This document shows, in pieces, positions 1 through 64,000 of a DNA stretch of 64,000 bases. Location: NCBI GenBank assembly GCA_012026655.1, contig JAAILG010000796.1, forward strand, positions 1-64,000. Direction: 5' to 3'. The notes under the pieces are model-generated. The model made no database searches and had not been told where the DNA came from. It was given only the letters and a program-made list of their open reading frames with translations. Source of the stretch: Hydrolagus affinis. Its lineage: Eukaryota. The stretch's first letter is position 1. The number at the start of each line of letters is the position of its first letter. The position numbers and the translations under genes are program-made.

Positions 1-105
1 CCGGCAATATCATTGAAAATGCTTCCATTTTTTTTCACCAAGAAAAGGTCAAAAGTGGGGGGTGCGCCTTATACGCGAGTGCGCCTTATATGCGGGTATT
101 TACGG
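1..105. mobile_element. Terminus of a Tc1/mariner (Tc2/pogo-like) non-autonomous DNA transposon
   Basis: gtgcgccttatacgcgagtgcgccttatatgcgggtatttacgg followed by TA (106-107): repeated subterminal motif, CCGTA-type end and TA target, typical of Tc2-type TIRs. Confidence 0.7.
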
Positions 106-107
106 TA

Positions 108-190
108 TGTTATTGAGGGATTATTATCGGGCGTGTGGAGTAAGGACACCTGCTCTAGCTTTCGCCATGACCTGCCGGTAATCGAATCCA
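108..190 (-). mobile_element. 5' part of tRNA-derived SINE, interrupted by the Tc2-like element
   Basis: Reverse complement matches the 5' half of the SINE copies at 31374 and 40493. Confidence 0.75.
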
Positions 191-1446
191 AGTATTGTGC
201 TGAATGTACAGTACTATACATACTATTGAATATGTTTTAAAACCTGGCTTAAAAATAAGTTATTTCTGAATAACCATGATATATTTCTTCAATGGAAGTT
301 TGGACCAGATGATCACTATTGTTGTTCTGTGATGCATGTTTTAGCGCAATTGTGATGTGTGCACTTGAAACTCTCTGTCCTTCAAGAACAGAGACAGGGG
401 AAAGCTTGATTTTAAAAAACACCCTTTACAGAAGCTTTCTAAATCATCTTTTAGCTTTGTTTATGCTCTTTTGTCGATAATCTGTTTCCGAACATTTCCA
501 ATAAAATGCCTTACTTCAACAATAATAATACTCCTTGTATTTAATGTAGCACTTTATCCCATCATTAAGATGACTTGGGACATCCTCCCAACATGAAAGG
601 CGATCTATAAATGTAATTTTGTTGTTGTTTCAAAACGCTTCACAGTATATTACTGTAAAGTAGAGCAACTGTGTATTTTATGGATGAAGTATCAGAGCTT
701 GTACTGTTGGGGTAGTGGAGCAACAGTGGAGATTGTGCAGGTGAATATCAAGCAGAATCCAAGGTTGAGGGAGACTTGGTTCCGTTTAACAGAGCCCCAA
801 ACCCCTCTCACTCCAGAGTGAAAGATTCTTGCAACCCAGATGATCAACTCGAATTATTGACTGCTCTCGCTCACAGTTAGTAGCTTGCTTCCTTATTTGT
901 TCACCATTATCGACTTCAAGAGGGGATGAAATAATTCATGCGTGCAGTGTTCAGCAGGCTCAAGATCAGGTGGAACAAATTTTGCCAGTAGAAGAAAGCT
1001 GGTATCCTGGGAGATTGATTTCATTTTCTGAGTTGGAACGAAAGAGCCATTCACCATACTTAAGTCCGATTTTAATGCCTGGGATATACTTAATGCAGGT
1101 TGCAGACTTAACATTGGTGAAGTTAATTTGACTTCAATTTCACAACTTAAAAGTCACATTTGTTTCGGAGTTGCTTCATTGAAAGATGAAACAAACAACG
1201 GCTTCATTGGAGATTGGTCAGTTTGTTTCGGGTTTGTCCTGGTGGATTGAAGACGGGAATTTGTCTCTGCCCAAGGTTGGTGATCTGGAACAAAGGCATG
1301 AGGACCGTTGGTGTGGCTTGGGACTTGTAATGGGGTTAGCAAGCAACACATCGCCCACAAAATATGCAGTTAATTTACTTATACAGTTGCAGGAAGATCG
1401 CCTATACAGTTATACAGTAGCAGAAAGATCACAATACAGTATACAA

Positions 1447-1797
1447 TAGGGTCCGTCAATATGGAAATTTTCCGATTTAGATATATCGATGGGCTCATAT
1501 CGAAATATTCCGAAATATCGATATTTTCGGGTTTTTTCGTACTGCGGGTGATTTTCTTGCATGTCCATGAAAATAGAGTTGCCAACATTGCACATCCGAG
1601 TGAATCTACTTCAAGCAATGATATTGGCACTGAGCATCTGGACGTATACGCAGTGATTATGGGGAACTTTGCATGCTGGATGGAAGTTTCTCCAGTTTAT
1701 CAGTATGACTCAATTTCAACAATAGCAATTCTTACCCATTAGCGTGAATTTTTTGCACTTTCATATCTAAGGACATCTATTGAACCGTGGAGCCCTA
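1447..1797. mobile_element. Possible degenerate hAT-like DNA transposon relic
   Basis: Starts TAGGG and ends CCCTA, with CpG-rich repeated (C)GATAT/ATATCG subterminal motifs at 1460-1535. No 8-bp TSD is recognisable. Confidence 0.35.
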
Positions 1798-1874
1798 CAA
1801 ATGTACAGCACTGTAAAATAACAGCAACAACAAAATTACACTTGTATGGTGCTTTTCATGCCAGCCGGGCCCCC

Positions 1875-2160
1875 AGTAGAAGGCCATTCAGCTTGTCATA
1901 TCTGTGTCGGCTGTTTGAAATAATAGTCTTGTTGTTGTTTCCCTCACACCCCTTTTCAGAAATCTTCTAGTTTCTGAAGTAATGGATCTTGCCTCAACCA
2001 TTCAACCCCAGTCAGGAGTTCCGCATTGAAACAGCATTCTGCACAAAAATGGAATCCTCCTCATCTCCTCCTTGCGAAATTTTCTTAAACTGATACTCTC
2101 CACTCACTGTCCAGTGGAAATCATTTCTCCACATTGACTCTAACCAACCTCCTCTTAATA
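1875..2160 (-). mobile_element. Degenerate CR1 LINE 3' fragment
   Basis: aggccattcag.. tail motif and weak similarity to the CR1 copy at 16594-17196. Confidence 0.45.
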
Positions 2161-4229
2161 TTAAAGTGTAAGATTGCCAATTTAGTTGCAAATTCTGTGA
2201 CATTCCTTTGAAGCGCTCTGAGACGCCGCTTGGCATGGAGGGCGCTATATAAATCAAAGTTGTGGTTGTTGTTCATATGGACGGGGTTATCGCAGAGCTC
2301 GGACTCACTGGGAACCTCATTTAACATTGGGCCCCTTGCAGCCTTTGAAAAGAGACTTTCTTTCCATAAGTCTAGGCTACATTCAAACCAAGATCCCTGA
2401 GGAAAAGGGATCATCTGCACATCCACATCACCACAGCATCTCACCAACCCCTCCTCACCAAAACACATGGTAATCACAGCATCTCAGGTCTTCAGATCCC
2501 TTGGTAAATGTGGATCTTTGGACGGACAGTGTTAAATGTTCCACACATGTTTTGTTTCTTCAATAAAAAAAAATGTGCCTGTGGTGAAGTGCACTCATTT
2601 TAAACCAGAAGAATCCTTTTATTTTTTTTTGCAAACTGGTTTATCTTAATCCTTGAGACCCAAAATGACAGGCGAGTTACCATCCATCTTGGGTTATTAA
2701 TTAAATCGAATAACATAATGGTAATGCACTCAATAATCTGACGTTCCTTGTGTTGAACATTTGACATCTTTATCCCTTCCAGAGTGCGAAAGTATTTTCA
2801 ATGGAAACCATCCCCGTAATCTTCGTGTTCCAGAACAATTTCATCTCCACACTGAAGTGTATTGATTGTTACTACGATGCAATTTACAGAGCAGCTTTGA
2901 AGTCAGATGGGGTAATATCGAGTGGGGCTTATCAATATTGTCTGCTTGACACAAACCATTTTGCACTGATTTAACGGCAAAACGAGAAGTTCTGCATTTT
3001 GGTAAAGAAAGGAATTAATGACCGAATTAGCTGAAAGAGCCTTGGATTTGTCACGCTTACTATTGTCAATGCTCAGTACTGTACAGTAGAGATTAAGCAG
3101 GCTCCTCTTGGCAATGACTAAATTGCATTTGTACATTTGAAGTCTGAGATAAATGGATATAGCCGAATGTGCAAAGCAACCTTTTCATTCAAATCGCTGA
3201 GCTACTGGTTGCTGGGAGTTCGATGGTCTCTCACCCAGTTGGTCATTCTTCAAGTTGTGTCAAGCAGACCTTTGGATAATGTGATGGTCATGTGATGGTC
3301 CTGAACTTATGTCCACACCTGGACACTTTTTGGCAAGTGTCACTACATGTTGTGCAGGAGCCAGATCCCTGTCTGATTTCCCCCAACGCAAGGCTGCTGC
3401 TGCTGCCAATTGAAGGACCTCACACACTGCTCTCTGGCTTACCAGCCACAAATCAGGAAAGAAACTGCGATCATTTGCCCTGACTTTGTCCATGCTTTAC
3501 AAGCTGATTGATAACGTTGAGAGAGATGTGGACCATTATTGACAACCTGTGTTTTTAGCCGGCAGAAGTGCACAACCAAGTGAGGAACCCGAGGTAGATA
3601 ACAAGTTCTGGTGGTAAAGGAAAAGGGATTACAGATGGTTCAAATTGGCTGCTGATTGAGAACCACTGCTTTCAATATCCAGCAAGGCTTTCACCATCTT
3701 ATCATGGCTGAAAACCCAATTGGAAGGAATAATTGCAAGCAGCAATTTGACATCTGCTCGCATTCTCTCGTACCCGGTGTCTAAATCCCGAACTTTGCTA
3801 TTTTCTCCTTTTCTCTTCTGTCACCTGTATTGTTAGCTTGGCAAGGAACGTGGGACGTCCTCCTGACGTGAAAGGCACTAACAGTGCTAGTCATTTGGAC
3901 CACCCCGACCTAGAATAATGTCCTGGCAGCCGTTTACAGTGTCTGGATTGCACGCCGAGAAGGGTGACTGACAGGTTTCCACCTGTATCAGACACCCAAC
4001 TGACCAAAGATAGGTCTCTCCGTGTTCATTACGCGATGGCTAAAAATCAATCTGTGTGTTTTTTTTAATAGGAAACACAAAACAGATGGCTATTTCTGGT
4101 GATGAGAGTTAAGTCTGACTCAGGGCATGTCAGTGCACCATTACATGACTGCAGCAGCTTGTCAGCAAGACACACTGCTGAGCAGCTGGTGACAGTCAGA
4201 GGTGGCTTTAGAGGAAAAGAAAATTAGGG

Positions 4230-5400
4230 AAGGAGGAGGGGGGTGGGGGGAGAAGAAGAGAATGTAGACCGTGCACGACCCCCCAACACACTTGTTTACT
4301 GCTTCTGGGAACCGAGGAAGGATCTTGGTTTGCAATGTTGGGGTTGCTCACTGTGATAGTATGGGAGGTTCAGGTCGGCGATTGGCTGTGAGCTGCTCTC
4401 CAGCTCACTGATAGAGAGGGTCAGACATTCATTCATCGCTGCCTCTGCTGAGTGAATCCAGTCTGGCTGTTTCAGGTCTCTGTTTACACGGCACCTTTGT
4501 TTAATAGCGCAGCATCTTCGGAAAGGTAATTGCAAAGCCTTTGTTTCTCGTGTCAAACCTAATGGGGTGACAGCATTTCCTCATTGACAGCAAAATAGAT
4601 CATGATGTATGTGTGTGTGTGTGTTTGTCTCTCTCTCTCAGACGCTGTCCTGTGTGATTAAGCCTTGCACCATTTTATATAAGCCTTCAGAGAGATGTGG
4701 AGGTCCCAATTATCAGTGTGACTGCGAGAGAACCATTAAAGGGGCATGCCTTTACTAGGGGAACTGTACGCTCGGAAGGCTTTCTTTCGGGAGAGGAAAA
4801 AGAGCCACGCATTAATTTTGGTTAACATAAAAACGGTTTTGTGGCAGGAGCGAGTACGATGCAAAAATGCGTCTTGGATGTCACTGTGTGTTGGTAAACG
4901 AGCCTGGATACGCTGAGCTTCACTTCTCAAAGCTGCTGATGATTTCCCCTTTAATTGGGGGGTGGTGCGGTGGGCGGGGGGGAATTCTGTCCGCAGATTT
5001 GTATTCCCGGAGTTCCCAGGCAGTGGGTGTGTGAGAGAGTCGTGTGTTTTTAATTCCCAGTCCCTGCTCCACCATCGGGAAGAACCTCTCTCACATGTTT
5101 GAAATAAGTTGANNNNNNNNNNNNNNNNNNNNNNNNNNNNNNNNNNNNNNNNNNNNNNNNNNNNNNNNNNNNNNNNNNNNNNNNNNNNNNNNNNNNNNNN
5201 NNNNNNNNNNNNGTTTCTTCCCCCGTTTCACGTTCGCGTCCTGCATTTGCGCTGCGGTGGGTGTGATTTCTCCCCAGCCGCACACCGTGGAGGGGGGGGT
5301 GGGGGACCCTCTGTGTATCGTTTTGATCTCTAATATACGCGGTGGGCAGATGCTCGAGTGTGTTTCTGACTCGCTGCGTGAGTCATGATTTAAACGAGAG
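4230..5400 (+). promoter_or_regulatory. CpG-enriched probable promoter/first-exon region of the NRCAM-like gene
   Basis: Many retained CpGs relative to the surrounding sequence. G-rich Sp/KLF-type tracts (4232-4250, 4957-4982, 5290-5305), reverse CCAAT (ATTGG 4381), two TGTTTAC forkhead motifs (4293, 4481), TGAGTCA at ~5379 and a donor-like AAG|gtaatt at 4525/4526. Confidence 0.55.
5113..5212. other. Assembly gap (100 N)
   Basis: Run of exactly 100 N, a typical placeholder for a gap of unknown size. Confidence 0.99.
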
Positions 5401-5815
5401 AGATTAGTTGAAAAGTCAAGTATAAATTCCAGCCACGACTCTTGTATTAGTCAATGATTATTAACGTCCTGGGCACAAACATTGCCTGTGTGTGTCTTTG
5501 CAGCGGCGACCCAAACAAAAACAACATTGCTGACGACAGTAAAGTTCAGTTGGCAGATGTAATTGTAGGGAGGGAACAAAAGAGAGCTCTCCCCGCTGTA
5601 GTTCTCCATGCAATGGGAACTTGGTAACAAAACGCAGTCACAGGCTAAATTGGGGATTGGTGCTTCATCATTCTGCCTCAACACCTCTCTGCCTCACTGC
5701 TCGGCGTGACTTGTCTTTTGACATTTTCCACAAAGGTTACTTTCCCTGAGATGAGGAACCTCAGCTGTCTGGACCGTGTCCCTTATCCACCCAGCCACTG
5801 TATTTCATAGAAATG

Positions 5816-6335
5816 CAACAACGACAACAACAAGATTGTACTTGTATAGTAGCCTTTCGCATCGGGAGGGCGTCTCAAAGCGCTGAACAGTCAGGTCGGG
5901 ACCGAGGTGTGGTGGGAGGGGGGGAGGGCGGGGGTTGGTGGGAGGAGTAGGGGAAGGGGAAAAGGGGAAGGAGAGTGGGAGATGGGGAAGAGTGGGGGAA
6001 CCGAAGGCGCGGTCGAAGAGGAAGGTCTTGAGACCGGCCTTGAAGGAGGAAAGGGAGGAGGCAAGGCGGAGGGGCTGCGGGATGGAGTTCCACAGTGTGG
6101 GAGCAGAGAGGCTGAAAGGTGGACGCGGAGCTCCCAGTGGACGCGGAGCAGGCCTGAGTCTGCTGAACGGAGGGGGCTGGCAGGCTGATAGGGAGACAGC
6201 AGGTCAGAGAGATAGGCGGGGGAAAGGCCATGAACGGCCTTGAAAGTGAGGTCGAGGATCTTGAATTCGATCCTCTGGGGGATGGGCAGCCGATGGAGAC
6301 GAGCGAGGGTGGGAGAGATGTGGTGCACAGCGCAG
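5816..6335 (-). mobile_element. L2-clade LINE 3' fragment
   Basis: ORF 5891..6346 gives LARLHRLPIPQRIEFKILDLTFKAVHGLSPAYLSDLLSPYQP..LRS, the typical L2 ORF2 C-terminus; (ttg)n-type tail at ~5816-5832. Confidence 0.9.
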
Positions 6336-6397
6336 AAGGAGGCCATTCAGACACTTGAGTCTGCACTTGCTCTCAGAAGCAAGTCGTTCTTTCGATC

Positions 6398-6626
6398 AAA
6401 AACAGAGGTCGCTGGAAACACTCAGCAGGTCAGGCAGCATCTATGGAGAAAGGAAAGTGAGTCCACGTTTCAGGTCCACTCCCCTTCGTGTGTATAGTTC
6501 TGAAATGTTGACTCACTTTCCTTTCTCCACATCCTTTCTCCAGATGCTGCCTGACTTGTTGAATGTTCCCAGTGACTTCTGTTTTTTGTTTCAGATTTCC
6601 AGCATCTGCAGTATCTTGCATTTTGT
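6398..6626. mobile_element. Palindromic Penelope-like element terminal repeat (inverted pLTR pair)
   Basis: Arms 6398-6473 and 6500-6586 are imperfect reverse complements; ends in ccagcatctgcagta. Resembles the common shark Penelope-type repeat; a second copy lies at 49711. Confidence 0.65.
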
Positions 6627-9315
6627 CTTTCAATCACACTGCCCAGCCACGGCCTTATACTCCTTCCGGCCTCTACCCCTCATTTCGTTCGACTGGTTAT
6701 TTATTCAATATAAACAATAGACTTTCCTCCACTGACCATTTTTGACATTAGCTGTTTAGAAGATGAGTTGTGAAGAATGACTCGATGAGCTGAACCTCTT
6801 TGCTTTTGAGAAGAAACGTCTCTGAAATTCTATGAGCGATGCAAAACAGGCCTAAGAAATGTAATCCAAAGCAAAACTTTGCCACTTGCTCAGCCAGCAA
6901 AATAATGGGACACAAATTAAGGATTGCAAAAGGGCAATTTTTGGACAGATGCCAGAAAGTGTTGCTTCTCATTTCACGGTAACACACTTAGCCACAGTTC
7001 AAGTTCCAATCTTTGTCAGCAATGCTTATTAATAGCAAAGTGTTTCTTCTAAACTTGAAATTTTTATTCACTTACTGTTGTAGTTGTACTGGTTCTATTT
7101 GATAGATGGAGTTTGTCTTCTTCCTCTTGCTCGGATGCCAGCTAGATTGCCTGTCTCTCTTTGCCCAATAGACCATTCTTCCTGAGTGTCAACAGACTAT
7201 TCATTGATCAATACATTGTTGTTATACTCAATCTTGCCTTCTCGTCAAGATAGCTGCTTTCTAGCAGGAGTTAGTGTGTGATGAGATAGGATGCTGACTT
7301 ACACCAACCACTCCCCATACTGTGAGTTTACCTGAAGCTGTGATCCTGGAGAGTCACGGTGCTGGCTCGTACCCAGTCACACCATCAGAGCACAGGCCTT
7401 GCAGTGTGTGAAGAAAGAACAGCAATGGAGGTATGTGATTCTTTGTAACAACAGGAGGCTGGATCAAGGATCATCATTTGGAGATGTTGGGGGGAAGGGA
7501 AGAGAGAGAGAGAGAGAGGGGGGTGGGGGGGAGTCTGACAACCTGTTGCTGCCCTCCCTTTGCCAGAGCACGAAGTGATCAAAAGCTGGAGAAATTGTGA
7601 ATTAATTAATGTGACAAATACATAAGTTGATGCTTTGACTGAAGATTTAATGTGCTTAAGCCCTGATTCAGTCAATTAATTTTTATGTTAAAGTTTTCAA
7701 TATTGGAGATTGTGTTCTGAAAGGAGAGGGGGTGTGGGAGGAGAGAGAAGCACACATCAGCCTTAACAAACAGTTGAATGATTTCAGGGCTTTTAGCTTT
7801 TAGCCAGAATTGCAAACGCTGCCTCCAGTAACCATTGACAACCAGAGACAACCCTTTCTAACGCTGTATTTCATTACTGCCTCCGAGCAATTTAAATTCT
7901 GTGCTGTAACAGCTGCTGAGGTTTGGTACCATGTTTGAGGACTGTCGTTTCCAGCTGCAAACCAGCAACAAATGAAATAATCTCAACTATGTCAGTGTCT
8001 TTGGTCGTCCACGGGTGACGCTTTCAATAGTTTTCGACCATTGTATTTCACAGAGTCATTCACATGCTGGTTACAGTATTTTACACTGGGTAGTGTTTCA
8101 CACAGTTGGTCAAAAGGTAGCTTCAGTATTTACAACTCTTGCTTATGATGTCTTTAGTCACTAAGCTTCTAACATCCTGATCCTCACCTTCATCCTCCCG
8201 ATATGAAGGCCTCTATACAAATGTAATTTTGTTGTTGTTGCTTTCCCTTGCTCAGTCTAACCTGCCTCTTCAGTTCTCCAAGACACTCTCCTGCATTGCA
8301 AGCACTATATAAATTCAAATTGTTGTACAATGCAGAAATTCTCATCCCATCTAACCCAAATGCTAGTCTTTCAGAATAAATCAAAGATCTGCGATATAAT
8401 TTGGTAGCTGGAGTGGGTTAAATGCCAAGGTGCAGTGTTGGACATGTTAAGGATTTTTGGAATTGGTGGTGTTTTGTTGTATTTGAGGACTTTGTCATGG
8501 TTTATCATGGATTATTTCCATAACACTCTGATCCAGGATAGTTTTTAAAATAAAGTTATGGCAAAAGTGTTGACTGGTGGGATTTCTTTACAAACAAGGA
8601 ATCCTGAACTTTGAGCTCAGTCTGAGGTTCTGGCAAAGCCAGTGCATTATCATGAGTGGAAAAGAAGGCATGTTTAAATAGTATGGGAGAGACGGAGAGA
8701 TGGGAGAAAGCTGCCCCTAATTTCTGGCACAGTTGCTTTTCTTTGAGTGAAGGACACTTTGGACTGAAACATTTCATCCAGTGTGTTAAGCTAAAAGGGC
8801 CATTGTCTACAGAATACACAGTGTTACAATGAAGGGCTTTCAAACATGTGTTGTGCGCTAACAGATACTTGTGCTTAAAACTAAATCAAGCGGCCATTCA
8901 TAAAAAAAAACTATAAGTGGAAACACCCAAGTGAGGAAAAGTGAAGTTGTAGGAACTGGTGAATCGTAACATTAGCTTGGATTTACACAGTGCCTTGCAA
9001 GCAAAGATAAAAAATCTTCAAGTGTTTTGCAAAATGTAATCAAAACAAGAGTGGATGTTGCCACACAGGTATACACTGTGTGCAAATTGGCTGCCATCTT
9101 CACCACAAAATACACAGTCGCAACACTTTATAATACACCCTGTGAAGTGCTTTTAGATATCCTCCTGATGTGAAAGGTGTTGATGGTAAACCTAATTACT
9201 GTATTATGAATAATGCAGTTGCTAATCTGTCCCTCAAACAATGGAATGAGTGGCCAATTCATTTGAAATTGAGGGTAAATTTACATTAGGAAACGCATTT
9301 AGTAACCCTGAAAAG

Positions 9316-9683
9316 CAGTGGTTCCCAACCACGGGTCCCGACCCAAATCAGGGTCGCGGGGGGAGCTCAGTAGGGTCACGAAGGGTCATCTGAATTTTTT
9401 TTTCTTCTTTTAATGTTGAAAATGATTTTTTAATGCTTAAAAAAAGCTTTTAACGCTAAAAGAAAACGACACCTCCAACCAGTTTGTATAAAGAGCGTAC
9501 TTACCAGTTGCGCTGAGTCTGCAAACTAAATGGAGAAAACGTTTTGGCTGAGCTGAGCTTCAGTCGCGATATCGCCCTCTTGTGAAGGAGGACCTGTTGG
9601 AGGCTAAAGCAAAAAAAATTTGGGTCGCATGGACCTGCTGGTGGTTAATTTAGGCCTGAGCAATAAAAGGTTGGGAACCACTG
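9316..9683. mobile_element. hAT (Charlie/Buster-type) MITE
   Basis: Perfect 15-bp TIRs CAGTGGTTCCCAACC / GGTTGGGAACCACTG, gggtcgc/gggtcac subterminal motifs, and a degenerate 8-bp TSD ctgaaaag / ccgtaaac (5/8). Confidence 0.85.
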
Positions 9684-12020
9684 CCGTAAACCAATGAGTG
9701 TAAGTTTTGTTTTACATGCAGAGTTGACCGTAAGATGTTCATTTGATGCCGTCATTGTGTCATATACATTTTTAAAACTTTGAGTGCGGAGCTCAATTTT
9801 CAAGTCGGACAAGATTCCTAATCATCTCCCAAATATAATTGTTAAATGTGTCAAACAAAAATGCTTTTATTCCGCTTTGTAGATTTAAACCTCAGCAATA
9901 CTTGACACCAGTTTGAGTATTAATTTTTACTGTGAGTATTCATTTTCTAGTTTTTAGCTCAATCCATTTGTCTGCCTCTCCTGTGACTCCACATATCCTG
10001 ATTCTAGCCACAAGTCTATTGTATTGCACCTTCTACAAATCCACAAACGCCATTTCCTTCATCTGCTTTACCTCTTGATAAGGTTGGTCAAGCTTGACCT
10101 TGCTATTACAAATCCATGCTGGCTGCATTTTATTAAATTCTCATTCTCTGGTTGCTTTGTTATTTCATTCTCAATTGCAGACTGCAATTCCTTGCTCACT
10201 TCAATTTTGCTGGTCAACATTTTCTTGAATTATCTCTACCTCCTCGTAAAAATGAGTTTTGTAGTTGCCACTCTTCAGTTCTCTGTTTCTGACATGTTCC
10301 TGATTATAAGGTTTCATGATTTGGAATTTCAGGGATCAGTGCATAAAAGTCCTGTGATAATATAATAATCCTGGTAAAATATAATGCCTTATTACATTTT
10401 AAAGTGTATTACTGACATGCTTGTTAAGGAATTCATTTTATGAAAAGTTGTTATTCATCACACTCTATGTACAGTACTTTTTTTTATAGCAGAGTAAACA
10501 ATTGCCCAAACAAACTGTAATAGATGAAAAAGTTTAATTTTGAAAAGTTGTGGGTTCCTTCCCCCACCTCCTGTGTTGTCCGGAACAGTTTGACTGTATT
10601 GCGGAAATGCATTCAAAGTCTTCATTTATTTAATAATTCAGCTCATTTAAATGACAAAGCTGCTGGTTTTGAATGTGAAAAGTGCATATATCTAATGCAA
10701 AGTTAGACTGTACAGCAGTTAGACTGTATGTTAGACTCGTGCTACTTTCACGTTCTTAATTATTATCTCAGTGAAAGTTCAGGAGAGCCCAATGGTAATG
10801 GCTTTGGCTATGACTCTGCACTCAGCAAAGTAAAATAGGCCATTGCCATTTTTGCCTGGTGTTACTGTTTTCGCTGCAGGCATCTTTCCTGTCCTCTCCT
10901 GTGCACAAAATGTGCTTCTGATGACACTATTGCACAGGAAGTGATGTTAATGACAACCAGAAGACCCAGAGATATTGTTTTAACAGGGTGAGAGAAGGAA
11001 CCAGAAATTAACTCAGAAATAGATATCTATTTCTCCAATGGGTCACTTGCAATTCACATGGGTTTCTTATTTTTATTAACTAAATCTATTCAACAACAAC
11101 AGCTTGCATTTACAGTATATAGTGCTCTTTTTTTTATTTATCCAAAAGGCTTTTTATTTCAAACTGCGAAAAATGTCAATGTCTGAGACTCCACTACAAT
11201 TTTGACAGGAACGTTGCCATTGTACTGCAGTTCAGTGCACATTGTCGTCAATTGTGAATCTCCTTTCTGAGCAACACATTCACAAACTGGTGTCTAAATT
11301 TGCAGTGGATTCTCTGACAAAGTAAGTCAGAGCTCTGCACGTTTGTGAGACACTGCAATCACTCCTGTGACATGTTTTGAGATGCTACATTCAATTGCAA
11401 GAATTATTCCCAGGATTGTAAATAATAATAACTTGATTTTATACAGCGCTTAATCATATCTTCAAGACATCTCAAAGTGTTTCATGTAATATGAATTAAC
11501 TGTATATTTTGAGGTTGAAATGTGACAGCTAATTGCGCACCACAGTGCAGACATAGATTGAAGTTACCACAGGGTAATTAAATTCCTGTGGCACTAATGT
11601 AAAATCAGGACATGTGTACAACTGTATGTGTATTCAGCTTGGTGCCCTATGCATTGCCACTGTTTAGAAAATAATAATGAGCCCTTCAGGTATAATATGA
11701 AGAATGGAGAACCAATTCCTTTGGCTTTTGGCATGTCATTTCATTTCTTTTGTCTGAGACTGAAGCCCTTAATTCTGAATGTGATCTGTCTTGTCGTTTG
11801 TGATTTGATGTATCACTTGGCTTCTCCAAAAGATGTCTGCCTGCCTGCCATGCATGAACTACCTTTTTCTGCTCTGTACATTGGGTGTGATCATTGTGAC
11901 GTCTGGCGTAAATGAGAGAATTGGGTAAGATGTGAAACATTAAACTTCAGCCTAGATCAGTCAGATTGCTACAGGAAGAAGTGGAGATCACAGCTCATTA
12001 TGTGGCTTTCCATTTTATAG

Positions 12021-12304
12021 CTTGGGGGTGCAGGATTCAGAAGACAGATCTATCAACCGATTGCTAACAGCTGTATGTTTGATTTCTATTCCTCTTGGGA
12101 ATTCAGTGATTTCCACTTGCTTGGATTTTTACCCAGAAACTGGCCGTCTTCAAGTGCGCTCTCTTCACCAGGCTGTGTTATCAAAGAACACTCGTCCATA
12201 TCTGCTGTCTCTTTAAAATATTCTGCTTCTATTTACAGGATTTTGTATGAAGCCATTCTGCGAAGGACAAGCTTAGTCGTGAGCCTAATCACAAGTCTCG
12301 TTTG
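12021..12304 (+). other. Candidate 5'-UTR exon (alternative acceptors at 12021 and 12239)
   Basis: Acceptors ctttccattttatag (ends 12020) and ttctgcttctatttacag (ends 12238), consensus donor TTG|gtgagt at 12305, in non-repetitive sequence. Confidence 0.4.
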
Positions 12305-13561
12305 GTGAGTACCTCTTGAGATGTTCATTCATTTGCACATCATGTATATCAGTAAGAATTCTCAACAAGAGAAACAAGTGATTGGAATTCTGTAATTACA
12401 CAATTCTTGTTGAATGTTCTTTCAAACCATGCACTTTCCACCTATGATTCCATTTTCATGTTCTCTCCCCCAGATTGTAAACTTAACCTATATTCATAAT
12501 AATGTTAATTAAACAGCACATGAGGCAAAGCCTTGTATTATTGTACTTTTCCTAGCTCTGCTGTAAATTGTTCCCGAACTTTGTGAGTTCAGAGGCAGAT
12601 GGGGCAACTGTTAATGCTTTGTGCATTTGGAACGAGAAAAGCGTCAATCATTTATGTTTTAATGTACTGTATTTGTAAGTCTTTTGAATGGGGAGGATTT
12701 TTAAGTTGATGCCAAAACCCATAGGTGAGATTTTAGGTTTGCTGAACAGAAGATACCTTTTTGAGGTGCTGTGTAAACTTAATAGGTTGAGGCAGGGCTG
12801 TAATGAGGCTTGGATTCAGGTATTGAAGCATCAATCCACCCTCCCTTGTCTTAGGGCTTTGTCTCAGAAAGATTTCCTCTTGCATCACAGTTTTGTTCCT
12901 TCACCAGTGTGAGGTTACTCCCCACGGTCAGAATTAATGGCCTTCAAAGCCTCCGTGTAAATGCCCACTTAAGCTTCAAAGCCAAGGAAAGGACAATCAC
13001 TGCAGGCCTGTCTGAATGTTCTTTTTGTAGAATACGAGTCTTGTTGTTTAGGGGGCAAAATAAAGCTTTCTGTGAACACGTGAACAAGCCTTAAAATAAA
13101 GGCAATTCTGCACAATCTGTTGATCAAGAAAATTGCTTTCACTTTTCCCCCAAAATAATATTCCTGAGTTCTCTTCTGTACTTCCACCCTTGGAGGGAAA
13201 AAAGATCCCTGCAAAAGTTTGTGTTTGAAAAGTAGTATCACTCATTTACAAGTACAATTCAATTGCATTGCTGTACTATGAGCATCTGATATTGTTGTGC
13301 CCCGATGCACTGGTGGAGGGAGCTAACCATAGCTGAGTGCTGTGAGTGATGTCTTGTTGAAGCACAGTTACTGTTTTCCTTGACCTTCATTCTGAAATCT
13401 CATTGTCGTTGTGGAGGCTCAACAGCCAATGTTACATTCCGCACATCTAGGTTGGAAATTCCGCCTTGACTTTGCCCTTCAGGTTTCTTTTTGTCTTAGC
13501 ATTTAAGGTGAAGCAGAATTCTGAAATTATTGTTGTGCACTGACCAAATCAGAAAGGTTCT

Positions 13562-13880
13562 ATAATATTAATCCTTGCATTTTATATAGTGCCTTATCAC
13601 GTTATTGAGACGTCTCAACATGCTTCAGAGAATATAGTGTGAAGCGAAAGGCAAAATACAGCAAATTTTCCACAGCACTGTCCCAGTCATGGATTGAGGA
13701 ACCCAATTATTATTTATTCATTTATTTGTTTTTGGAGAGATTATTACCCCTGGAAAGTGAGCCACCAATTGACTAACAACCAGGTTCACTTACCGCTGGT
13801 AAACAGAGGCGTGTGGAATAAGGAAACATGCCTAAGATTTTGCCCCGCCCTGGAATCAAAGCCAGGTCCTCTTGCTTGTT
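13562..13880 (-). mobile_element. tRNA-derived SINE, long subfamily
   Basis: Reverse complement of the SINE body with an extra internal segment at ~13748-13808. Confidence 0.75.
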
Positions 13881-14904
13881 CTTATCCAGAACTGTGAAAA
13901 TCTATTTTCCAAATGAAGACTTGAAGAAATGTTGACAATCCTACACAATGTCAAATAGCCTCATAGGCAAAGATCAGTTGGCATTTTGGCTCCCAGTTAC
14001 TCAGTGGTTGAGGAAGTGCAGGGGATCATGTGGCCCAGATTGTGTCTGTTCTGTGGTATGTGAGGAGACCATGTGTTGGGGAAATAAGGACATATACACA
14101 GGTAAAGAGGAGTCGAACCTTATGTGAATCTTCTGCTTGTGAACCTTCAGCTGCTTCCCATTTCCAGATTTGTATTCAAATCAAGATGCTGATGTGCTCC
14201 TGTTTCTCCCCTTCGGTTTCCTCACCTGCTTTCAATCAACCTGCTGACTTAGCCTGAGGTAGCCTGGCTCATTTGCTAACACTCGTTTCTGGGCCAGAAG
14301 GTTGTGGGTTCCAGGTATGTGTCAGAATTTTAGTCTTAGATGTACACTCTGTTATTTTGTTGACTATGGCTCTGCTCCGCCCTATTACCCCAGGTTGGAC
14401 TCAGTGATGGGAACATCATTCATGTCAATGATCTTGTGCTGGCTCTGCCTATCTGTGATGGATGAAGAAAGCAGCCTCGGTGTTCTGTTACTGCAGTGGG
14501 AGGTACCTTTAGGATAAACTTTTATTGCCCGAAGTCTTCCACATCAGGTTTCGTTCTCAACTTTACTTCTGAAGCCTTGTCTTCTAAGCAAAATGAATGT
14601 AGTGAAGTGCATCCAGCATTGGTTTAAAAAAAAATCTCACTAGTTCAAAAATGCCATCCAGGAATACAGATGCTGTCTATCTCCACCCTCCCTTGTGGCT
14701 GCACTCGCTCTGGTGCCTGTGGCTGGTGTCAGTTCTTTGTGTGCAGTGTTGTGAAACTCCTGACTTTTCTGAGTTGTGGACTTGCTCTCTTCAAATATAG
14801 GGCTCCAGTTCAGAGGTAGGATTTTTCTCACGCAACCTTTGTAACATACAGGGGGGTGACTCGTAAAACACTTTCATGTTGAAACATTGAGCTGTTCTAC
14901 CTAA

Positions 14905-15230
14905 CAAACACATTTTAAAAATAATAATAATTTTGTGGGAACATTTGATTTTGACCAAGATAGTCCAGGATGGCAATCCAATGTAGTGCAGCATTGTTTA
15001 GACGAAGGCAGCAGCCAATTTCTACACGCATTCCCATTTGTCGTCCATCTGAACAGGGAGAAGGGAACTCAGTTTAGCATCTCATTCAAAGATTGACAAA
15101 CCCATCAATGCAGTGCTCTCCCATCACTGCCCTGGATTATCAGTTTGGATTATGTGAGTTCCAAGTTACAGTGCAGGGTTTGAATCCATAACCTCCTGAC
15201 CAGTGTGCTACCAACTGGGCCAGGGTGACA
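14905..15230 (-). mobile_element. DeuSINE-type SINE, degenerate
   Basis: Reverse complement of the tRNA head and Deu-type core seen at 41832. Confidence 0.6.
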
Positions 15231-16069
15231 ATGAAAGCCTTTGAATCTCAGTAATGCATCAAGCAAGCGCATTGTTCAAGTGACAGTAGTGATGTCTCAA
15301 TTGTGAAATCCACAAAGGGTTTGCCGGTGGTCGATTGCGAATGTGTTACAGCCGACCCTCAGCAACCTGCCCTGGACACCAATCTCCATCCTGTTAATGT
15401 GAAGCTGATGTCGGAATGGAGCTGTGGAGGCTCCGCTATGAGACCTCCAGCACAAGCTGTTCTTGTCATTTGCAACTCTTGTAATTTAGATTTCCTGCTG
15501 CTGTTCCTTCACCATGCCCCTCCCTCCATGTCTTCCAAACCTACATTAAGACCTCTCTCTTCAATCTTGATTTCAGCCTCCTTTCCCCTCTCTTTCTACT
15601 CCCTCCCCATCCTGCCCATGCTCCCAGTCCATTTTGTGAAACAAGTTGAGAAAGGCTCTCTCCAAATGTAAAAGTTGTCGCTGCAGTGAAAATTCCCTTT
15701 CAGGGCAGCCCTGAGTTTCAAGGCAATGTTCATACTTTGCTAGTTTCCTGACATGCGCTGAAGCTTGATTTACTGCTCTCCGCAGAGCACATTGCCAGTG
15801 GCTTTTTCTGTTTCCCTGGTCAGCATTCTGGTCACAACAGAATGGACATGAATTGATTGTTAAGGTCATTACTCAATAACTTTGCATCCATGCTTTCATG
15901 TTTCATCAGCCTGAGCAACTCTCAGTTTTCTGCAAATCACAATAGTTTGGATGTCATGAAGTTGGGCGCTGCATTGTCAGAGGTTGACACAAATGTTGAA
16001 ACAGGATCCCTGATGGATTGTCAAAAGATGCTCCATCAGAATTTGGAAAGAGAATAGAGTTTTTCACTT

Positions 16070-16095
16070 TCTCTCTCTCTCTCTCTCTCTCTCTC
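16070..16095. repeat. (CT)n microsatellite
   Basis: Seen directly. Confidence 0.95.
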
Positions 16096-16593
16096 AGTGA
16101 CTGGCCAAGAATTCCCCTCATAAAATTGGCCACTCACTTCATTGACAGTTTGTAGTACTTTTTGGCTGCCTATAAATACACAGTAACTACTTCACGGTAA
16201 ACCATTTTGAGATGTTTCTATGGTATGATCAGGCGCAATATTGAATGCGAGCAATATCATCAAAGCTTTATTTGGGAAGAACAGTGACCTAGCTTCTGAG
16301 CTCCAAACACAAGTTGAGCATCTGCTTGATCCTCTTTCAAAACCCAGTGTTTCTTTCATATTTAATAGAACAGCAAGATTGAGCCAGGCATGGCTAAGTA
16401 ATCCTCTTCTGTTATTCAACACTGTTTATTCTGTATTTATTTGTTTTACACTTTTATATTCCTTGCACTTTTCTTGCACATGCACATTTCCTGTGTTCTG
16501 TTTACAGCATACGTAAGGAACAATTTGTCCTTTCAGTGGAGAAAGTGCAACACAAAAGAGTATTATGTGCTTCGTCCCTGTTTGTATCAGAGA

Positions 16594-17196
16594 GAACATA
16601 AGGACATAAGAATTAGGAGCAGGAGTAGGCCATTTGGCCCCTTGAGCCTGCCCCGCCATTGGATAAGATCATGGCTGATCTTTTGACCTAACTCTAATTA
16701 CCTGCCCTATCCCCATATCCCCTAATCCCTCTATTTAAAAAAAAATCTATCAGTCTCAGACTTGAAAATGTTCAAGGACTGAGCATCTACAGCCTTCTGG
16801 GGTAGTGAATTCCATAGATTCACTACTCTCTGAGTGAAGAAATGTTTTCTCAACTCTGTTCCAAAAAGCTGACCCTTAATTTTAAGATTATGATCCCTGG
16901 TTATAGATTCTACTACTAGGGGAAACAGTCCCTCACTGTCTACTTTATCCAGCCCTTTAAGAATCTTATATGTTTCAATAAGATCTCCCCTAATTCTTCT
17001 GTACTCTAGAGAATACAGCCCTAGTTTATTCAACCTATCCTCATAGGTCTGTCCTCTCATCCCAGGAACTAACCTAGTGAATCTACGCTGCACTCCCTCT
17101 AAGGCAAGTATGTATTTTATTAAATAAGGAGACCAAAACTGCACACAATACTCTAGGTGCGGTCTCACCAAGGCCCTATACAGTTGCAGCAAGAAA
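16594..17196 (-). mobile_element. CR1 LINE 3' end (ORF2 C-terminus plus 3' UTR), 5'-truncated and relatively young
   Basis: ORF 16731..17234 LYRALVRPHLEYCVQFWSPY..LEGVQRRFTRL..RGDLIETYKIL..FFTQRVVNLWNSLP is an uninterrupted CR1 ORF2 C-terminus; tail ttcttatgtccttatgttc on the minus strand. Confidence 0.95.
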
Positions 17197-18114
17197 GCGT
17201 GATGCCAGTCAGTGTTATGGTTAGATTTGTACACATTTTCTGTGCAGAAGAAGACTGTTCAGCCCATTAACTCTGCACCGCTTGTCTGCTCCGACAACCG
17301 CTCAATAAAATTTAGCACTCCTCCCCAAAGTTTTTAAGCCCCCTTTTTCTGAATGTCCTGGGGTCTCAGCGACACTGTCTGTCTGATGTCACTTGGCGGC
17401 GTTCGAACCCCAGGTGATGAGCTTTCCCCTGTTTAGTCCAGGATTCTGAAGCCAAAGTTCAGGTCTCCCGTAAAGCACTGGGTGAGATAATCTTCCTTGG
17501 CACAGAGTGGATTTGGCTCATATGTACAGCAATTATCAAAGCCTTTCTTTCTCCAATTGAAAAGTTGACACTAACCAGTGACTAGTGTTATGCATGACCT
17601 GAACTATTTACACTAAAGTTTTGAACATTGCGTGTGTATCCAGACAAGATGCTTGTACGACTTTGATACAGAGCTGCTCTCATTGACTAATACCAGTACA
17701 ATGTGATCACATTCACCACACTGAGCCAATGTATGAAGGTCAGTTTTTGTCACAACTCAAACCTCCACAAGCAATTTATTTGACAGTGGAAATTGTCCTG
17801 TTGTGCCATTCTGGATCCCAAGCTGTAACTGAGCAGCTTTTACCAGGGCATCATTGTAATATGGGTTATTTCTAGATTAAGGACAAAACAAGAAAGTTCA
17901 GTTGGATAATAGTGTTGTCTAGCCACCACTGGCTCAGCCTCACTTGCTTCAACATGAAGAGTGTTGTGTGATTCCCACAGTTTGTGTTGAATTGGACGCA
18001 ATTTGAAGGTATTTCAGAAATGCCTGCGCTGTCCTCTTCACGACAAAGTAGAAATGATCAATAAAACTCTGTGTCAGGCCACTACCCTGACTGAAAGGCT
18101 CAAAATAAATGTCT

Positions 18115-19200
18115 GTTGTTGTTGTCATTCAGGTTGGTAGTGGGGGAAGGGGTGGGTGGGTGAGGGTCAGACCCACGTGGTTCTTTCATTCGCTTGCTTA
18201 CAATTCCAGTCATGACAAATGACAGGACCTGTGGATTATATCCTCTGTTTGATGGTAAGCCAGTGGAGTTGGGCGAGGATGGGGGTGATAGGGTCATGGA
18301 GCTTGATGCAGGAGATGACACGGGCTGCAGACTTTTGGGATCCTTTAGGGAATCTGACAAACAGAGTTTGTGTTGTCAAGCCTGGATGTGAGGGTTTTGG
18401 CGGTCTGCAGAGTGAGACCATGGCTATGTTGTGGAGGTAGGAAAAGGTGGAGCGGGTCATAATAATAATCCTTGTATTTGATTAATTAGTAGATTAAAAT
18501 GACCAATTTATTTTTGATTTTTTGAGGGATTATTATTAGGTATGTGGAGTAAGGAAACTTGCCCAAGGTTTCACCCTGCCTGGAATTGAACCCATGTCTC
18601 TCGCTTGTAAGGTGAGTGCTCTAACCACTGCAGGATCCCATGGATGTGGGGTATGAAGGACAGTTGAGGGTTGAAGAAGATTGTGAAGTTCCATATTGAC
18701 TCCATGAGATATAGAATGCATCAATGGAGGGAGATGCTTTCAGCATCAAAGTTATGGAGGCACATACAGGAGGACCTCAGTCTTGTTGACGTTCAATTGC
18801 AGAAAATTAGCTCTCATCCATGACTTGATGTCCGACAGGCAGTCTGTGAGGACAGCGGTGGTCCTGGAATCAAGGGTGGAGGCATAGAGTTATCCACATA
18901 GATGTCGAAGTTGACCTCATGTCTGCGAATGACGTCACCAAGAGGAATGTATAAATATTGAAAAGGAGAGGGTCAAGGACAAAGCTCTGAGAGACACCAT
19001 ATATAATGGTGCGGGTGCTGGAGGAGCAGCCATTAATGGCTACAAAGTGGAGTCAGTGGGAAGCCAAGTGCAGGCCTGGTTGATCTGAGAGGAGAGGCGG
19101 TTTTAGGAGGATAGAATGATCAAAAGTGTCAAAGGCAACAGAGAGGTCGAGGATAAAGATAGGAAAAAAAATGGGCGAGGTAGAAGGATTGAGGCAGCGA
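18115..19200 (-). mobile_element. L2 LINE fragment interrupted by a SINE
   Basis: Minus-strand peptides ITPILAQLHWL..KQRI and ILDLSVAFDTFDHSILL (L2 RT motif); SINE at 18461-18637. Confidence 0.8.
18461..18637 (-). mobile_element. tRNA-derived SINE with internal deletion, nested in L2
   Basis: Reverse complement has the tRNA-like head (agtggttagagcactcaccttacaagcgagag..gttcaattcc) and the (att)n tail. Confidence 0.8.
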
Positions 19201-20547
19201 GTTCTAGAGGTTACGTGCATGATACAAAAAAACAAGGATTCTTATTGAACTGTGTTTGGATAAACTTTGCATACACTCAGCCTACAGCCTCATCGCATCT
19301 GGCCACCCAAGTGGATCTCCACAGGGGACATTGGGAGAAATCTACGCTTGACTTCATTTTGTTGCCGCAGTGATCTGCAGACATTGAAGCCGAAATCTCT
19401 TGGCACGCCAGCCTTTTCTGAAGAGAATGTGCCATGTTTATCAGCGCTGGGCCACATACCTGCTGTTGGCTGCTTTTACTTGACTGGGACAATCATCAGA
19501 GTGAAAAATAGCAAATATTATGAGTGCGGAATTAGGGAGGCAAATGATACTTGATCTTTGTGTGTCTGGCACTGCATCCTGCATTGAGCACTGCATCCTG
19601 GGTTGAGCCCAGAACCTACTGCACAACATTTAATATTTGCTGAGGAAACGTAAGATGTTTCATAAGTCATTTCTATGATGTATTGACTATGTGTTTGCAG
19701 GCAATTGCGCACAAACAGCTATAAAGTTAATATTACTTCAATTCTAAACTGTGCGTCAAATGAGCCTTAAGATGTGTCTGGGCAGAGACTGCCATGAATT
19801 ATTGTTAAACCTCCTGTACTAATGTTGTCAATTTGCACCCTATTATTCCGGGACTCATGATTTAATCATTACTCTTGGCATCACTCAAAGTCAGCCAACA
19901 CTTTTGACTGAATCTATAGGATATCAGGACTGACTTTCTCTGGAGGTCCAGGCATGTGCTTTTCCAGTGCAGTGTTAGTTTTTAACTAGCCTGAGCTGTG
20001 CGGTAGCTGCTTTTGTGTTGTATTCCTTTCAGTCTCCAAGTAGGTGCAGTTTGTTTTAATTCAGTGGTACTCTTTCTCCTCTCGCCAAGATAACTGGCCA
20101 TTCAGCCTCTCTCTGCCTGTTAATGAATGCCCAGTCTTTCAAATGGGAAAGTCTTTCACAGTTGGGAAGCTCTTTCAGAACTTTACTCACATTATGGTGT
20201 GTGCACAATACATATCAGCAGTTGCTTGACTCCTATGATGTAGAAACGCACTTTGGAGCACTCGCTTCTTTGATGTGCTGCCTTAGCAGACCAGCGACAA
20301 GATTCCAGTGAGATTCTAACTCAGCTCCAATCTCTTTCACTCTTTCAGACTCTTACTGGAAGTATCATAAGGCCTTTTCCCAAGTCCTGGGCGTAACACT
20401 GACACCAGCAAAAAAAAATCCCAGGAAGTGTTAACTGTACCATAAAATGACAAGAATTGAAACCATTTAGTGAATGTTCAGAAGTGTGATTTTATTGTGG
20501 AAAAGTTAGTTCAATAAATGACGATCTTTGTGTTTGATATAGCAACT

Positions 20548-20856
20548 GAGCGTCCTGTAGCTCAGTGGTTAGAGCACTTCCCTTACAAGCGAGAGATCTG
20601 GATTTGATTCCAGGCAGTGCGAAACATTGGCAAAGTTTCCTTACTCCACACGCCTGATAATAATCCCTCAAAAAACAATAATAAATTGGTAATTTCAATC
20701 CATGATTGTTTGTGGGTCACTGCTGTATGCAATTTTCTGTCGTGTTTCACCCACAAATATACAATCAATTCATTTTACAACATATGTCTGCGCTTTGAGA
20801 TGTCTAGAAGGTCTAGAAAGTGCTATGTCAAATGCAAGTATTATTATTATTGTTAT
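20548..20856 (+). mobile_element. Full-length tRNA-derived SINE (short subfamily, L2-type tail)
   Basis: Box A tagctcagtgg, box B-like tttgattcc and an (att)n tail; similar to the copies at 31374, 40493 and 59451. Confidence 0.9.
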
Positions 20857-21444
20857 CACATCGAAGAAATCGCATCGTTATCACATTGCAATGACTGTAT
20901 ATTTGTAGGCCAGATTGAATTGATGGCTCACTTCGCCAGTTATTTCACCAGCTCAGAAAAATATGAGTAACACATTTTCCTTTTGAAGCCTCAACTTTGA
21001 TGAAGGCATATTAGAATTTGGGTCCCTAATGTAAGAAAACACTTCCTTTGATCTGAGCACAACAAGAATCAAAGCTCCCACTGTGTGAGGCAGACACTTG
21101 CTGCAGTGGGTCTCAACAAGCGAGATTCAGCTTCCTTATTCCCACCTGTTGTGTGAGGATCACATCTGACTCTTGGCCACCTGTACACAGAGTACCTGGT
21201 ACCAACCATTGCTACCTGGAGGACCACCACACGTTTATAGGCAGCACAGCTACATATCGTGTGGGGTGGTGGAGAGGTTGTATTAACCCTTTCAGTGCCA
21301 TTTACCTGCAGTCCCGTTACATTTGTCACCAAGATGAGCTACCACTTTGCCTAGATGGGCGTCTGGACCCCGTCCAGAAGTGGCCTACCGAACATTCGCG
21401 CTAGTCTAAATAAGTCTATCTTCAGTCAGTGGTGAGTTTCCATT

Positions 21445-21505
21445 TTTTCTTGATTGAATATTTCTTCATTTATGCTTTAAATCAAGAAATATTCAATCAA
21501 GAAAA
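21445..21505. repeat. Perfect 22-bp inverted repeat (hairpin)
   Basis: ttttcttgattgaatatttctt (21445-21466) pairs with aagaaatattcaatcaagaaaa (21484-21505). Confidence 0.9.
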
Positions 21506-22000
21506 TTTGTTATGTGAGCTGACCGAAAAGGTTGGCCACCACTGTTGTACTGAGCTCAAGAGAAAAAATTCTGTGAAGCGCTTTGAGCCGTTTTGACAAT
21601 GTAATAAGGTGTTGTATCAAATGTAAGGGTTTTGTTATTTTGAGAATAATAATTATCCATACATTTGATATATACTGTAGTAGTGCTTTTCACATTTTCT
21701 CAAATATACTGTAAAATTAACTGATTGCATATTTTGTGGGCGAAGCGTGACAGCCAATTGCACACAACAGTGTCCCACAAACAATCGTGGATTGAGTGAC
21801 CAAATTATTATTATTTTTTTCAAGTGAAGTCCTGTGGAACACAGTCGCATACAGTATTGATGAACCACCTGATTGATAAACAGCACGCTGTACTGTTTGC
21901 TGGATGGCGCGCTGGAAGTCGAGCCATCCAGTAAACAGTACAGCGTGCATCCGTCACTCTCATCCACAACAAGAAGGTGAAGATGTTGGAAGTGTTCCAC

Positions 22001-22323
22001 AGTGGGGAGCGATTGAAATCTGGGTCATGGTTGTTTCTCAAAGGCACCAGGTCCATAAAATGAAGGGATAACGTTTCTGAACCATTCCAAGTCAGTATTA
22101 CTGCCTGTCGATCAGCTACAGTTTGCTTTTAGTTGTTGAGAAGATTGTGGTATAATACATTCTAAATTATCCCTAAACTGCATGCAGCAGCTGCAATACC
22201 ATATTATCCATATTATCCAGGTGTTAATATTTGCTTAATGTGCAATGAAAATCAATTTTTTTTTGCTAATTTCAGCTTTGACCAGATTTTCTCTGCTCTG
22301 GTACCATGAATCAAATACCCATC
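22001..22323 (+). repeat. Donor segment of a local inverted duplication (copy at 23112-23426)
   Basis: Reverse complement of 23112-23426, with about four substitutions and an 8-nt indel (catattatc duplicated in the donor). Confidence 0.95.
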
Positions 22324-22702
22324 TTTTTCTCTTAATAAATGTACCAGCAATCGCAAATAATTGTTTTGGACATCATAGACCTTTTCTAAATGTGAGCAAA
22401 TTTTATGCTTTAAAGAACTTGATCTATTGCCATTTCTACGTTTTTAAAAAAACTGATTCAAACCTGATTTAAGTGCTTTGAGGCATCTAGAAGATGTAAA
22501 AAGCACAATATCAATTGCAAGGATTATTATTATTTACTTCACACTTGGCTTGTTAGGGAGATCTATAAAATACGTCACAGTATTCCACAGTACTTCACTT
22601 GACAATAATTGTCCTTGCATTTGACTTAACTACCTTATCACATTGTCAAAACATCTCAAAGTGCTTCACAGAATCATAGTTGTGCAGGTCTTCACCTAAG
22701 TA

Positions 22703-23738
22703 CAGTAGAAGCCCATTTATCTGGCACCTGCGGGACCTAGCCAATGCTGGTTAAAGCGCCTGCCGGATATTCGGGCGGCCCGCAGCCGAAAACCCACTAT
22801 AAAAAAATTAAAGTTCTTTTAACACACACCATACACACCAGACTAGGTAATAACAGATAATAACAGAATATTATATTGGTACTTATTGTTAAAACTACTC
22901 TCTTGCGCTTCTCACCTTCACTGGTTGAGGTTTACAATCCAGCGATTCTTTTTTAAATGGAGCCAAGCTGGTGAAAAAAATGGTAGCGCGATTTTAAAGT
23001 CGCTCGACTTTACAAGCGAGCCGAATCCCTAGACTCTACTAGCGGCAAACCAAAATACTGCACTTGCACGACAGTGTGAGTTATCGGCTTGCCGCTAGTA
23101 TGACTTTAAAGGATGGGTATTTGATTCATGGTACCAGAGCAGAGAAAATCTGGTCAAAGCTGAAATTAGCAAAACAAAATTGATTTTCATTGCACATTAA
23201 GCAAATATTAACACCTGGGATAATATGGTATTGCAGCTGCTGCATGCAGATTAGGGATAATTTAGAATGTATTATACCACAATCTTCTCAACAACTAAAA
23301 GCAAACTGTAGCTGATCGACAGGCAGTAATACTGATTTGGAATGGTTCAGAAACATTATCCCTTCATTTTATGGACCTGGTGCCTTTGAGAAACAACCAT
23401 GACCCAGATTTCAATCGCTCCCCACTTTAAAGTCATACTCTCTCTGTTTTTTTCACCCACTCCATTTTAAAAAGAATCGCTAGACTATAAACCTCAACCG
23501 CAGCATCAAGGCTTCAAGCGCAGCATCTACCAGCAAAGGTAAAAAGCGCAAGAGAGTAGTTTTAACAATAAGTACCAATACAATATTCCGTTATTATGTT
23601 ATTATTTATGCATTTACAAATGCTTCACTGCTATTGTTCCGGATAAGTTCCGGTTTATCGAATGGGGACTTTTTTTTTGGCGTGCCGGTTATACAGAAGT
23701 GCCGGTGCATCGAATCACAGATAAACGGGCATCTACTG
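22703..23738. mobile_element. pogo/Tigger-like foldback MITE carrying captured flanking DNA
   Basis: TA at 22701-22702 and 23739-23740. TIRs cagtagaagcccatttatctg / cagataaacgggcatctactg (19/21). Internal inverted arms 22867-22910/23544-23587 and 22923-22962/23460-23499. Confidence 0.9.
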
Positions 23739-23887
23739 TACTTACATCACTTGACCTACCTCCATGTGGAGGTGCTGCAGTGAATTAATTTCATGCCAGA
23801 TACAGTGGAACTCTGCATCTGGCATGAAATTTATCAGAGCCTCTGTTTAACTCCCATTTAAACTGCATACGTCTACTTAACAATAAA

Positions 23888-23920
<33 letters not shown>

Positions 23921-23924
23921 GTGT
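23888..23924. repeat. (TG)n microsatellite
   Basis: Seen directly, with one interruption. Confidence 0.95.
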
Positions 23925-24879
23925 TTGGAAAGGAGGCAGGTGAGTGGAACTTTAATGGCATGCCAAGATATCAGTGTAAGTGTCCAACATCACTTATACC
24001 CTGAGCTATGCAGACATCCTCAGTACAATGGCTTGTATGTTAATTGCTTGTTTTTAATGTAGCTCTTTGAATAGTGCAAATTTTGGTGTGAACAATTGGC
24101 TCTAAGCGTTCATTTTACAAAACAAAAGTCTGCAGAAAAAAAGCACCCAAACGTAATGCTTTTCTCACAAAAAACAGCAGGCACAATAACAAAACCAATC
24201 CTGTTTTGTGCCTTGATGCAGGCAGCTGAAAGCAGAGCAGATCTCTTTGAAGTGACCTGATCAGAACTCTTTGAGCGCTTTACGTTTTCAATGAGGGAAA
24301 AGAATGGAACTAGTTTGTTCTTGTGCGAGACATGAACAAAAGTATTAGAATGCCAATCAGACTTCTTGTAGGAAAATGCGTAGACGGATTTTATGATTTT
24401 ATCCACTTCTGTGGAATTGTCAACAAAATGATTGAAAAAAAAATGTCTGTTTCTGAATCAAGATGAATCACATTTCCCAATTCCTCTTTTGTTCTGCGTC
24501 CATGTCCCAGTTTCGCAGTCACGTTTTGCCAAGGAATGCTTTGTGTTTCTCACAGAGGAAAGGAAGTGCACCACAAGGATTCAGTGAGGACAGAACTGTA
24601 TTACCCATCAGGTTCACGTCTAGACCTAGCTTGAAAGAAGACAGACAATAATTAACCTTGTTGGTGAACCTCAAATGAAACGACAAGAGGCTAGAGCGTG
24701 AGTTCATTACCAAGAAACGTGCCTCAGCATTTCTTCGCTGGGAATTCTGTCTAACTGGTAGTTTTCCTGGCCCATGCAATTTTGGAAAATTCACGCTTAG
24801 AGGTTATTGGCACCAAATTCAATGGGGATCAGCCTCCCGACTTGAATGGCGCTCTATACATGTAATTTTGTTGTTGTTG

Positions 24880-25130
24880 CGTTGCTTCAGTTGCCAGCAC
24901 TCTTGCCTCTGATTCAAAAGGTTGTGGATTCAAGTCCCCACGTCGGGGCTTTGAACTCAGGATGTTAAACCATTGTCTCGACTGCCTGTCAAGTAGGATG
25001 TTAAAGATCCCGTAGCATTTTTCAAAAAGAGAAAAGAAGTTCTCCAAGCATTCTGGCCAACATCCCAACAAATAAAATTGGTCACTCACTTCCCCGCTCT
25101 TTGTGAGTTGTAGCTGCATGCAAACTGTGT
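24880..25130 (+). mobile_element. DeuSINE-type SINE, internally deleted
   Basis: tRNA head (aaggttgtggattcaagtcccca) and core gatgttaaagatcccgtagca. Confidence 0.7.
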
Positions 25131-25289
25131 GCACAGGCATTTGGACCTCGGTTTAATGTCTCATCTGGAGTACAGCACCCCCCTCCCCACAGTGGAACAA
25201 CATATTTTCCAAGCCTGACTGATCCTTCTAATGTAGCGAAGGTTGAATCCAAGTGGGAAGAATTTGTTCTGGGTGCAAATATTGCACAC

Positions 25290-25675
25290 GATAATAATAA
25301 TAACAATAATAATCCTTACATTTTATATAGCATCTTATTACATCTTCGAGAAGTCTCAAAAATCCTCCTGAGACTTCTCTGAGTATACTGTCAATTTAAC
25401 TGATTGTATATTATGTGGCAAAACACAGCAACTAATTGTGCACACAAACAATTGTGGATTGAGTGACCAAATGATTGTCGTTTTAAAAAAAATTTAAGAG
25501 ATCATTATCCCTGGAAAAGTGATCCGCCAATCGACTCACAACTGGGTTCCTGCTTACTATTAGATAAACAGTGGTGTGTGGAGGAAAGATACTTGCACAA
25601 TGTTTCGCCCTGTCAAGGAATTGAACACTGGTCCTCCCGCCTGTGAGGAAGTGCTCCACTAATCTACAGGACTCC
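25290..25675 (-). mobile_element. tRNA-derived SINE, long subfamily, near full length
   Basis: Reverse complement runs from the head (gagtcctgtag at ~25675) through the extra segment (~25507-25573) to the (att)n tail. Confidence 0.85.
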
Positions 25676-25745
25676 ATGATTGGCAGAGGCTGAGTTTTCT
25701 CTGGTCTTCATGTAAGCATTTTACTTGTGTCTATCAACACTGTTC

Positions 25746-26250
25746 ATAGAATCATTAATCAGAATCAAAAGCCATTCGGCCCATCGTGTCTGTCGCCTCT
25801 CTATTTTAGAGCTCTGTGTTTAGCCTCATTTCCTTGTCTTTCTCTATTTTGCAGATTTTTTTCTTTTTCAAATGTTTGCCACATTCTCTTTTGGGTGCCA
25901 GGCACCGAGTTTAGAAGGACATAAAGTATTTTCATTATCCTCTGTGTAAAAATATATTCCAACCTTGTCCTTGAACCTTAAATGCTAGCCTTCCAGACTC
26001 ACTGATTTGTAGAAATGGTTTTTCCCAATTTACTTTTCAAAAACCTTGATTATTATCTCATCTCTCCCACCACTAATATTAGCCTAATGAATATTTCACT
26101 CCCCTTTTCATAAAACTGGTGTCTTGAGCTGGGCACATTATTGACGATTGGAGCAGATTTAGTATTACCCCTATTCTATTCTACACCCCTGTTTATAAAA
26201 CCAAGGATCCTGTCAACTCCTTTATCAGTGGCTTCCCACTTTTTGTTTGG
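25746..26250 (-). mobile_element. Degenerate CR1 LINE 3' fragment
   Basis: catagaatc..gccattcggcccatcgtgtctgt tail motif. Confidence 0.5.
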
Positions 26251-26989
26251 TCTCCCCATACCCCTCTGCTCTTCCACTCTTATTTCACTTCAATTTATAC
26301 ATCACTTCAAAGTAAAATAAAAGCCGCTGTCTTGCTTATTCACAGGTTGTTAGGTTCTTCAGGAAAGTGAAATGTAGTGGCTTCGGAGCAGCATTTTATC
26401 AGTCAGCATCGGCATTCAAGCCATTAGTTTTCACAAGGTCACTCTGTAAAACTGTAACCGTTTGTATTGAGACCCTGAGAACTGTTGAGAGCGTTCATTG
26501 AAACAAATGTATTCATTGTGTGATTTTCATCTTTGTTGAAGAATCATACACATGTATTTGTTAAGCTGCTGAAGTCGTTAGCAAGTGCTCCTCAATCAGA
26601 TGTCAGATACACAAACCTTGTGACAAACCAGTGAGCTAAATAGTGAACAATGTAATCTGAATTGGATTGCTTCCACAAGGTGAGAAAGCTTTATTTTTCT
26701 GACAGTAAATCTGCACTAAGATAACTGATAAAAAGCTGCTGCTTCTTCATCACAGGTATTTATTTAGGATCTGGTGAGTGACTGACTACCTTGTGGTGAG
26801 CGGAATCAACAGTGGGTCGACTATAGGTGGCCTTTGTCCTTCATTAAATGGGAATTGGCAGAGAATTCCCGCTCCACGCCCCGATCAATGGCTTTTACAC
26901 CTGTGAGTTGAGAGGCTTGTGAGGGCAGGTTTGGTTTAACTGTGATGAAGCTGTGAGAGAACTCCTCTCACTTTGACCTTCAAGGTTCT

Positions 26990-28262
26990 GCCCTTGAATA
27001 GTTCAGATCCTACCTTTCATACTGTCTCCACTTCATCTCCACAAACGGCTTCTCCTCTGGCCCCTGCATCATCTCGCATTCCTCAGAGCTCAGTCTTTGG
27101 TCCCCTCCTATTCAATATCTATATGCTCCCTCATGGTGACATCTCCGCAGACATGGGGTCAACTTCCACATGTATGCTAATAATAATAAAATCTGTTGGA
27201 TTTAATATAGTGCTTTTAGACATCTCAAAGTGCTTCACAGAACATACTGTAAAGTGAATTGATTGTATATTTGTGGATGAAATGCAGCAGTCAATTGCAC
27301 ACGGCAGTGTCCCACAAACAGTCATGGATTGAAGTGACCAAATAATTTTTTTTGAGGGATTATTATCATCAACTTGTGATAAAGTGCTGGCTCAAAATGA
27401 ATGTGTCTGACCCTCATCTCCTTCTCCTGAGTGAACAGCAAGAGGTTGCACTGCCCCACACACAGTCATCTGATGAGTCATCTCACTTGCTAGAGACTTA
27501 CAGATGACACCCAACTCTTATCTCTCTGCCACCACCCTCAATTCCGGGATCACTGCTGTCCTGAAAGAATATCTATCAGAACAAGTCCTGGATGAGAGCT
27601 AACTTTCTACCGTTGAATGTCACCAAGACCAAGACCCTCCTGATTCGCTCCCGTCAGCGCCTCCACACCGTAAGCACTTACAGCACCACTATCTAAGGCT
27701 GCACACTCCACCTTATTAAGTCAGGCTGGAACTGTGGCACCTTGTTTATCCCTTTCTACACCGTGGCATGATCCGCTATGCCTTCCCTCACCTTCTCAAC
27801 ATTGCCCGGCTCTGCCACTGTCTCATACTGCAGGCCATCAAAACCCTCATATATGCATTCATAACATCCAAGCGTGACTACACAAACTCACAGCTTGTCG
27901 GCCTCTCCAGCTCCTCCCTCTATAGGTTGCAGTTCATCCAGACCTCTGCAGCACGTATGTATCCCCACTACCCCACCGCTCCTTGACCCTATCACCCCCA
28001 TTCTCGCCTGACTTCACTGGCTTCCCATAATACAAAAGATCGTGGTCCTTTCGAGTCTTGCTCCCTCCTACCTCTGCAAATTCCTAACCTCCTACCAACC
28101 CGGCCACTCTCTGCTAAGCGGGCTCCGGCCTACTTCATGTCCCCCTCTCCACCCGCCCCACTAGCCAGTGTGCCTCCATTCACTGAAAGTCCATCCCACA
28201 GTCTCTCGGCCTCACACCTTCCCTTGCCTCCTTCAAGACCCGTATCAAGACCCTCTCCTTTG
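26990..28262 (+). mobile_element. L2 LINE RT fragment interrupted by a SINE
   Basis: IPQSSVFGPLLFNIYMLP and FHMYA|DDTQL RT motifs, and AFITSKRDYTNS..LQFIQTSAAR. Confidence 0.85.
27179..27368 (-). mobile_element. SINE 3' part nested in L2
   Basis: Reverse complement of the SINE body and tail. Confidence 0.8.
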
Positions 28263-28620
28263 AATGAATGGCTCAGTTGAATGAGCCAATGAGCAGCTCC
28301 AAATCAGAGCCAATCAAAAGCCAACACTACAAATGTCAGCGCAAAGTGAGTCTCCTTTACGCATGTCTCAGACTTCTCCCCAACCACTTGATTCCCTCGA
28401 CCGTGCCCGCCCCGCCCCACCCATCCCCACACACATTTTAGTTTAACTTCTTAATGTATTTAATCTATTATGATGTGGAGATAAATATTTGGTATTATCA
28501 CGATTTGTTTTGATTGCAGATTGCACATACCTACTTTTTGTTTGTACGATCTGCTAAATAAAAGTTACTAAAAATCTGTGTCTGAATGTTATAGACAGAA
28601 AAAATGAAAGAGGGAATGAG

Positions 28621-28650
28621 AAAAAGAATTCCTGTGAAATCTGACTGACT
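28621..28650. repeat. (CTGA)n microsatellite
   Basis: Seen directly. Confidence 0.9.
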
Positions 28651-30149
28651 GACTGACTGACTGATTGACTAACTTGTGCAAAGCCTTGCTTCCACCTAAT
28701 GTATTTTCCAGTTAGGATATGCATATGTTCCTGACATACATGCACATTTATGTTCACATATGAATTGATGTACACACATATATACATACACACGACATAG
28801 ACTTACTTATCTACATGTGAATGATGAGCCTTTACATATGTGTGCTTTTGTGTGTATGCAGTATGTTGTGTATGCTTAATATTTAAATAAAACAGAAGTA
28901 TGTTTCATATGTAAATCTATAACTATTACCATTACTTTCATTGATTATTAACGATATGACTTTTTAGTATTAACATTAGCTTATTAAAAGTTACTAGAGG
29001 GCGCACATCTGAAGGCTCGCCTAGGGCGTGAAATACCCTTGTGCCCTGCAAAGAGACTCCACTTATGACATTTAACTGTCCTGCTAACATTGAGCTTTCT
29101 TTGATGGAACCTTTGTTGGACATCCTCCAAGAAAATCATATTGCACAGATAAGTTTTTGTCACTCCAAGAGTAGTAGATACATAGAGTGGGGGAGTAGGA
29201 CTTGAGGAGAAAAATTGGTTATTGAGTGGCACAGTCCAGTTCCCAATGAGGAGCAGTCAGGTCTGGAGTGTGGCCAATCGTATTGTGGAATTGACGTGAA
29301 TGGATTGGAAACATCTGGATCAACAAAATAATTCTCAGTTTGGTAATTTCTCGATGTACAGCCCTACCTCTGTGAATCAGTGTGCAGGAGCAAAACTAAC
29401 ACCACGTTACTCCCGCCCCCCCCACCCCTGCCTCAGACTTCCAGCTGCTGTAACCATCCGATTAGATCTGCAGTCAGGTGCAACCCAAAGGGAAAACCTT
29501 GCTCTTTCACTGCAAATGAAATGGTACAGTTAAAACCCAAAGGAACTGCCACCTGCAGAGTGATTCTTCATATTAGTGATCAAAAGGCAGAATATAGAGT
29601 GTTTATTACAGGGAAAGTAAGATGAAATAAGAGCAAAAACCTTAGTGGCTAATCTGATTGGGTTTCTCATCTTGTATTCATCTCAATGTGACAGATATGG
29701 GGGCTCAAAACTGACTCAACTCTTGACAGATTGATGTTTGAGTGGCAGAGATGAACGAAAATTTGTGGGGAATTTCTCAGATGGTCTTGACTGACATTAA
29801 TTGTAAGCGTTGGTGACAGGAATATAATTTTGCTGGTGAAATGCACTGTTTCACTTGATGATAGTTCCTCCATAGAGCTGCAGATGACAGCTTGCAGGTG
29901 TGATGCAATTATAAAGAACAGGTTACTGTTAACACAATTTATTATTCTGTTCCATTTCAGAGTATATGTGCTGGAATGCCGCCTTTTGTTTAGGCAGTGG
30001 TTCCACAAGCAGGATTTTATTTGAAGCATCTTACTTAAAGCAATTTTTTTTTGCTTTAAATAATGTCTTTAAATCTTTTAAAGTAAAAACATTATTAAAT
30101 AATGCACAAGTTATTGTTAATTAACAGAGTATTGTTAAAAACATTATGT

Positions 30150-30441
30150 GTCAGCCTGGTATAGCTAGTATCTTGTCTTTAAATCAGACATTATGTGTTA
30201 AGTTCCATGTTAGGACTTATGTGTTAAGTTCCACGTTAGGACTTGGAGCTCATATTGTCTGAGTAGACGTTAAAGATCCCATGACACTATTCAAAAAGAG
30301 AAGGGAGTTTCTCTCAATGTCCTGGCCAATAATATCCCAAATAAGATCAAACATTTACTCAATGGCTGAATACATCCTGTGAAGAGCTTTGGAAATCCTC
30401 TTGATATGGAAGGTGCTATATCAAATGTAAGGATTAATATT
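30150..30441 (+). mobile_element. DeuSINE-type SINE with a 26-bp tandem duplication (30191-30242)
   Basis: Core gacgttaaagatcccatgacactattc; ttatgtgttaagttccaYgttaggac repeated twice. Confidence 0.75.
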
Positions 30442-31373
30442 ACAATTAATAAACTTTTTATTCAAGAAAGTTCTTAGAAAAAGTACTGGTCAGTGTGAAA
30501 CTTGCAGGAAGTTACTCTTGTTGGGTAATTTTATCCACGTCATTGTTGGGGATTTTTCAATATTTCTCAGTTTTCCAGGCAAGGAAATCAGCCATGGTTC
30601 TTCCTGCTTCTGATGATGAGCAAATGATCAGTCTGAGGTGTGTCACTGTCCGCACCAGGTCCTTCACAGCTGATTGACACAATTCAGCTGCTGTTGAATG
30701 CAGGTTTTGATTCCACGTTGATCCAAACTAGGCTCAGTTAGATTTGCGCCAAATTCTCCTCAGATTTAGATTCAAAGGAAGGTTGGTTCAGTCAAATGTG
30801 GGTACACCAACATTGCTGTGAAGGATGCTGCCGAGTGCAGGGCAAACAGGAGTGGAGTGGTGCAAATATCTGGGAGCGGAGAGTTGGTTTCTGCAGTGAG
30901 TGCAGATTTTATAGTTGGCTACTGACAGCACAAGAAATGGCCTCATAAACAATACAAGGAATACATTGTAAAGGCCGACTCTTTCACCCTGGTGGGCTTG
31001 GAATCCTTTTACTTTGTCGTCGTCGTTAGCTCATGAAAGCTTTGATCTCGAGCCCTCCTTCGGGAGAGATTTTTAGGAGATTGATCTGCAGTAAATGCTT
31101 GTTAGACTTGTTAACAACGAGGAGATGTGCCAACTTCTGTAAATAATCCACTCAATGTGAACGCCACAAACCCACAAGCTCTGTGGGTGCAACTGTGTTC
31201 ACCGCCAGAAATATCGGCATTGTTGCATGATGTACATTCCTTTCATATGATCCGTTAAAAATGGGATACTGCTGTGTGCAAATTGGCTGCCGTATCCTCT
31301 TTCAAATACACAGTTACTACACCACAGAATAAATAGTGAAGCACTTTCAAACATCCTCTTGATGTTAAGGAGA

Positions 31374-31690
31374 GAGTTCCTGCAGCTCAGTGGTTAGAGC
31401 ACTCGCCTTGCAAGCATGAGACCTGTGTTCGAATCCAGGCAGATCAGGGCGAATCCTTGGGCAAGTTTCCTTCCTCCCCACGCCTAATAATAATCCCTTC
31501 AAAAAAACCACAATAATAAAATTGGTCATTTCAATCCACGACTGTTTGTGGGACACTACTGTGTGCAATTGGCTGCCGTGTTTCACCCACAAATATGCAA
31601 TCAATTCACTTTACAGTATATTCTGTAAAACGCTTTGAGACATCAATAAGATGTGAAAAGTGCTATATCAAATGCAAGCATTTTTATTAT
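31374..31690 (+). mobile_element. Full-length tRNA-derived SINE (short subfamily)
   Basis: Box A cagctcagtgg, box B gttcgaatcc, tRNA-Ala/Val-like anticodon arm and L2-type tail. Confidence 0.92.
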
Positions 31691-32169
31691 AAATGCTCTG
31701 AATGAAGCGTTATTTCAGAACTTTCTCATTCCTAAAATTTCCATTTATTTTGAAGGCATCTGCCCTTTATGCTTTAGTCTTCCCCACTGCCATACTTGTT
31801 CTCAGGGCTTTTCTCCCCAAGACTGTTGTCTTGAGGGCCCATGGAGAATGACCACACCCTACCACTTTTTACTTGCTCTTTGTAGGAAGCACTTAGTCTC
31901 TGTTGGTATGTCTCCACAGCCACTCAGTTGAGGGTGGATACACAGCAGAGTGGGATTCAAAACCAGCGCCCATTCACTCTGTGAATGCCTGTTGATACTT
32001 ATTTCTACGACGTACTGTATATTCTACAGAGATGTAACTTCACTGCACTGACATGGGGGTTGACCACACAGTGAGCTCCTGGTCTCTTTTTAGCTGTCTT
32101 CATGAGGCCACGACTTTCCTGTATGGAGAAGATACTGTAAATGCAAGGCTTATTATTGCAATCATGCAC

Positions 32170-32415
32170 ACAACAACAACAAAATTACGTTTATAGAGCA
32201 CTTTTCACGTCAGGAGAATGTACTAAGGTGCTGAACAGTCAGGTTGGGACCTGAGCAAGTGAGAGGGGCAGGATAGGGGGGAGTGACGAGAGAGAGTTAG
32301 GAGGGGAGGGAGAGAGTTGGGAGCAAAGCAGAAGGCAAAATCGAAGAGGAGGGTCTTGAGACTAGCCTTGAAGGAGGCGAGGGAGAGAGAGTTCCAGAGT
32401 ATGGGTGCACACTGG
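32170..32415 (-). mobile_element. L2 LINE 3' end
   Basis: APILWNSL..SLASFKASLKTLLFD and the same 3' UTR as 5816-6335. Confidence 0.8.
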
Positions 32416-35400
32416 TGACAGTGGAAGAATTCTGTGACCGGTTTTAGGGCCATTGATTCGGATTAGAATGCTTAATGAAGAACGAAAAGAAAATATGACT
32501 CAAACATTAGTTCAGAAAATAGAGTTTCTCTCATTGTCCTGGCCGAAAATGGCCACGTAAGATTCATCATTCACTTCATGGCTGTTTGTGGAATATTGTT
32601 GTGGGCAAAATTGGCTGCCATTTTCACCAAACAAAATACATTGTCATTTTAACAAAAATCCTGACAAGTGCTTGAGACATGAAAGGCACTAAATCAAATA
32701 TAAGGATGATGATTATTATTATCATTATTATTATTGTGGCCCAATGTCGCTGACCAGAGATTGCAGATATCATGAAATGCTGCAGAGGGAAATCTGTTGT
32801 GATGTCTTGTGAACTGTTCAGTCATGTGCATTGATATTACTGAGCTGTGAATTGGAGCCTGGGCAGAGAACTGAGATATTCAGTGGATTAGCTTGTAATA
32901 TCCACTGACATCTGGGCAGCATTTAGCAAACTTTTGACAGGGTGCCAGTTGTCTATTTGATATGTGTGTGTCTGTGCATATTATGATGACATCAATCCAT
33001 AACAATGTGAATTTAATAATTTGACAGTCAGGTTGCTCACAATTGGAGAAAGGGCCAAATGAATGATTGACTGACTGAATGAATAAAAAGTGATGTGATG
33101 TCTTATCAAAAATGAATTCTTTATGAATAGAGAACATTTGCTCTAGCCAATAATGCATTTTTGCCACTCATTTATTAAGTGAGGATCTAATAAAGCAACT
33201 GTGAAGGGAAGGAGAGGACTAGGTGAAGTTCTTAGTGATTGGTTTGAGTGATCATATCTACTCTTCAGGTAGGTTATGATGAGGTTAGCACAGTGCTTGG
33301 TGTGCGGGAATGGGATCAGTGGATTGTGACTGTGCATAACATCTTGCAACTTCACTAAAACAATCCAAAATCTTTCACCAAAATAGTTCTTGCAGTTTTT
33401 AAGTTTATTGTCAGCCATGGTCATCTGGGTTCTTTTTGGCTTGTATCATTGAAAGGTGTGTTCCAGGTCTGAAGAGAGCACTGTTGGTGACTTGGTATTT
33501 GACTACAGTCAGGACCCCTCCACTTGGAGGTCAGTGAAACGTTTGACAATGCGCTAAGCATATGAATCCATGGGGAAGAACTGGACTCAGTCGAAAGAAG
33601 AGTGAAGCAAGAGTAGTGACTTGCCACGCATTCTTCTGGTTGTCAGATGCTAGCTCAATTTCAACCAATTCTCATGTTATTAACATGATGATAAAATCCA
33701 ATTCACTTTCAAGAAAAATAATTGAGGGTGATATTTTTTTTTGCATGATTCCTATCCCTGGACACTGTGCACATTTTTTGTATACTTCACTCTACCTTCT
33801 GGAATTTCCTGAACTATATCTGTGCTGTCGTGGAACATGCATCAGTTGAATGGAGGTAAAAATCGGTTCTTGTGTGCAACACTAGGGCGCTATGTAAGTG
33901 CAAGTTGTTTTGTTTTAAAATATAATACAAACCAGGATTTGTTGTGACATTCAAGTTTACAAACCCAGATTACGGATGAACAAATGGCAAATCATAGATC
34001 CTAAGAAGGCAGAGCCCAAACGAAGTGATTCATGCCTGACTTGCTGTTTTGTGAGTCACCTGGCAAACTCGTAATCTGATATCTGCAGAATGAAAGTCAC
34101 GATTAATACAGCTAACCTGTTTTGCTAATATCACGTTTCCAAAACCCCTTTTATTCCCCACCAACAAGACAAGTGACAGCTGTTTCTGAAAGTAGATGTT
34201 GCAGGACTCGCTTCTTGACTTACGCATATATTGTCAGGCTTTTCGGGTCCTGTGTCTGCTTTCCTTTCTGGAGAAGGAAGCAGTGAATGCTAAACATGTT
34301 AGATAAATGGGAAAGAGTGGGAATACAGAGAGGTCAATCAGAGTCTAAAAGGGGAAGATGAGACTAAACGTTTGGTTATGAACTTTCATCAGAGCTCACA
34401 TTTTGCATGGAGTGCCACAAGTTGTGATGGGCTCTCCAATCAAACGACAGGTTTTGATCAGCACAGAGCACCAACAGCGGTGAAATCCATTCTCGAGGAG
34501 GCAGATGCTTCTGCTGCAGTTACTTAGCATTGACATCAATGGAACACTTTTCCTCTCATCAACAGCGGCCTTGGGGCTGATGGCAGCAAAACATTTAAAA
34601 GGGATCTGCCTGTTAGCGACAATCTCATTTCACAACTAACATTGTACAAGTGACACGCAGGCTGGCTGAAGAGCAGAGGAAACGAATTATATAACAAAAG
34701 CATTTTGCTTTCTGTTAGTTTCTGCTTTCAGGATCTTCCTATCTCATCCCGTCTCTTACTCCAAGAGCTGACTGAAATGATTTGTATAATAATATGTCAC
34801 GTATGCCTCTCTTTTTGAAACAGCTCAACAGCATTTCCCATCACTGGTGCATTACATATTAAATTATACTTCAATAACTCAGAAGCTTCAACCATCTCCC
34901 CTTAAAAGGGCACATTATTTAACAATTGCTGTAAAGCACTTTGTAACATTTCAACGCATAAGGTGCTATAAAAATACAAGTTCTTTCTTTCATTTGCCTG
35001 ATTCAGTCAAGCAAACGACAAACACAGAATCAGGGTATCTGGATCTATGTCACTCCTTTATGGTATCTTAAATTTCAGGATTAAAGTTTAGCTATATTTG
35101 GACAAAAAGCAGCCATAAATTATAAACTGGTAATCTGCTTTCACCTTGTGCTCAGAGCATGGAAACAAATCTGTCTGTCAATCCCAAGACAGCAGCCCTT
35201 GTTGTAAATCCAGGAATGTTTGTATAATACACTTCTTGTTTGGATGAATAGATGAGTGGATGATTATGTGCTGAGCAGATGATCATTCCGCACTAAGAAA
35301 GATCTCTTGATATTTTATCTGCAATTAATGCTCGTGTCAGAACTGTTATAAGCTTAATTAACTACCAATTATCCGTATTTGAGGGAGGGAATCATTGGTC

Positions 35401-35924
35401 TTTTCATTTCTCTCATCTTGGCAGTTCTAATTTAGAATTGTTCTGTTCCCATTCAATAACGGATTAGTCCCTGGTTTGGTCACTACGTGAGGCTTCAATG
35501 TTGAAATGAGACGCTGGCGTCGGGGGCACCATATAAACACAAGTTGTTGAATTGCTCATTGTTGCTTATTGCCCAAATATCATGGACAACAGAAAGTGTT
35601 GGTCACTGTAACTGAACTCTTGTAATCTTATCAGTCTATGTCAAAGGAGTTTGCTTTCTCATTTTGTTTTTTAAAGTCTTGGATCATATCCCCTTTAAGA
35701 TTCCACACCCACCCACCCGAGAGATCCAAGGAAACGTGTTCAGCTATGTGAGCCTCTCTCTTAACTTGTGACTGAGTGTCCACCCAGAACTGTGAAGCGC
35801 TTTGAGATGTGAATGATGATGTATAAGTTGGATAGCAACTCAGTCCCAGAATCTCCTTTTGGTCTGAAGTGTCTTGAATGTTTTAGTTTTAGTTTCAGCA
35901 CAGGATGCGATATCCCAAATGTGC

Positions 35925-36585
35925 CTTTCAAAGCCATGGTTGAAGAGGAAGGTCCTAAGATGGGTCTCGAATGAGGCAAGATGGGGGGCAAGGCAGAGGG
36001 ATTATGGGATGGAGTTCCAGAGAGTGGAAGCAGAGTCGCAGAAGGCCAGCCCGCCAATGGTGGGGCAGGTGAGACCGGTTGGGAAGCAGACCAGAACCCG
36101 CTGAGAGGAGGGAATGGGCAGATTGGTAGGGGGTTAGGAGGTCACAGAGGTATGGGAGGAAAAGGCCATAAAGGGCTTTGAAGGTTAGGGCCAGGTTCTT
36201 GAACTGTATCCTCTATGTGATTGGAAGTTGGTGGAATTGGACAAGAATGGTGGTGATAGGGTGACAGAGCCTGGTAGGAGAGGACATTGGCTGCAGAGTT
36301 CCATGTGACTCACAGCCTATGGAGGGAAAGTTGGGGAGGCTGCAAGCATGAAGTTTGCATAGTAGAGTCTGGATGTTATGAATGCATATATGAGGGTTAT
36401 GGTGGCCTGCGGTGTGAGATACTGGCGGAGCCTGGTGATGTTTTGGAGGTGGAGGAAAGCAGAGCGGGTCATGGCATAGATGTGGGGATAGAAAGATAGT
36501 TGAGGGTCAAACAAGATTCCAAGTTTCTGGACTGGCTCGGTGAGGTGAAGTGTGCATCCTTAAATGGTGATTGTTGCATATTTGC
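35925..36585 (-). mobile_element. L2 LINE fragment
   Basis: FDPQLSFYPHIYAMTRSAFLHLQNITRLRQYLT..AFITSRLYYAN. Confidence 0.85.
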
Positions 36586-36844
36586 TTTAACAACAACACA
36601 AAAGTACACTTGTATAGCGCCTTTCACATCAGGAGGACGTGCTTCCTGACATAAGTGGCAATTGAATATGGATGGTGCAAGTATAATAGGATTCTGGGAA
36701 GAGTGTCTTGCAGATTTGAAACAGAGTGTGAAATAGGTTGAGTTGAAAGAGGGTGACTTGTAAAGTTTGCATTAAAGGATTGAGTGAATCTATATTGTGT
36801 CTTGTGGATTATTTGACATTACAGTGATTAATCATAATCTCTAA

Positions 36845-37033
36845 AAAAACACTATAATAATTTGGTCACTTCAATCCACGACTGTTTGTGGGACACAACT
36901 GTGTGCAATTGGCTACCATGTTTCACCCAGAAATGTACAGTCAATTCACTTTGTAGTATATTCTGTGAAGCGCTTTGGGACGTCTAGAAGACATGAAAAA
37001 GCGCTATTTCAAATGCAAGGATTATTATTATTA
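36845..37033 (+). mobile_element. SINE 3' part
   Basis: Matches the SINE body and tail. Confidence 0.85.
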
Positions 37034-37391
37034 TTTCCGGTCTTGAGAAGCTTCTCACCCAGAGTCTGGCTGAGGTGGGGAGATGTTGCAGTAAAGCCAA
37101 ATCCTGTTGTGTCGCACAGTTGAGCATTGCCCCCATTTCACCTTTCAAACAACAAAGAATAACATGAATTTGCCAAACACACTCTCGTTGCATGGATGGC
37201 TACATGGGAACAGCTGCATTGGCAGGATACCAAGAGAAATTCCCTTCATACCATCTCCTTTCAAGACTGAAGAGTCCTAGCTTGCCCATTCATTTCTTAC
37301 AGCTCATTCCTCTAACACCAGGGATAATCCTCATTGTCTCCTTCACAGTGTCTTCGGTTGTCATCTTCTGAAATTCCTCCACAACAGACAA

Positions 37392-37625
37392 CAATAATAG
37401 TAATTCTTGCATTTGATATAATGTTTTTCACTTCTTCGAGACGTCTCAAAGTTTCACAGAATATACAATAAAGTGAATTGACTGTATATTTGTGGGTGAA
37501 CACACAGCAGCCAATTGTACGCAGCAGTGTCCCACAAACAGTCGTGGATTGAGTGACCAAATTTTTTTTTTTAAGAATTATTATCCCTGGAAATGCATTC
37601 TGCCAATCAACTAATAAGTGTGTTC
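37392..37625 (-). mobile_element. SINE 3' part (long subfamily)
   Basis: Reverse complement of the SINE body, including the start of the extra segment. Confidence 0.85.
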
Positions 37626-38654
37626 CCTTTTTCCCCCTCCCCCTGGCTCAGGCCCAGAATCCATTATTGTGAAGCACTCTGAGACTCTGTCCGGCGTGGA
37701 AGGCACTATATAAATCAAAATTGTTGTTGTTGAGTCAAGACGATTGTGCGGGGCAATTCCAGAAACTGGGCACTTCTCCCTGGAATATCTTTTAAAATCT
37801 TCCGCTTTTAAATTGGAGGAACGATTTAATAGGTTAGTTTTCTGTCAGCCCCACAATGTATTGTGGCATCACGTGGAGTGATCAATCAGAACGAGGAACA
37901 GCAACAAGCAGTTGGAAGATTGCGACCAGAACTTCAGATCCAATCCAAGTACAGCTGGCTCCTTGCTCCGAAAGCAAGTCTTGCGTGAAGAGGTTTTCTG
38001 CATACACGGTGCTGAAGCAATCACCACAGCAATATACAAAATCAAGATCAGGTGGAATCCGTTCAGCCTCTTCCACCTGTTATTATTACCAATTCAGCAG
38101 ATCATTTAATTCCCCACATTGCTGTAAGCAAATTATCGGCCATGATCACTTAAAAAACCTGTCACTACACTTCACAGTGTTCCCTGTGGAGCACTTTATG
38201 ACATTCTTTTAACACTCTCACTAGCAAATGTGGCAATGAAAGGATTATTATTTTATCGATGAACTGTCATTTGCTTCGGAAGAATTGAACACCAGGTAAT
38301 AGAGTTTCCTGTTCTTCAGGGCTTACATTCAGGATTGGAACATCCACAGTTAGACCCGTTTACAAAGGCTGAGCTGGACATTGTATGATTCACTGTGCAT
38401 TAACCCTCCAAGCAAAACCTATTTATGTAATGGTTGTCAACCAGTGCATTGCAGAATTCAGTCTTTACCTTGAACTCAGTGTTAGTTGGTTAAAATAAAC
38501 TGGTTAAAATAAAAAGTCTTATAACTTAATAATAATCATCTTTGGTTTTCCCAAATCTAATCCACAAGTCAGGTGCCCATCTTTGACCTTCCGGCGCCTT
38601 GGGGATAACTTCCATGTCTGAAAGGCACTTTCTGAATACAATTTGTTATTGTTG

Positions 38655-38910
38655 AGGTGTTAAACCAAAGTCCTGTCTGCCTGTCGAGTGGATGTAGTCG
38701 ATCCTACGGATCTATTTTTAAAAATCCTCAGGGTTTCCTGGCCAACAATCCCCCAAATAAAATTGATCATTCATTTAGTAGCTGTTTGTCCGTCATTTGC
38801 TGTGTGCAAATTGGCTGTCGAGTTCCCAACAAAAATCATAATCCATCCCATGTAGCCCTTTGAGTTCTGATATGAAAGGCGCTGTATGAAATGTGATGAT
38901 GATTATTATA
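38655..38910 (+). mobile_element. DeuSINE-type SINE, 5'-truncated
   Basis: gttaaaccaaagtcctgtctgcctgtcgagtggatgtag core and gctgtgtgcaaattggctg. Confidence 0.7.
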
Positions 38911-40492
38911 TCATATGATTATTCTCTTTTTATGCCAAACATTAATGGAAAGACCTCAATTGTGTGTGCATAATGTGACTGGCAAGTAGATTATCTGTGA
39001 AGTAGCATTTCATGCAACATTGAGTTTTAAATATTCAAATTAATGATTTATTGATGCAGTGGTTGTCATTGAGCAAGCCTCAGCCAATGGTTGCAAGTCA
39101 GGGGTGCTGGAGAGAGGAAAATTACCATGTGGATTTAATGGAAAGGATTTTGGGGAGCGAGAATTGATCATATGTGGCCAAAATAATTATTGGAAAGGGA
39201 ATCTAATGGGCCGTCTGCATGTCCCTCGTCCCCTCCATCCTACCATCAACAAGTTTTCAGACACGATATCTCTGCTCCATGCAACTTTCTCTTCAGATGC
39301 CTTTTCGTTGCCCCCTTACTCTTTGCCTTCACAACAGGGCCTAAATATCCACTTACAATCAACATCCTTCTTATCACTTCACCATACTCAGTGACCCGCA
39401 TCGTCCTTGTAAAGCATTGTATAATCTTGTCCTACAGGAAATGGAATGGCTAAGTGCACATTGCTATGTGAGTGATTGCCTCGAGCTCCCTGGTAATGGG
39501 CTGCTGCGATGGGACGTTTGACTTTTGCATCCCACCTTTTTTCTCAGTTGCTTGAGCAGGTAGGTACCTTAGGAGAAAATACACACAAGAGTATCGCTGT
39601 ACAGTTGTGTTGGAATTGTTTCTGTGATGAAGCATCAGTTACCAGGACTCTGATATATTTTTTGGATGTTGGAACCCACAGGGTGAGAAAACACAATCAC
39701 CTCTGCACCCTGAAGGGAACTTGTTTTTGCTCTTCCGACCCAATCTGTGGGATTGCAGGCACTGGCCACCAACCGGTGCCTTTGCCAATGTGCTCCAAGT
39801 GGAATGCAGCAGACAGTATTGAATTATGCGCCTTTGAGCAGCACCAAGTCCAAACTCTGCATCCTGCACTGCTGGCTGTGTTACTGACTTGTTTCTTGTG
39901 AAGAAGCGCGCAGGAGTGCAGCAGAACAAAGGAGGCTTCTCTGTTTTATTTCTTTTTGAAGGGAAAAGAACACAAAATTCTTTGAACATCATCCAAATGT
40001 TTTCTTTTCTTCTCTCTCTCGAGCAATCGAGCAACCGAGAGAGCGAGGAGAAATTCTCTTCACAGTGAGAAGTGTCATAGGTGGGAAAAGGCTGATGCTT
40101 TGTCATTTCATGGTTTTCTCTCCATGAAATTCTATGTAACAATGAGACAATCTGCTCATTAATTTGAAATGAAGGGTACATTAGGATGAAGATGGGAGTA
40201 TAATCCACAACAAAGCAGGGAAACTTTGCCTCTGTATGCACCTGAATCACAAGGCAGTTAGAACCGAAAAATAGTAAAACCATCTAAAAATGGTCTGGAA
40301 ATCAATAATAAAGTTGCATAAAATTTAGTGTTAAAAAAACACTGCAGCTGATCTGTACAAGCAAAGCCTTGGAACAATGAGTGGCATTAACATTGAGGAA
40401 GAGAAATAAAAACATTTAGCCAACTGTTTGCTCATTGGGCTGAAAGGTATCCACTTGCGTTGCATTTAAACAAACCCCTTGCTCCATTTTGT

Positions 40493-40818
40493 GAAGTCCT
40501 GTAGCCCAGTGGTTAGAGCACTCGCCCTACAAGTGTGAGACCTGTGTTCGAATCCAGGCAGGTCAGAGTAAAGTCTTAGACAAGTTTCCTTACTCCACAC
40601 GCCTAATAATAATCCCTCCAAAAAAAACAACAATTATAAAAAAAAGGTCATTTAAATCCACAACTGTTTGTGGGATAATGCTGTGCGCAATTGGCTGCTG
40701 CGTTTCTCCTGCAAATATATAGTCAATTCGCTTTACAGTATATTCTGTGAAGCGCTTTGAGACATTTAGAAGGTGTGAAAAGCGCTATATCAAATACAAG
40801 GATTATTATATTATTATT
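40493..40818 (+). mobile_element. Full-length tRNA-derived SINE (short subfamily)
   Basis: Boxes A and B and an (att)n tail. Confidence 0.92.
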
Positions 40819-41831
40819 TTATGTTCACACCTTCATGCCTGCCTTGGACTTTGTTCGCACACCGCAGTCAATATGCAATGCAAAATGCAAAGATAATTGA
40901 ATTGCATTTCAATAAAGAATTTGCCCCTGGCAACAGCTATATATTATATATGTACATATATATGATACATGTATCCAGGATATAGATATAAGATACAGAC
41001 AAATCATACTCAGTGGGCCGAATGACCTCCTTCTGTACTGTAAATCCCTATGATGCTATTCCATCATAGCATTGGTCTGTTTTTTAAATGAGTCCAGTGA
41101 CCTGGTTTCAATCATCTTCCTCGTAATCTGTTCAAGTCATTAATTAGCCTTCAGTTCATGGTGCTGAGTTCCATGGTGATGTACCCAGCAGAAAGAAATA
41201 TTTCCATCAGACTCCATGATGACTTTGCAGTTACATGAAGCTTTATATCGTTCCTCAGTTACTTTGTTCAGCCTCTCAGCCACAAATCACATGGTCTGGC
41301 CCAGGAAGCACAGGAAGAGAGTGAAGGAGCTGGGAATCAGCAGGCACGAGGGATCTTGGCAGTTCTGGGTGCTTTCTTAGAGGAGTTTTGCTTGTTCGAC
41401 TGCTGTGTAGTTTCCTACAGAACAAAATACTTCCATCTCACGTAACTCCAACTCATTTAAATTCTAATCCAGGAGCTCGCTACAAACCGAGTGTTCCGAG
41501 CTTCCTCCACTCTGCCCTTCATCAGCACAGATGGGAATTGAATCATCCCACGAATAAGTGAAGTCCTTTTGTTGCATGTCTTGCTGGGTGGAGCTTTATC
41601 TTACCTCACTCCGTATGGGAGGTTACATTGAGGAATCCCTCATTGTCTCTGGTATCACATGATCAACGCCTTCCATGTCCTCTTTATACTGACTCGTTCA
41701 CGAGAAGGACAAGACATCCATGAGACAGAGCCACTGCTTTCCAGTGAGTGTTGGAAACGTGGATGTGATAGATGATGCCTTCATGATAAATATATCGACC
41801 ACAATTCATAATCAATAAAGTGAACGGTAAA

Positions 41832-42252
41832 TTAGCCTGGCTCAGTTGGTACCAGTCTCACTCTGAGTCAGAAAGTTTTGGGTTCAAGCCCCACGTCAGG
41901 ACTTTCAGCTCACATTCCAGGATGAAATTCTAATGCAGTACTGAGCAAAACGCTGCATTATCGGAGATGCCGATATTTGGTTGAGACATTGAACAGAGGT
42001 CCTACCTGAAAGATCAGGTGGATTTAAAAGTTTCCATACCATTGTTTGAAAGAAGAATGGAGTTGCTCCCGATGTCTTAGCTGATAATCCCCCCAATAAA
42101 ATTGGTTGTTCACGTCATGACTCTTTATGGGACATTGCTGTGTGCAAGTTAGCTGACGCCATCACTGAAAAACACACTGCACTCAATAGTCAATCCTGTG
42201 AAGCACTTTGAGACATTGTCCTGATGTGAAAGACATTAAAGCAAATGCATTA
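41832..42252 (+). mobile_element. Near full-length DeuSINE-type SINE (SacSINE1/AmnSINE1-like)
   Basis: tRNA head tggctcagttggt..gggttcaagccc, core tgcattatcggagatgccg..gagacattgaacagagg..caggtgga..gaagaagaatggagtt, and L2-type tail. Confidence 0.8.
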
Positions 42253-42291
42253 ATTATTCGCTGTCCCTGTGTTACTTTTATGAGGGAACAT

Positions 42292-43110
42292 CAACAACTT
42301 GCACTTATATAGCACTCTCCATGCAGGGTAGCTTCTCAGAGAGCTTAACCGTGGCGGAACCTGACTCTGAGTCGGGGGGAAAGGTGACCGTAAGCATGGT
42401 CGAAAAGGAAGGTTTTCATGCGGGACTTGAAAAAGGGGAGGAGGGGGCAAGGTGCAAAGATTGAGTGAGAGTGTTCCAGAGTTTTGGGGCATAATGGCTG
42501 AATGTGTGACCTCCAATGATGGCACGGAGGACGTGAGGGATGAGCAGGAGACTGTTGTCAGTTGAGCGGAGGCGCTGGGTGGTAGATTGGGGAGTGAGGA
42601 GGTCGGAGAGGTAGGGAGATGTGAGGGTGTGAAGGGATATGAACACGGGTGTGATGGTCGTGAAGTTAATCTGTTCAGCGATGGGGAGCCAGTGGAGCTT
42701 GGCCAGAACTGGTGAGATGAAGATACAGAGTTTTGGTTCAGGCAAGTATTTTGGCAGCAGAGTTCTGAATCAGCTGGGGAGGCAGATGAGCATCGTGTTT
42801 GAGTAATCCAGGAGGGAGGTGACAAACATATGAATGAGGGTTTTGGTTTCATATGGGGTAAGGTACGGTCAGAGGCGGGCAATGTGGTGGAGGTGGAGGG
42901 AGGTGGTCCTGGTCAGAGACCGGATGTGGGGAAGTAAGGATAGCTGGGGGTCGAACCTGATTCCAAGATTGTGCACTGGTTCGGTGAGTGTGAGAAAGAG
43001 CCCGGCCAGGGTGGTGGAGGAGTCCAGATCTACAGGAGTAAAGGCATTGATGGGAGCCAAGGAGTAGGGATTCCGTCTGTCCACATTCAGCTGTGGGAAT
43101 GCAGGAAGAG
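42292..43110 (-). mobile_element. L2 LINE 3' fragment
   Basis: VHNLGIRFDPQLSLLPHIRSLTRT and ISPVLAKLHWLPIAEQINF..APKLWNTL. Confidence 0.9.
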
Positions 43111-44299
43111 AATGATGGTTCGTCCTGCAGCTCTGTGCACTTACTGAGTTACAGGCCAATGGACTCACCAGGAGATAAGCTTTGTTCTTTAATTTGTCAA
43201 GGGATTTGAAACACATGTTTGGTAATGAGAAAGGAATAGACCTCTAGTTACTCTTGGCATGTTCTTTATTCTGCTAGAGTTCATATTGTCCAGAAATGAT
43301 CTTTGTCAGGACAGCTTCTTGAAGAATGATGATTTTGCAATGCTCCCTGATGTTGTGGGGATTTGACGTTAAAAAGATTTGAATAATTCTGCATTGATTT
43401 CAATTTGATTCCAACACTGACTGGTTGTTAGTTGACTGGCTGCTCCCTTGTGGTTGGTGTGTATGTAAATGCATATGGATCTAAGCTCTTCAGGGATAGA
43501 CTGCAGACACCGGGCACATGGTGGAATGGTGTAATTAATGGGACATGGTTATTGTAGCTTATCAAATCAAGGGCCGAAATGATGCTCGCACTAGAAATGA
43601 AAGGCAGCAAGAGACTTGTTAGAGAGCAGCAGCAAAGGCTGGATGGCTGCTGTCTGCGTGGAGAATATGGCAGCGAATATGCATGACTGTGTCTGTCTGC
43701 CTGCTGACTCTGTTCGTTTGCACAGTCTAATCCGGCAGAAAGGAGAGGGAACATTGATCTCTAATAATATTTGAATAGCAAAAGAGGAAACGAATAGAGA
43801 CTATTATTCCAAGAGCTGATGTCATTAATTGTTCACAAAAAGAGATGAGCTGACCATTTGGTCTGTTTGGTTTCCTCTATCCACTGGTGAACAATATTTC
43901 TTGAACCTTCCATGACATACTGTTTCATTTTCAGCCTTGCAGAGGGGCTGTGTAAACAATTTTATTTTATGGGCGTTCTGTTTTTGCTTTGTGTTCCTGC
44001 AGCTCAGCAGCTACAGGCGCAATAATGCTGGATAAACCATTCCTAAAAAAGTAGTCAGTTTGCATTATCCTGTGTCTCACAATGCTAAAACCTTGCTGGG
44101 AAACTGTCGATTTTATAGTGGTGTCAAACTTCAGTTAAAAGTAAATTTACGTACTTATAAATGGCTGAAGTGAACGCAGTTAACAACATTTAAATGTGCT
44201 TTATCAGCTTCTGTAAATGGGGGCCTGTGCGGTCATCTCTTTCTCTCCCCCTCCTCCTCACTCCCTCTCCCCACCCCATCCCTGTATTGTACACAAAAC

Positions 44300-44601
44300 A
44301 GTCCTAGCTGACACTCAAATGTGTGCTGGAGGAAAGCTGCATTGTCAGAGGTGCTGTCCTTCGAATAAGACTTTAAACCGAAATCACATCTGCCTGTTCA
44401 GCTGGACATTAAAAATTTTACTTGAAAAATAGAAAGGAGTTTCGCCCAGTATCCTAGCCACCGTTCTCTTGGATGGCATTGATTATTCACTTTATTAGCT
44501 GTTTAGAAACTGTGTACAAATTGGCTCACGCTTTCACCTACAAAATACACTTACACTAAATCCTGTGAAGAACTTTGAGATGTCCTCCCGATGTGAAAGG
44601 C
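44300..44601 (+). mobile_element. DeuSINE-type SINE
   Basis: tgcattgtcagaggtgctgtccttcgaataagactttaaaccga core. Confidence 0.75.
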
Positions 44602-45140
44602 CTGTATTGTAATGGTGGAGCTAGGATTCCCAGGTCACAGGTGGGAGAGTCCAGCTTCCCATTGACTCAGGTGAACAGTCATCAGATGCCTTTTCCATAT
44701 GAGTCTCCATTAATAACCCTGTGACTTTGCTGGAGAAATCGAGTGTTTCAATCTCGTGCAGTTCTGCGAGCAGAGCAGAAGATTTGCTTTACATTCACTG
44801 ATGTAAATAAAACCAAGTGAGCAGGAACCTTATTCATCATTGTTGAGCTGCACAGCTCCAGCAAGGCAGAAGGAAAAAGTTAATGGCAGATCAGGTTGGC
44901 TGAGCTGTCTTCCTAAAAGCTTTTCAGCATAAATCACTGGATATTAGTCAAAACTTAAGCAACCCTGAAGATCAAATGAGCCTGTGCTCTGGGGATTGAA
45001 GTCATCCTCTGGACCCTGACAATGTGTCACTGCTCTGTAATTTCTTCATAACCATCAAGAGCAGGCTCTGAGATACCTTACCTTGTTCACTGGTGACACT
45101 TATAGACCATTTGAAGGACAATTTATTATTTATTTTATAG

Positions 45141-45194
45141 ATCATCCCTTTTGAGTTGAGCCATAATTTGGGCCTCAGCTGCCTTGCGATTGAG
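45141..45194 (+). other. Candidate 54-nt (probably non-coding) exon
   Basis: Acceptor tttattttatag (ends 45140) and donor GAG|gtgggt at 45195; splice signals only. Confidence 0.25.
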
Positions 45195-46622
45195 GTGGGT
45201 ATGAATCCCCTGCTTTCACTGTTTGTGACTGAAGTGGTGCTTTGCTCGGGGATTCCTAGGGGATTTCCTCTCCAAACTTACATCCCCAAAGAATTTATCA
45301 TGAATTGGCTTTTCACCCCACTGTCCATGGGATGTGTTTGGCGCTAATTGACTTTTGCGTTTGCCTTCCAGAACAATATTGACTTGGTTTCTAACTGATC
45401 TCATTCTGTGAGACGTTGAGAGTAAAGTTCTTTGAGATGTTTCTTTGTAGGACGTCCTCCCGACGTGAAAGCTGTGGTTAGAATCATTGCTCCAAACTGC
45501 AGCCTGGTGTCCCTGAATTCTCAAATCCAGATATTTTCTTTTTCATGTAAAGTGAACCAAATTGTGTTAGAGTTTATCTGTCTCTTTGTCTGTAATTGGA
45601 AAATGCTTTGGGTAATAGATTCCTTTCTGTAATGCTGGGCTTTAGCTTAACTAAAAGCTATTTAGTTAAAATTTAGACTATTTAGGCCTGTCAGCTATAG
45701 CATTGTTGCTGAGCATTCAGCTTTCAGACCTCCACCAATAATAAACTGGGATCAATACTTGTACCAAGACAGTGGAATAAGAGGCTGTGGTTGCGAGTTG
45801 TAAAGGATAGTTTCAGGACAGATGACAGGAAACATTTCTTCACTGGCGGGAGTGCATTGCATTGTTGGAGGTGCCGTCTTTCTGATCAAACATTAAACCG
45901 AGTTGCTGTCTGATTGATCAGGCGGATAGTTTGATAGTTTTTCCCAGTGTTGTGACAATCCACTGTCAAAATCAGTTAATTGCTTCATGGTAGTATGGGG
46001 CCATTTGGGATCATCCGAGGTGCTCTCCCCTACACTGCTTCTACAAAGCGTTTTAAATGTGTTTCATCCACAAAATATATAGTCAATTCACTTTACAATA
46101 TATTTTGTGAAGCTCTTTGAGAGATCTTGAAGACGTGATAAGGCACTATATCAAATGCAAGATTTATTATTATTATTCTTGTTATTATCATTCTGAAAAG
46201 AAACTGAATCCTTTCTTTTGTGCAAGAGAAAGTGTTTGCTGTATTATTGAAGTTCATCGATAAGTTATAAGTATAGGATTTGGTTTCTTGGCAACAAATC
46301 TGAGAGCAGTCAGCTATTGCACAGCATAACAAATGGGACTTTGCTGTGCAGTTACAGGTGGTAGAAGAGTTGATTCTTGCTCTGTGTTTTTTTGAATTAA
46401 CATTCTCTCTGCACGTGATGGTATTTGTTGGTTGAATAGTCAGTAAAAACCAAACAACAGCATCTACTTATTTCCCCCAATCCACTTGTCACTTTATTGG
46501 CTTATTTCCAGTTGACTCGATGACTTTTGAGTATCCTGGATTGAGTTTTCACACCTTGGTTGGTGTGAGTTCACTGTGTTGGCCCAGGTTGGAGTGTGAC
46601 ACAATGATCATGTTGTATTGTA

Positions 46623-46980
46623 CAGTAAAACCTCGATAAGACCACTCACCTCCTGGATTTTGCCAGTATTTAGAAACCTACCTAGAAATGGCTGGGGAAG
46701 CTTCGCCCATACACCATGTGTGCTGGGCATTTGGCTCAGTGAGTTTTATAATCCATCAGGATGTACATGATAAGCAACTACAAGCAGCTGTCCCAAACTT
46801 CAGGAGATTTGCAGGAAATCAGAAAAAATTTAATACTGTTATATTTTGAAATCTTAATACTGTAATAATAATAATCCTTGCATTTGATAGAGCGTGTTTC
46901 ACATCTTATCGATATCTCAAACATTGCCAGTTTTAGGGAGTTGCCAGCTATCAGAATGTCAGATTATCGAAATTTTACTG
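46623..46980. mobile_element. pogo/Tigger-like MITE
   Basis: TA at 46621-46622 and 46981-46982; TIRs cagtaaaacctcgataa / ttatcgaaattttactg (15/17); contains a SINE tail fragment at 46863-46921. Confidence 0.8.
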
Positions 46981-49710
46981 TATGTTGAGTTGTTTGATGC
47001 CTGACCAGTGCTTTATTTGGATAGTGTGGTGATTGTGTTGCACTACCTCTATAAATACAGAAACTATTTACCGGCTCCCCGCATTCAACAAATCACTTCT
47101 TGTACACTATTATTTTTATTATTATTATTCTCCCACAAATATACAGTAAATGTTCCTACTTTCCTTCCCCCAACCACGACCCCTTCCCCTTGCTCTGGTC
47201 TCTACGTCTTTTCCCCCCTTCCCTCTTTTCTTCTCCCTCCCCTGACTCCTCCCTCCCTGCTCTGGTCCCTGCCTTGGGACGTTGTTGTATTCTGTGAAGC
47301 GCTTTGAGATGTCGATAAGATGTGAAAAGCGCTATAAAAATGTAAGGATTATTATTATTAGTAGTATTATATTTGCGACCGTGACTGTAACAGCCAATGT
47401 ACCAGGCTGTTAATGAGGTTATTGTGTACATCATGATGGATTATAAAACTCACTGAGCCAAATGCCCAGTCCATTATGCCTTACAGCAAAGCTTTCCTTG
47501 AATGCAGAGGCTAGTCAGCATAAAGTACAGCATATTGTGTCACAATTGAACCACCCGGGCGCACCTAATTATGTCGTCGAGACATGTCAAAGCACTTCAC
47601 AGCAAATACTGTAAAGTGATGTGTATTTTGTTGAGCAATAATGGAGCAAAGAAGAGCTATAGTGGGACAATCTAACAATGGGGTGGATGAGACGACAACG
47701 CATTTCAACTGGACCCCACTCTGGGTTGAGGAAGGACATTGGCTTTTCTTGTGAAAAAGTGGGGAGTGGTTGTTTGTGGGACATTGCTGTGTGCAAATTT
47801 CCTGCTGCTTTCATCCACAAAACACCATGCAGTGTATCCCGTGAATCACTTTGGGTTGTTTCGATGGCATAAGGTACTATATTTAAAAACAAGGATTATA
47901 TTTCATTATTATAGAATTAACACATAGCAGCAACAACCTGTGCTAATATAGTGCCCTAATCATGCCTCGGAGCGCTTCACAGGACAGTGGTCAGACACTG
48001 AGCAAAGGAAGTACATTCTTCATCCACTCCACAAGTAGGTTTCAGTGAAGAGAAAGGCAACACAATTGCTTTCAGACTGGGAAATACTATAGAAGCCAAG
48101 ACAAATGGGTTAATTTGACTCCCAATTGCTCCTGTGAGATTTAACTGGTGTGTGTGGACTTTCAGTTAGAACCAGAGCTGTCACAGAGTGTGGAGTCAGA
48201 AATTCAACATATGCCCTCATCGACTATAAGGTTTAGATCATTCAAGCCTTTGTTGCCCAGGCGGCCTTGTACAGTAGTTAATTCAGACAGACTAGTGAAA
48301 TTGTAAGCTTCTGCAAGCCTGGAATGACGTTTCCTCCTCTGGAATGCTTCATGCTATAGATTAATGGTTTAAACAGCTGATCTGCAGTCTTGCTGACTCA
48401 GCCTACAGTTTGAAGGGGGAAAACAGCTCAATGATATCTCAAAAATTGCTGCCAATATCTAGCCCTCAGTATAATGCAGCAATTATTAAATTGATCATGG
48501 TGTCCAGACCACTGGATCAGTTCCTGGGTTTTATTTAGAGGAGATTGTTTTTGTTCAGCCAGGTGTTTGGCACATGCAGAAACCCATCACTGAAGGTATC
48601 CAAAGCAAACTAAGATAAGAGTTCCACCATGTCACCTACACATGGAAATTCCCATATGTGCTGAAGGTTGGGCGAACTGCTCGGAAGGACCATTAATTCT
48701 GATCTGTGCTGTCACAGTTTGTAGCCCAGTGAATTTCCAGCAATTTTTGTTCTCCCAGCGTTTGACATACGTAAAGAAAATGAGGGATGATAACGATCCT
48801 TCCATTTGATGCAGCATCTATCATGTTGAAATGTCTCAAAAGCACTGTCTATAATAGTGACTGCATTGCAGGCAAATGGATGTTTGTGTAAGCTATTTAT
48901 AGAAACTGCAAATCACCATCTGAAGTTGTATCAGATCTGTATTTTTGAATTGAGGCAAATAGATTTTCCAGTGATTTACACCTTATTGTGACCCTGCTGT
49001 TACGAGCATTTATTATTGTTATATAAATCATTATGAAGTGTATTAGGGGTGAGGGATGAGAGTGAATCTCCGAGTAAATTTCTGAGGTTTGAAATAAAGA
49101 TTGGTTACAAATGTGATATTATCTTTGAGGCCAAAGGTTTTTTCCTTTCTTTCCCCTGCCACTATGCATTTTACTTTAGACTTTTTTCCTCCCCTTATCC
49201 CTGTTTTCCTATTGCAGTGAAGTGACACTGTTTCTCTGACCACACATGGCAACTGCCTTCCATTACCTTGTTCACATGGCTACATGTGAGACAGGATCTG
49301 AATGGGTTTAAGGATATTTAACTAAAGGAAGCCATAAAGTTGGGCTCAGTTGCCATGCTCCAGTATGTTTCTCAATGGTCAGAGAGGGGAAGGAGCTTGG
49401 AGAGGGATAGGGTGAAATGAATAGAGAGAGGGGAATGGAGTCAGAGGTTTGGGTGTGTGATGATTATGGTGAGAAAATGTTGGCAGGATTGGAGCAATAT
49501 CAACAACAACAAAAATTGGACTCATAGTGCCCGTTAACGAATGGAGGATGTCCCAGAGGATAGAATAGAGGAAGAGTAGTTTGTAGAGGTGACCACCAGA
49601 ACATTCTTGTTGTTCTTTCTTGAGCAAGTATGAGGAAATCTGGAATCACGTAGCCCAAATATATTGCCACTTTTTTTTTTTTTAAAAAAGCCATGCAAGC
49701 CATCGTCAGA

Positions 49711-49845
49711 CAAATACTGCAGATGCTGTAAATATTATATAAAAACATGAGTCACTAGGACAATGAGCAGGTAGGTCAGGCATTATCTATGAAGAGAGGA
49801 AAGTGGGTTAAGGTTTTAGGTTGACGACCTTTTGTCAGAACTGGG
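49711..49845 (-). mobile_element. Penelope-like terminal repeat, single arm
   Basis: Homologous to the 6398-6626 repeat (atactgcagatgctg..gcagg..tcaggca..). Confidence 0.55.
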
Positions 49846-51405
49846 GGATGTTGGCGGGGAGCAGTTAACAGGGACAAACAGAAAAGAGGTGGGAAAGAAA
49901 GAAAGACAAAAGGAAAACAATATATATTTCTTTGCATACAAACCATTGTGCTTTTCTACTAATAATTGTCAAATGCTGTGACTTTTTTTGTAATCGAGCA
50001 TTATGCAGCATGAACCTTCAACTCTCCGATCCTGTGGTGGGAGATCTCTGAGCTGTACCAAATGGGCAACTCATTGGTCCAATGTTCTTGCTGAAATAAA
50101 AAACTGCCAGACTTTTACTTTTATATGATCTCATTTGTAGCCAAAATTAAATTGGCTACAAATGAGGAACATTCTGTATTGTATTGCTGTGATTTACATT
50201 ACTAAAGATTTTTCTTGAAAAATTAGAGCAGATATAATAACATTGGGCTGAATTGTCCTCATCCATGTTCTGAATTTGTTTATTTGTATTTATGTGCAAA
50301 ATCATGGAGAGAAAACACCAGTTTCTGAAGTGAGCCTCAAAGTAAAGGAGGAGAGTTCAGAGCCAGTCATCTCCTCCTCTTCCCTCCGCCCAAGCAAAGT
50401 CTAGGCTCTGCGAATGCAGTCCCTCTGAAATCACTAAGAGCATACTTTAGTCAGTGGGCTGCTCAGATTCTTGGTTACGTGATGTTCTTTTCTGAACTTC
50501 AAGCAGTGATTTTATGGCCAATGAATGTTTTGTCAATTGGTTTTGGAGTGGGACTCAAACTGAACAAAGCGATTCAGTGTAACTGATTATTTCTCAAAGC
50601 CAATCCCCAGCCTTCGCGATGAAGTACAGTTCATGAGAAAATGCCCTTCCAGGGCTCCAAATGCCTACCAACGCGATCTGATCTGACACTAAGCAATTAC
50701 AAATCGGGGCCTTGTCCCTGTGTGTCAAACTGACTTGGTTGGTCGCATTCAAATGTCATGTAGACTTTGAGCTCATTGGCTACTGTCGAAGGTGCTATAT
50801 TTTGGATGACACATTAACCCAAGCTCCTCTATCTGTTCAGGTGGACTTTAAAGATTCAGTGGCACTACTTCAAAATAGACTTCAATTACAAACAGATATT
50901 ACACCTTATTTGGAGGCATTTCTACAGTGTTCAGAATATGTACAGATATTTATTTTTCAAATGCGAGATATAAATAATTATAGTGTGGGTGGGGAACGAA
51001 CAAATTCCAAACTTGCTTATAAAATACTGACAGGCATGTTAAGCTACAATCTTCACACTGAACACTGTGTTGGCATTCAGATATGATGGGATGCATGGGT
51101 TGAGATTGCAATCGAGACATTTTGATTGAATGAAATTTGTGTGGTTGGTGCTCATCATCAGTAACTATTTTTTGCCGTAGTAACAACTGGTGGCGATGGA
51201 GATTTTAAATTGAAAAATAAATTGCTTTGGATGGGTCTTGAAATAGACTAATGGTATGCTCATTGATGTGCTCCCTGGGGGGGCATTCTTTGTTAATGTC
51301 ATTGGAGTGTATCTGCTTCAGTTCTTTATCAAATAAAGAGATATAGAGGCCCTCGTAGACTCCCCGTTATTCAGGATTTTGTTTTTGTATATTATCTTGG
51401 GAGAA

Positions 51406-51820
51406 GTCAGCCTGGTTCAGTTGTTAACACTCTCACCTCTCAATCGGATGATTATGAGTTCAAGCCCCACATCAGGACTTTAAGTTCATAGTTGGGGCTG
51501 ACAGGTCGAAGGAGCCCCTCTAAAGATAATCCGACCTAATCTGTCTGTTCATGTGGATGTTGAAAGATCCCATGGCAGTATTTAAAATTTTCTTACTTGG
51601 AATGAGATGGGTGTTTCTCCCCATGGCCCCCCCCGGCAATCCCTCAGATATAAAATTAGTCATTGCCTTCGATGCTGCTTGTGAAGCATTTACTGTGCAA
51701 ACATTGGCTGCAGCATTTGCCTACAAATACACAATCACTATCACTTTACAATAAGTCATATGAAGCACTCTGAGACGTTTCACTGTGATCAGGTGCTGCA
51801 TTAGATACATAGATGATTAT
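51406..51820 (+). mobile_element. DeuSINE-type SINE
   Basis: tRNA head gtcagcctggttcagttg..gagttcaagccccac and core gtggatgttgaaagatcccatggca. Confidence 0.75.
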
Positions 51821-52583
51821 TATGTTATTATGTGGGTGTTGCTGGCAGGGCTGATTGCCCAATCCTGGTTGCTGTAAGCAGGTGCTGAAGCCTTCTCTAA
51901 AACCTTTGCAGCTCTTGTAACATAATACCCTTTGTGGTAAAAGTGATGGTTTGGGAATTCCATGATTTTGATCCAGCAATGGCAAGGGAATGGCGATGTC
52001 TGTCCATAACAGTACAGTGAGTAATATGTAGAAAATCCGGGAAGTGGTGGTGTTCTCTTGGAAGGTGGAAGTCACAAGATCACATGAGACTATTTTCCTG
52101 GTTGCTTCCACTTTTCTAGCCCACCTGGTGGAGTCGTTAATTACTCTCCAAGGAAAGAGCAAAGATTGAATGCATAGTCTGCCCCTGGAAGGTAGTGGAG
52201 TTAACTGCTTCAGGTGCCAGCCTTTTCTCTTCCCCAACAGCTGCTTTGTATGTCAGCAAAGTGAAGATAGTACCAGGCCTTGTATTTGGATGCAAAGCAG
52301 AAGCGTTGGTCTTGTGGTTTCTTTGGGACTGTATTCCACTTGGCTTGTTTCATCTTGAAAATTTAAGAGTGTGTACAATTGTGGAAAATGATTAAATTCA
52401 GCACTAATTTGAAAGCTATTCTTTGAATAAAGGGTTTCCAAATTAAGAACAATTTAATTGTTTTTCTCAATTTTGTTCCTAATAGGCTAATACTAGGTGG
52501 AATTTCAGACCCTGTACACAGGCCCTTAAGGAGGTCCTTAACCACTGATGTTGTATTAACAGCCTTCTGTCGGTCTATTGTTC

Positions 52584-52611
52584 TGTCTGTCGGTCTGTCT
52601 GTCTGTCTGTC
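52584..52611. repeat. (TCTG)n microsatellite
   Basis: Seen directly. Confidence 0.85.
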
Positions 52612-53056
52612 TTCTACTGTGGCCCTTGAATGGAGCGTTGTACATCAGTTTTAGCTTTGAAAATCTGATGAACTGGCCTATGTCCACTGTACAAAATTCT
52701 GCTTCATGAGTTCAACTTGTGTGAGCCTGCACTTAGCAGGAATGGATGGAGTGATAGTGAGAGTTAATTGATTTTATTTTTCTCTACACTTGATTTCTCA
52801 AAGCTATTAAAAAGTAGAGCAATGCTTTTAAGCAGCTCTCCATTCTACTGCAACACAGCAGACACAGGGACACTTAGCAATGAACAGTGCAAACCTGATT
52901 GTTATTTGTTATAAAGGAACACATATTATGGGATGTTGCAGAAAGTGTAGTTGATGTTTAATGACTGTCAGAATAATTTATTTGTATTGCTCTACAAAAC
53001 TGCATTATCATTTCAGTACATTATTGGTGCAAGGGTTCAATAATAAAAATAATTAC

Positions 53057-53340
53057 GTGTGAGATCTGTGTTCGAATCCAGGCAGGTCAGAGTGAAACCT
53101 TGGGCAAGTTTCCTTACTCCACACGCCTAATAATAATCCCTCCAAAAAAACAGAATAATAAAAAAAATTGGTCATTTCATTCCACGACTGTTTGTGCGAC
53201 ACTGCTGTGCGCTATTGGCAGCCGCATTTTGCCTACAAATATACTGTAGTCAATTCACTTTACAGTAAATTCTGTGAAGCGCTTTGAGAAATTGATAAAA
53301 TGTGAAAAGTGCTATATCAAATGCAAGGATTATTATTATA
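53057..53340 (+). mobile_element. tRNA-derived SINE, 5'-truncated
   Basis: Box B gttcgaatcc, body and (att)n tail. Confidence 0.9.
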
Positions 53341-53344
53341 TTAA

Positions 53345-53468
53345 AATAATAATAATCCTCGAATTTGATGTCGTGCCCTATCATGCCTTTGTGACGTCTC
53401 AAAGCATTTCACAGAATATACTGTAAAGTGAATTGACAGTATGTTTTGTGGATGAAATACGGCAGCAT
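53345..53468 (-). mobile_element. SINE 3' part, tail-to-tail with the preceding copy
   Basis: Reverse complement of the SINE tail region. Confidence 0.8.
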
Positions 53469-56042
53469 TTAAAATGCTGTTAGAGGCAGTGCAGAAGAAA
53501 GCAACTCGCATGATCCCAAACATCTTCAAAACAACCATGAAAGGTAGACAGGAAGTTGGTTTAACGTTTGATCAGAAAGATGGCATTGCTGACAATGCGA
53601 TGAACTCCCTGCACTGTACTGGAGAGTCAGCTTCAACTCTGTGGTTGTTAAAAACCGTCTGGTATTTGTCTTGAAATTGCCCTTTACAACTCACAACCAC
53701 AGCCTCTTATTTTTCTGTCTTGGTACAACCTAAAGTATTGACTTGGGTTTCTTTTTTTAATACCATCCAAAAATTCTAAATTTTTTGGAGACTGATCTTG
53801 TCTAATCTAATATTATTAATCCCAATAATAATAATTGCATGTGCATTTTAATAAGCCAGTTGCAACTTGAGTTGCTAATATGAAAAGTCATCCAAAATTG
53901 TTCTGCAAAATGGGGAATAATAGGCGTTCATCTCCAAAATATAGTGATTACTTTTTATAGTATATCCTGTGAATGGTTTGAGGTGTCCTCCTGATATGAA
54001 AAGCACAATATAAAAGGTAAGTTTTATTACTTTAATTAACTTTTAACAAACGCAGAATCCCTTGGCCAGACGGACATAATTTCATACTGTATAGTTCAAC
54101 AGCTGGCACGAGATAATAAGAGATAATGTAGTTAGGACATGGGACTCAATTAAGAAACAACTTGATGCCATTATTCGAGGAAGCTACAGCTGAAAGGCTT
54201 TTGTGATAAGCAAAGTAATGTCTTGAACGTGAGTGTTCTTTGTTTCATTGCATCCTGCAACAGTATTGAATGCACCGTATAAATTATCACAACTACTGAA
54301 GCATGGTGATAGTTAATAAGAAAAGTATTATCTCTTTGAAGAGGTTTAACAGATGTAAGTTAATGAGTTTTGAATCATTGTTTGCACTTGCAGAGGGAAA
54401 GAGGCTTTTCGAATCAGTCTTTATCTGAAAATACATGTGTGGCTCTTGGGCCTTGTTTTAAAGCCCAGCCCAAAACTCCAGTGTTGAGAGTTTCTCGAAG
54501 GTTCACAGGAACAAAAATGTTGAATAGCAGAGTGTATGAGGGAAATGATGAACATGGGGAATGGATGAGCTTTATGACTGATTTTGAAATAGCAATACTT
54601 GCTTTTTCTTGCCAAGATCAGCTGAAGAAACCTGTTAACCACTGAATAAATGTACATTATTTATCTGTCTTTTCCACCAAACAAATTATTACGGTAATTG
54701 TACGGATTCACACTCTTCGATTGCACTCCTCAATTTTGAATGATTGCGGTAAAGTGATAGCGGGTTTAAAAACAATATAGACATCTGCCATACAGGAACC
54801 ATCTGCCGGGGATATTGGAGCCAGTGATTGAAAGTTTTAGAGGAGGTGGGAGTTGATCTGAATCTGTGTTTTTGTTCCATGTTACAAACACGCAATGGTG
54901 TTCACTGAACTATAGAAATTCACAAAATAGTCTAGCTATGATGCAAGTTGTAATATTCAAATGAGTGTCCCCATAAATCAAGTTCTCTCCTCTTGCAATC
55001 TTGATCAATTCTCATTTTGCTTTAAGATGCTCGATATTGGGTATTGTGACACTGTCTGTCTTACATTCTGGAAAATGATTTGAACAAACACACTGGTTGC
55101 CAAGATGCTTCAGTGTAGGTGGAATTAGTCAAAAAAAATTCTATATTAGTGAAAAAAAATGTAGATCTTGATTTTTAAACCATCTTAAGTTGCGAACCAA
55201 GTTAAGTTCAAGAACTACACTTTATCTCTTTCTTCCAAATTAATGACAGTTTGAAAAAGACTCAGTCACAGAGATCAGGTAATGTTTCCTTTTCCGATTC
55301 ACATATCTCTACTATGGTGGTGTTGCAATGAAATTAGTTCATCCATTACCTGTGTTTATAGAATAGAAACAGATATTTACAGTGCAGAATTAGGCCATTC
55401 AGTGGCTTTTAGAGCAATCATTTCATTCAGTCCCACTACCCTGCCCTGTTCCTTCTACCATTCATATAACTGTCTATATGTTTCTTGAAATCCCAAATGG
55501 ACTTTCTCTACCATCTTACTTGGCCGAGTGAAAAAATGGCTAAGCTCTTCTTTTGCTTTTCATGTGACTATCTTATAATTACGGCCTCCAATTCACTGAT
55601 TCCACTGGAAATAGCTTCTCCCTATTTACCTTGTCAAATCCCCACAGTCTCTTTCTCAATCTTGAGTACTGTATTATACTATACTACACACTACATGCTC
55701 TCCTTCAACCCACCACCCACACCCCCCCACCCCATCCTTGTACCCCCCCACTCCCTAACTAACCAAATCGACTCAGTGCCATATAAAGCCTTCCATATCT
55801 AGATGACACCACATGTTTCTGTGGAGAAACTGCTAAAGCTATTTAGATATTAAACGAACAATGTATATTCTGGCTATAGTACTGTGCAGGAGAAGTGCAG
55901 TGACTTTCTTATTGGATAAGTGACAAAACTCCTGTGTGCCAGATGGACACATTGATTTCAGCAAAACTCTTTCTCTTCTCAGTGTATCTATTTTGGGGCA
56001 AATCATTTAGAGGTAGACCTTGTTTCCAGCTTGTTCTCTCAG

Positions 56043-56410
56043 GAACATAGGAACAGGTCTAGGCCATTCAGCCGCTCAAGCCTGTTCTGCCATTCTATTA
56101 GATTCTGTCTGATCTGTACCTCAATTCCATTTACCTGTGTTTGCTTCATATTCCTTGACACCCCCAACCAAAAAAAAATTCTAACTCTTGATCAGTGGAT
56201 GGAAAGTGGTCTGATCATTAATATTATCTCTGTGATTTATCAGTTAACACATCCATCCCCTCCCTTTAATTAACCCTTGTAACTAATGCAGTGTCAGTCC
56301 TGTCAATCTATCTTGATAACATGGAGCCTTATTTACTGAGCTATTTCAGCATATCAGTATGAAGGATTAATGCTAAAACTGCACACATTACTCCAATGTG
56401 GCCATTCCAA
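56043..56410 (-). mobile_element. Degenerate CR1 LINE 3' fragment
   Basis: gaacataggaacagg..aggccattcagccgctcaagcctgttctgccattc tail, like 16594-16680. Confidence 0.65.
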
Positions 56411-57614
56411 TGATTGAACAGGATTAAATAATCCATTTCAATTTACAAATGAATGCCCTTGAGATGCTTCCCAAGGTTTGATTCATCTTGTAAACAGCTT
56501 CCAGGTGACTTGCTGCTTTTGATAAATAGTCACAACCGTAACAGGAATAAAATCCTTTCCCAGTTCTATGTTGTCATGGAAATGAATGAAAATTCATTCA
56601 TTGTGCAACCAAGTTTTATGACTAGTGACAATTATGGTGTCTTCATTTCCATTGCATTCCATTCACCAAACCAAGATCTTCTCCTTATTACTCCAGATCT
56701 GTTTGTATGACAGTTGTCTCCTTCCTGGCAACTCGATTGGTAAACTGTACAGAGAGAGAGAAAATTCCACAGGACTCAGTTTGTAAGCACTATTTGTCTG
56801 TGTTTCACAGACTGAATAGATTCCAGGTCTAAATTTGTGTCTGCTGAAGTTGCACATCCAAGTCCGCACAACAATACGACTGCTGCGATTAGCCTCAGGA
56901 CTGTGACCATTGCAGGGAAAAAGGAGCAGTGCCTTTTGAACACATTGCTTTCAGCGATCTCACCAGATAGTGTGTGGATGGTGGTGTGTGGCAACATCAT
57001 TCTCGCCTGTGTTGGTTAAGGTTCTTGTATGAGCTGGGGTTATGAGGAAGTAGGAGGAGGAAGAGGAGAGGATAAGTAAAAATGATCGGGACAGGGAGTT
57101 GGATATTTCCCCAACGGGAATAAGTCTTCTTAAAACTCCCAAATAAATACTGACAGAGTAACATGGGCAAGAGCACATTTGCAGGTTGCTGGTTGGAACT
57201 TTTAATTTGTGAATGATGTATGGTCTAGAGAGAGATTTTTACTCCTGTACAAAATTGTGAAACCAGTGATATCACGAAAGCCAGAACATTTTTTAGTGAT
57301 TTCATAAAATGGCTGTTTCACTTGGGGCTTTGTGAAATCTCTAAAATACTTAGGGATTTCATGAAATCAGTGAAATTAGGAGTCGGGGATTTTATGAAAT
57401 GACTAAGTGATCATTTCATCTTACTGATAACTTTGCCTTGACACTTGTTAGCATTATCAATTAAAAATGACACATTATGAATAGCGTTATTTTATTTACC
57501 ATAAAACTTCACGTGACATTTCATTCACTAATGAAGATTTTCACTTAAAAAATGTATTTACTGAAGAAAGCAAAGCATTGGCATTATTATGTCAATGTCA
57601 ACAATTTAAATTGG

Positions 57615-58350
57615 TCTGGAACCTTGGCATCTTATTTGACCTTCAACTGTCCTTTCTATCCCACATCCTTTCCAAGCCTCGCTCGCCCTTCCCCCACCTC
57701 CACAACATCACCCGGCTCCATCACTGCCTCACCTCTCACGCCATCAAAACCCTTGATAAATCCTTGTATTTATCACGTCTAGGCTCGACTACGCTAATGC
57801 CCTGCTTGTCAGCCTTCCTAATTCTTCCCTCCACAAGCTGCAGATCAATCAGAACTATGCAGCTCATGTCCACTCCGTCACCCTACAACCCACACCCTCA
57901 CTTGTATCCCTGGCTCCACATCACCCAGGGAATAGAGTTCAAAATTATCGTCTTCGCCTTAAAGGCCCATCACGACTTTGCTCTTTCCTACCTCCTTGAC
58001 CTGCTAACACCATATTAAACTGTCCGCTCCCTCTGCTCATCAGATTTCATGTCCCCGCCAGGCCGCCCCACCATCGGCTGCCGGGCCTTCAGCCTCTCTG
58101 CCTCCACCCGCTGGAATTCTATCCCACAGTCCCTTTGCCTTGCACTATCCCTTGCCTCCTTCAAGGCACATCGCAAGACCCTCCTGTTCGACCACGCCTT
58201 CGTCCACCCTCGTACCCCTACCTTCACTGCCCTCTACTCCCACCTGATGCCAACCACCAGCTTGGATCCAAATTTCTGACTGTCCAGCGCCTCGGGACAT
58301 CCTCTCAGATTGAAAGACAGTACACAAATGCAATTTGTTGTTGTTGTTTA
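57615..58350 (+). mobile_element. L2 LINE 3' fragment
   Basis: VWNLGILFDLQLSF..HLHNITRL and IGCRAFSLSASTRWNSIP..FKAHRKTLLF; (ttg)n tail. Confidence 0.9.
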
Positions 58351-59450
58351 CTGTAGCATGTTACAGGTGTAATATATAATGTGTGTATATAAAATATATA
58401 TCTAGTGCACAGCTTTGACAAATGAGCTTTTTCCCCCATAAGCTAACTGTGCAGTTAGCTTCCAGCCTCTGAGTATATCAGTTTCCAATATTTACACAAA
58501 GCTGCCGCAACTGTTTCCACACAGGGCTTGTCAGCATCAATTGAGGAAAGTATTTGTTTTCAGTAAGAAGCACTAGGAAATTCATCCTAACGGCTTTCTC
58601 CAGTTACAAGCTAATGGCACTGTTTGGTGTGAGCTCAGAAGCTGAGTTCGCCGCACTTGTATTTCGTTCAATAGTTTCCGCATGGCCACTTCCACAAGAC
58701 ACTCGCAGTGTGGTTACGGGGATAAAAATCGTCGGGAGTGAAAAGTACCATGTGCTACATTCTGCTCTAACATCTTTTGTGTTGCAGCAGAGGATAAAGC
58801 TATCAAGCTATGCACAAAATGAATCATCCAGGTTTCCTGGATGGGCGTTGAGGTCAGCCTGACTCAGTCATTGGTCGTGACGCTCAGTTATTGGTAGGAT
58901 CACCCTGGCTCAGTCAGTTGTGACGTGAAATGCTTTGAGACATCCTCCCGATATACCAAATGTAAAGATGATTATTGTTGTTAATGACCTGCCTGTGACT
59001 GATGAACTAAATTGTGTATGAAATGAGTGAAATTTGCTCTTTGCCTAGCATAGTTCATTTAACTGCAGCCTGAGAATGATGATGACTGAGCAACGTGAAC
59101 TATGGTAATTACAACAAACATTTCTTCTAATTATGGAAATGTTCAATGGCCTTAAGATCTGCATTAGTGTAGGATAGCATGTCTCACATCAATTGTAGCC
59201 GTTTTTCCACCACTGATGGATCTTGGCACCAATAATGTTTCAAGGAACTGATTTTAAGCTGTTGTGTTGAGGAGTAAATTAGAAACTAAGAGGAGAGAGA
59301 AAATAGACCTGTGTGCATTCCAGTTTGATTTCAGGATGCACTGAACTGGAATAACCGCGCTGGTGGAAAAAACAATATTCACAAACTTTAGCTCTAAACA
59401 CGCATTTTGGAACTAATGCAAGATGGCTTTCCAATTTTGCCATTTCTAAG

Positions 59451-59757
59451 GAGTCCTGTAGCTCAGGGATTAGAGCACTCACCTCACAAGTGAGAGACCT
59501 GGATTCAATTTCAGGCAGGGCAAAACCTTGGGCAAATTTCCTTACTCCACATGTCTGATAATAATCCCTTGAAAAATTCAATAATAAATTGATCTCTTCA
59601 ATCCATGAAGATTTGTGGGATACTGTTGTGCACAATTGGCTGCCGCATTTCATCCACAAATATAGTCAATTCACTTTCCAGTATATTCTGCAAAGCGCTT
59701 TGAGACACAGAGAAGACGTGAAAAGCTGTATCTCAAATGCAAGGATTATTATTATTA
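59451..59757 (+). mobile_element. Full-length tRNA-derived SINE (short subfamily)
   Basis: gagtcctgtagctcag head and (att)n tail. Confidence 0.9.
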
Positions 59758-61371
59758 GTACAGTAGTATTACAGCTTTTTACTTCTTCACATCCATTCCT
59801 GTTCACTGGCTGCATCACGGTTCCAGTACACAGATGTCCAAAGAAAGAGAAAATTGCCCTGTTTCCTCCAACACTTACAGCATAGAAGGCCATTCGGGCC
59901 ATCCTGTGTGTGCTGGCTCTTTGAGAGAACAATCCATACAGTATCATTTACCTGTGAAACTTTGGAGCCTTTGAACTCCAGGAGCAATGCTGGTGTATCT
60001 CAGTACCTGAGGCTTTAACATCTGGCTACTTCCAACTATAATGTAGCATTGAAATATTTGCCTGGGAATATTCATATCTTAGCAGAAAGCCATTTGGCTT
60101 GGCTATGCTGGTGAATCTCACTCGTTATGAAGGCAGTCTGTGAATCCGTTATCAGCCAACTTTTGAGTTGTTTTGCAGGAAGCAGGGCGATTTCCTCTTT
60201 TTTTGATCATGATGAGATTTCATGGAAGTGACGTGAAGATGTGTCTCAGCATAATTTAACATTGTGCGTTGCACATTTGCCAAACATTTTTCTGCACGGA
60301 TTGTGCCTCTTTTATGTGGATTCATCTTTGCAGATTACAAGAATAAATGGACTATTCTTTGGTATGGAAAGATTTTCTATATACTTAATGTCTGACTCCT
60401 ACTAATTCCCTTGAATGAGTCCATACATAACGAAGAAGAAAAGGTACCTTTTATCTGCCTGAAGCATGTTTCAGCAGTCGGAGGCTCTCCAACTTTGTGG
60501 AGCTTTTCAGTTGCTGGTGAACAATGTACGGTAATGAGAGTCACACAGTGTGTGGTACGGGGAGCTCAAAGCAGCCATCACAGACAGCACGACAGCACAT
60601 CCCAGCTTTTACAGATGACAATAGCAGCACTTTAGTGAAGAAAAGATTCTGACTGTTTTTTGCCTTTGACATTTGCCAGCTTGTGTATCCGGCATGCTCA
60701 AGATGTAAAGATTACACTCATAGGGCAGTGCGTGTTAGGAGCTGTGGATTGGCAAATCAACATCAAACAGATTAATTTAAAATAGACATCAGTTCTTCTG
60801 CAATAATCCTCTACATGTATCCCTGTTGCAAGGCCGCCTTGGGTCAAATGTATTCCTCACGAAACCTGAAGGTCTACAAATGCAGAGGCGTCAGAATGAA
60901 TTATTCTAAAAAGAATCTTGCAAGAATGTAGCTTTCATGTTTGCATCGTAAGTCATTGTAGTATTGTGGAGCAAAGTCGAGAGATGAGAACGAGGCTTGT
61001 ACAGGGGATTGACTTTTTCCTCCACTTCAACTTGAAAGCAATCCCAAATCTGTTTAAACATTTTTAAACAAAATGTCCAGTGTGCTCCCTCACTACCTTC
61101 TTCTTCGACCTTGCTTTTGTTTATCTTTCCCCTTAAGACACACCCTCCTTGGACCCCATCGCCAATTGTGGTGCCCAGTCAGAAATGAAGTGTTTTGGGA
61201 CATCCTCCTGACATGAAAGATGCTGTACACATGTACATTTATACTCTATTGTATTCTGAGAAATGGACTGAAAAAATATTAAAAAATATGTAAATGCATC
61301 ATGAAAATAGTATAGAAAAACTGTGTATTGTAGCTTTAACAATTACATTTTAACAGTGCTTGTGGTAGGAA

Positions 61372-62045
61372 GTCCACCTCCGCAAAATTGCCTGACTCCA
61401 CTCTGCCTCAACCCTCAGGCCTTCTGAAACCCTCATACACAAATTCATCACCTCTGGTTTAGACTACGGAAACTCCTTCCTTCCTTGTTGGCCTCCCCAA
61501 CTGTTTCCTCCACAAGCTGCGGATCCTTCAGAACTCTGCAGACCATTCAGAACTCTGCAGCTCGTGTCTTCTCTTGCAGCAGGCAACGTGACCCCATCAC
61601 CCCGTCCTCATCTGGTTCCCCATCCCTCAGAGGATAGAATTCAGAATCCTTGTCCTCACTTTCAAGGCCCTCCACTGCCTTGCCCCTTCTTACCTCTCTG
61701 ACCTGCTGACTCCCTATCAACCTGTCTACTCCTTCTGCTCAGTAGGCTCCAGGCCTGCTCCAGATCTCCCAACTGACCACCCTACCACCCTACCATCTAC
61801 CATTCAGCATCTCTGCCTCCACTTTTTGTAACTTCATCCCACAGAACCTTCGCTTTGTTTCCCTCGCTTGCTTCCTTCAAGGCACAACTTTTTGACCATG
61901 TCTTCAGCCGCCCTCCTACCCTCTCTGCCCACCCTCATCCCAACCCTGCCCCACATGCTTGGATCCTAATCCATGACTGATTAGTGCCTTGGGATGTCAT
62001 CCTGATGAGAAAGACGCTTCACAAATATTTTTTTGTTGTTGTTGA
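61372..62045 (+). mobile_element. L2 LINE 3' fragment
   Basis: Homologous to the other L2 copies (tggttccccatccctcagaggatagaattc..); (ttg)n tail; short internal duplication of ttcagaactctgcag. Confidence 0.85.
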
Positions 62046-62529
62046 TTAAAGACCCCATGACATGATTCTAAAGAGAATTGTCCTGACCCATAATTCTTCA
62101 GATAAAATCAATCATTCACTTAAATGGCTGTTTATAGGACATTGTTGGGCATAACCTTGCTGTCACATTCACCTGCAACACACTGCGTTTCACAGTAAAT
62201 CCTGTGGACATTTTGAGATATTGCAAGAATGTGTTAAACTGCTTCATCAAATTCAAGGCTTTGTGTTAGTTTATTCTTGCATCAAAACTGTGGTGTGTCT
62301 AACAAATTATGCATTGCGGGGCAATGCATAATTTCTGAACTCAGACTGGTCGTATCTATTTTCGATGCAGAGGGTACACCAATCCATGTCTGGCAGAAAC
62401 ACTTCCTCAAGGTGTTGGGTTTCAATAGGAATTATGAGGCTCGGCTCCTTATTTATGCTCGAGCAGATTAGTTTGCATCAATTTCCAGCTGTTTGTTCCG
62501 AAACTGAGCATAGGATGTAGTGCAATACA

Positions 62530-63095
62530 TTATACACTTATACAGCATTTTTCATGTTGGAAGGATGTCCCAAAACACATTAAAGGTGTAGTGTGGGCAC
62601 CTGAGTTGGGAATTCATGCAGAGTTACAGGGAATTGCAAGATAAGGTGAAAGATGACTGAAAGCAAGTTCACAAAGTTACATTTCTGAGACGGACTTCAA
62701 ACAAGGTGAAGGAGGGCGTGAACCAAAGGGGTGAAGTTCCAGAGAATGGGGCAGAATGCTTAAAAGTGCACCCACCCAGTAGATAGAGCAGAGGACATAA
62801 TGCAGGCCAGTGCTTGCTGAACGAAGGAACTGCTGAGTTTGTAGGTGTGAAGAAAATCACAGAGCTAGGGCGGGGCGAGACCTTGGATGAATTTAAAGAT
62901 GAGAACGAGGATCTTTAATTTGAACCGCTAGGAGATGGGAGCTAGCGTAGCCCAGGGGATGGGAGTGATAGGCTCGTGGAATATGATGCAGGAGAGAACA
63001 CATGCTGTGGAGATCAGGACAGTCTGCAGTTTGTGTTGGGAAGAGCTGGAGAGTCTGACTACATAGATGTGGAAATGCGTTCTGAGAGGTGAATC
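62530..63095 (-). mobile_element. Older, degenerate L2 fragment
   Basis: L2-type tail and ggatgaatttaaagatgagaacgaggatctttaatttgaacc segment. Confidence 0.55.
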
Positions 63096-63641
63096 CCATT
63101 GTCATTGATCAATGAGATCAGCAATGTTCCAGTCACTTAATCTCCCCATTCATCTGAGTACACAGCTACACAGTATTTCTGCTTATTCTTCAAATTACTA
63201 AACAGAGCCCCATTCTGTATGTGTGAGTGAGTGTCTCCGTCTGCCCGCATGTGTTTATGCAAGTGTTTAGGGAGTGAAAAAAGCTTTACCGTGACTTAAA
63301 ATAGCCTACATACCACATGCATTCTTACTAAACCACCACTGCAACAAAATAACGTGCATTTACACAGTGCCCTTTGCACAAAAGAGAAGCTCAAAGCATA
63401 TTGTAATGACTGCTGTGTTGTGTGTGTGCCTTTGTGTTTGTTGTAGCACTTTTCACGTCTTCTAGACATCTCAAAGCGCAGAATATACTGTAAAGCGAAT
63501 TGACTGTATATTTGTGGGTGTGAATCACATTCAGCAGCAAATCATGCGGTGATCATAACAAATTGACATTTGTGTCTTTCAGGACTTTTGGGACAGTGAA
63601 CACAGTGGATCCAGGAGTGGGCGCTGTCCACCTCACTGAAA

Positions 63642-63735
63642 ATGCTGGGAAGGAAGGACAGCCCTGGGTCCAGCTGGGTTTCCTTGGTTCTATTGCTGGT
63701 TAACTTAAGCGCAGCACTGGAAGTTCCTCTCGATC
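63642..63735 (+). CDS. NRCAM: First coding exon (signal peptide and mature N-terminus) of an L1-family Ig cell adhesion molecule, most likely NrCAM; exon spans 63583-63735
   Basis: Acceptor tgtgtctttcag at 63571-63582, in-frame upstream TGA at 63597-63599, aaaATG at 63642, and 31 codons MLGRKDSPGSSWVSLVLLLVNLSAALEVPLD plus 1 nt before a phase-1 donor gtaagt at 63736. The hydrophobic core and ALEVPLD match the recalled NrCAM N-terminus (...VPLILFLCQMISALEVPLD). Neurofascin (..IEVPLD/IEIPMD) is the less likely paralogue. Confidence 0.85.
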
Positions 63736-64000
63736 GTAAGTTCAAATGCACTAAAAGTATCCTCGTGTCAGCTCTCAGAAGTGGAGAATGACATTCGCCC
63801 TTTGTAATGCAGTGCAAGGAGAGTAGACATGATGGCGAAATCTATTGAATGGTGAAGGACCAGTTTTTTTTTCTCCATTGGAGCTCTCCCTAGTTTTCCT
63901 ATGGGAATGAGTCCACGCATGTGAGATACCCATGGAGAGAATCAAAGGGGAGGTTCAAAAAGATTTCTATATGTAGAGAAGGTGGAATTCTCTGCCACCA

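What the first reader, a model, noticed from the sequence alone, without database searches (positions are those of the whole stretch)
22001..23738. Foldback Tigger-like MITE holds a 315-bp inverted copy of its own flanking DNA
Seen: 23112-23426, inside a TA-flanked CAGTAG-TIR element (22703-23738), is the reverse complement of 22001-22323, which lies 0.4-0.7 kb outside the element. The copies differ by about four substitutions and one 8-nt indel. The insert sits at the symmetry centre of nested inverted arms. Inference: a break at the hairpin centre was repaired by copying neighbouring host DNA (Pack-type capture with the donor still adjacent). With both TIRs present, the chimera could in principle be mobilised. 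In the intronic pre-mRNA, donor and copy would also form a ~315-bp duplex.
Basis: partly seen in the sequence, partly recalled or inferred. Interest (0 to 1): 0.8.

Follow-up and report, generated by a model that had tools for sequence, protein, structure and literature searches.

The report
Neighbouring DNA copied backwards into a MITE
A small, high-copy jumping-gene relic carries a backwards copy of about 320 bases of unique DNA lying 0.4 kb to its left, most likely a one-off DNA-copying slip of a known kind and not a new system.

Summary
22001-22327 and 23108-23426 are reverse complements: 314 matches, 5 mismatches, one 8-nt indel. The second copy lies inside a TA-flanked element, 22703-23738, with 19/21 CAGTAG inverted ends.

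Contigs of three public DNA runs show the element's arms at summed depths of 10^4-10^5, so it is a high-copy family. Donor and insert sit at single-copy depth. The segment is therefore neither a dispersed repeat nor part of the family, and the donor is embedded in longer colinear unique DNA.

Both junctions carry microhomology (4 nt and 3 nt), and 2-9 nt of the element are duplicated around the insert. The insert splits what would be an 11+11-nt perfect palindrome.

Best reading: a microhomology-mediated switch-and-return of DNA synthesis (MMBIR/FoSTeS-type templated insertion, or excision gap repair with snap-back). This is a known kind of event.

"Pack-type" mobilisation is not supported: one copy, no gene fragment. 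The predicted ~313-bp RNA duplex is computational only; no RNA read covers either copy.

No read-level proof of the two insert junctions was obtained. The same scan separately noted this palindrome split and a second case in this window; that second case is not clean.

The parts
22001..22327 (+). Donor (template) segment. It is unique DNA embedded in a longer unique stretch (about 21898-22395).
   Evidence: Searches give the match. One search gives depth 27.5 in X1 from a single contig spanning 21787-22500. X8 contigs 21793-22113 and 22110-22424 and X6 contig 22178-22466 cross its borders.
22701..22702 (.). Left TA target-site duplicate of the MITE
22703..22723 (+). Left terminal inverted repeat (starts CAGTAG)
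   Evidence: (I9): 19/21 match to the right end
22703..23111 (+). MITE left arm, including a left-only apical block at about 22982-23096
   Evidence: alignment of the left arm against the reverse complement of the right arm; summed depth 7e4-7e5 in X1 over 22728-23142, so the left-only block also belongs to the high-copy family.
23097..23111 (+). Left half of the split palindrome. Its last 9 nt recur as a direct repeat at 23424-23432.
   Evidence: I16, 15 nt, 100%; only these two sites in the window, 0.32 expected by chance.
23108..23426 (-). Inserted inverted copy of the donor. 23112-23423 can only come from the donor. 23108-23111 and 23424-23426 are microhomology shared with the element.
   Evidence: depth 14/0/12 (X1), 18/0/8 (X8) and 0.2/1.8/1.2 (X6) in the three bins that lie wholly inside the insert.
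23425..23439 (+). Right half of the split palindrome
23427..23738 (+). MITE right arm, with the right terminal inverted repeat at 23718-23738
   Evidence: depth 7e4-7e5 in X1.
23739..23740 (.). Right TA target-site duplicate

Best explanation
This is a one-off templated insertion made by two microhomology-mediated template switches. DNA synthesis ran left to right through the foldback MITE. It left its template at the short palindrome in the apical region, with the nascent end ...AAAG at 23108-23111. It re-annealed on the 4-nt complement at the donor's near end (22324-22327), on the opposite-sense template about 0.8 kb upstream. It then copied about 320 nt away from the element, down to 22001. 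Finally it returned to the element through a 3-nt match (ACT), 6-9 nt behind where it had left, and so re-copied those few bases. In the four-point notation the switch points are ordered 3-2-4-1. I favour the element's own secondary structure as the trigger: a stalled fork or repair polymerase, of MMBIR/FoSTeS type. What is shown: the two copies, their single-copy status, the direction of copying, the microhomologies and the short duplication. What is inferred: the switch-and-return itself, its trigger, and the pre-insertion palindrome. Taken as a whole, the template-switch class (this reading plus the excision-repair rival) has about 0.7 probability.
For: The copy is inverted and its donor lies 781 bp away on the same molecule. 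The segment is single-copy while the host element is a high-copy family that lacks it (table 2). The donor borders are crossed colinearly by contigs of three runs, so the donor is the source and the MITE copy is derived (table 8). Junction microhomology is 4 nt on the left. This uses C at 22324, the state in run X8 and in the insert; the window's donor now has T. It is 3 nt on the right. These values fall in the range reported for templated insertions, 80% of junctions with 2-12 bp and a mean of 3.7 bp (PMC8421209, passages). There are no untemplated letters at either junction. The insertion point is the centre of the only perfect palindrome with arms of 5 or more in the inferred insert-free element. 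Its 11-nt arms are longer than any in the whole window, where the maximum is 10. The insert-free element folds as single-stranded DNA at -162.7 kcal/mol against -69.3 +/- 4.5 for 30 shuffles, with 171 left-right pairs. With X8 as outgroup the differences split 3 to 3: donor-derived 22177, 22324 and the 8-nt duplication; insert-derived 22072, 22091 and 22260. That is what two real loci drifting apart would give.
Against: No read or contig was shown that bridges either MITE/insert junction; only the best-supported rows are printed. No insert-free copy of the family could be read, so the intact palindrome is an inference. Scans of metagenome and prokaryote genome collections for family copies found none. 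In the predicted fold the palindrome is not a hairpin tip, which weakens the 'structure caused it' step. At 313-320 nt copied from 0.8 kb away, the event is larger than the short events that the cited models were built on (within 100 bp in the yeast system; the model leaves out long-range switches). The left microhomology is only 3 nt with a mismatch if the present donor letter at 22324 is used.
Confidence: 0.45

Rival explanations
1. Excision-triggered abortive gap repair with snap-back. The MITE was excised from one chromatid. The left broken end copied the left arm back from the sister chromatid, then dissociated at the palindrome. It folded back on its own resected single-stranded tail 376 nt outside the break and primed on itself there. 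It copied about 320 nt, then rejoined the repair by microhomology.
For: The event lies inside a cut-and-paste element with intact TA duplicates and ends. The donor is on the side and strand that resection of the left end would expose, and the orientation fits self-priming. Abortive gap repair, and template switching during SDSA that captures 'stuff sequences', are the published explanation for Ac/Ds, P, Tc1 and MITE derivatives (PMC3814204, passages, citing Rubin and Levy 1997). The microhomologies are as in the best explanation.
Against: Nothing shows that this copy was ever excised. No autonomous partner was seen in the window: none of the 20 ORFs of 110 aa or more lies inside the element. 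The sequence outcome is the same as for a replication-fork switch, so the present data cannot separate the two.
Confidence: 0.25
2. Break at the palindrome centre, followed by end-joining that captured a free DNA fragment. In this reading the flanking 8-nt duplicate comes from a staggered cut, or from off-centre opening of hairpin-capped ends. This is the reader's 'break at the hairpin centre', in the manner of centre-break palindrome revision.
For: The insert is flanked by a direct repeat of up to 9 nt, whose 8-nt core is itself palindromic. It sits at the centre of the inferred palindrome. Palindrome centres as break sites are established knowledge. That is recalled; only lists 17 papers that hold the term 'center-break', and I read none of them.
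Against: This needs a free 320-bp fragment of neighbouring DNA with ends that happen to share 4 and 3 nt with the break, which a copying mechanism explains without extra assumptions. Only 2 nt of the duplicate must come from the element once microhomology is allowed for. An 11-nt arm is short for cruciform extrusion on its own.
Confidence: 0.12
3. Assembly artefact: a chimeric or foldback read, or the other haplotype of the donor, was wrongly built into the MITE.
For: No contig bridging the insert junctions was listed. The insert's letters at 22177 and 22324 and its lack of the 8-nt duplication equal donor states seen in other runs, as reads from a second haplotype also would. The midpoint of the two copies (22713.5) lies near the MITE's left end.
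Against: The sequence between the copies is not mirror-symmetric: there is no inverted match between 22328-22702 and 22703-23107. So this is not a foldback chimera. The insert is cleanly nested, with microhomology and a short duplication, inside an element whose two halves are in the correct order and orientation. Three differences are private to the insert against both the window's donor and X8's donor. X6, whose contig 22178-22466 has 0 other letters, shows some depth in all three insert-only bins.
Confidence: 0.05
4. The 320-bp segment is itself a mobile element that inserted twice, with an 8-bp target duplication in the MITE. Alternatively, the chimera is a Pack-type element that has been mobilised.
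For: An 8-9-nt direct repeat flanks the copy in the MITE. Both MITE ends are present.
Against: Depth is single-copy on donor and insert in three runs even at 80% likeness; in X1 exactly one contig covers 21898-22229. The segment has no terminal inverted repeats, and the donor copy has no target duplication. The donor's borders do not coincide with any break in the colinear contigs. There is no coding fragment.
Confidence: 0.03

Closest known systems
MMBIR/FoSTeS-type templated insertions (MMB-TI; Osia et al. 2021, PMC8421209, passages read)
   Same: The insertion is a copy of a nearby template. There is microhomology at both junctions (4 and 3 nt here; reported mean 3.7 bp). Synthesis returns to the original template. 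No untemplated letters are present.
   Different: This event is much longer (313-320 nt) and its template is farther away (0.8 kb) than the short events copied from within 100 bp in the yeast system described there. It lies inside a transposon relic.
Four-point template-switch model of inverted copies (Loytynoja and Goldman 2017, PMC5453318, passages read)
   Same: [quoted passage not shown] Here the point order is 3-2-4-1, which gives an inverted repeat plus a short duplication.
   Different: That model explicitly covers short-range events and leaves long-range switches aside. This event is an order of magnitude larger.
Abortive gap repair with template switching in Ac/Ds, P, Tc1 and MITE origin (Yang et al. 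2013, PMC3814204, passages, citing Rubin and Levy 1997)
   Same: Foreign 'stuff' sequence sits inside a TIR element with microhomology at the break points. Their Goblin MITE also carries an inverted internal duplicate explained by a template switch.
   Different: In those cases the result is an internally deleted derivative, and the Goblin duplicate comes from the element itself. Here no deletion is evident, and the filler is host DNA from just outside the element.
Pack-TYPE transposons (Gisby and Catoni 2022, PMC8903248, search listing and abstract start only; review PMC13317346, passages)
   Same: A non-autonomous TIR element with host DNA between its ends.
   Different: Pack-TYPE elements are plant elements that carry gene fragments and are found as mobilised copies. 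The capture route described in the review is aberrant excision of two neighbouring elements. Here there is one copy, no gene fragment, an adjacent donor and inverted orientation.
Centre-break revision of palindromes (recalled; the term was found in 17 papers, none read)
   Same: The change sits at the centre of a palindrome and destroys its symmetry, which should stabilise it.
   Different: The palindrome is only 22 nt, and the filler is templated with microhomology, not a small deletion or insertion.

Membership tests
Tc1/mariner-pogo (Tigger-like) MITE | TA target-site duplication | tested here: met
   TA at 22701-22702 and 23739-23740
Tc1/mariner-pogo (Tigger-like) MITE | Terminal inverted repeats, small size, no transposase ORF | tested here: met
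   The ends match 19/21. The element is about 715 bp without the insert. No ORF of 110 aa or more lies inside it.
Tc1/mariner-pogo (Tigger-like) MITE | High copy number in the genome | tested here: met
   Summed contig depth is 10^4-7x10^5 on both arms, against about 27 on unique flanks, in X1 and X8.
Tc1/mariner-pogo (Tigger-like) MITE | Ends related to those of an autonomous pogo/Tigger element | not testable with these tools
   No repeat library or genome search for this organism was available. The 'Tigger-like' label rests on the TA duplicate and the CAG-start ends only; the resemblance is recalled.
Pack-TYPE transposon | Host-derived DNA between the element's ends | tested here: met
Pack-TYPE transposon | The captured DNA is a gene fragment | tested here: not met
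   ORFs over the donor are 78 aa or shorter. For the 4 ORFs scanned, there was no Pfam match at E<=0.08 or above any curated cut-off. A short exon cannot be excluded.
Pack-TYPE transposon | The chimera has transposed or multiplied after capture | tested here: not met
   The insert is at or below single-copy depth in 3 of 3 DNA runs. The donor is still adjacent, so capture happened in place.
Microhomology-mediated templated insertion (MMBIR/FoSTeS class) | The inserted letters are a copy of a nearby template | tested here: met
   314 of 319 aligned letters match, and the template is 781 bp away.
Microhomology-mediated templated insertion (MMBIR/FoSTeS class) | Microhomology at both switch points, with no untemplated filler | tested here: met
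   4 nt (23108-23111, with the X8/insert state at 22324) and 3 nt (23424-23426)
Microhomology-mediated templated insertion (MMBIR/FoSTeS class) | Arose during replication or break repair synthesis | not testable with these tools
   This is a historical event; only its scar is visible.
Long intronic dsRNA / ADAR substrate | Both arms transcribed on one RNA, and A-to-G clusters in RNA but not in DNA | tested here: inconclusive
   Folding predicts 313 donor-insert pairs, with a longest perfect helix of 104 bp. The one RNA run laid (X14, single-cell polyA, 27% of it read) had 0-0.7 reads per bin on both arms. Gene context was not examined.

The most novel reading that the evidence does not exclude
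Foldback MITEs of this genome may be recurrent hotspots where DNA synthesis slips onto nearby flanking DNA and writes long (0.05-0.3 kb) inverted copies of it into the element. That would be an in-place capture route giving a vertebrate Pack-like chimeras and long perfect inverted repeats (potential dsRNA) in one step. Two points hint at this. In this window the only low-copy local duplicates that are not the arms of a single element both touch a TA/CAGT-ended element and both are inverted. Earlier unchecked notes of the scan also describe other templated-insertion scars in this genome.
Probability: 0.15. Interest if true: 0.6.

Novelty: new member of a known kind. Interest (0 to 1): 0.33.

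Why it matters
This is a clean natural example in which donor, copy, both junctions and the polarity of later mutations are all readable. It shows that a template switch can write about 320 bases of host DNA into a transposon relic in place, without any transposition step. It documents one way in which TIR elements acquire host sequence, and one way in which a long near-perfect inverted repeat (a potential double-stranded RNA) can arise in a single event. As a single case it does not change what is known about template switching or abortive gap repair. It would gain weight only if a genome-wide count showed that foldback MITEs are enriched for such events.

Tried and rejected
1. Family copies from outside the window. 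I searched metagenome contigs twice and prokaryote genome contigs once with a conserved stretch of the MITE arm. All three searches gave 0 matches. The family consensus, and so the intact palindrome, could not be read.

2. Joints. I hoped that contigs of insert-free family copies would appear as a joint skipping about 23112-23424. Only 15 of 853 joints were printed, all in the SINE parts, so this test gave no answer either way.

3. Whether organisms A and C carry the insert. The insert-only bins have depth 14/0/12 (X1) and 18/0/8 (X8), and a second contig of depth 13.8 covers 22177 in X1. These could be the insert copy, or short allelic branches of the donor. I could not decide.

4. RNA. X14 gave no reads on either copy. 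Its A>G excess (77 against T>C 50) has the same ratio as in the DNA runs (39/26, 33/22, 34/26) and lies on repeat-family reads. It is therefore no evidence of editing.

5. The second MITE (46623-46982) as an independent replicate. Its 51-nt inverted match to 47419-47469 is real (48/51). However, the inverted homology continues outside its left end: an exact 11-mer at 46595-46605 pairs with one at 47534-47544, and these are the only two exact copies in the window. The adjacent piece is a SINE tail that matches other SINE copies equally well. I therefore rejected it as a clean second capture.

6. Foldback-chimera artefact. I considered this because the two copies are roughly mirror-placed around the MITE's left end. 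I rejected it because the sequence in between is not mirrored.

7. Gene-fragment capture. No support.

8. Supplementary files of papers were not opened. Those of PMC8421209 and PMC5453318 may list longer events that bear on how unusual 320 nt is.

Full report
THE OBSERVATION

The window holds a near-perfect inverted duplicate. The repeat finder reports arms 22001-22209/23218-23426 (209 nt, 99%) and 22217-22327/23108-23218 (111 nt, 98%). blastn joins them into one 327-nt inverted match (96.0% counting the gap, E 2e-154) and finds no third copy in the 64 kb.

A base-by-base count gives 314 matches and 5 mismatches (donor 22072 C/T, 22091 G/A, 22177 A/T, 22260 T/G, 22324 T/C). It also gives one 8-nt indel, which is a tandem duplication in the donor at 22209-22216.

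The second copy lies inside an element that starts CAGTAG at 22703 and ends CTACTG at 23738. Its ends match 19/21. It is flanked by TA on both sides, in a target that reads as a 10-nt palindrome.

IS THE SEGMENT A REPEAT, OR PART OF THE ELEMENT?

I laid contigs of three public DNA runs on 21400-23880 at 80% likeness. They were X1, X6 and X8, coded as three different organisms, picked from the 15 runs that one search listed. I also laid raw reads of one RNA run, X14.

Summed contig depth was as follows.
- SINE-derived parts (21566-21897, 22396-22727): 10^4 to 5x10^6.
- Both arms of the element (22728-23142 and 23392-23723): 7x10^4 to 7x10^5 in X1. This includes the block that only the left arm has.
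- Donor region 21898-22229: exactly 27.5 in X1, from one contig. That equals the neighbouring unique contigs (25.8-29.3).
- The three bins wholly inside the insert: 14/0/12 (X1), 18/0/8 (X8), 0.2/1.8/1.2 (X6).

So the host element is a high-copy family that does not contain the segment, and the segment is not a dispersed repeat.

DIRECTION OF COPYING

The donor is part of a longer unique stretch. X1 contig 21787-22500 crosses both donor borders colinearly. So do X8 contigs 21793-22113 and 22110-22424, and X6 contig 22178-22466, the last with 0 other letters (table 8). The borders of the duplicate are thus not borders of anything at the donor site, whereas at the other site they abut family sequence. 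The donor is the source. Because it is still 376 bp from the element, the copy was made in place, after the element had inserted here.

THE JUNCTIONS

The insert is flanked by 15-nt arms, 23097-23111 and 23425-23439. They are perfectly complementary and occur nowhere else in the window. Their inner 9 nt form a direct repeat.

On the left, homology to the donor's reverse complement runs to 23108 if position 22324 was C. That is the letter in the insert and in X8's donor; the window's donor now has T and X1 has A. The last four letters before the unambiguous insert (AAAG) therefore fit both the element and the donor.

On the right, three letters (ACT, 23424-23426) fit both. No letters are untemplated.

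Allowing for this microhomology, between 2 and 9 nt of the element are duplicated. An 8-bp target-site duplication is therefore not required.

Removing the insert and one repeat copy inside a script gives an 11+11-nt perfect palindrome centred at the insertion point. It is the only perfect palindrome with arms of 5 or more in the 715-nt element, and it is longer than any in the whole window, where the maximum is 10. That palindrome is inferred. I could not read an insert-free family copy, because three scans of public collections for the arm found nothing.

STRUCTURE

The left arm and the reverse complement of the right arm align along their length, with two large indels. One of them is about 116 nt of left-only sequence just before the palindrome.

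As single-stranded DNA, the insert-free element folds at -162.7 kcal/mol against -69.3 +/- 4.5 for 30 shuffles, with 171 left-right pairs. The insertion point falls at the 3' base of an apical branch and not at a hairpin tip. 'Symmetry centre' is thus true for the small palindrome and only roughly true for the long arms.

AGE AND REALITY

All differences of the X8 contigs from the window are listed: 3 for 21793-22113 and 6 for 22110-22424. X8 can therefore serve as an outgroup.
- Donor-derived: A at 22177, T at 22324 and the 8-nt duplication.
- Insert-derived: the letters at the equivalents of 22072, 22091 and 22260.

Three changes on each copy is what two real loci drifting apart would give. 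It argues against a misassembly from identical reads.

Both window copies share T at 22106, where X1 and X8 have C. Divergence between the copies is 5/319. That is similar to the divergence between the window and X8 at this locus (9 letters over about 640), so the event is not recent.

I obtained no printed contig bridging either junction of the insert, so direct read-level proof is still missing.

MECHANISM

Five features fit one switch-and-return of DNA synthesis:
- an inverted copy;
- a template within 1 kb on the same molecule;
- microhomology at both ends;
- no filler;
- a return a few bases behind the departure point.

This is the class described as MMBIR/FoSTeS templated insertion. In that work 80% of junctions had 2-12 bp of microhomology, with a mean of 3.7 bp (PMC8421209, passages). 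[quoted passage not shown] Here the order of points is 3-2-4-1.

Two triggers are possible.
- A fork or repair polymerase stalled by the element's secondary structure. I favour this one because of the position at the palindrome.
- Excision of the element followed by gap repair from the sister chromatid. In that case the extended left end would snap back on its own resected tail. Abortive gap repair with template switching is the published account of filler sequences in Ac/Ds, P and Tc1 derivatives, and of an inverted internal duplicate in a mosquito MITE (PMC3814204, passages).

The sequence outcome is the same for both, so I cannot separate them.

End-joining capture of a free fragment at a centre break is less economical. 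It needs a fragment whose ends happen to match the break.

WHAT IS NOT SUPPORTED

'Pack-type capture' is not supported. The chimera exists once. The captured DNA has no ORF above 78 aa, and the four ORFs scanned gave no Pfam match at E<=0.08 or above any cut-off. The capture route described for Pack-TYPE elements in plants is different (PMC13317346, passages).

The RNA duplex is a sound prediction if one RNA spans both copies. Folding gives 313 donor-insert pairs, a longest perfect helix of 104 bp, and no pairing left between the element's own arms. However, the only RNA run available gave no reads on either copy. I did not test whether the locus is intronic.

RECURRENCE

In a self-comparison of the whole window, only three low-copy pairs of 40 nt or more at 88% identity or more exist. 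They are this duplicate, the element's own arms, and a 51-nt inverted match between the inside of a second TA/CAGT-ended element (46623-46982) and DNA 0.44 kb to its right. This second element is the only other clear one found by a scan for such ends. Of that scan's 5 hits, one lies within the duplicate itself and two are SINE pairs.

That looked like a second case, but the inverted homology there extends beyond the element's left end, so it is not a clean capture.

Earlier unchecked notes of this scan mention other templated-insertion scars in this genome. I did not test them.

VERDICT

This is a real and well-preserved templated inverted insertion of neighbouring unique DNA into a high-copy foldback MITE. 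It is a new member of a known kind of mutation, not a new system. Interest is modest.

Noticed in passing
window 46592-47552: A second TA-flanked element with CAGTAAAA ends (46623-46982) contains a 51-nt inverted copy (46723-46773, 48/51) of 47419-47469, and next to it an inverted SINE tail (46855-46921 against 47303-47369). The inverted homology also continues outside the element's left end: an exact 11-mer at 46595-46605 pairs with 47534-47544. The whole region looks like an older, roughly 250-330-bp inverted duplication that overlaps the element, not a simple capture.
   Followed up: partly
window 21566-21897 and 22396-22700: The donor is bracketed by SINE-derived pieces in opposite orientations (43-nt arms 21568-21610/22632-22674 at 91%, and others). 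The same repeat occurs many times in the window, with tRNA-like heads found by Rfam at 20551, 31380, 40495 and 59452. Its depth in public runs reaches 10^6.
   Followed up: partly
window 22110-22113: In run X8 (organism C) the donor locus is split at this point. One contig ends at 22113 with 22 further unlike letters. Another starts at 22110 after 328 letters unlike the window and has a higher mean depth (69 against 27). This suggests an insertion, perhaps a repeat, in that organism.
   Followed up: no
window 22324: Three different letters occur at one site in three sources: T in the window's donor, A in X1, and C in X8 and in the insert copy. This is the position that decides the length of the left microhomology.
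   Followed up: partly
window 16731-17234 (-): A 167-aa ORF that looks like the C-terminal part of a LINE reverse transcriptase. The resemblance is recalled and was not searched.
   Followed up: no
window 21883-21948, 21445-21505, 23784-23834: Three short near-perfect hairpin-forming inverted repeats (29-nt arms at 93%, 28-nt arms at 96%, 22-nt arms at 91%; loops 5-8 nt) lie close to the donor and just right of the MITE. A (TG)18 run lies at 23888-23924.
   Followed up: no

What the first reader, a model, noticed from the sequence alone, without database searches (positions are those of the whole stretch)
46623..47469. Second Tigger-like MITE also contains an inverted copy of nearby flank
Seen: 46723-46773 (ctgggcatttggctcagtgagttttataatccatcaggatgtacatgataa), inside the MITE, is the reverse complement of 47419-47469, about 440 bp beyond the element, at 48/51 identity. 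Two of the mismatches are a tg/ca pair consistent with decay of one CpG. Both complete pogo/Tigger-type elements I found therefore share the same signature: a local donor in inverted orientation. Inference: local capture may be a recurrent, possibly undescribed property of these elements in this lineage (abortive gap repair or template switching).
Basis: partly seen in the sequence, partly recalled or inferred. Interest (0 to 1): 0.72.

Follow-up and report, generated by a model that had tools for sequence, protein, structure and literature searches.

The report
Repair patch inside a dead transposon
A small non-coding jumping element carries a reversed 51-base copy of DNA from about 440 bases away in place of part of its own middle, most likely a patch laid down when a break was repaired after the element had settled; this is an already described kind of accident and it is no more frequent in these elements than in the DNA around them.

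Summary
In detail: 46723-46773 matches 47419-47469 inverted at 48/51, the donor has no other match in the genome, and contigs of two other organisms bridge the junctions. The element (46623-46980, TA-flanked) belongs to a ~335-bp MITE family; here the 51-mer replaces ~70 bp of the family consensus, with a 3-bp microhomology at the left junction. The generalisation fails. Among 311 other copies of the two families, 0 carry an inverted local copy and 1 carries a direct one. Flanking DNA holds such local copies at 15.5 per Mb (11 inverted, 13 direct), predicting 2.5 inside the MITEs (rate ratio 0.4, 95% CI 0.01-2.5). Inserts are closer to their donors than co-eval capture predicts (P=4e-5 and 2e-7 for two; 0.056 for this one). 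This is a single-copy Pack-TIR-type gap-filling scar (Tan et al. 2021, PMC8277862), post-insertion, single-copy, no sign of function. The scan has noted the same kind of event in other genomes. Open detail: an inverted SINE-tail pair is nested almost co-centrically inside the 51-bp arms and may have guided the fold-back or come from the same event.

The parts
46621..46622 (.). TA target-site duplication, left
   Evidence: sequence
46623..46980 (+). Non-coding MITE of a ~335-bp family (here F2) with CAGTA-type TIRs at 46623-46639 and 46964-46980
   Evidence: TIR pair; 3021 first-look candidates in the genome; alignment of 24 copies
46723..46773 (-). Templated insertion: inverted copy of 47419-47469 that replaces about 70 bp (consensus ~127-197) of the MITE; first 3 bases (CTG) shared by MITE and donor; 0-1 bp shared at the right junction
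46774..46853 (+). MITE consensus resumes (conserved inner block)
46854..46862 (+). 9-bp repeat of the MITE's own 46830-46838, at the SINE junction
   Evidence: (family D5)
46863..46921 (-). 59-bp 3' fragment of the genome's abundant SINE, inserted in the MITE; inverted relative to the SINE tail at 47288-47360 (52/59 identical)
   Evidence: another copy (L003) has a SINE at the same site and orientation
46924..46980 (+). MITE right end with TIR
46981..46982 (.). TA target-site duplication, right
   Evidence: sequence
47288..47369 (+). Neighbouring SINE 3' tail; forms an inverted pair with 46855-46921, centred 16 bp from the centre of the 51-bp pair
47419..47469 (+). Donor of the 51-mer, single-copy flank
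22701..23742 (+). Comparison element (family F1, ~740 bp consensus) with a ~312-bp insert at about 23114-23425, an inverted copy of 22001-22327, bounded by a duplicated 8-9 bp piece of a short palindrome

Best explanation
The 51-mer is an inverted copy of single-copy DNA 438 bp downstream that replaces about 70 bp of this one MITE copy, most likely written in by microhomology-guided template switching while a break inside the already inserted element was being repaired. Shown: copy-specific replacement, unique local donor, 3-bp microhomology, single copy, no enrichment over flanks. Inferred route: the break removed the MITE middle; the resected right end folded back on its own strand, copied about 50 nt of the downstream flank, and its new end was joined to the left end through the CTG/CAG microhomology (polymerase-theta-type or MMBIR-type synthesis; the enzyme is not identifiable from sequence). 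The transposase is not needed; the MITE is simply the recognisable background against which the scar shows. The product is a miniature single-copy Pack-TIR and is likely without function.
For: Replacement of consensus ~127-197 by the 51-mer, TIRs and TA intact. CTG shared at the left junction. Donor and insert the only 2 matches. 0 of 311 other elements with an inverted local copy, 1 of 311 with a direct one (L180: 209 bp at 93%, replacing about 70 bp, microhomology at both ends). 24 such local copies in 1.548 Mb of non-MITE DNA, 11 inverted and 13 direct, median length 57 bp, median gap 949 bp; expected in 160 kb of MITE 2.48, seen 1; inverted expected 1.14, seen 0. Insert-donor non-CpG differences are fewer than twice the element-to-consensus divergence predicts: 1 vs 4.6 (P=0.056), 4 vs 19.1 (P=4e-5, window element 1), 7 vs 31 (P=2e-7, L180). 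Tan et al. 2021 report the same features for animal single-copy Pack-TIRs: cis donors mostly under 5 kb, median 2-bp microhomology, internal breakpoints, capture after the element went inactive.
Against: In the window the only two unique-type local copies within 3.5 kb both lie in MITEs, which make up about 2% of it; that is improbable under a uniform rate, but it is the coincidence that selected the finding. The confidence interval allows up to 2.5-fold enrichment (3.9-fold for inverted). The dating test for this particular insert is only borderline (P=0.056) and divergence from a consensus overstates age if subfamilies exist; local gene conversion could also lower insert-donor divergence. 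The window copy and L180 lose nearly the same ~70-bp segment, which hints at a fragile part of F2. No orthologous copy without the insert was seen.
Confidence: 0.85

Rival explanations
1. Transposition-linked capture: the element was excised or nicked by its transposase and abortive gap repair from the sister chromatid switched to the nearby flank, so local capture is a recurrent property of these pogo/Tigger-type families.
For: Both complete elements in the window carry an inverted local copy. L180 is a third interior case, and L149 has a local direct copy replacing the last few bases of a TIR. The model is established for P elements (as summarised in Tan et al.).
Against: No enrichment: 1 of 311 against 2.5 expected; 0 inverted. 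Inserts look younger than their elements. Breakpoints are internal and the loss is small (0-70 bp). No captured version has spread.
Confidence: 0.08
2. Family-specific fragile site: F2 breaks preferentially in its GC-rich middle (or at retrotransposon-endonuclease target sites within it), so F2 collects patches at a modestly raised rate although the transposase is not involved.
For: Window copy and L180 both replace about consensus 127/136-197/207; deletions of 15 bp or more peak near consensus 110-130 (18 of 106 copies at position 121); L014 has a SINE at the same CTG junction. Tan et al. found breakpoints skewed to the interior.
Against: Only 1 interior case in 182 unselected F2 copies, about what the background rate gives for 68 kb; the deletion peak lies left of the replaced segment.
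Confidence: 0.12
3. Sub-model for this copy: the SINE fragment and the 51-mer come from one complex event that switched twice between the MITE and the folded-back flank (47469 to 47419, then 47369 to 47303), or a pre-existing inverted SINE pair formed the stem that placed the broken end next to the donor.
For: The two inverted pairs are collinear and their centres differ by 16 bp; random placements give this in 2.8% (post hoc). Both SINE tails share a subtype found in 51 of 414 tails. Multi-template events made up 33 of 103 and 26 of 99 human germline events in Osia et al..
Against: The neighbour is only an average match within its subtype (20 of 51 as good or better; 24 of 414 overall) and shares only a CpG change with the fragment. 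The SINE pair differs at 6 substitutions plus a gap in 59 against 1 non-CpG in 49 (Fisher P=0.12). L003 has an independent SINE at the same site; 7 of 182 F2 copies hold a SINE tail. Only 1 of 14 other inverted events has a co-centric pair.
Confidence: 0.3
4. Assembly artefact or chance match.
For: This assembly does contain 100% identical inverted duplications (L223; L231/L232).
Against: Arms differ at 3 sites with a CpG-decay pattern; E=4e-17; junctions bridged by contigs from organisms A and B.
Confidence: 0.01

Closest known systems
Single-copy Pack-TIRs of animals formed by transposition-independent gap filling (Tan et al. 2021, PMC8277862; read: abstract, introduction, Results sections 6-8, Discussion, Methods section 14, one supplement row)
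   Same: Non-TE sequence inside a TIR element with both ends intact; unique donor within 5 kb; short microhomology; small internal loss; single copy; capture later than insertion; TcMariner hosts are common (115 of 370).
   Different: The 51-bp insert is below their 100-bp detection limit. A word search of the main text found no treatment of donor orientation, and I saw no comparison with non-TE background there. They list 0 cases for elephant shark (242 annotated TIR TEs).
Templated insertions by SD-MMEJ/TMEJ and MMBIR (review PMC7407515, passages read; Osia et al. 2021 PMC8421209, passages read)
   Same: Deletion plus insertion copied from nearby DNA, direct or inverted, with 1-4 bp microhomology; accumulate as germline variants.
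   Different: Those passages describe templates mostly within about 100 bp and short synthesis; here the template is about 650 bp from the break and 50 nt were copied.
Pack-MULEs and multicopy Pack-TIRs
   Same: Host DNA carried between TIRs.
   Different: Those are amplified by transposition and have mostly distant donors; this insert is single-copy beside its donor.

Membership tests
Single-copy Pack-TIR (Tan et al. 2021) | Non-TE sequence flanked by both ends of one TIR element | tested here: met
Single-copy Pack-TIR (Tan et al. 2021) | Unique parental copy at 90% identity or more | tested here: met
   94%; only 2 places in G000
Single-copy Pack-TIR (Tan et al. 2021) | Internal sequence longer than 100 bp (their operational cut-off) | tested here: not met
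   51 bp; the window's first element (about 312 bp) and L180 (209 bp) pass this cut-off
Single-copy Pack-TIR (Tan et al. 2021) | Cis donor within a few kb and microhomology at a breakpoint | tested here: met
   438 bp from the element; CTG at the left junction, 0-1 bp at the right; 3 bp alone is not rare by chance
Single-copy Pack-TIR (Tan et al. 2021) | Orthologous element without the insert in an outgroup | tested here: inconclusive
   Organisms A and B already carry the insert; no more distant genome is held. Divergence test borderline for this insert
Multicopy Pack-TIR / Pack-MULE | Captured form re-transposed to other sites | tested here: not met
pogo/Tigger-type MITE (Tc1/mariner superfamily) | TA target-site duplication and short TIRs | tested here: met
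   that CAGT-starting TIRs with TA mark pogo/Tigger elements is recalled, not from a call
pogo/Tigger-type MITE (Tc1/mariner superfamily) | Ends shared with a DDE_1 (PF03184) transposase element | tested here: inconclusive
   20 of 150 DDE_1 matches examined: F2 has only a 25-bp TIR match (88%) beside L339; F1's first 192 bp lie 3' of the DDE_1 match in L343 (87%) and L351 (71%). No autonomous parent of F2 found
Polymerase-theta-mediated end joining scar | Dependence on POLQ | not testable with these tools
   sequence signature only

The most novel reading that the evidence does not exclude
Inverted SINE pairs, abundant in this genome, act as fold-back guides that steer break repair to templates hundreds of bases away, and the GC-rich middle of the F2 MITE is a fragile site that collects such patches at a few times the background rate.
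Probability: 0.1. Interest if true: 0.45.

Novelty: new member of a known kind. Interest (0 to 1): 0.15.

Why it matters
As it stands it matters little: one neutral repair scar of a described class. The useful by-product is the control: local templated copies occur at roughly 15 per Mb of ordinary DNA in this genome, in both orientations, so TIR elements may be where such patches are noticed rather than where they are made. If MITEs were strongly enriched, or inverted SINE pairs were shown to guide the repair, that would identify a rule for where germline templated insertions arise.

Tried and rejected
Family-wide capture: rejected. 51-mer as part of the consensus or of a common repeat: rejected. 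The insert of element 1 as a hAT element with an 8-bp TSD: rejected, it has no TIRs and only 2 places in the genome. SINE fragment as a clear second local capture: not shown (rank 14 of 366). Co-centric inverted repeats as a general guide: 1 of 14 other inverted events, null about 1-5% each, no support. First automatic classification of non-consensus segments was swamped by a second family sharing F1 ends and by over-long spans; its output was cut and I replaced it with the mask-based count. Laying contigs on element 1's insert: runs X1, X12 and X7 gave only donor-like contigs with non-MITE flanks and X13 one insert-like contig at depth 2.2 that bridges no junction; contigs do not show absence, so I draw no conclusion on its age from this. 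Run X7 has no cover on the donor of the 51-mer, X5 and X11 were uninformative. Pfam scan of 17 of the 36 stop-to-stop frames of 110 aa or more in the window: no family, so the genic context stays unknown. A hAT MITE control was not run; flanking DNA served as the control. Six paper searches were run; papers other than the three cited were seen as listings only.

Full report
Observation. The 51 bases at 46723-46773 are the reverse complement of 47419-47469 at 48/51, and identity ends sharply on both sides. Two mismatches are one decayed CpG; 1 of 49 other sites differs. The arms are 645 nt apart. A search of the genome with the donor and its flanks returned only these two places. The host is a TA-flanked element with 17-bp TIRs, 46623-46980. 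Contigs from public runs bridge the left junction in organism B (X7, 46649-46758) and the right junction in organism A (X12, 46729-46878), and X12 also covers the donor, so the structure is real and older than the split of these organisms. Earlier notes of the scan call this genome a chimaera; I did not test that.

Anatomy. The element belongs to a family (F2) with 3021 first-look candidates and a 338-bp consensus including both TA. Against that consensus the window copy has lost about 70 bp (positions ~127-197) and carries the 51-mer in their place. The left junction shares CTG between element and donor, the right junction 0-1 base. The first element of the window (22701-23742) belongs to another family (F1, 742-bp consensus, 5388 candidates); its ~312-bp insert is an inverted copy of unique 22001-22327, placed in a short palindrome with 8-9 bp duplicated, and none of the 29 other copies fetched has it. 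For F1 the first 192 bp occur next to DDE_1 transposase matches in 2 of 20 loci examined in a consistent arrangement; for F2 only a 25-bp TIR match was found (20 of 150 matches examined). The label 'Tigger-like' for F2 therefore rests on TA, TIR type (recalled) and that weak link.

Test of the generalisation. I sampled copies by exact TIR patterns, which do not look at the interior: 90 of 166 matches to the F2 left end, 90 regions from 1158 matches to the F1 end, and 90 of 215 matches to the F2 right end, with 1.5 or 3.5 kb of flank, and added the similarity-selected loci. After dropping 6 window-derived loci, 10 duplicates and the mirrored half of one palindromic locus, 318 loci and 1,707,906 bases remained. 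They hold 311 TIR-to-TIR elements (182 F2, 129 with F1-type ends; 262 from pattern-selected loci; 159,969 bp). Repeats were masked by all-against-all BLAST (39% masked). Local copies were self-matches with 25 or more unmasked bases in both arms: 37 raw, 25 after requiring a gap of 150 bp or more and 85% identity and merging pieces of one event. One lies inside a MITE (L180, direct orientation); 24 lie outside (11 inverted, 13 direct; 15.5 per Mb; median 57 bp). Expected inside MITEs 2.48, observed 1, rate ratio 0.4 (95% CI 0.01-2.47); inverted expected 1.14, observed 0 (upper bound 3.86-fold); per copy, inverted capture is below 1% (95% bound). One of the outside cases, L149, abuts a TIR and replaces its last bases; counting it as inside did not give enrichment in the first, smaller sample (2 seen, 2.0 expected). 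A more sensitive search of all 20 unmasked segments of 18 bp or more inside elements found no further convincing flank donor. Against my reading: in the window itself the only two such events are both in MITEs, and L180 and the window copy lose nearly the same segment.

Timing. If capture had happened at insertion, insert and donor should differ by about twice the element's non-CpG distance from its consensus. Observed versus expected: 1 vs 4.6 for this insert (P=0.056), 4 vs 19.1 for element 1 (P=4e-5), 7 vs 31 for L180 (P=2e-7). Two inserts are clearly younger than their elements; this one probably is. None has spread.

Mechanism (inferred). A break in the MITE middle, resection, then the right end's 3' tail folding back on its own strand would copy the downstream flank in exactly the inverted sense seen, and the new end would join the left end through CTG/CAG. 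Element 1 fits the mirror case (upstream donor, 3-4 bp microhomologies), and L180 fits annealing across the break (direct copy). This is the synthesis-dependent microhomology pattern described in PMC7407515 (passages) and for germline templated insertions in PMC8421209 (passages), although those passages deal mostly with closer templates. The enzyme cannot be named from sequence. The SINE pair nested inside the arms is centred only 16 bp from the 51-bp pair (2.8% of random placements, post hoc). It could have served as a stem, or be a second tract of the same event; but the neighbour is an average match within its subtype (20 of 51), L003 has an independent SINE at the same site, 7 of 182 F2 copies hold SINE tails, and only 1 of 14 other inverted events has such a pair. 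I leave this open, leaning to an independent SINE insertion.

Known kind. Tan et al. 2021 (PMC8277862; abstract, introduction, Results sections 6-8, Discussion, Methods section 14 and one supplement row read) found 370 Pack-TIRs in 100 animal genomes, nearly all single-copy, 57% within 15 kb of the donor and most of those within 5 kb, 68% with microhomology (median 2 bp), and 91 of 97 primate cases later than the insertion; they ascribe them to transposition-independent gap filling. This finding matches in all tested features except their 100-bp cut-off. I found that paper by my own search; earlier notes of the scan reached the same paper for similar cases in other genomes.

Verdict. Real, ordinary and already described; the proposed lineage- or family-specific inverted capture is not supported. 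Interest 0.15.

Noticed in passing
L180:3836-4044 (donor L180:2656-2859): Second F2 copy with a local patch: 209 bp, 93% identical, direct orientation, replacing about 70 bp of nearly the same consensus segment; meets the published Pack-TIR size and identity cut-offs.
   Followed up: yes
L149:3603-3721 (donor L149:2006-2128): A 120-bp direct local copy abuts an F2 element and replaces the last few bases of its TIR and the TA.
   Followed up: partly
L223 (G000:C693:38634-48633) and L231/L232 (G000:C773): Kilobase-long 100% identical inverted or duplicated stretches within single contigs, around F1-type elements; probably assembly artefacts.
   Followed up: no
L292:3267-3622, L297:3945-4115, L309:4898-5269: Unmasked inserts of 170-370 bp inside MITEs with no donor in the fetched flanks; candidates for Pack-TIRs with distant donors or for low-copy repeats.
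   Followed up: no
L088, L103, L108, L110, L113, L119, L211, L218, L228, L237: A second MITE family shares the F1 ends but has a different interior, present in about 17-20 of the sampled loci.
   Followed up: no
window 21445-21505, 21883-21948, 23784-23834, 46069-46109, 50130-50166, 62304-62334, 6398-6586: Several short near-palindromes (82-90%; 71% for the last), possibly snap-back duplications or small fold-back elements.
   Followed up: no
L335, L336, L338, L344, L346, L348, L350 and others: DDE_1 (pogo/Tigger-type) matches in open frames of 500-700 aa without stops and without F1/F2 ends nearby; domesticated genes or intact transposases.
   Followed up: no
window 46853 and L003, L014: SINE insertions recur at the same short sites in F2 (after the AT-rich block; at the CTG junction), suggesting target preference.
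   Followed up: partly
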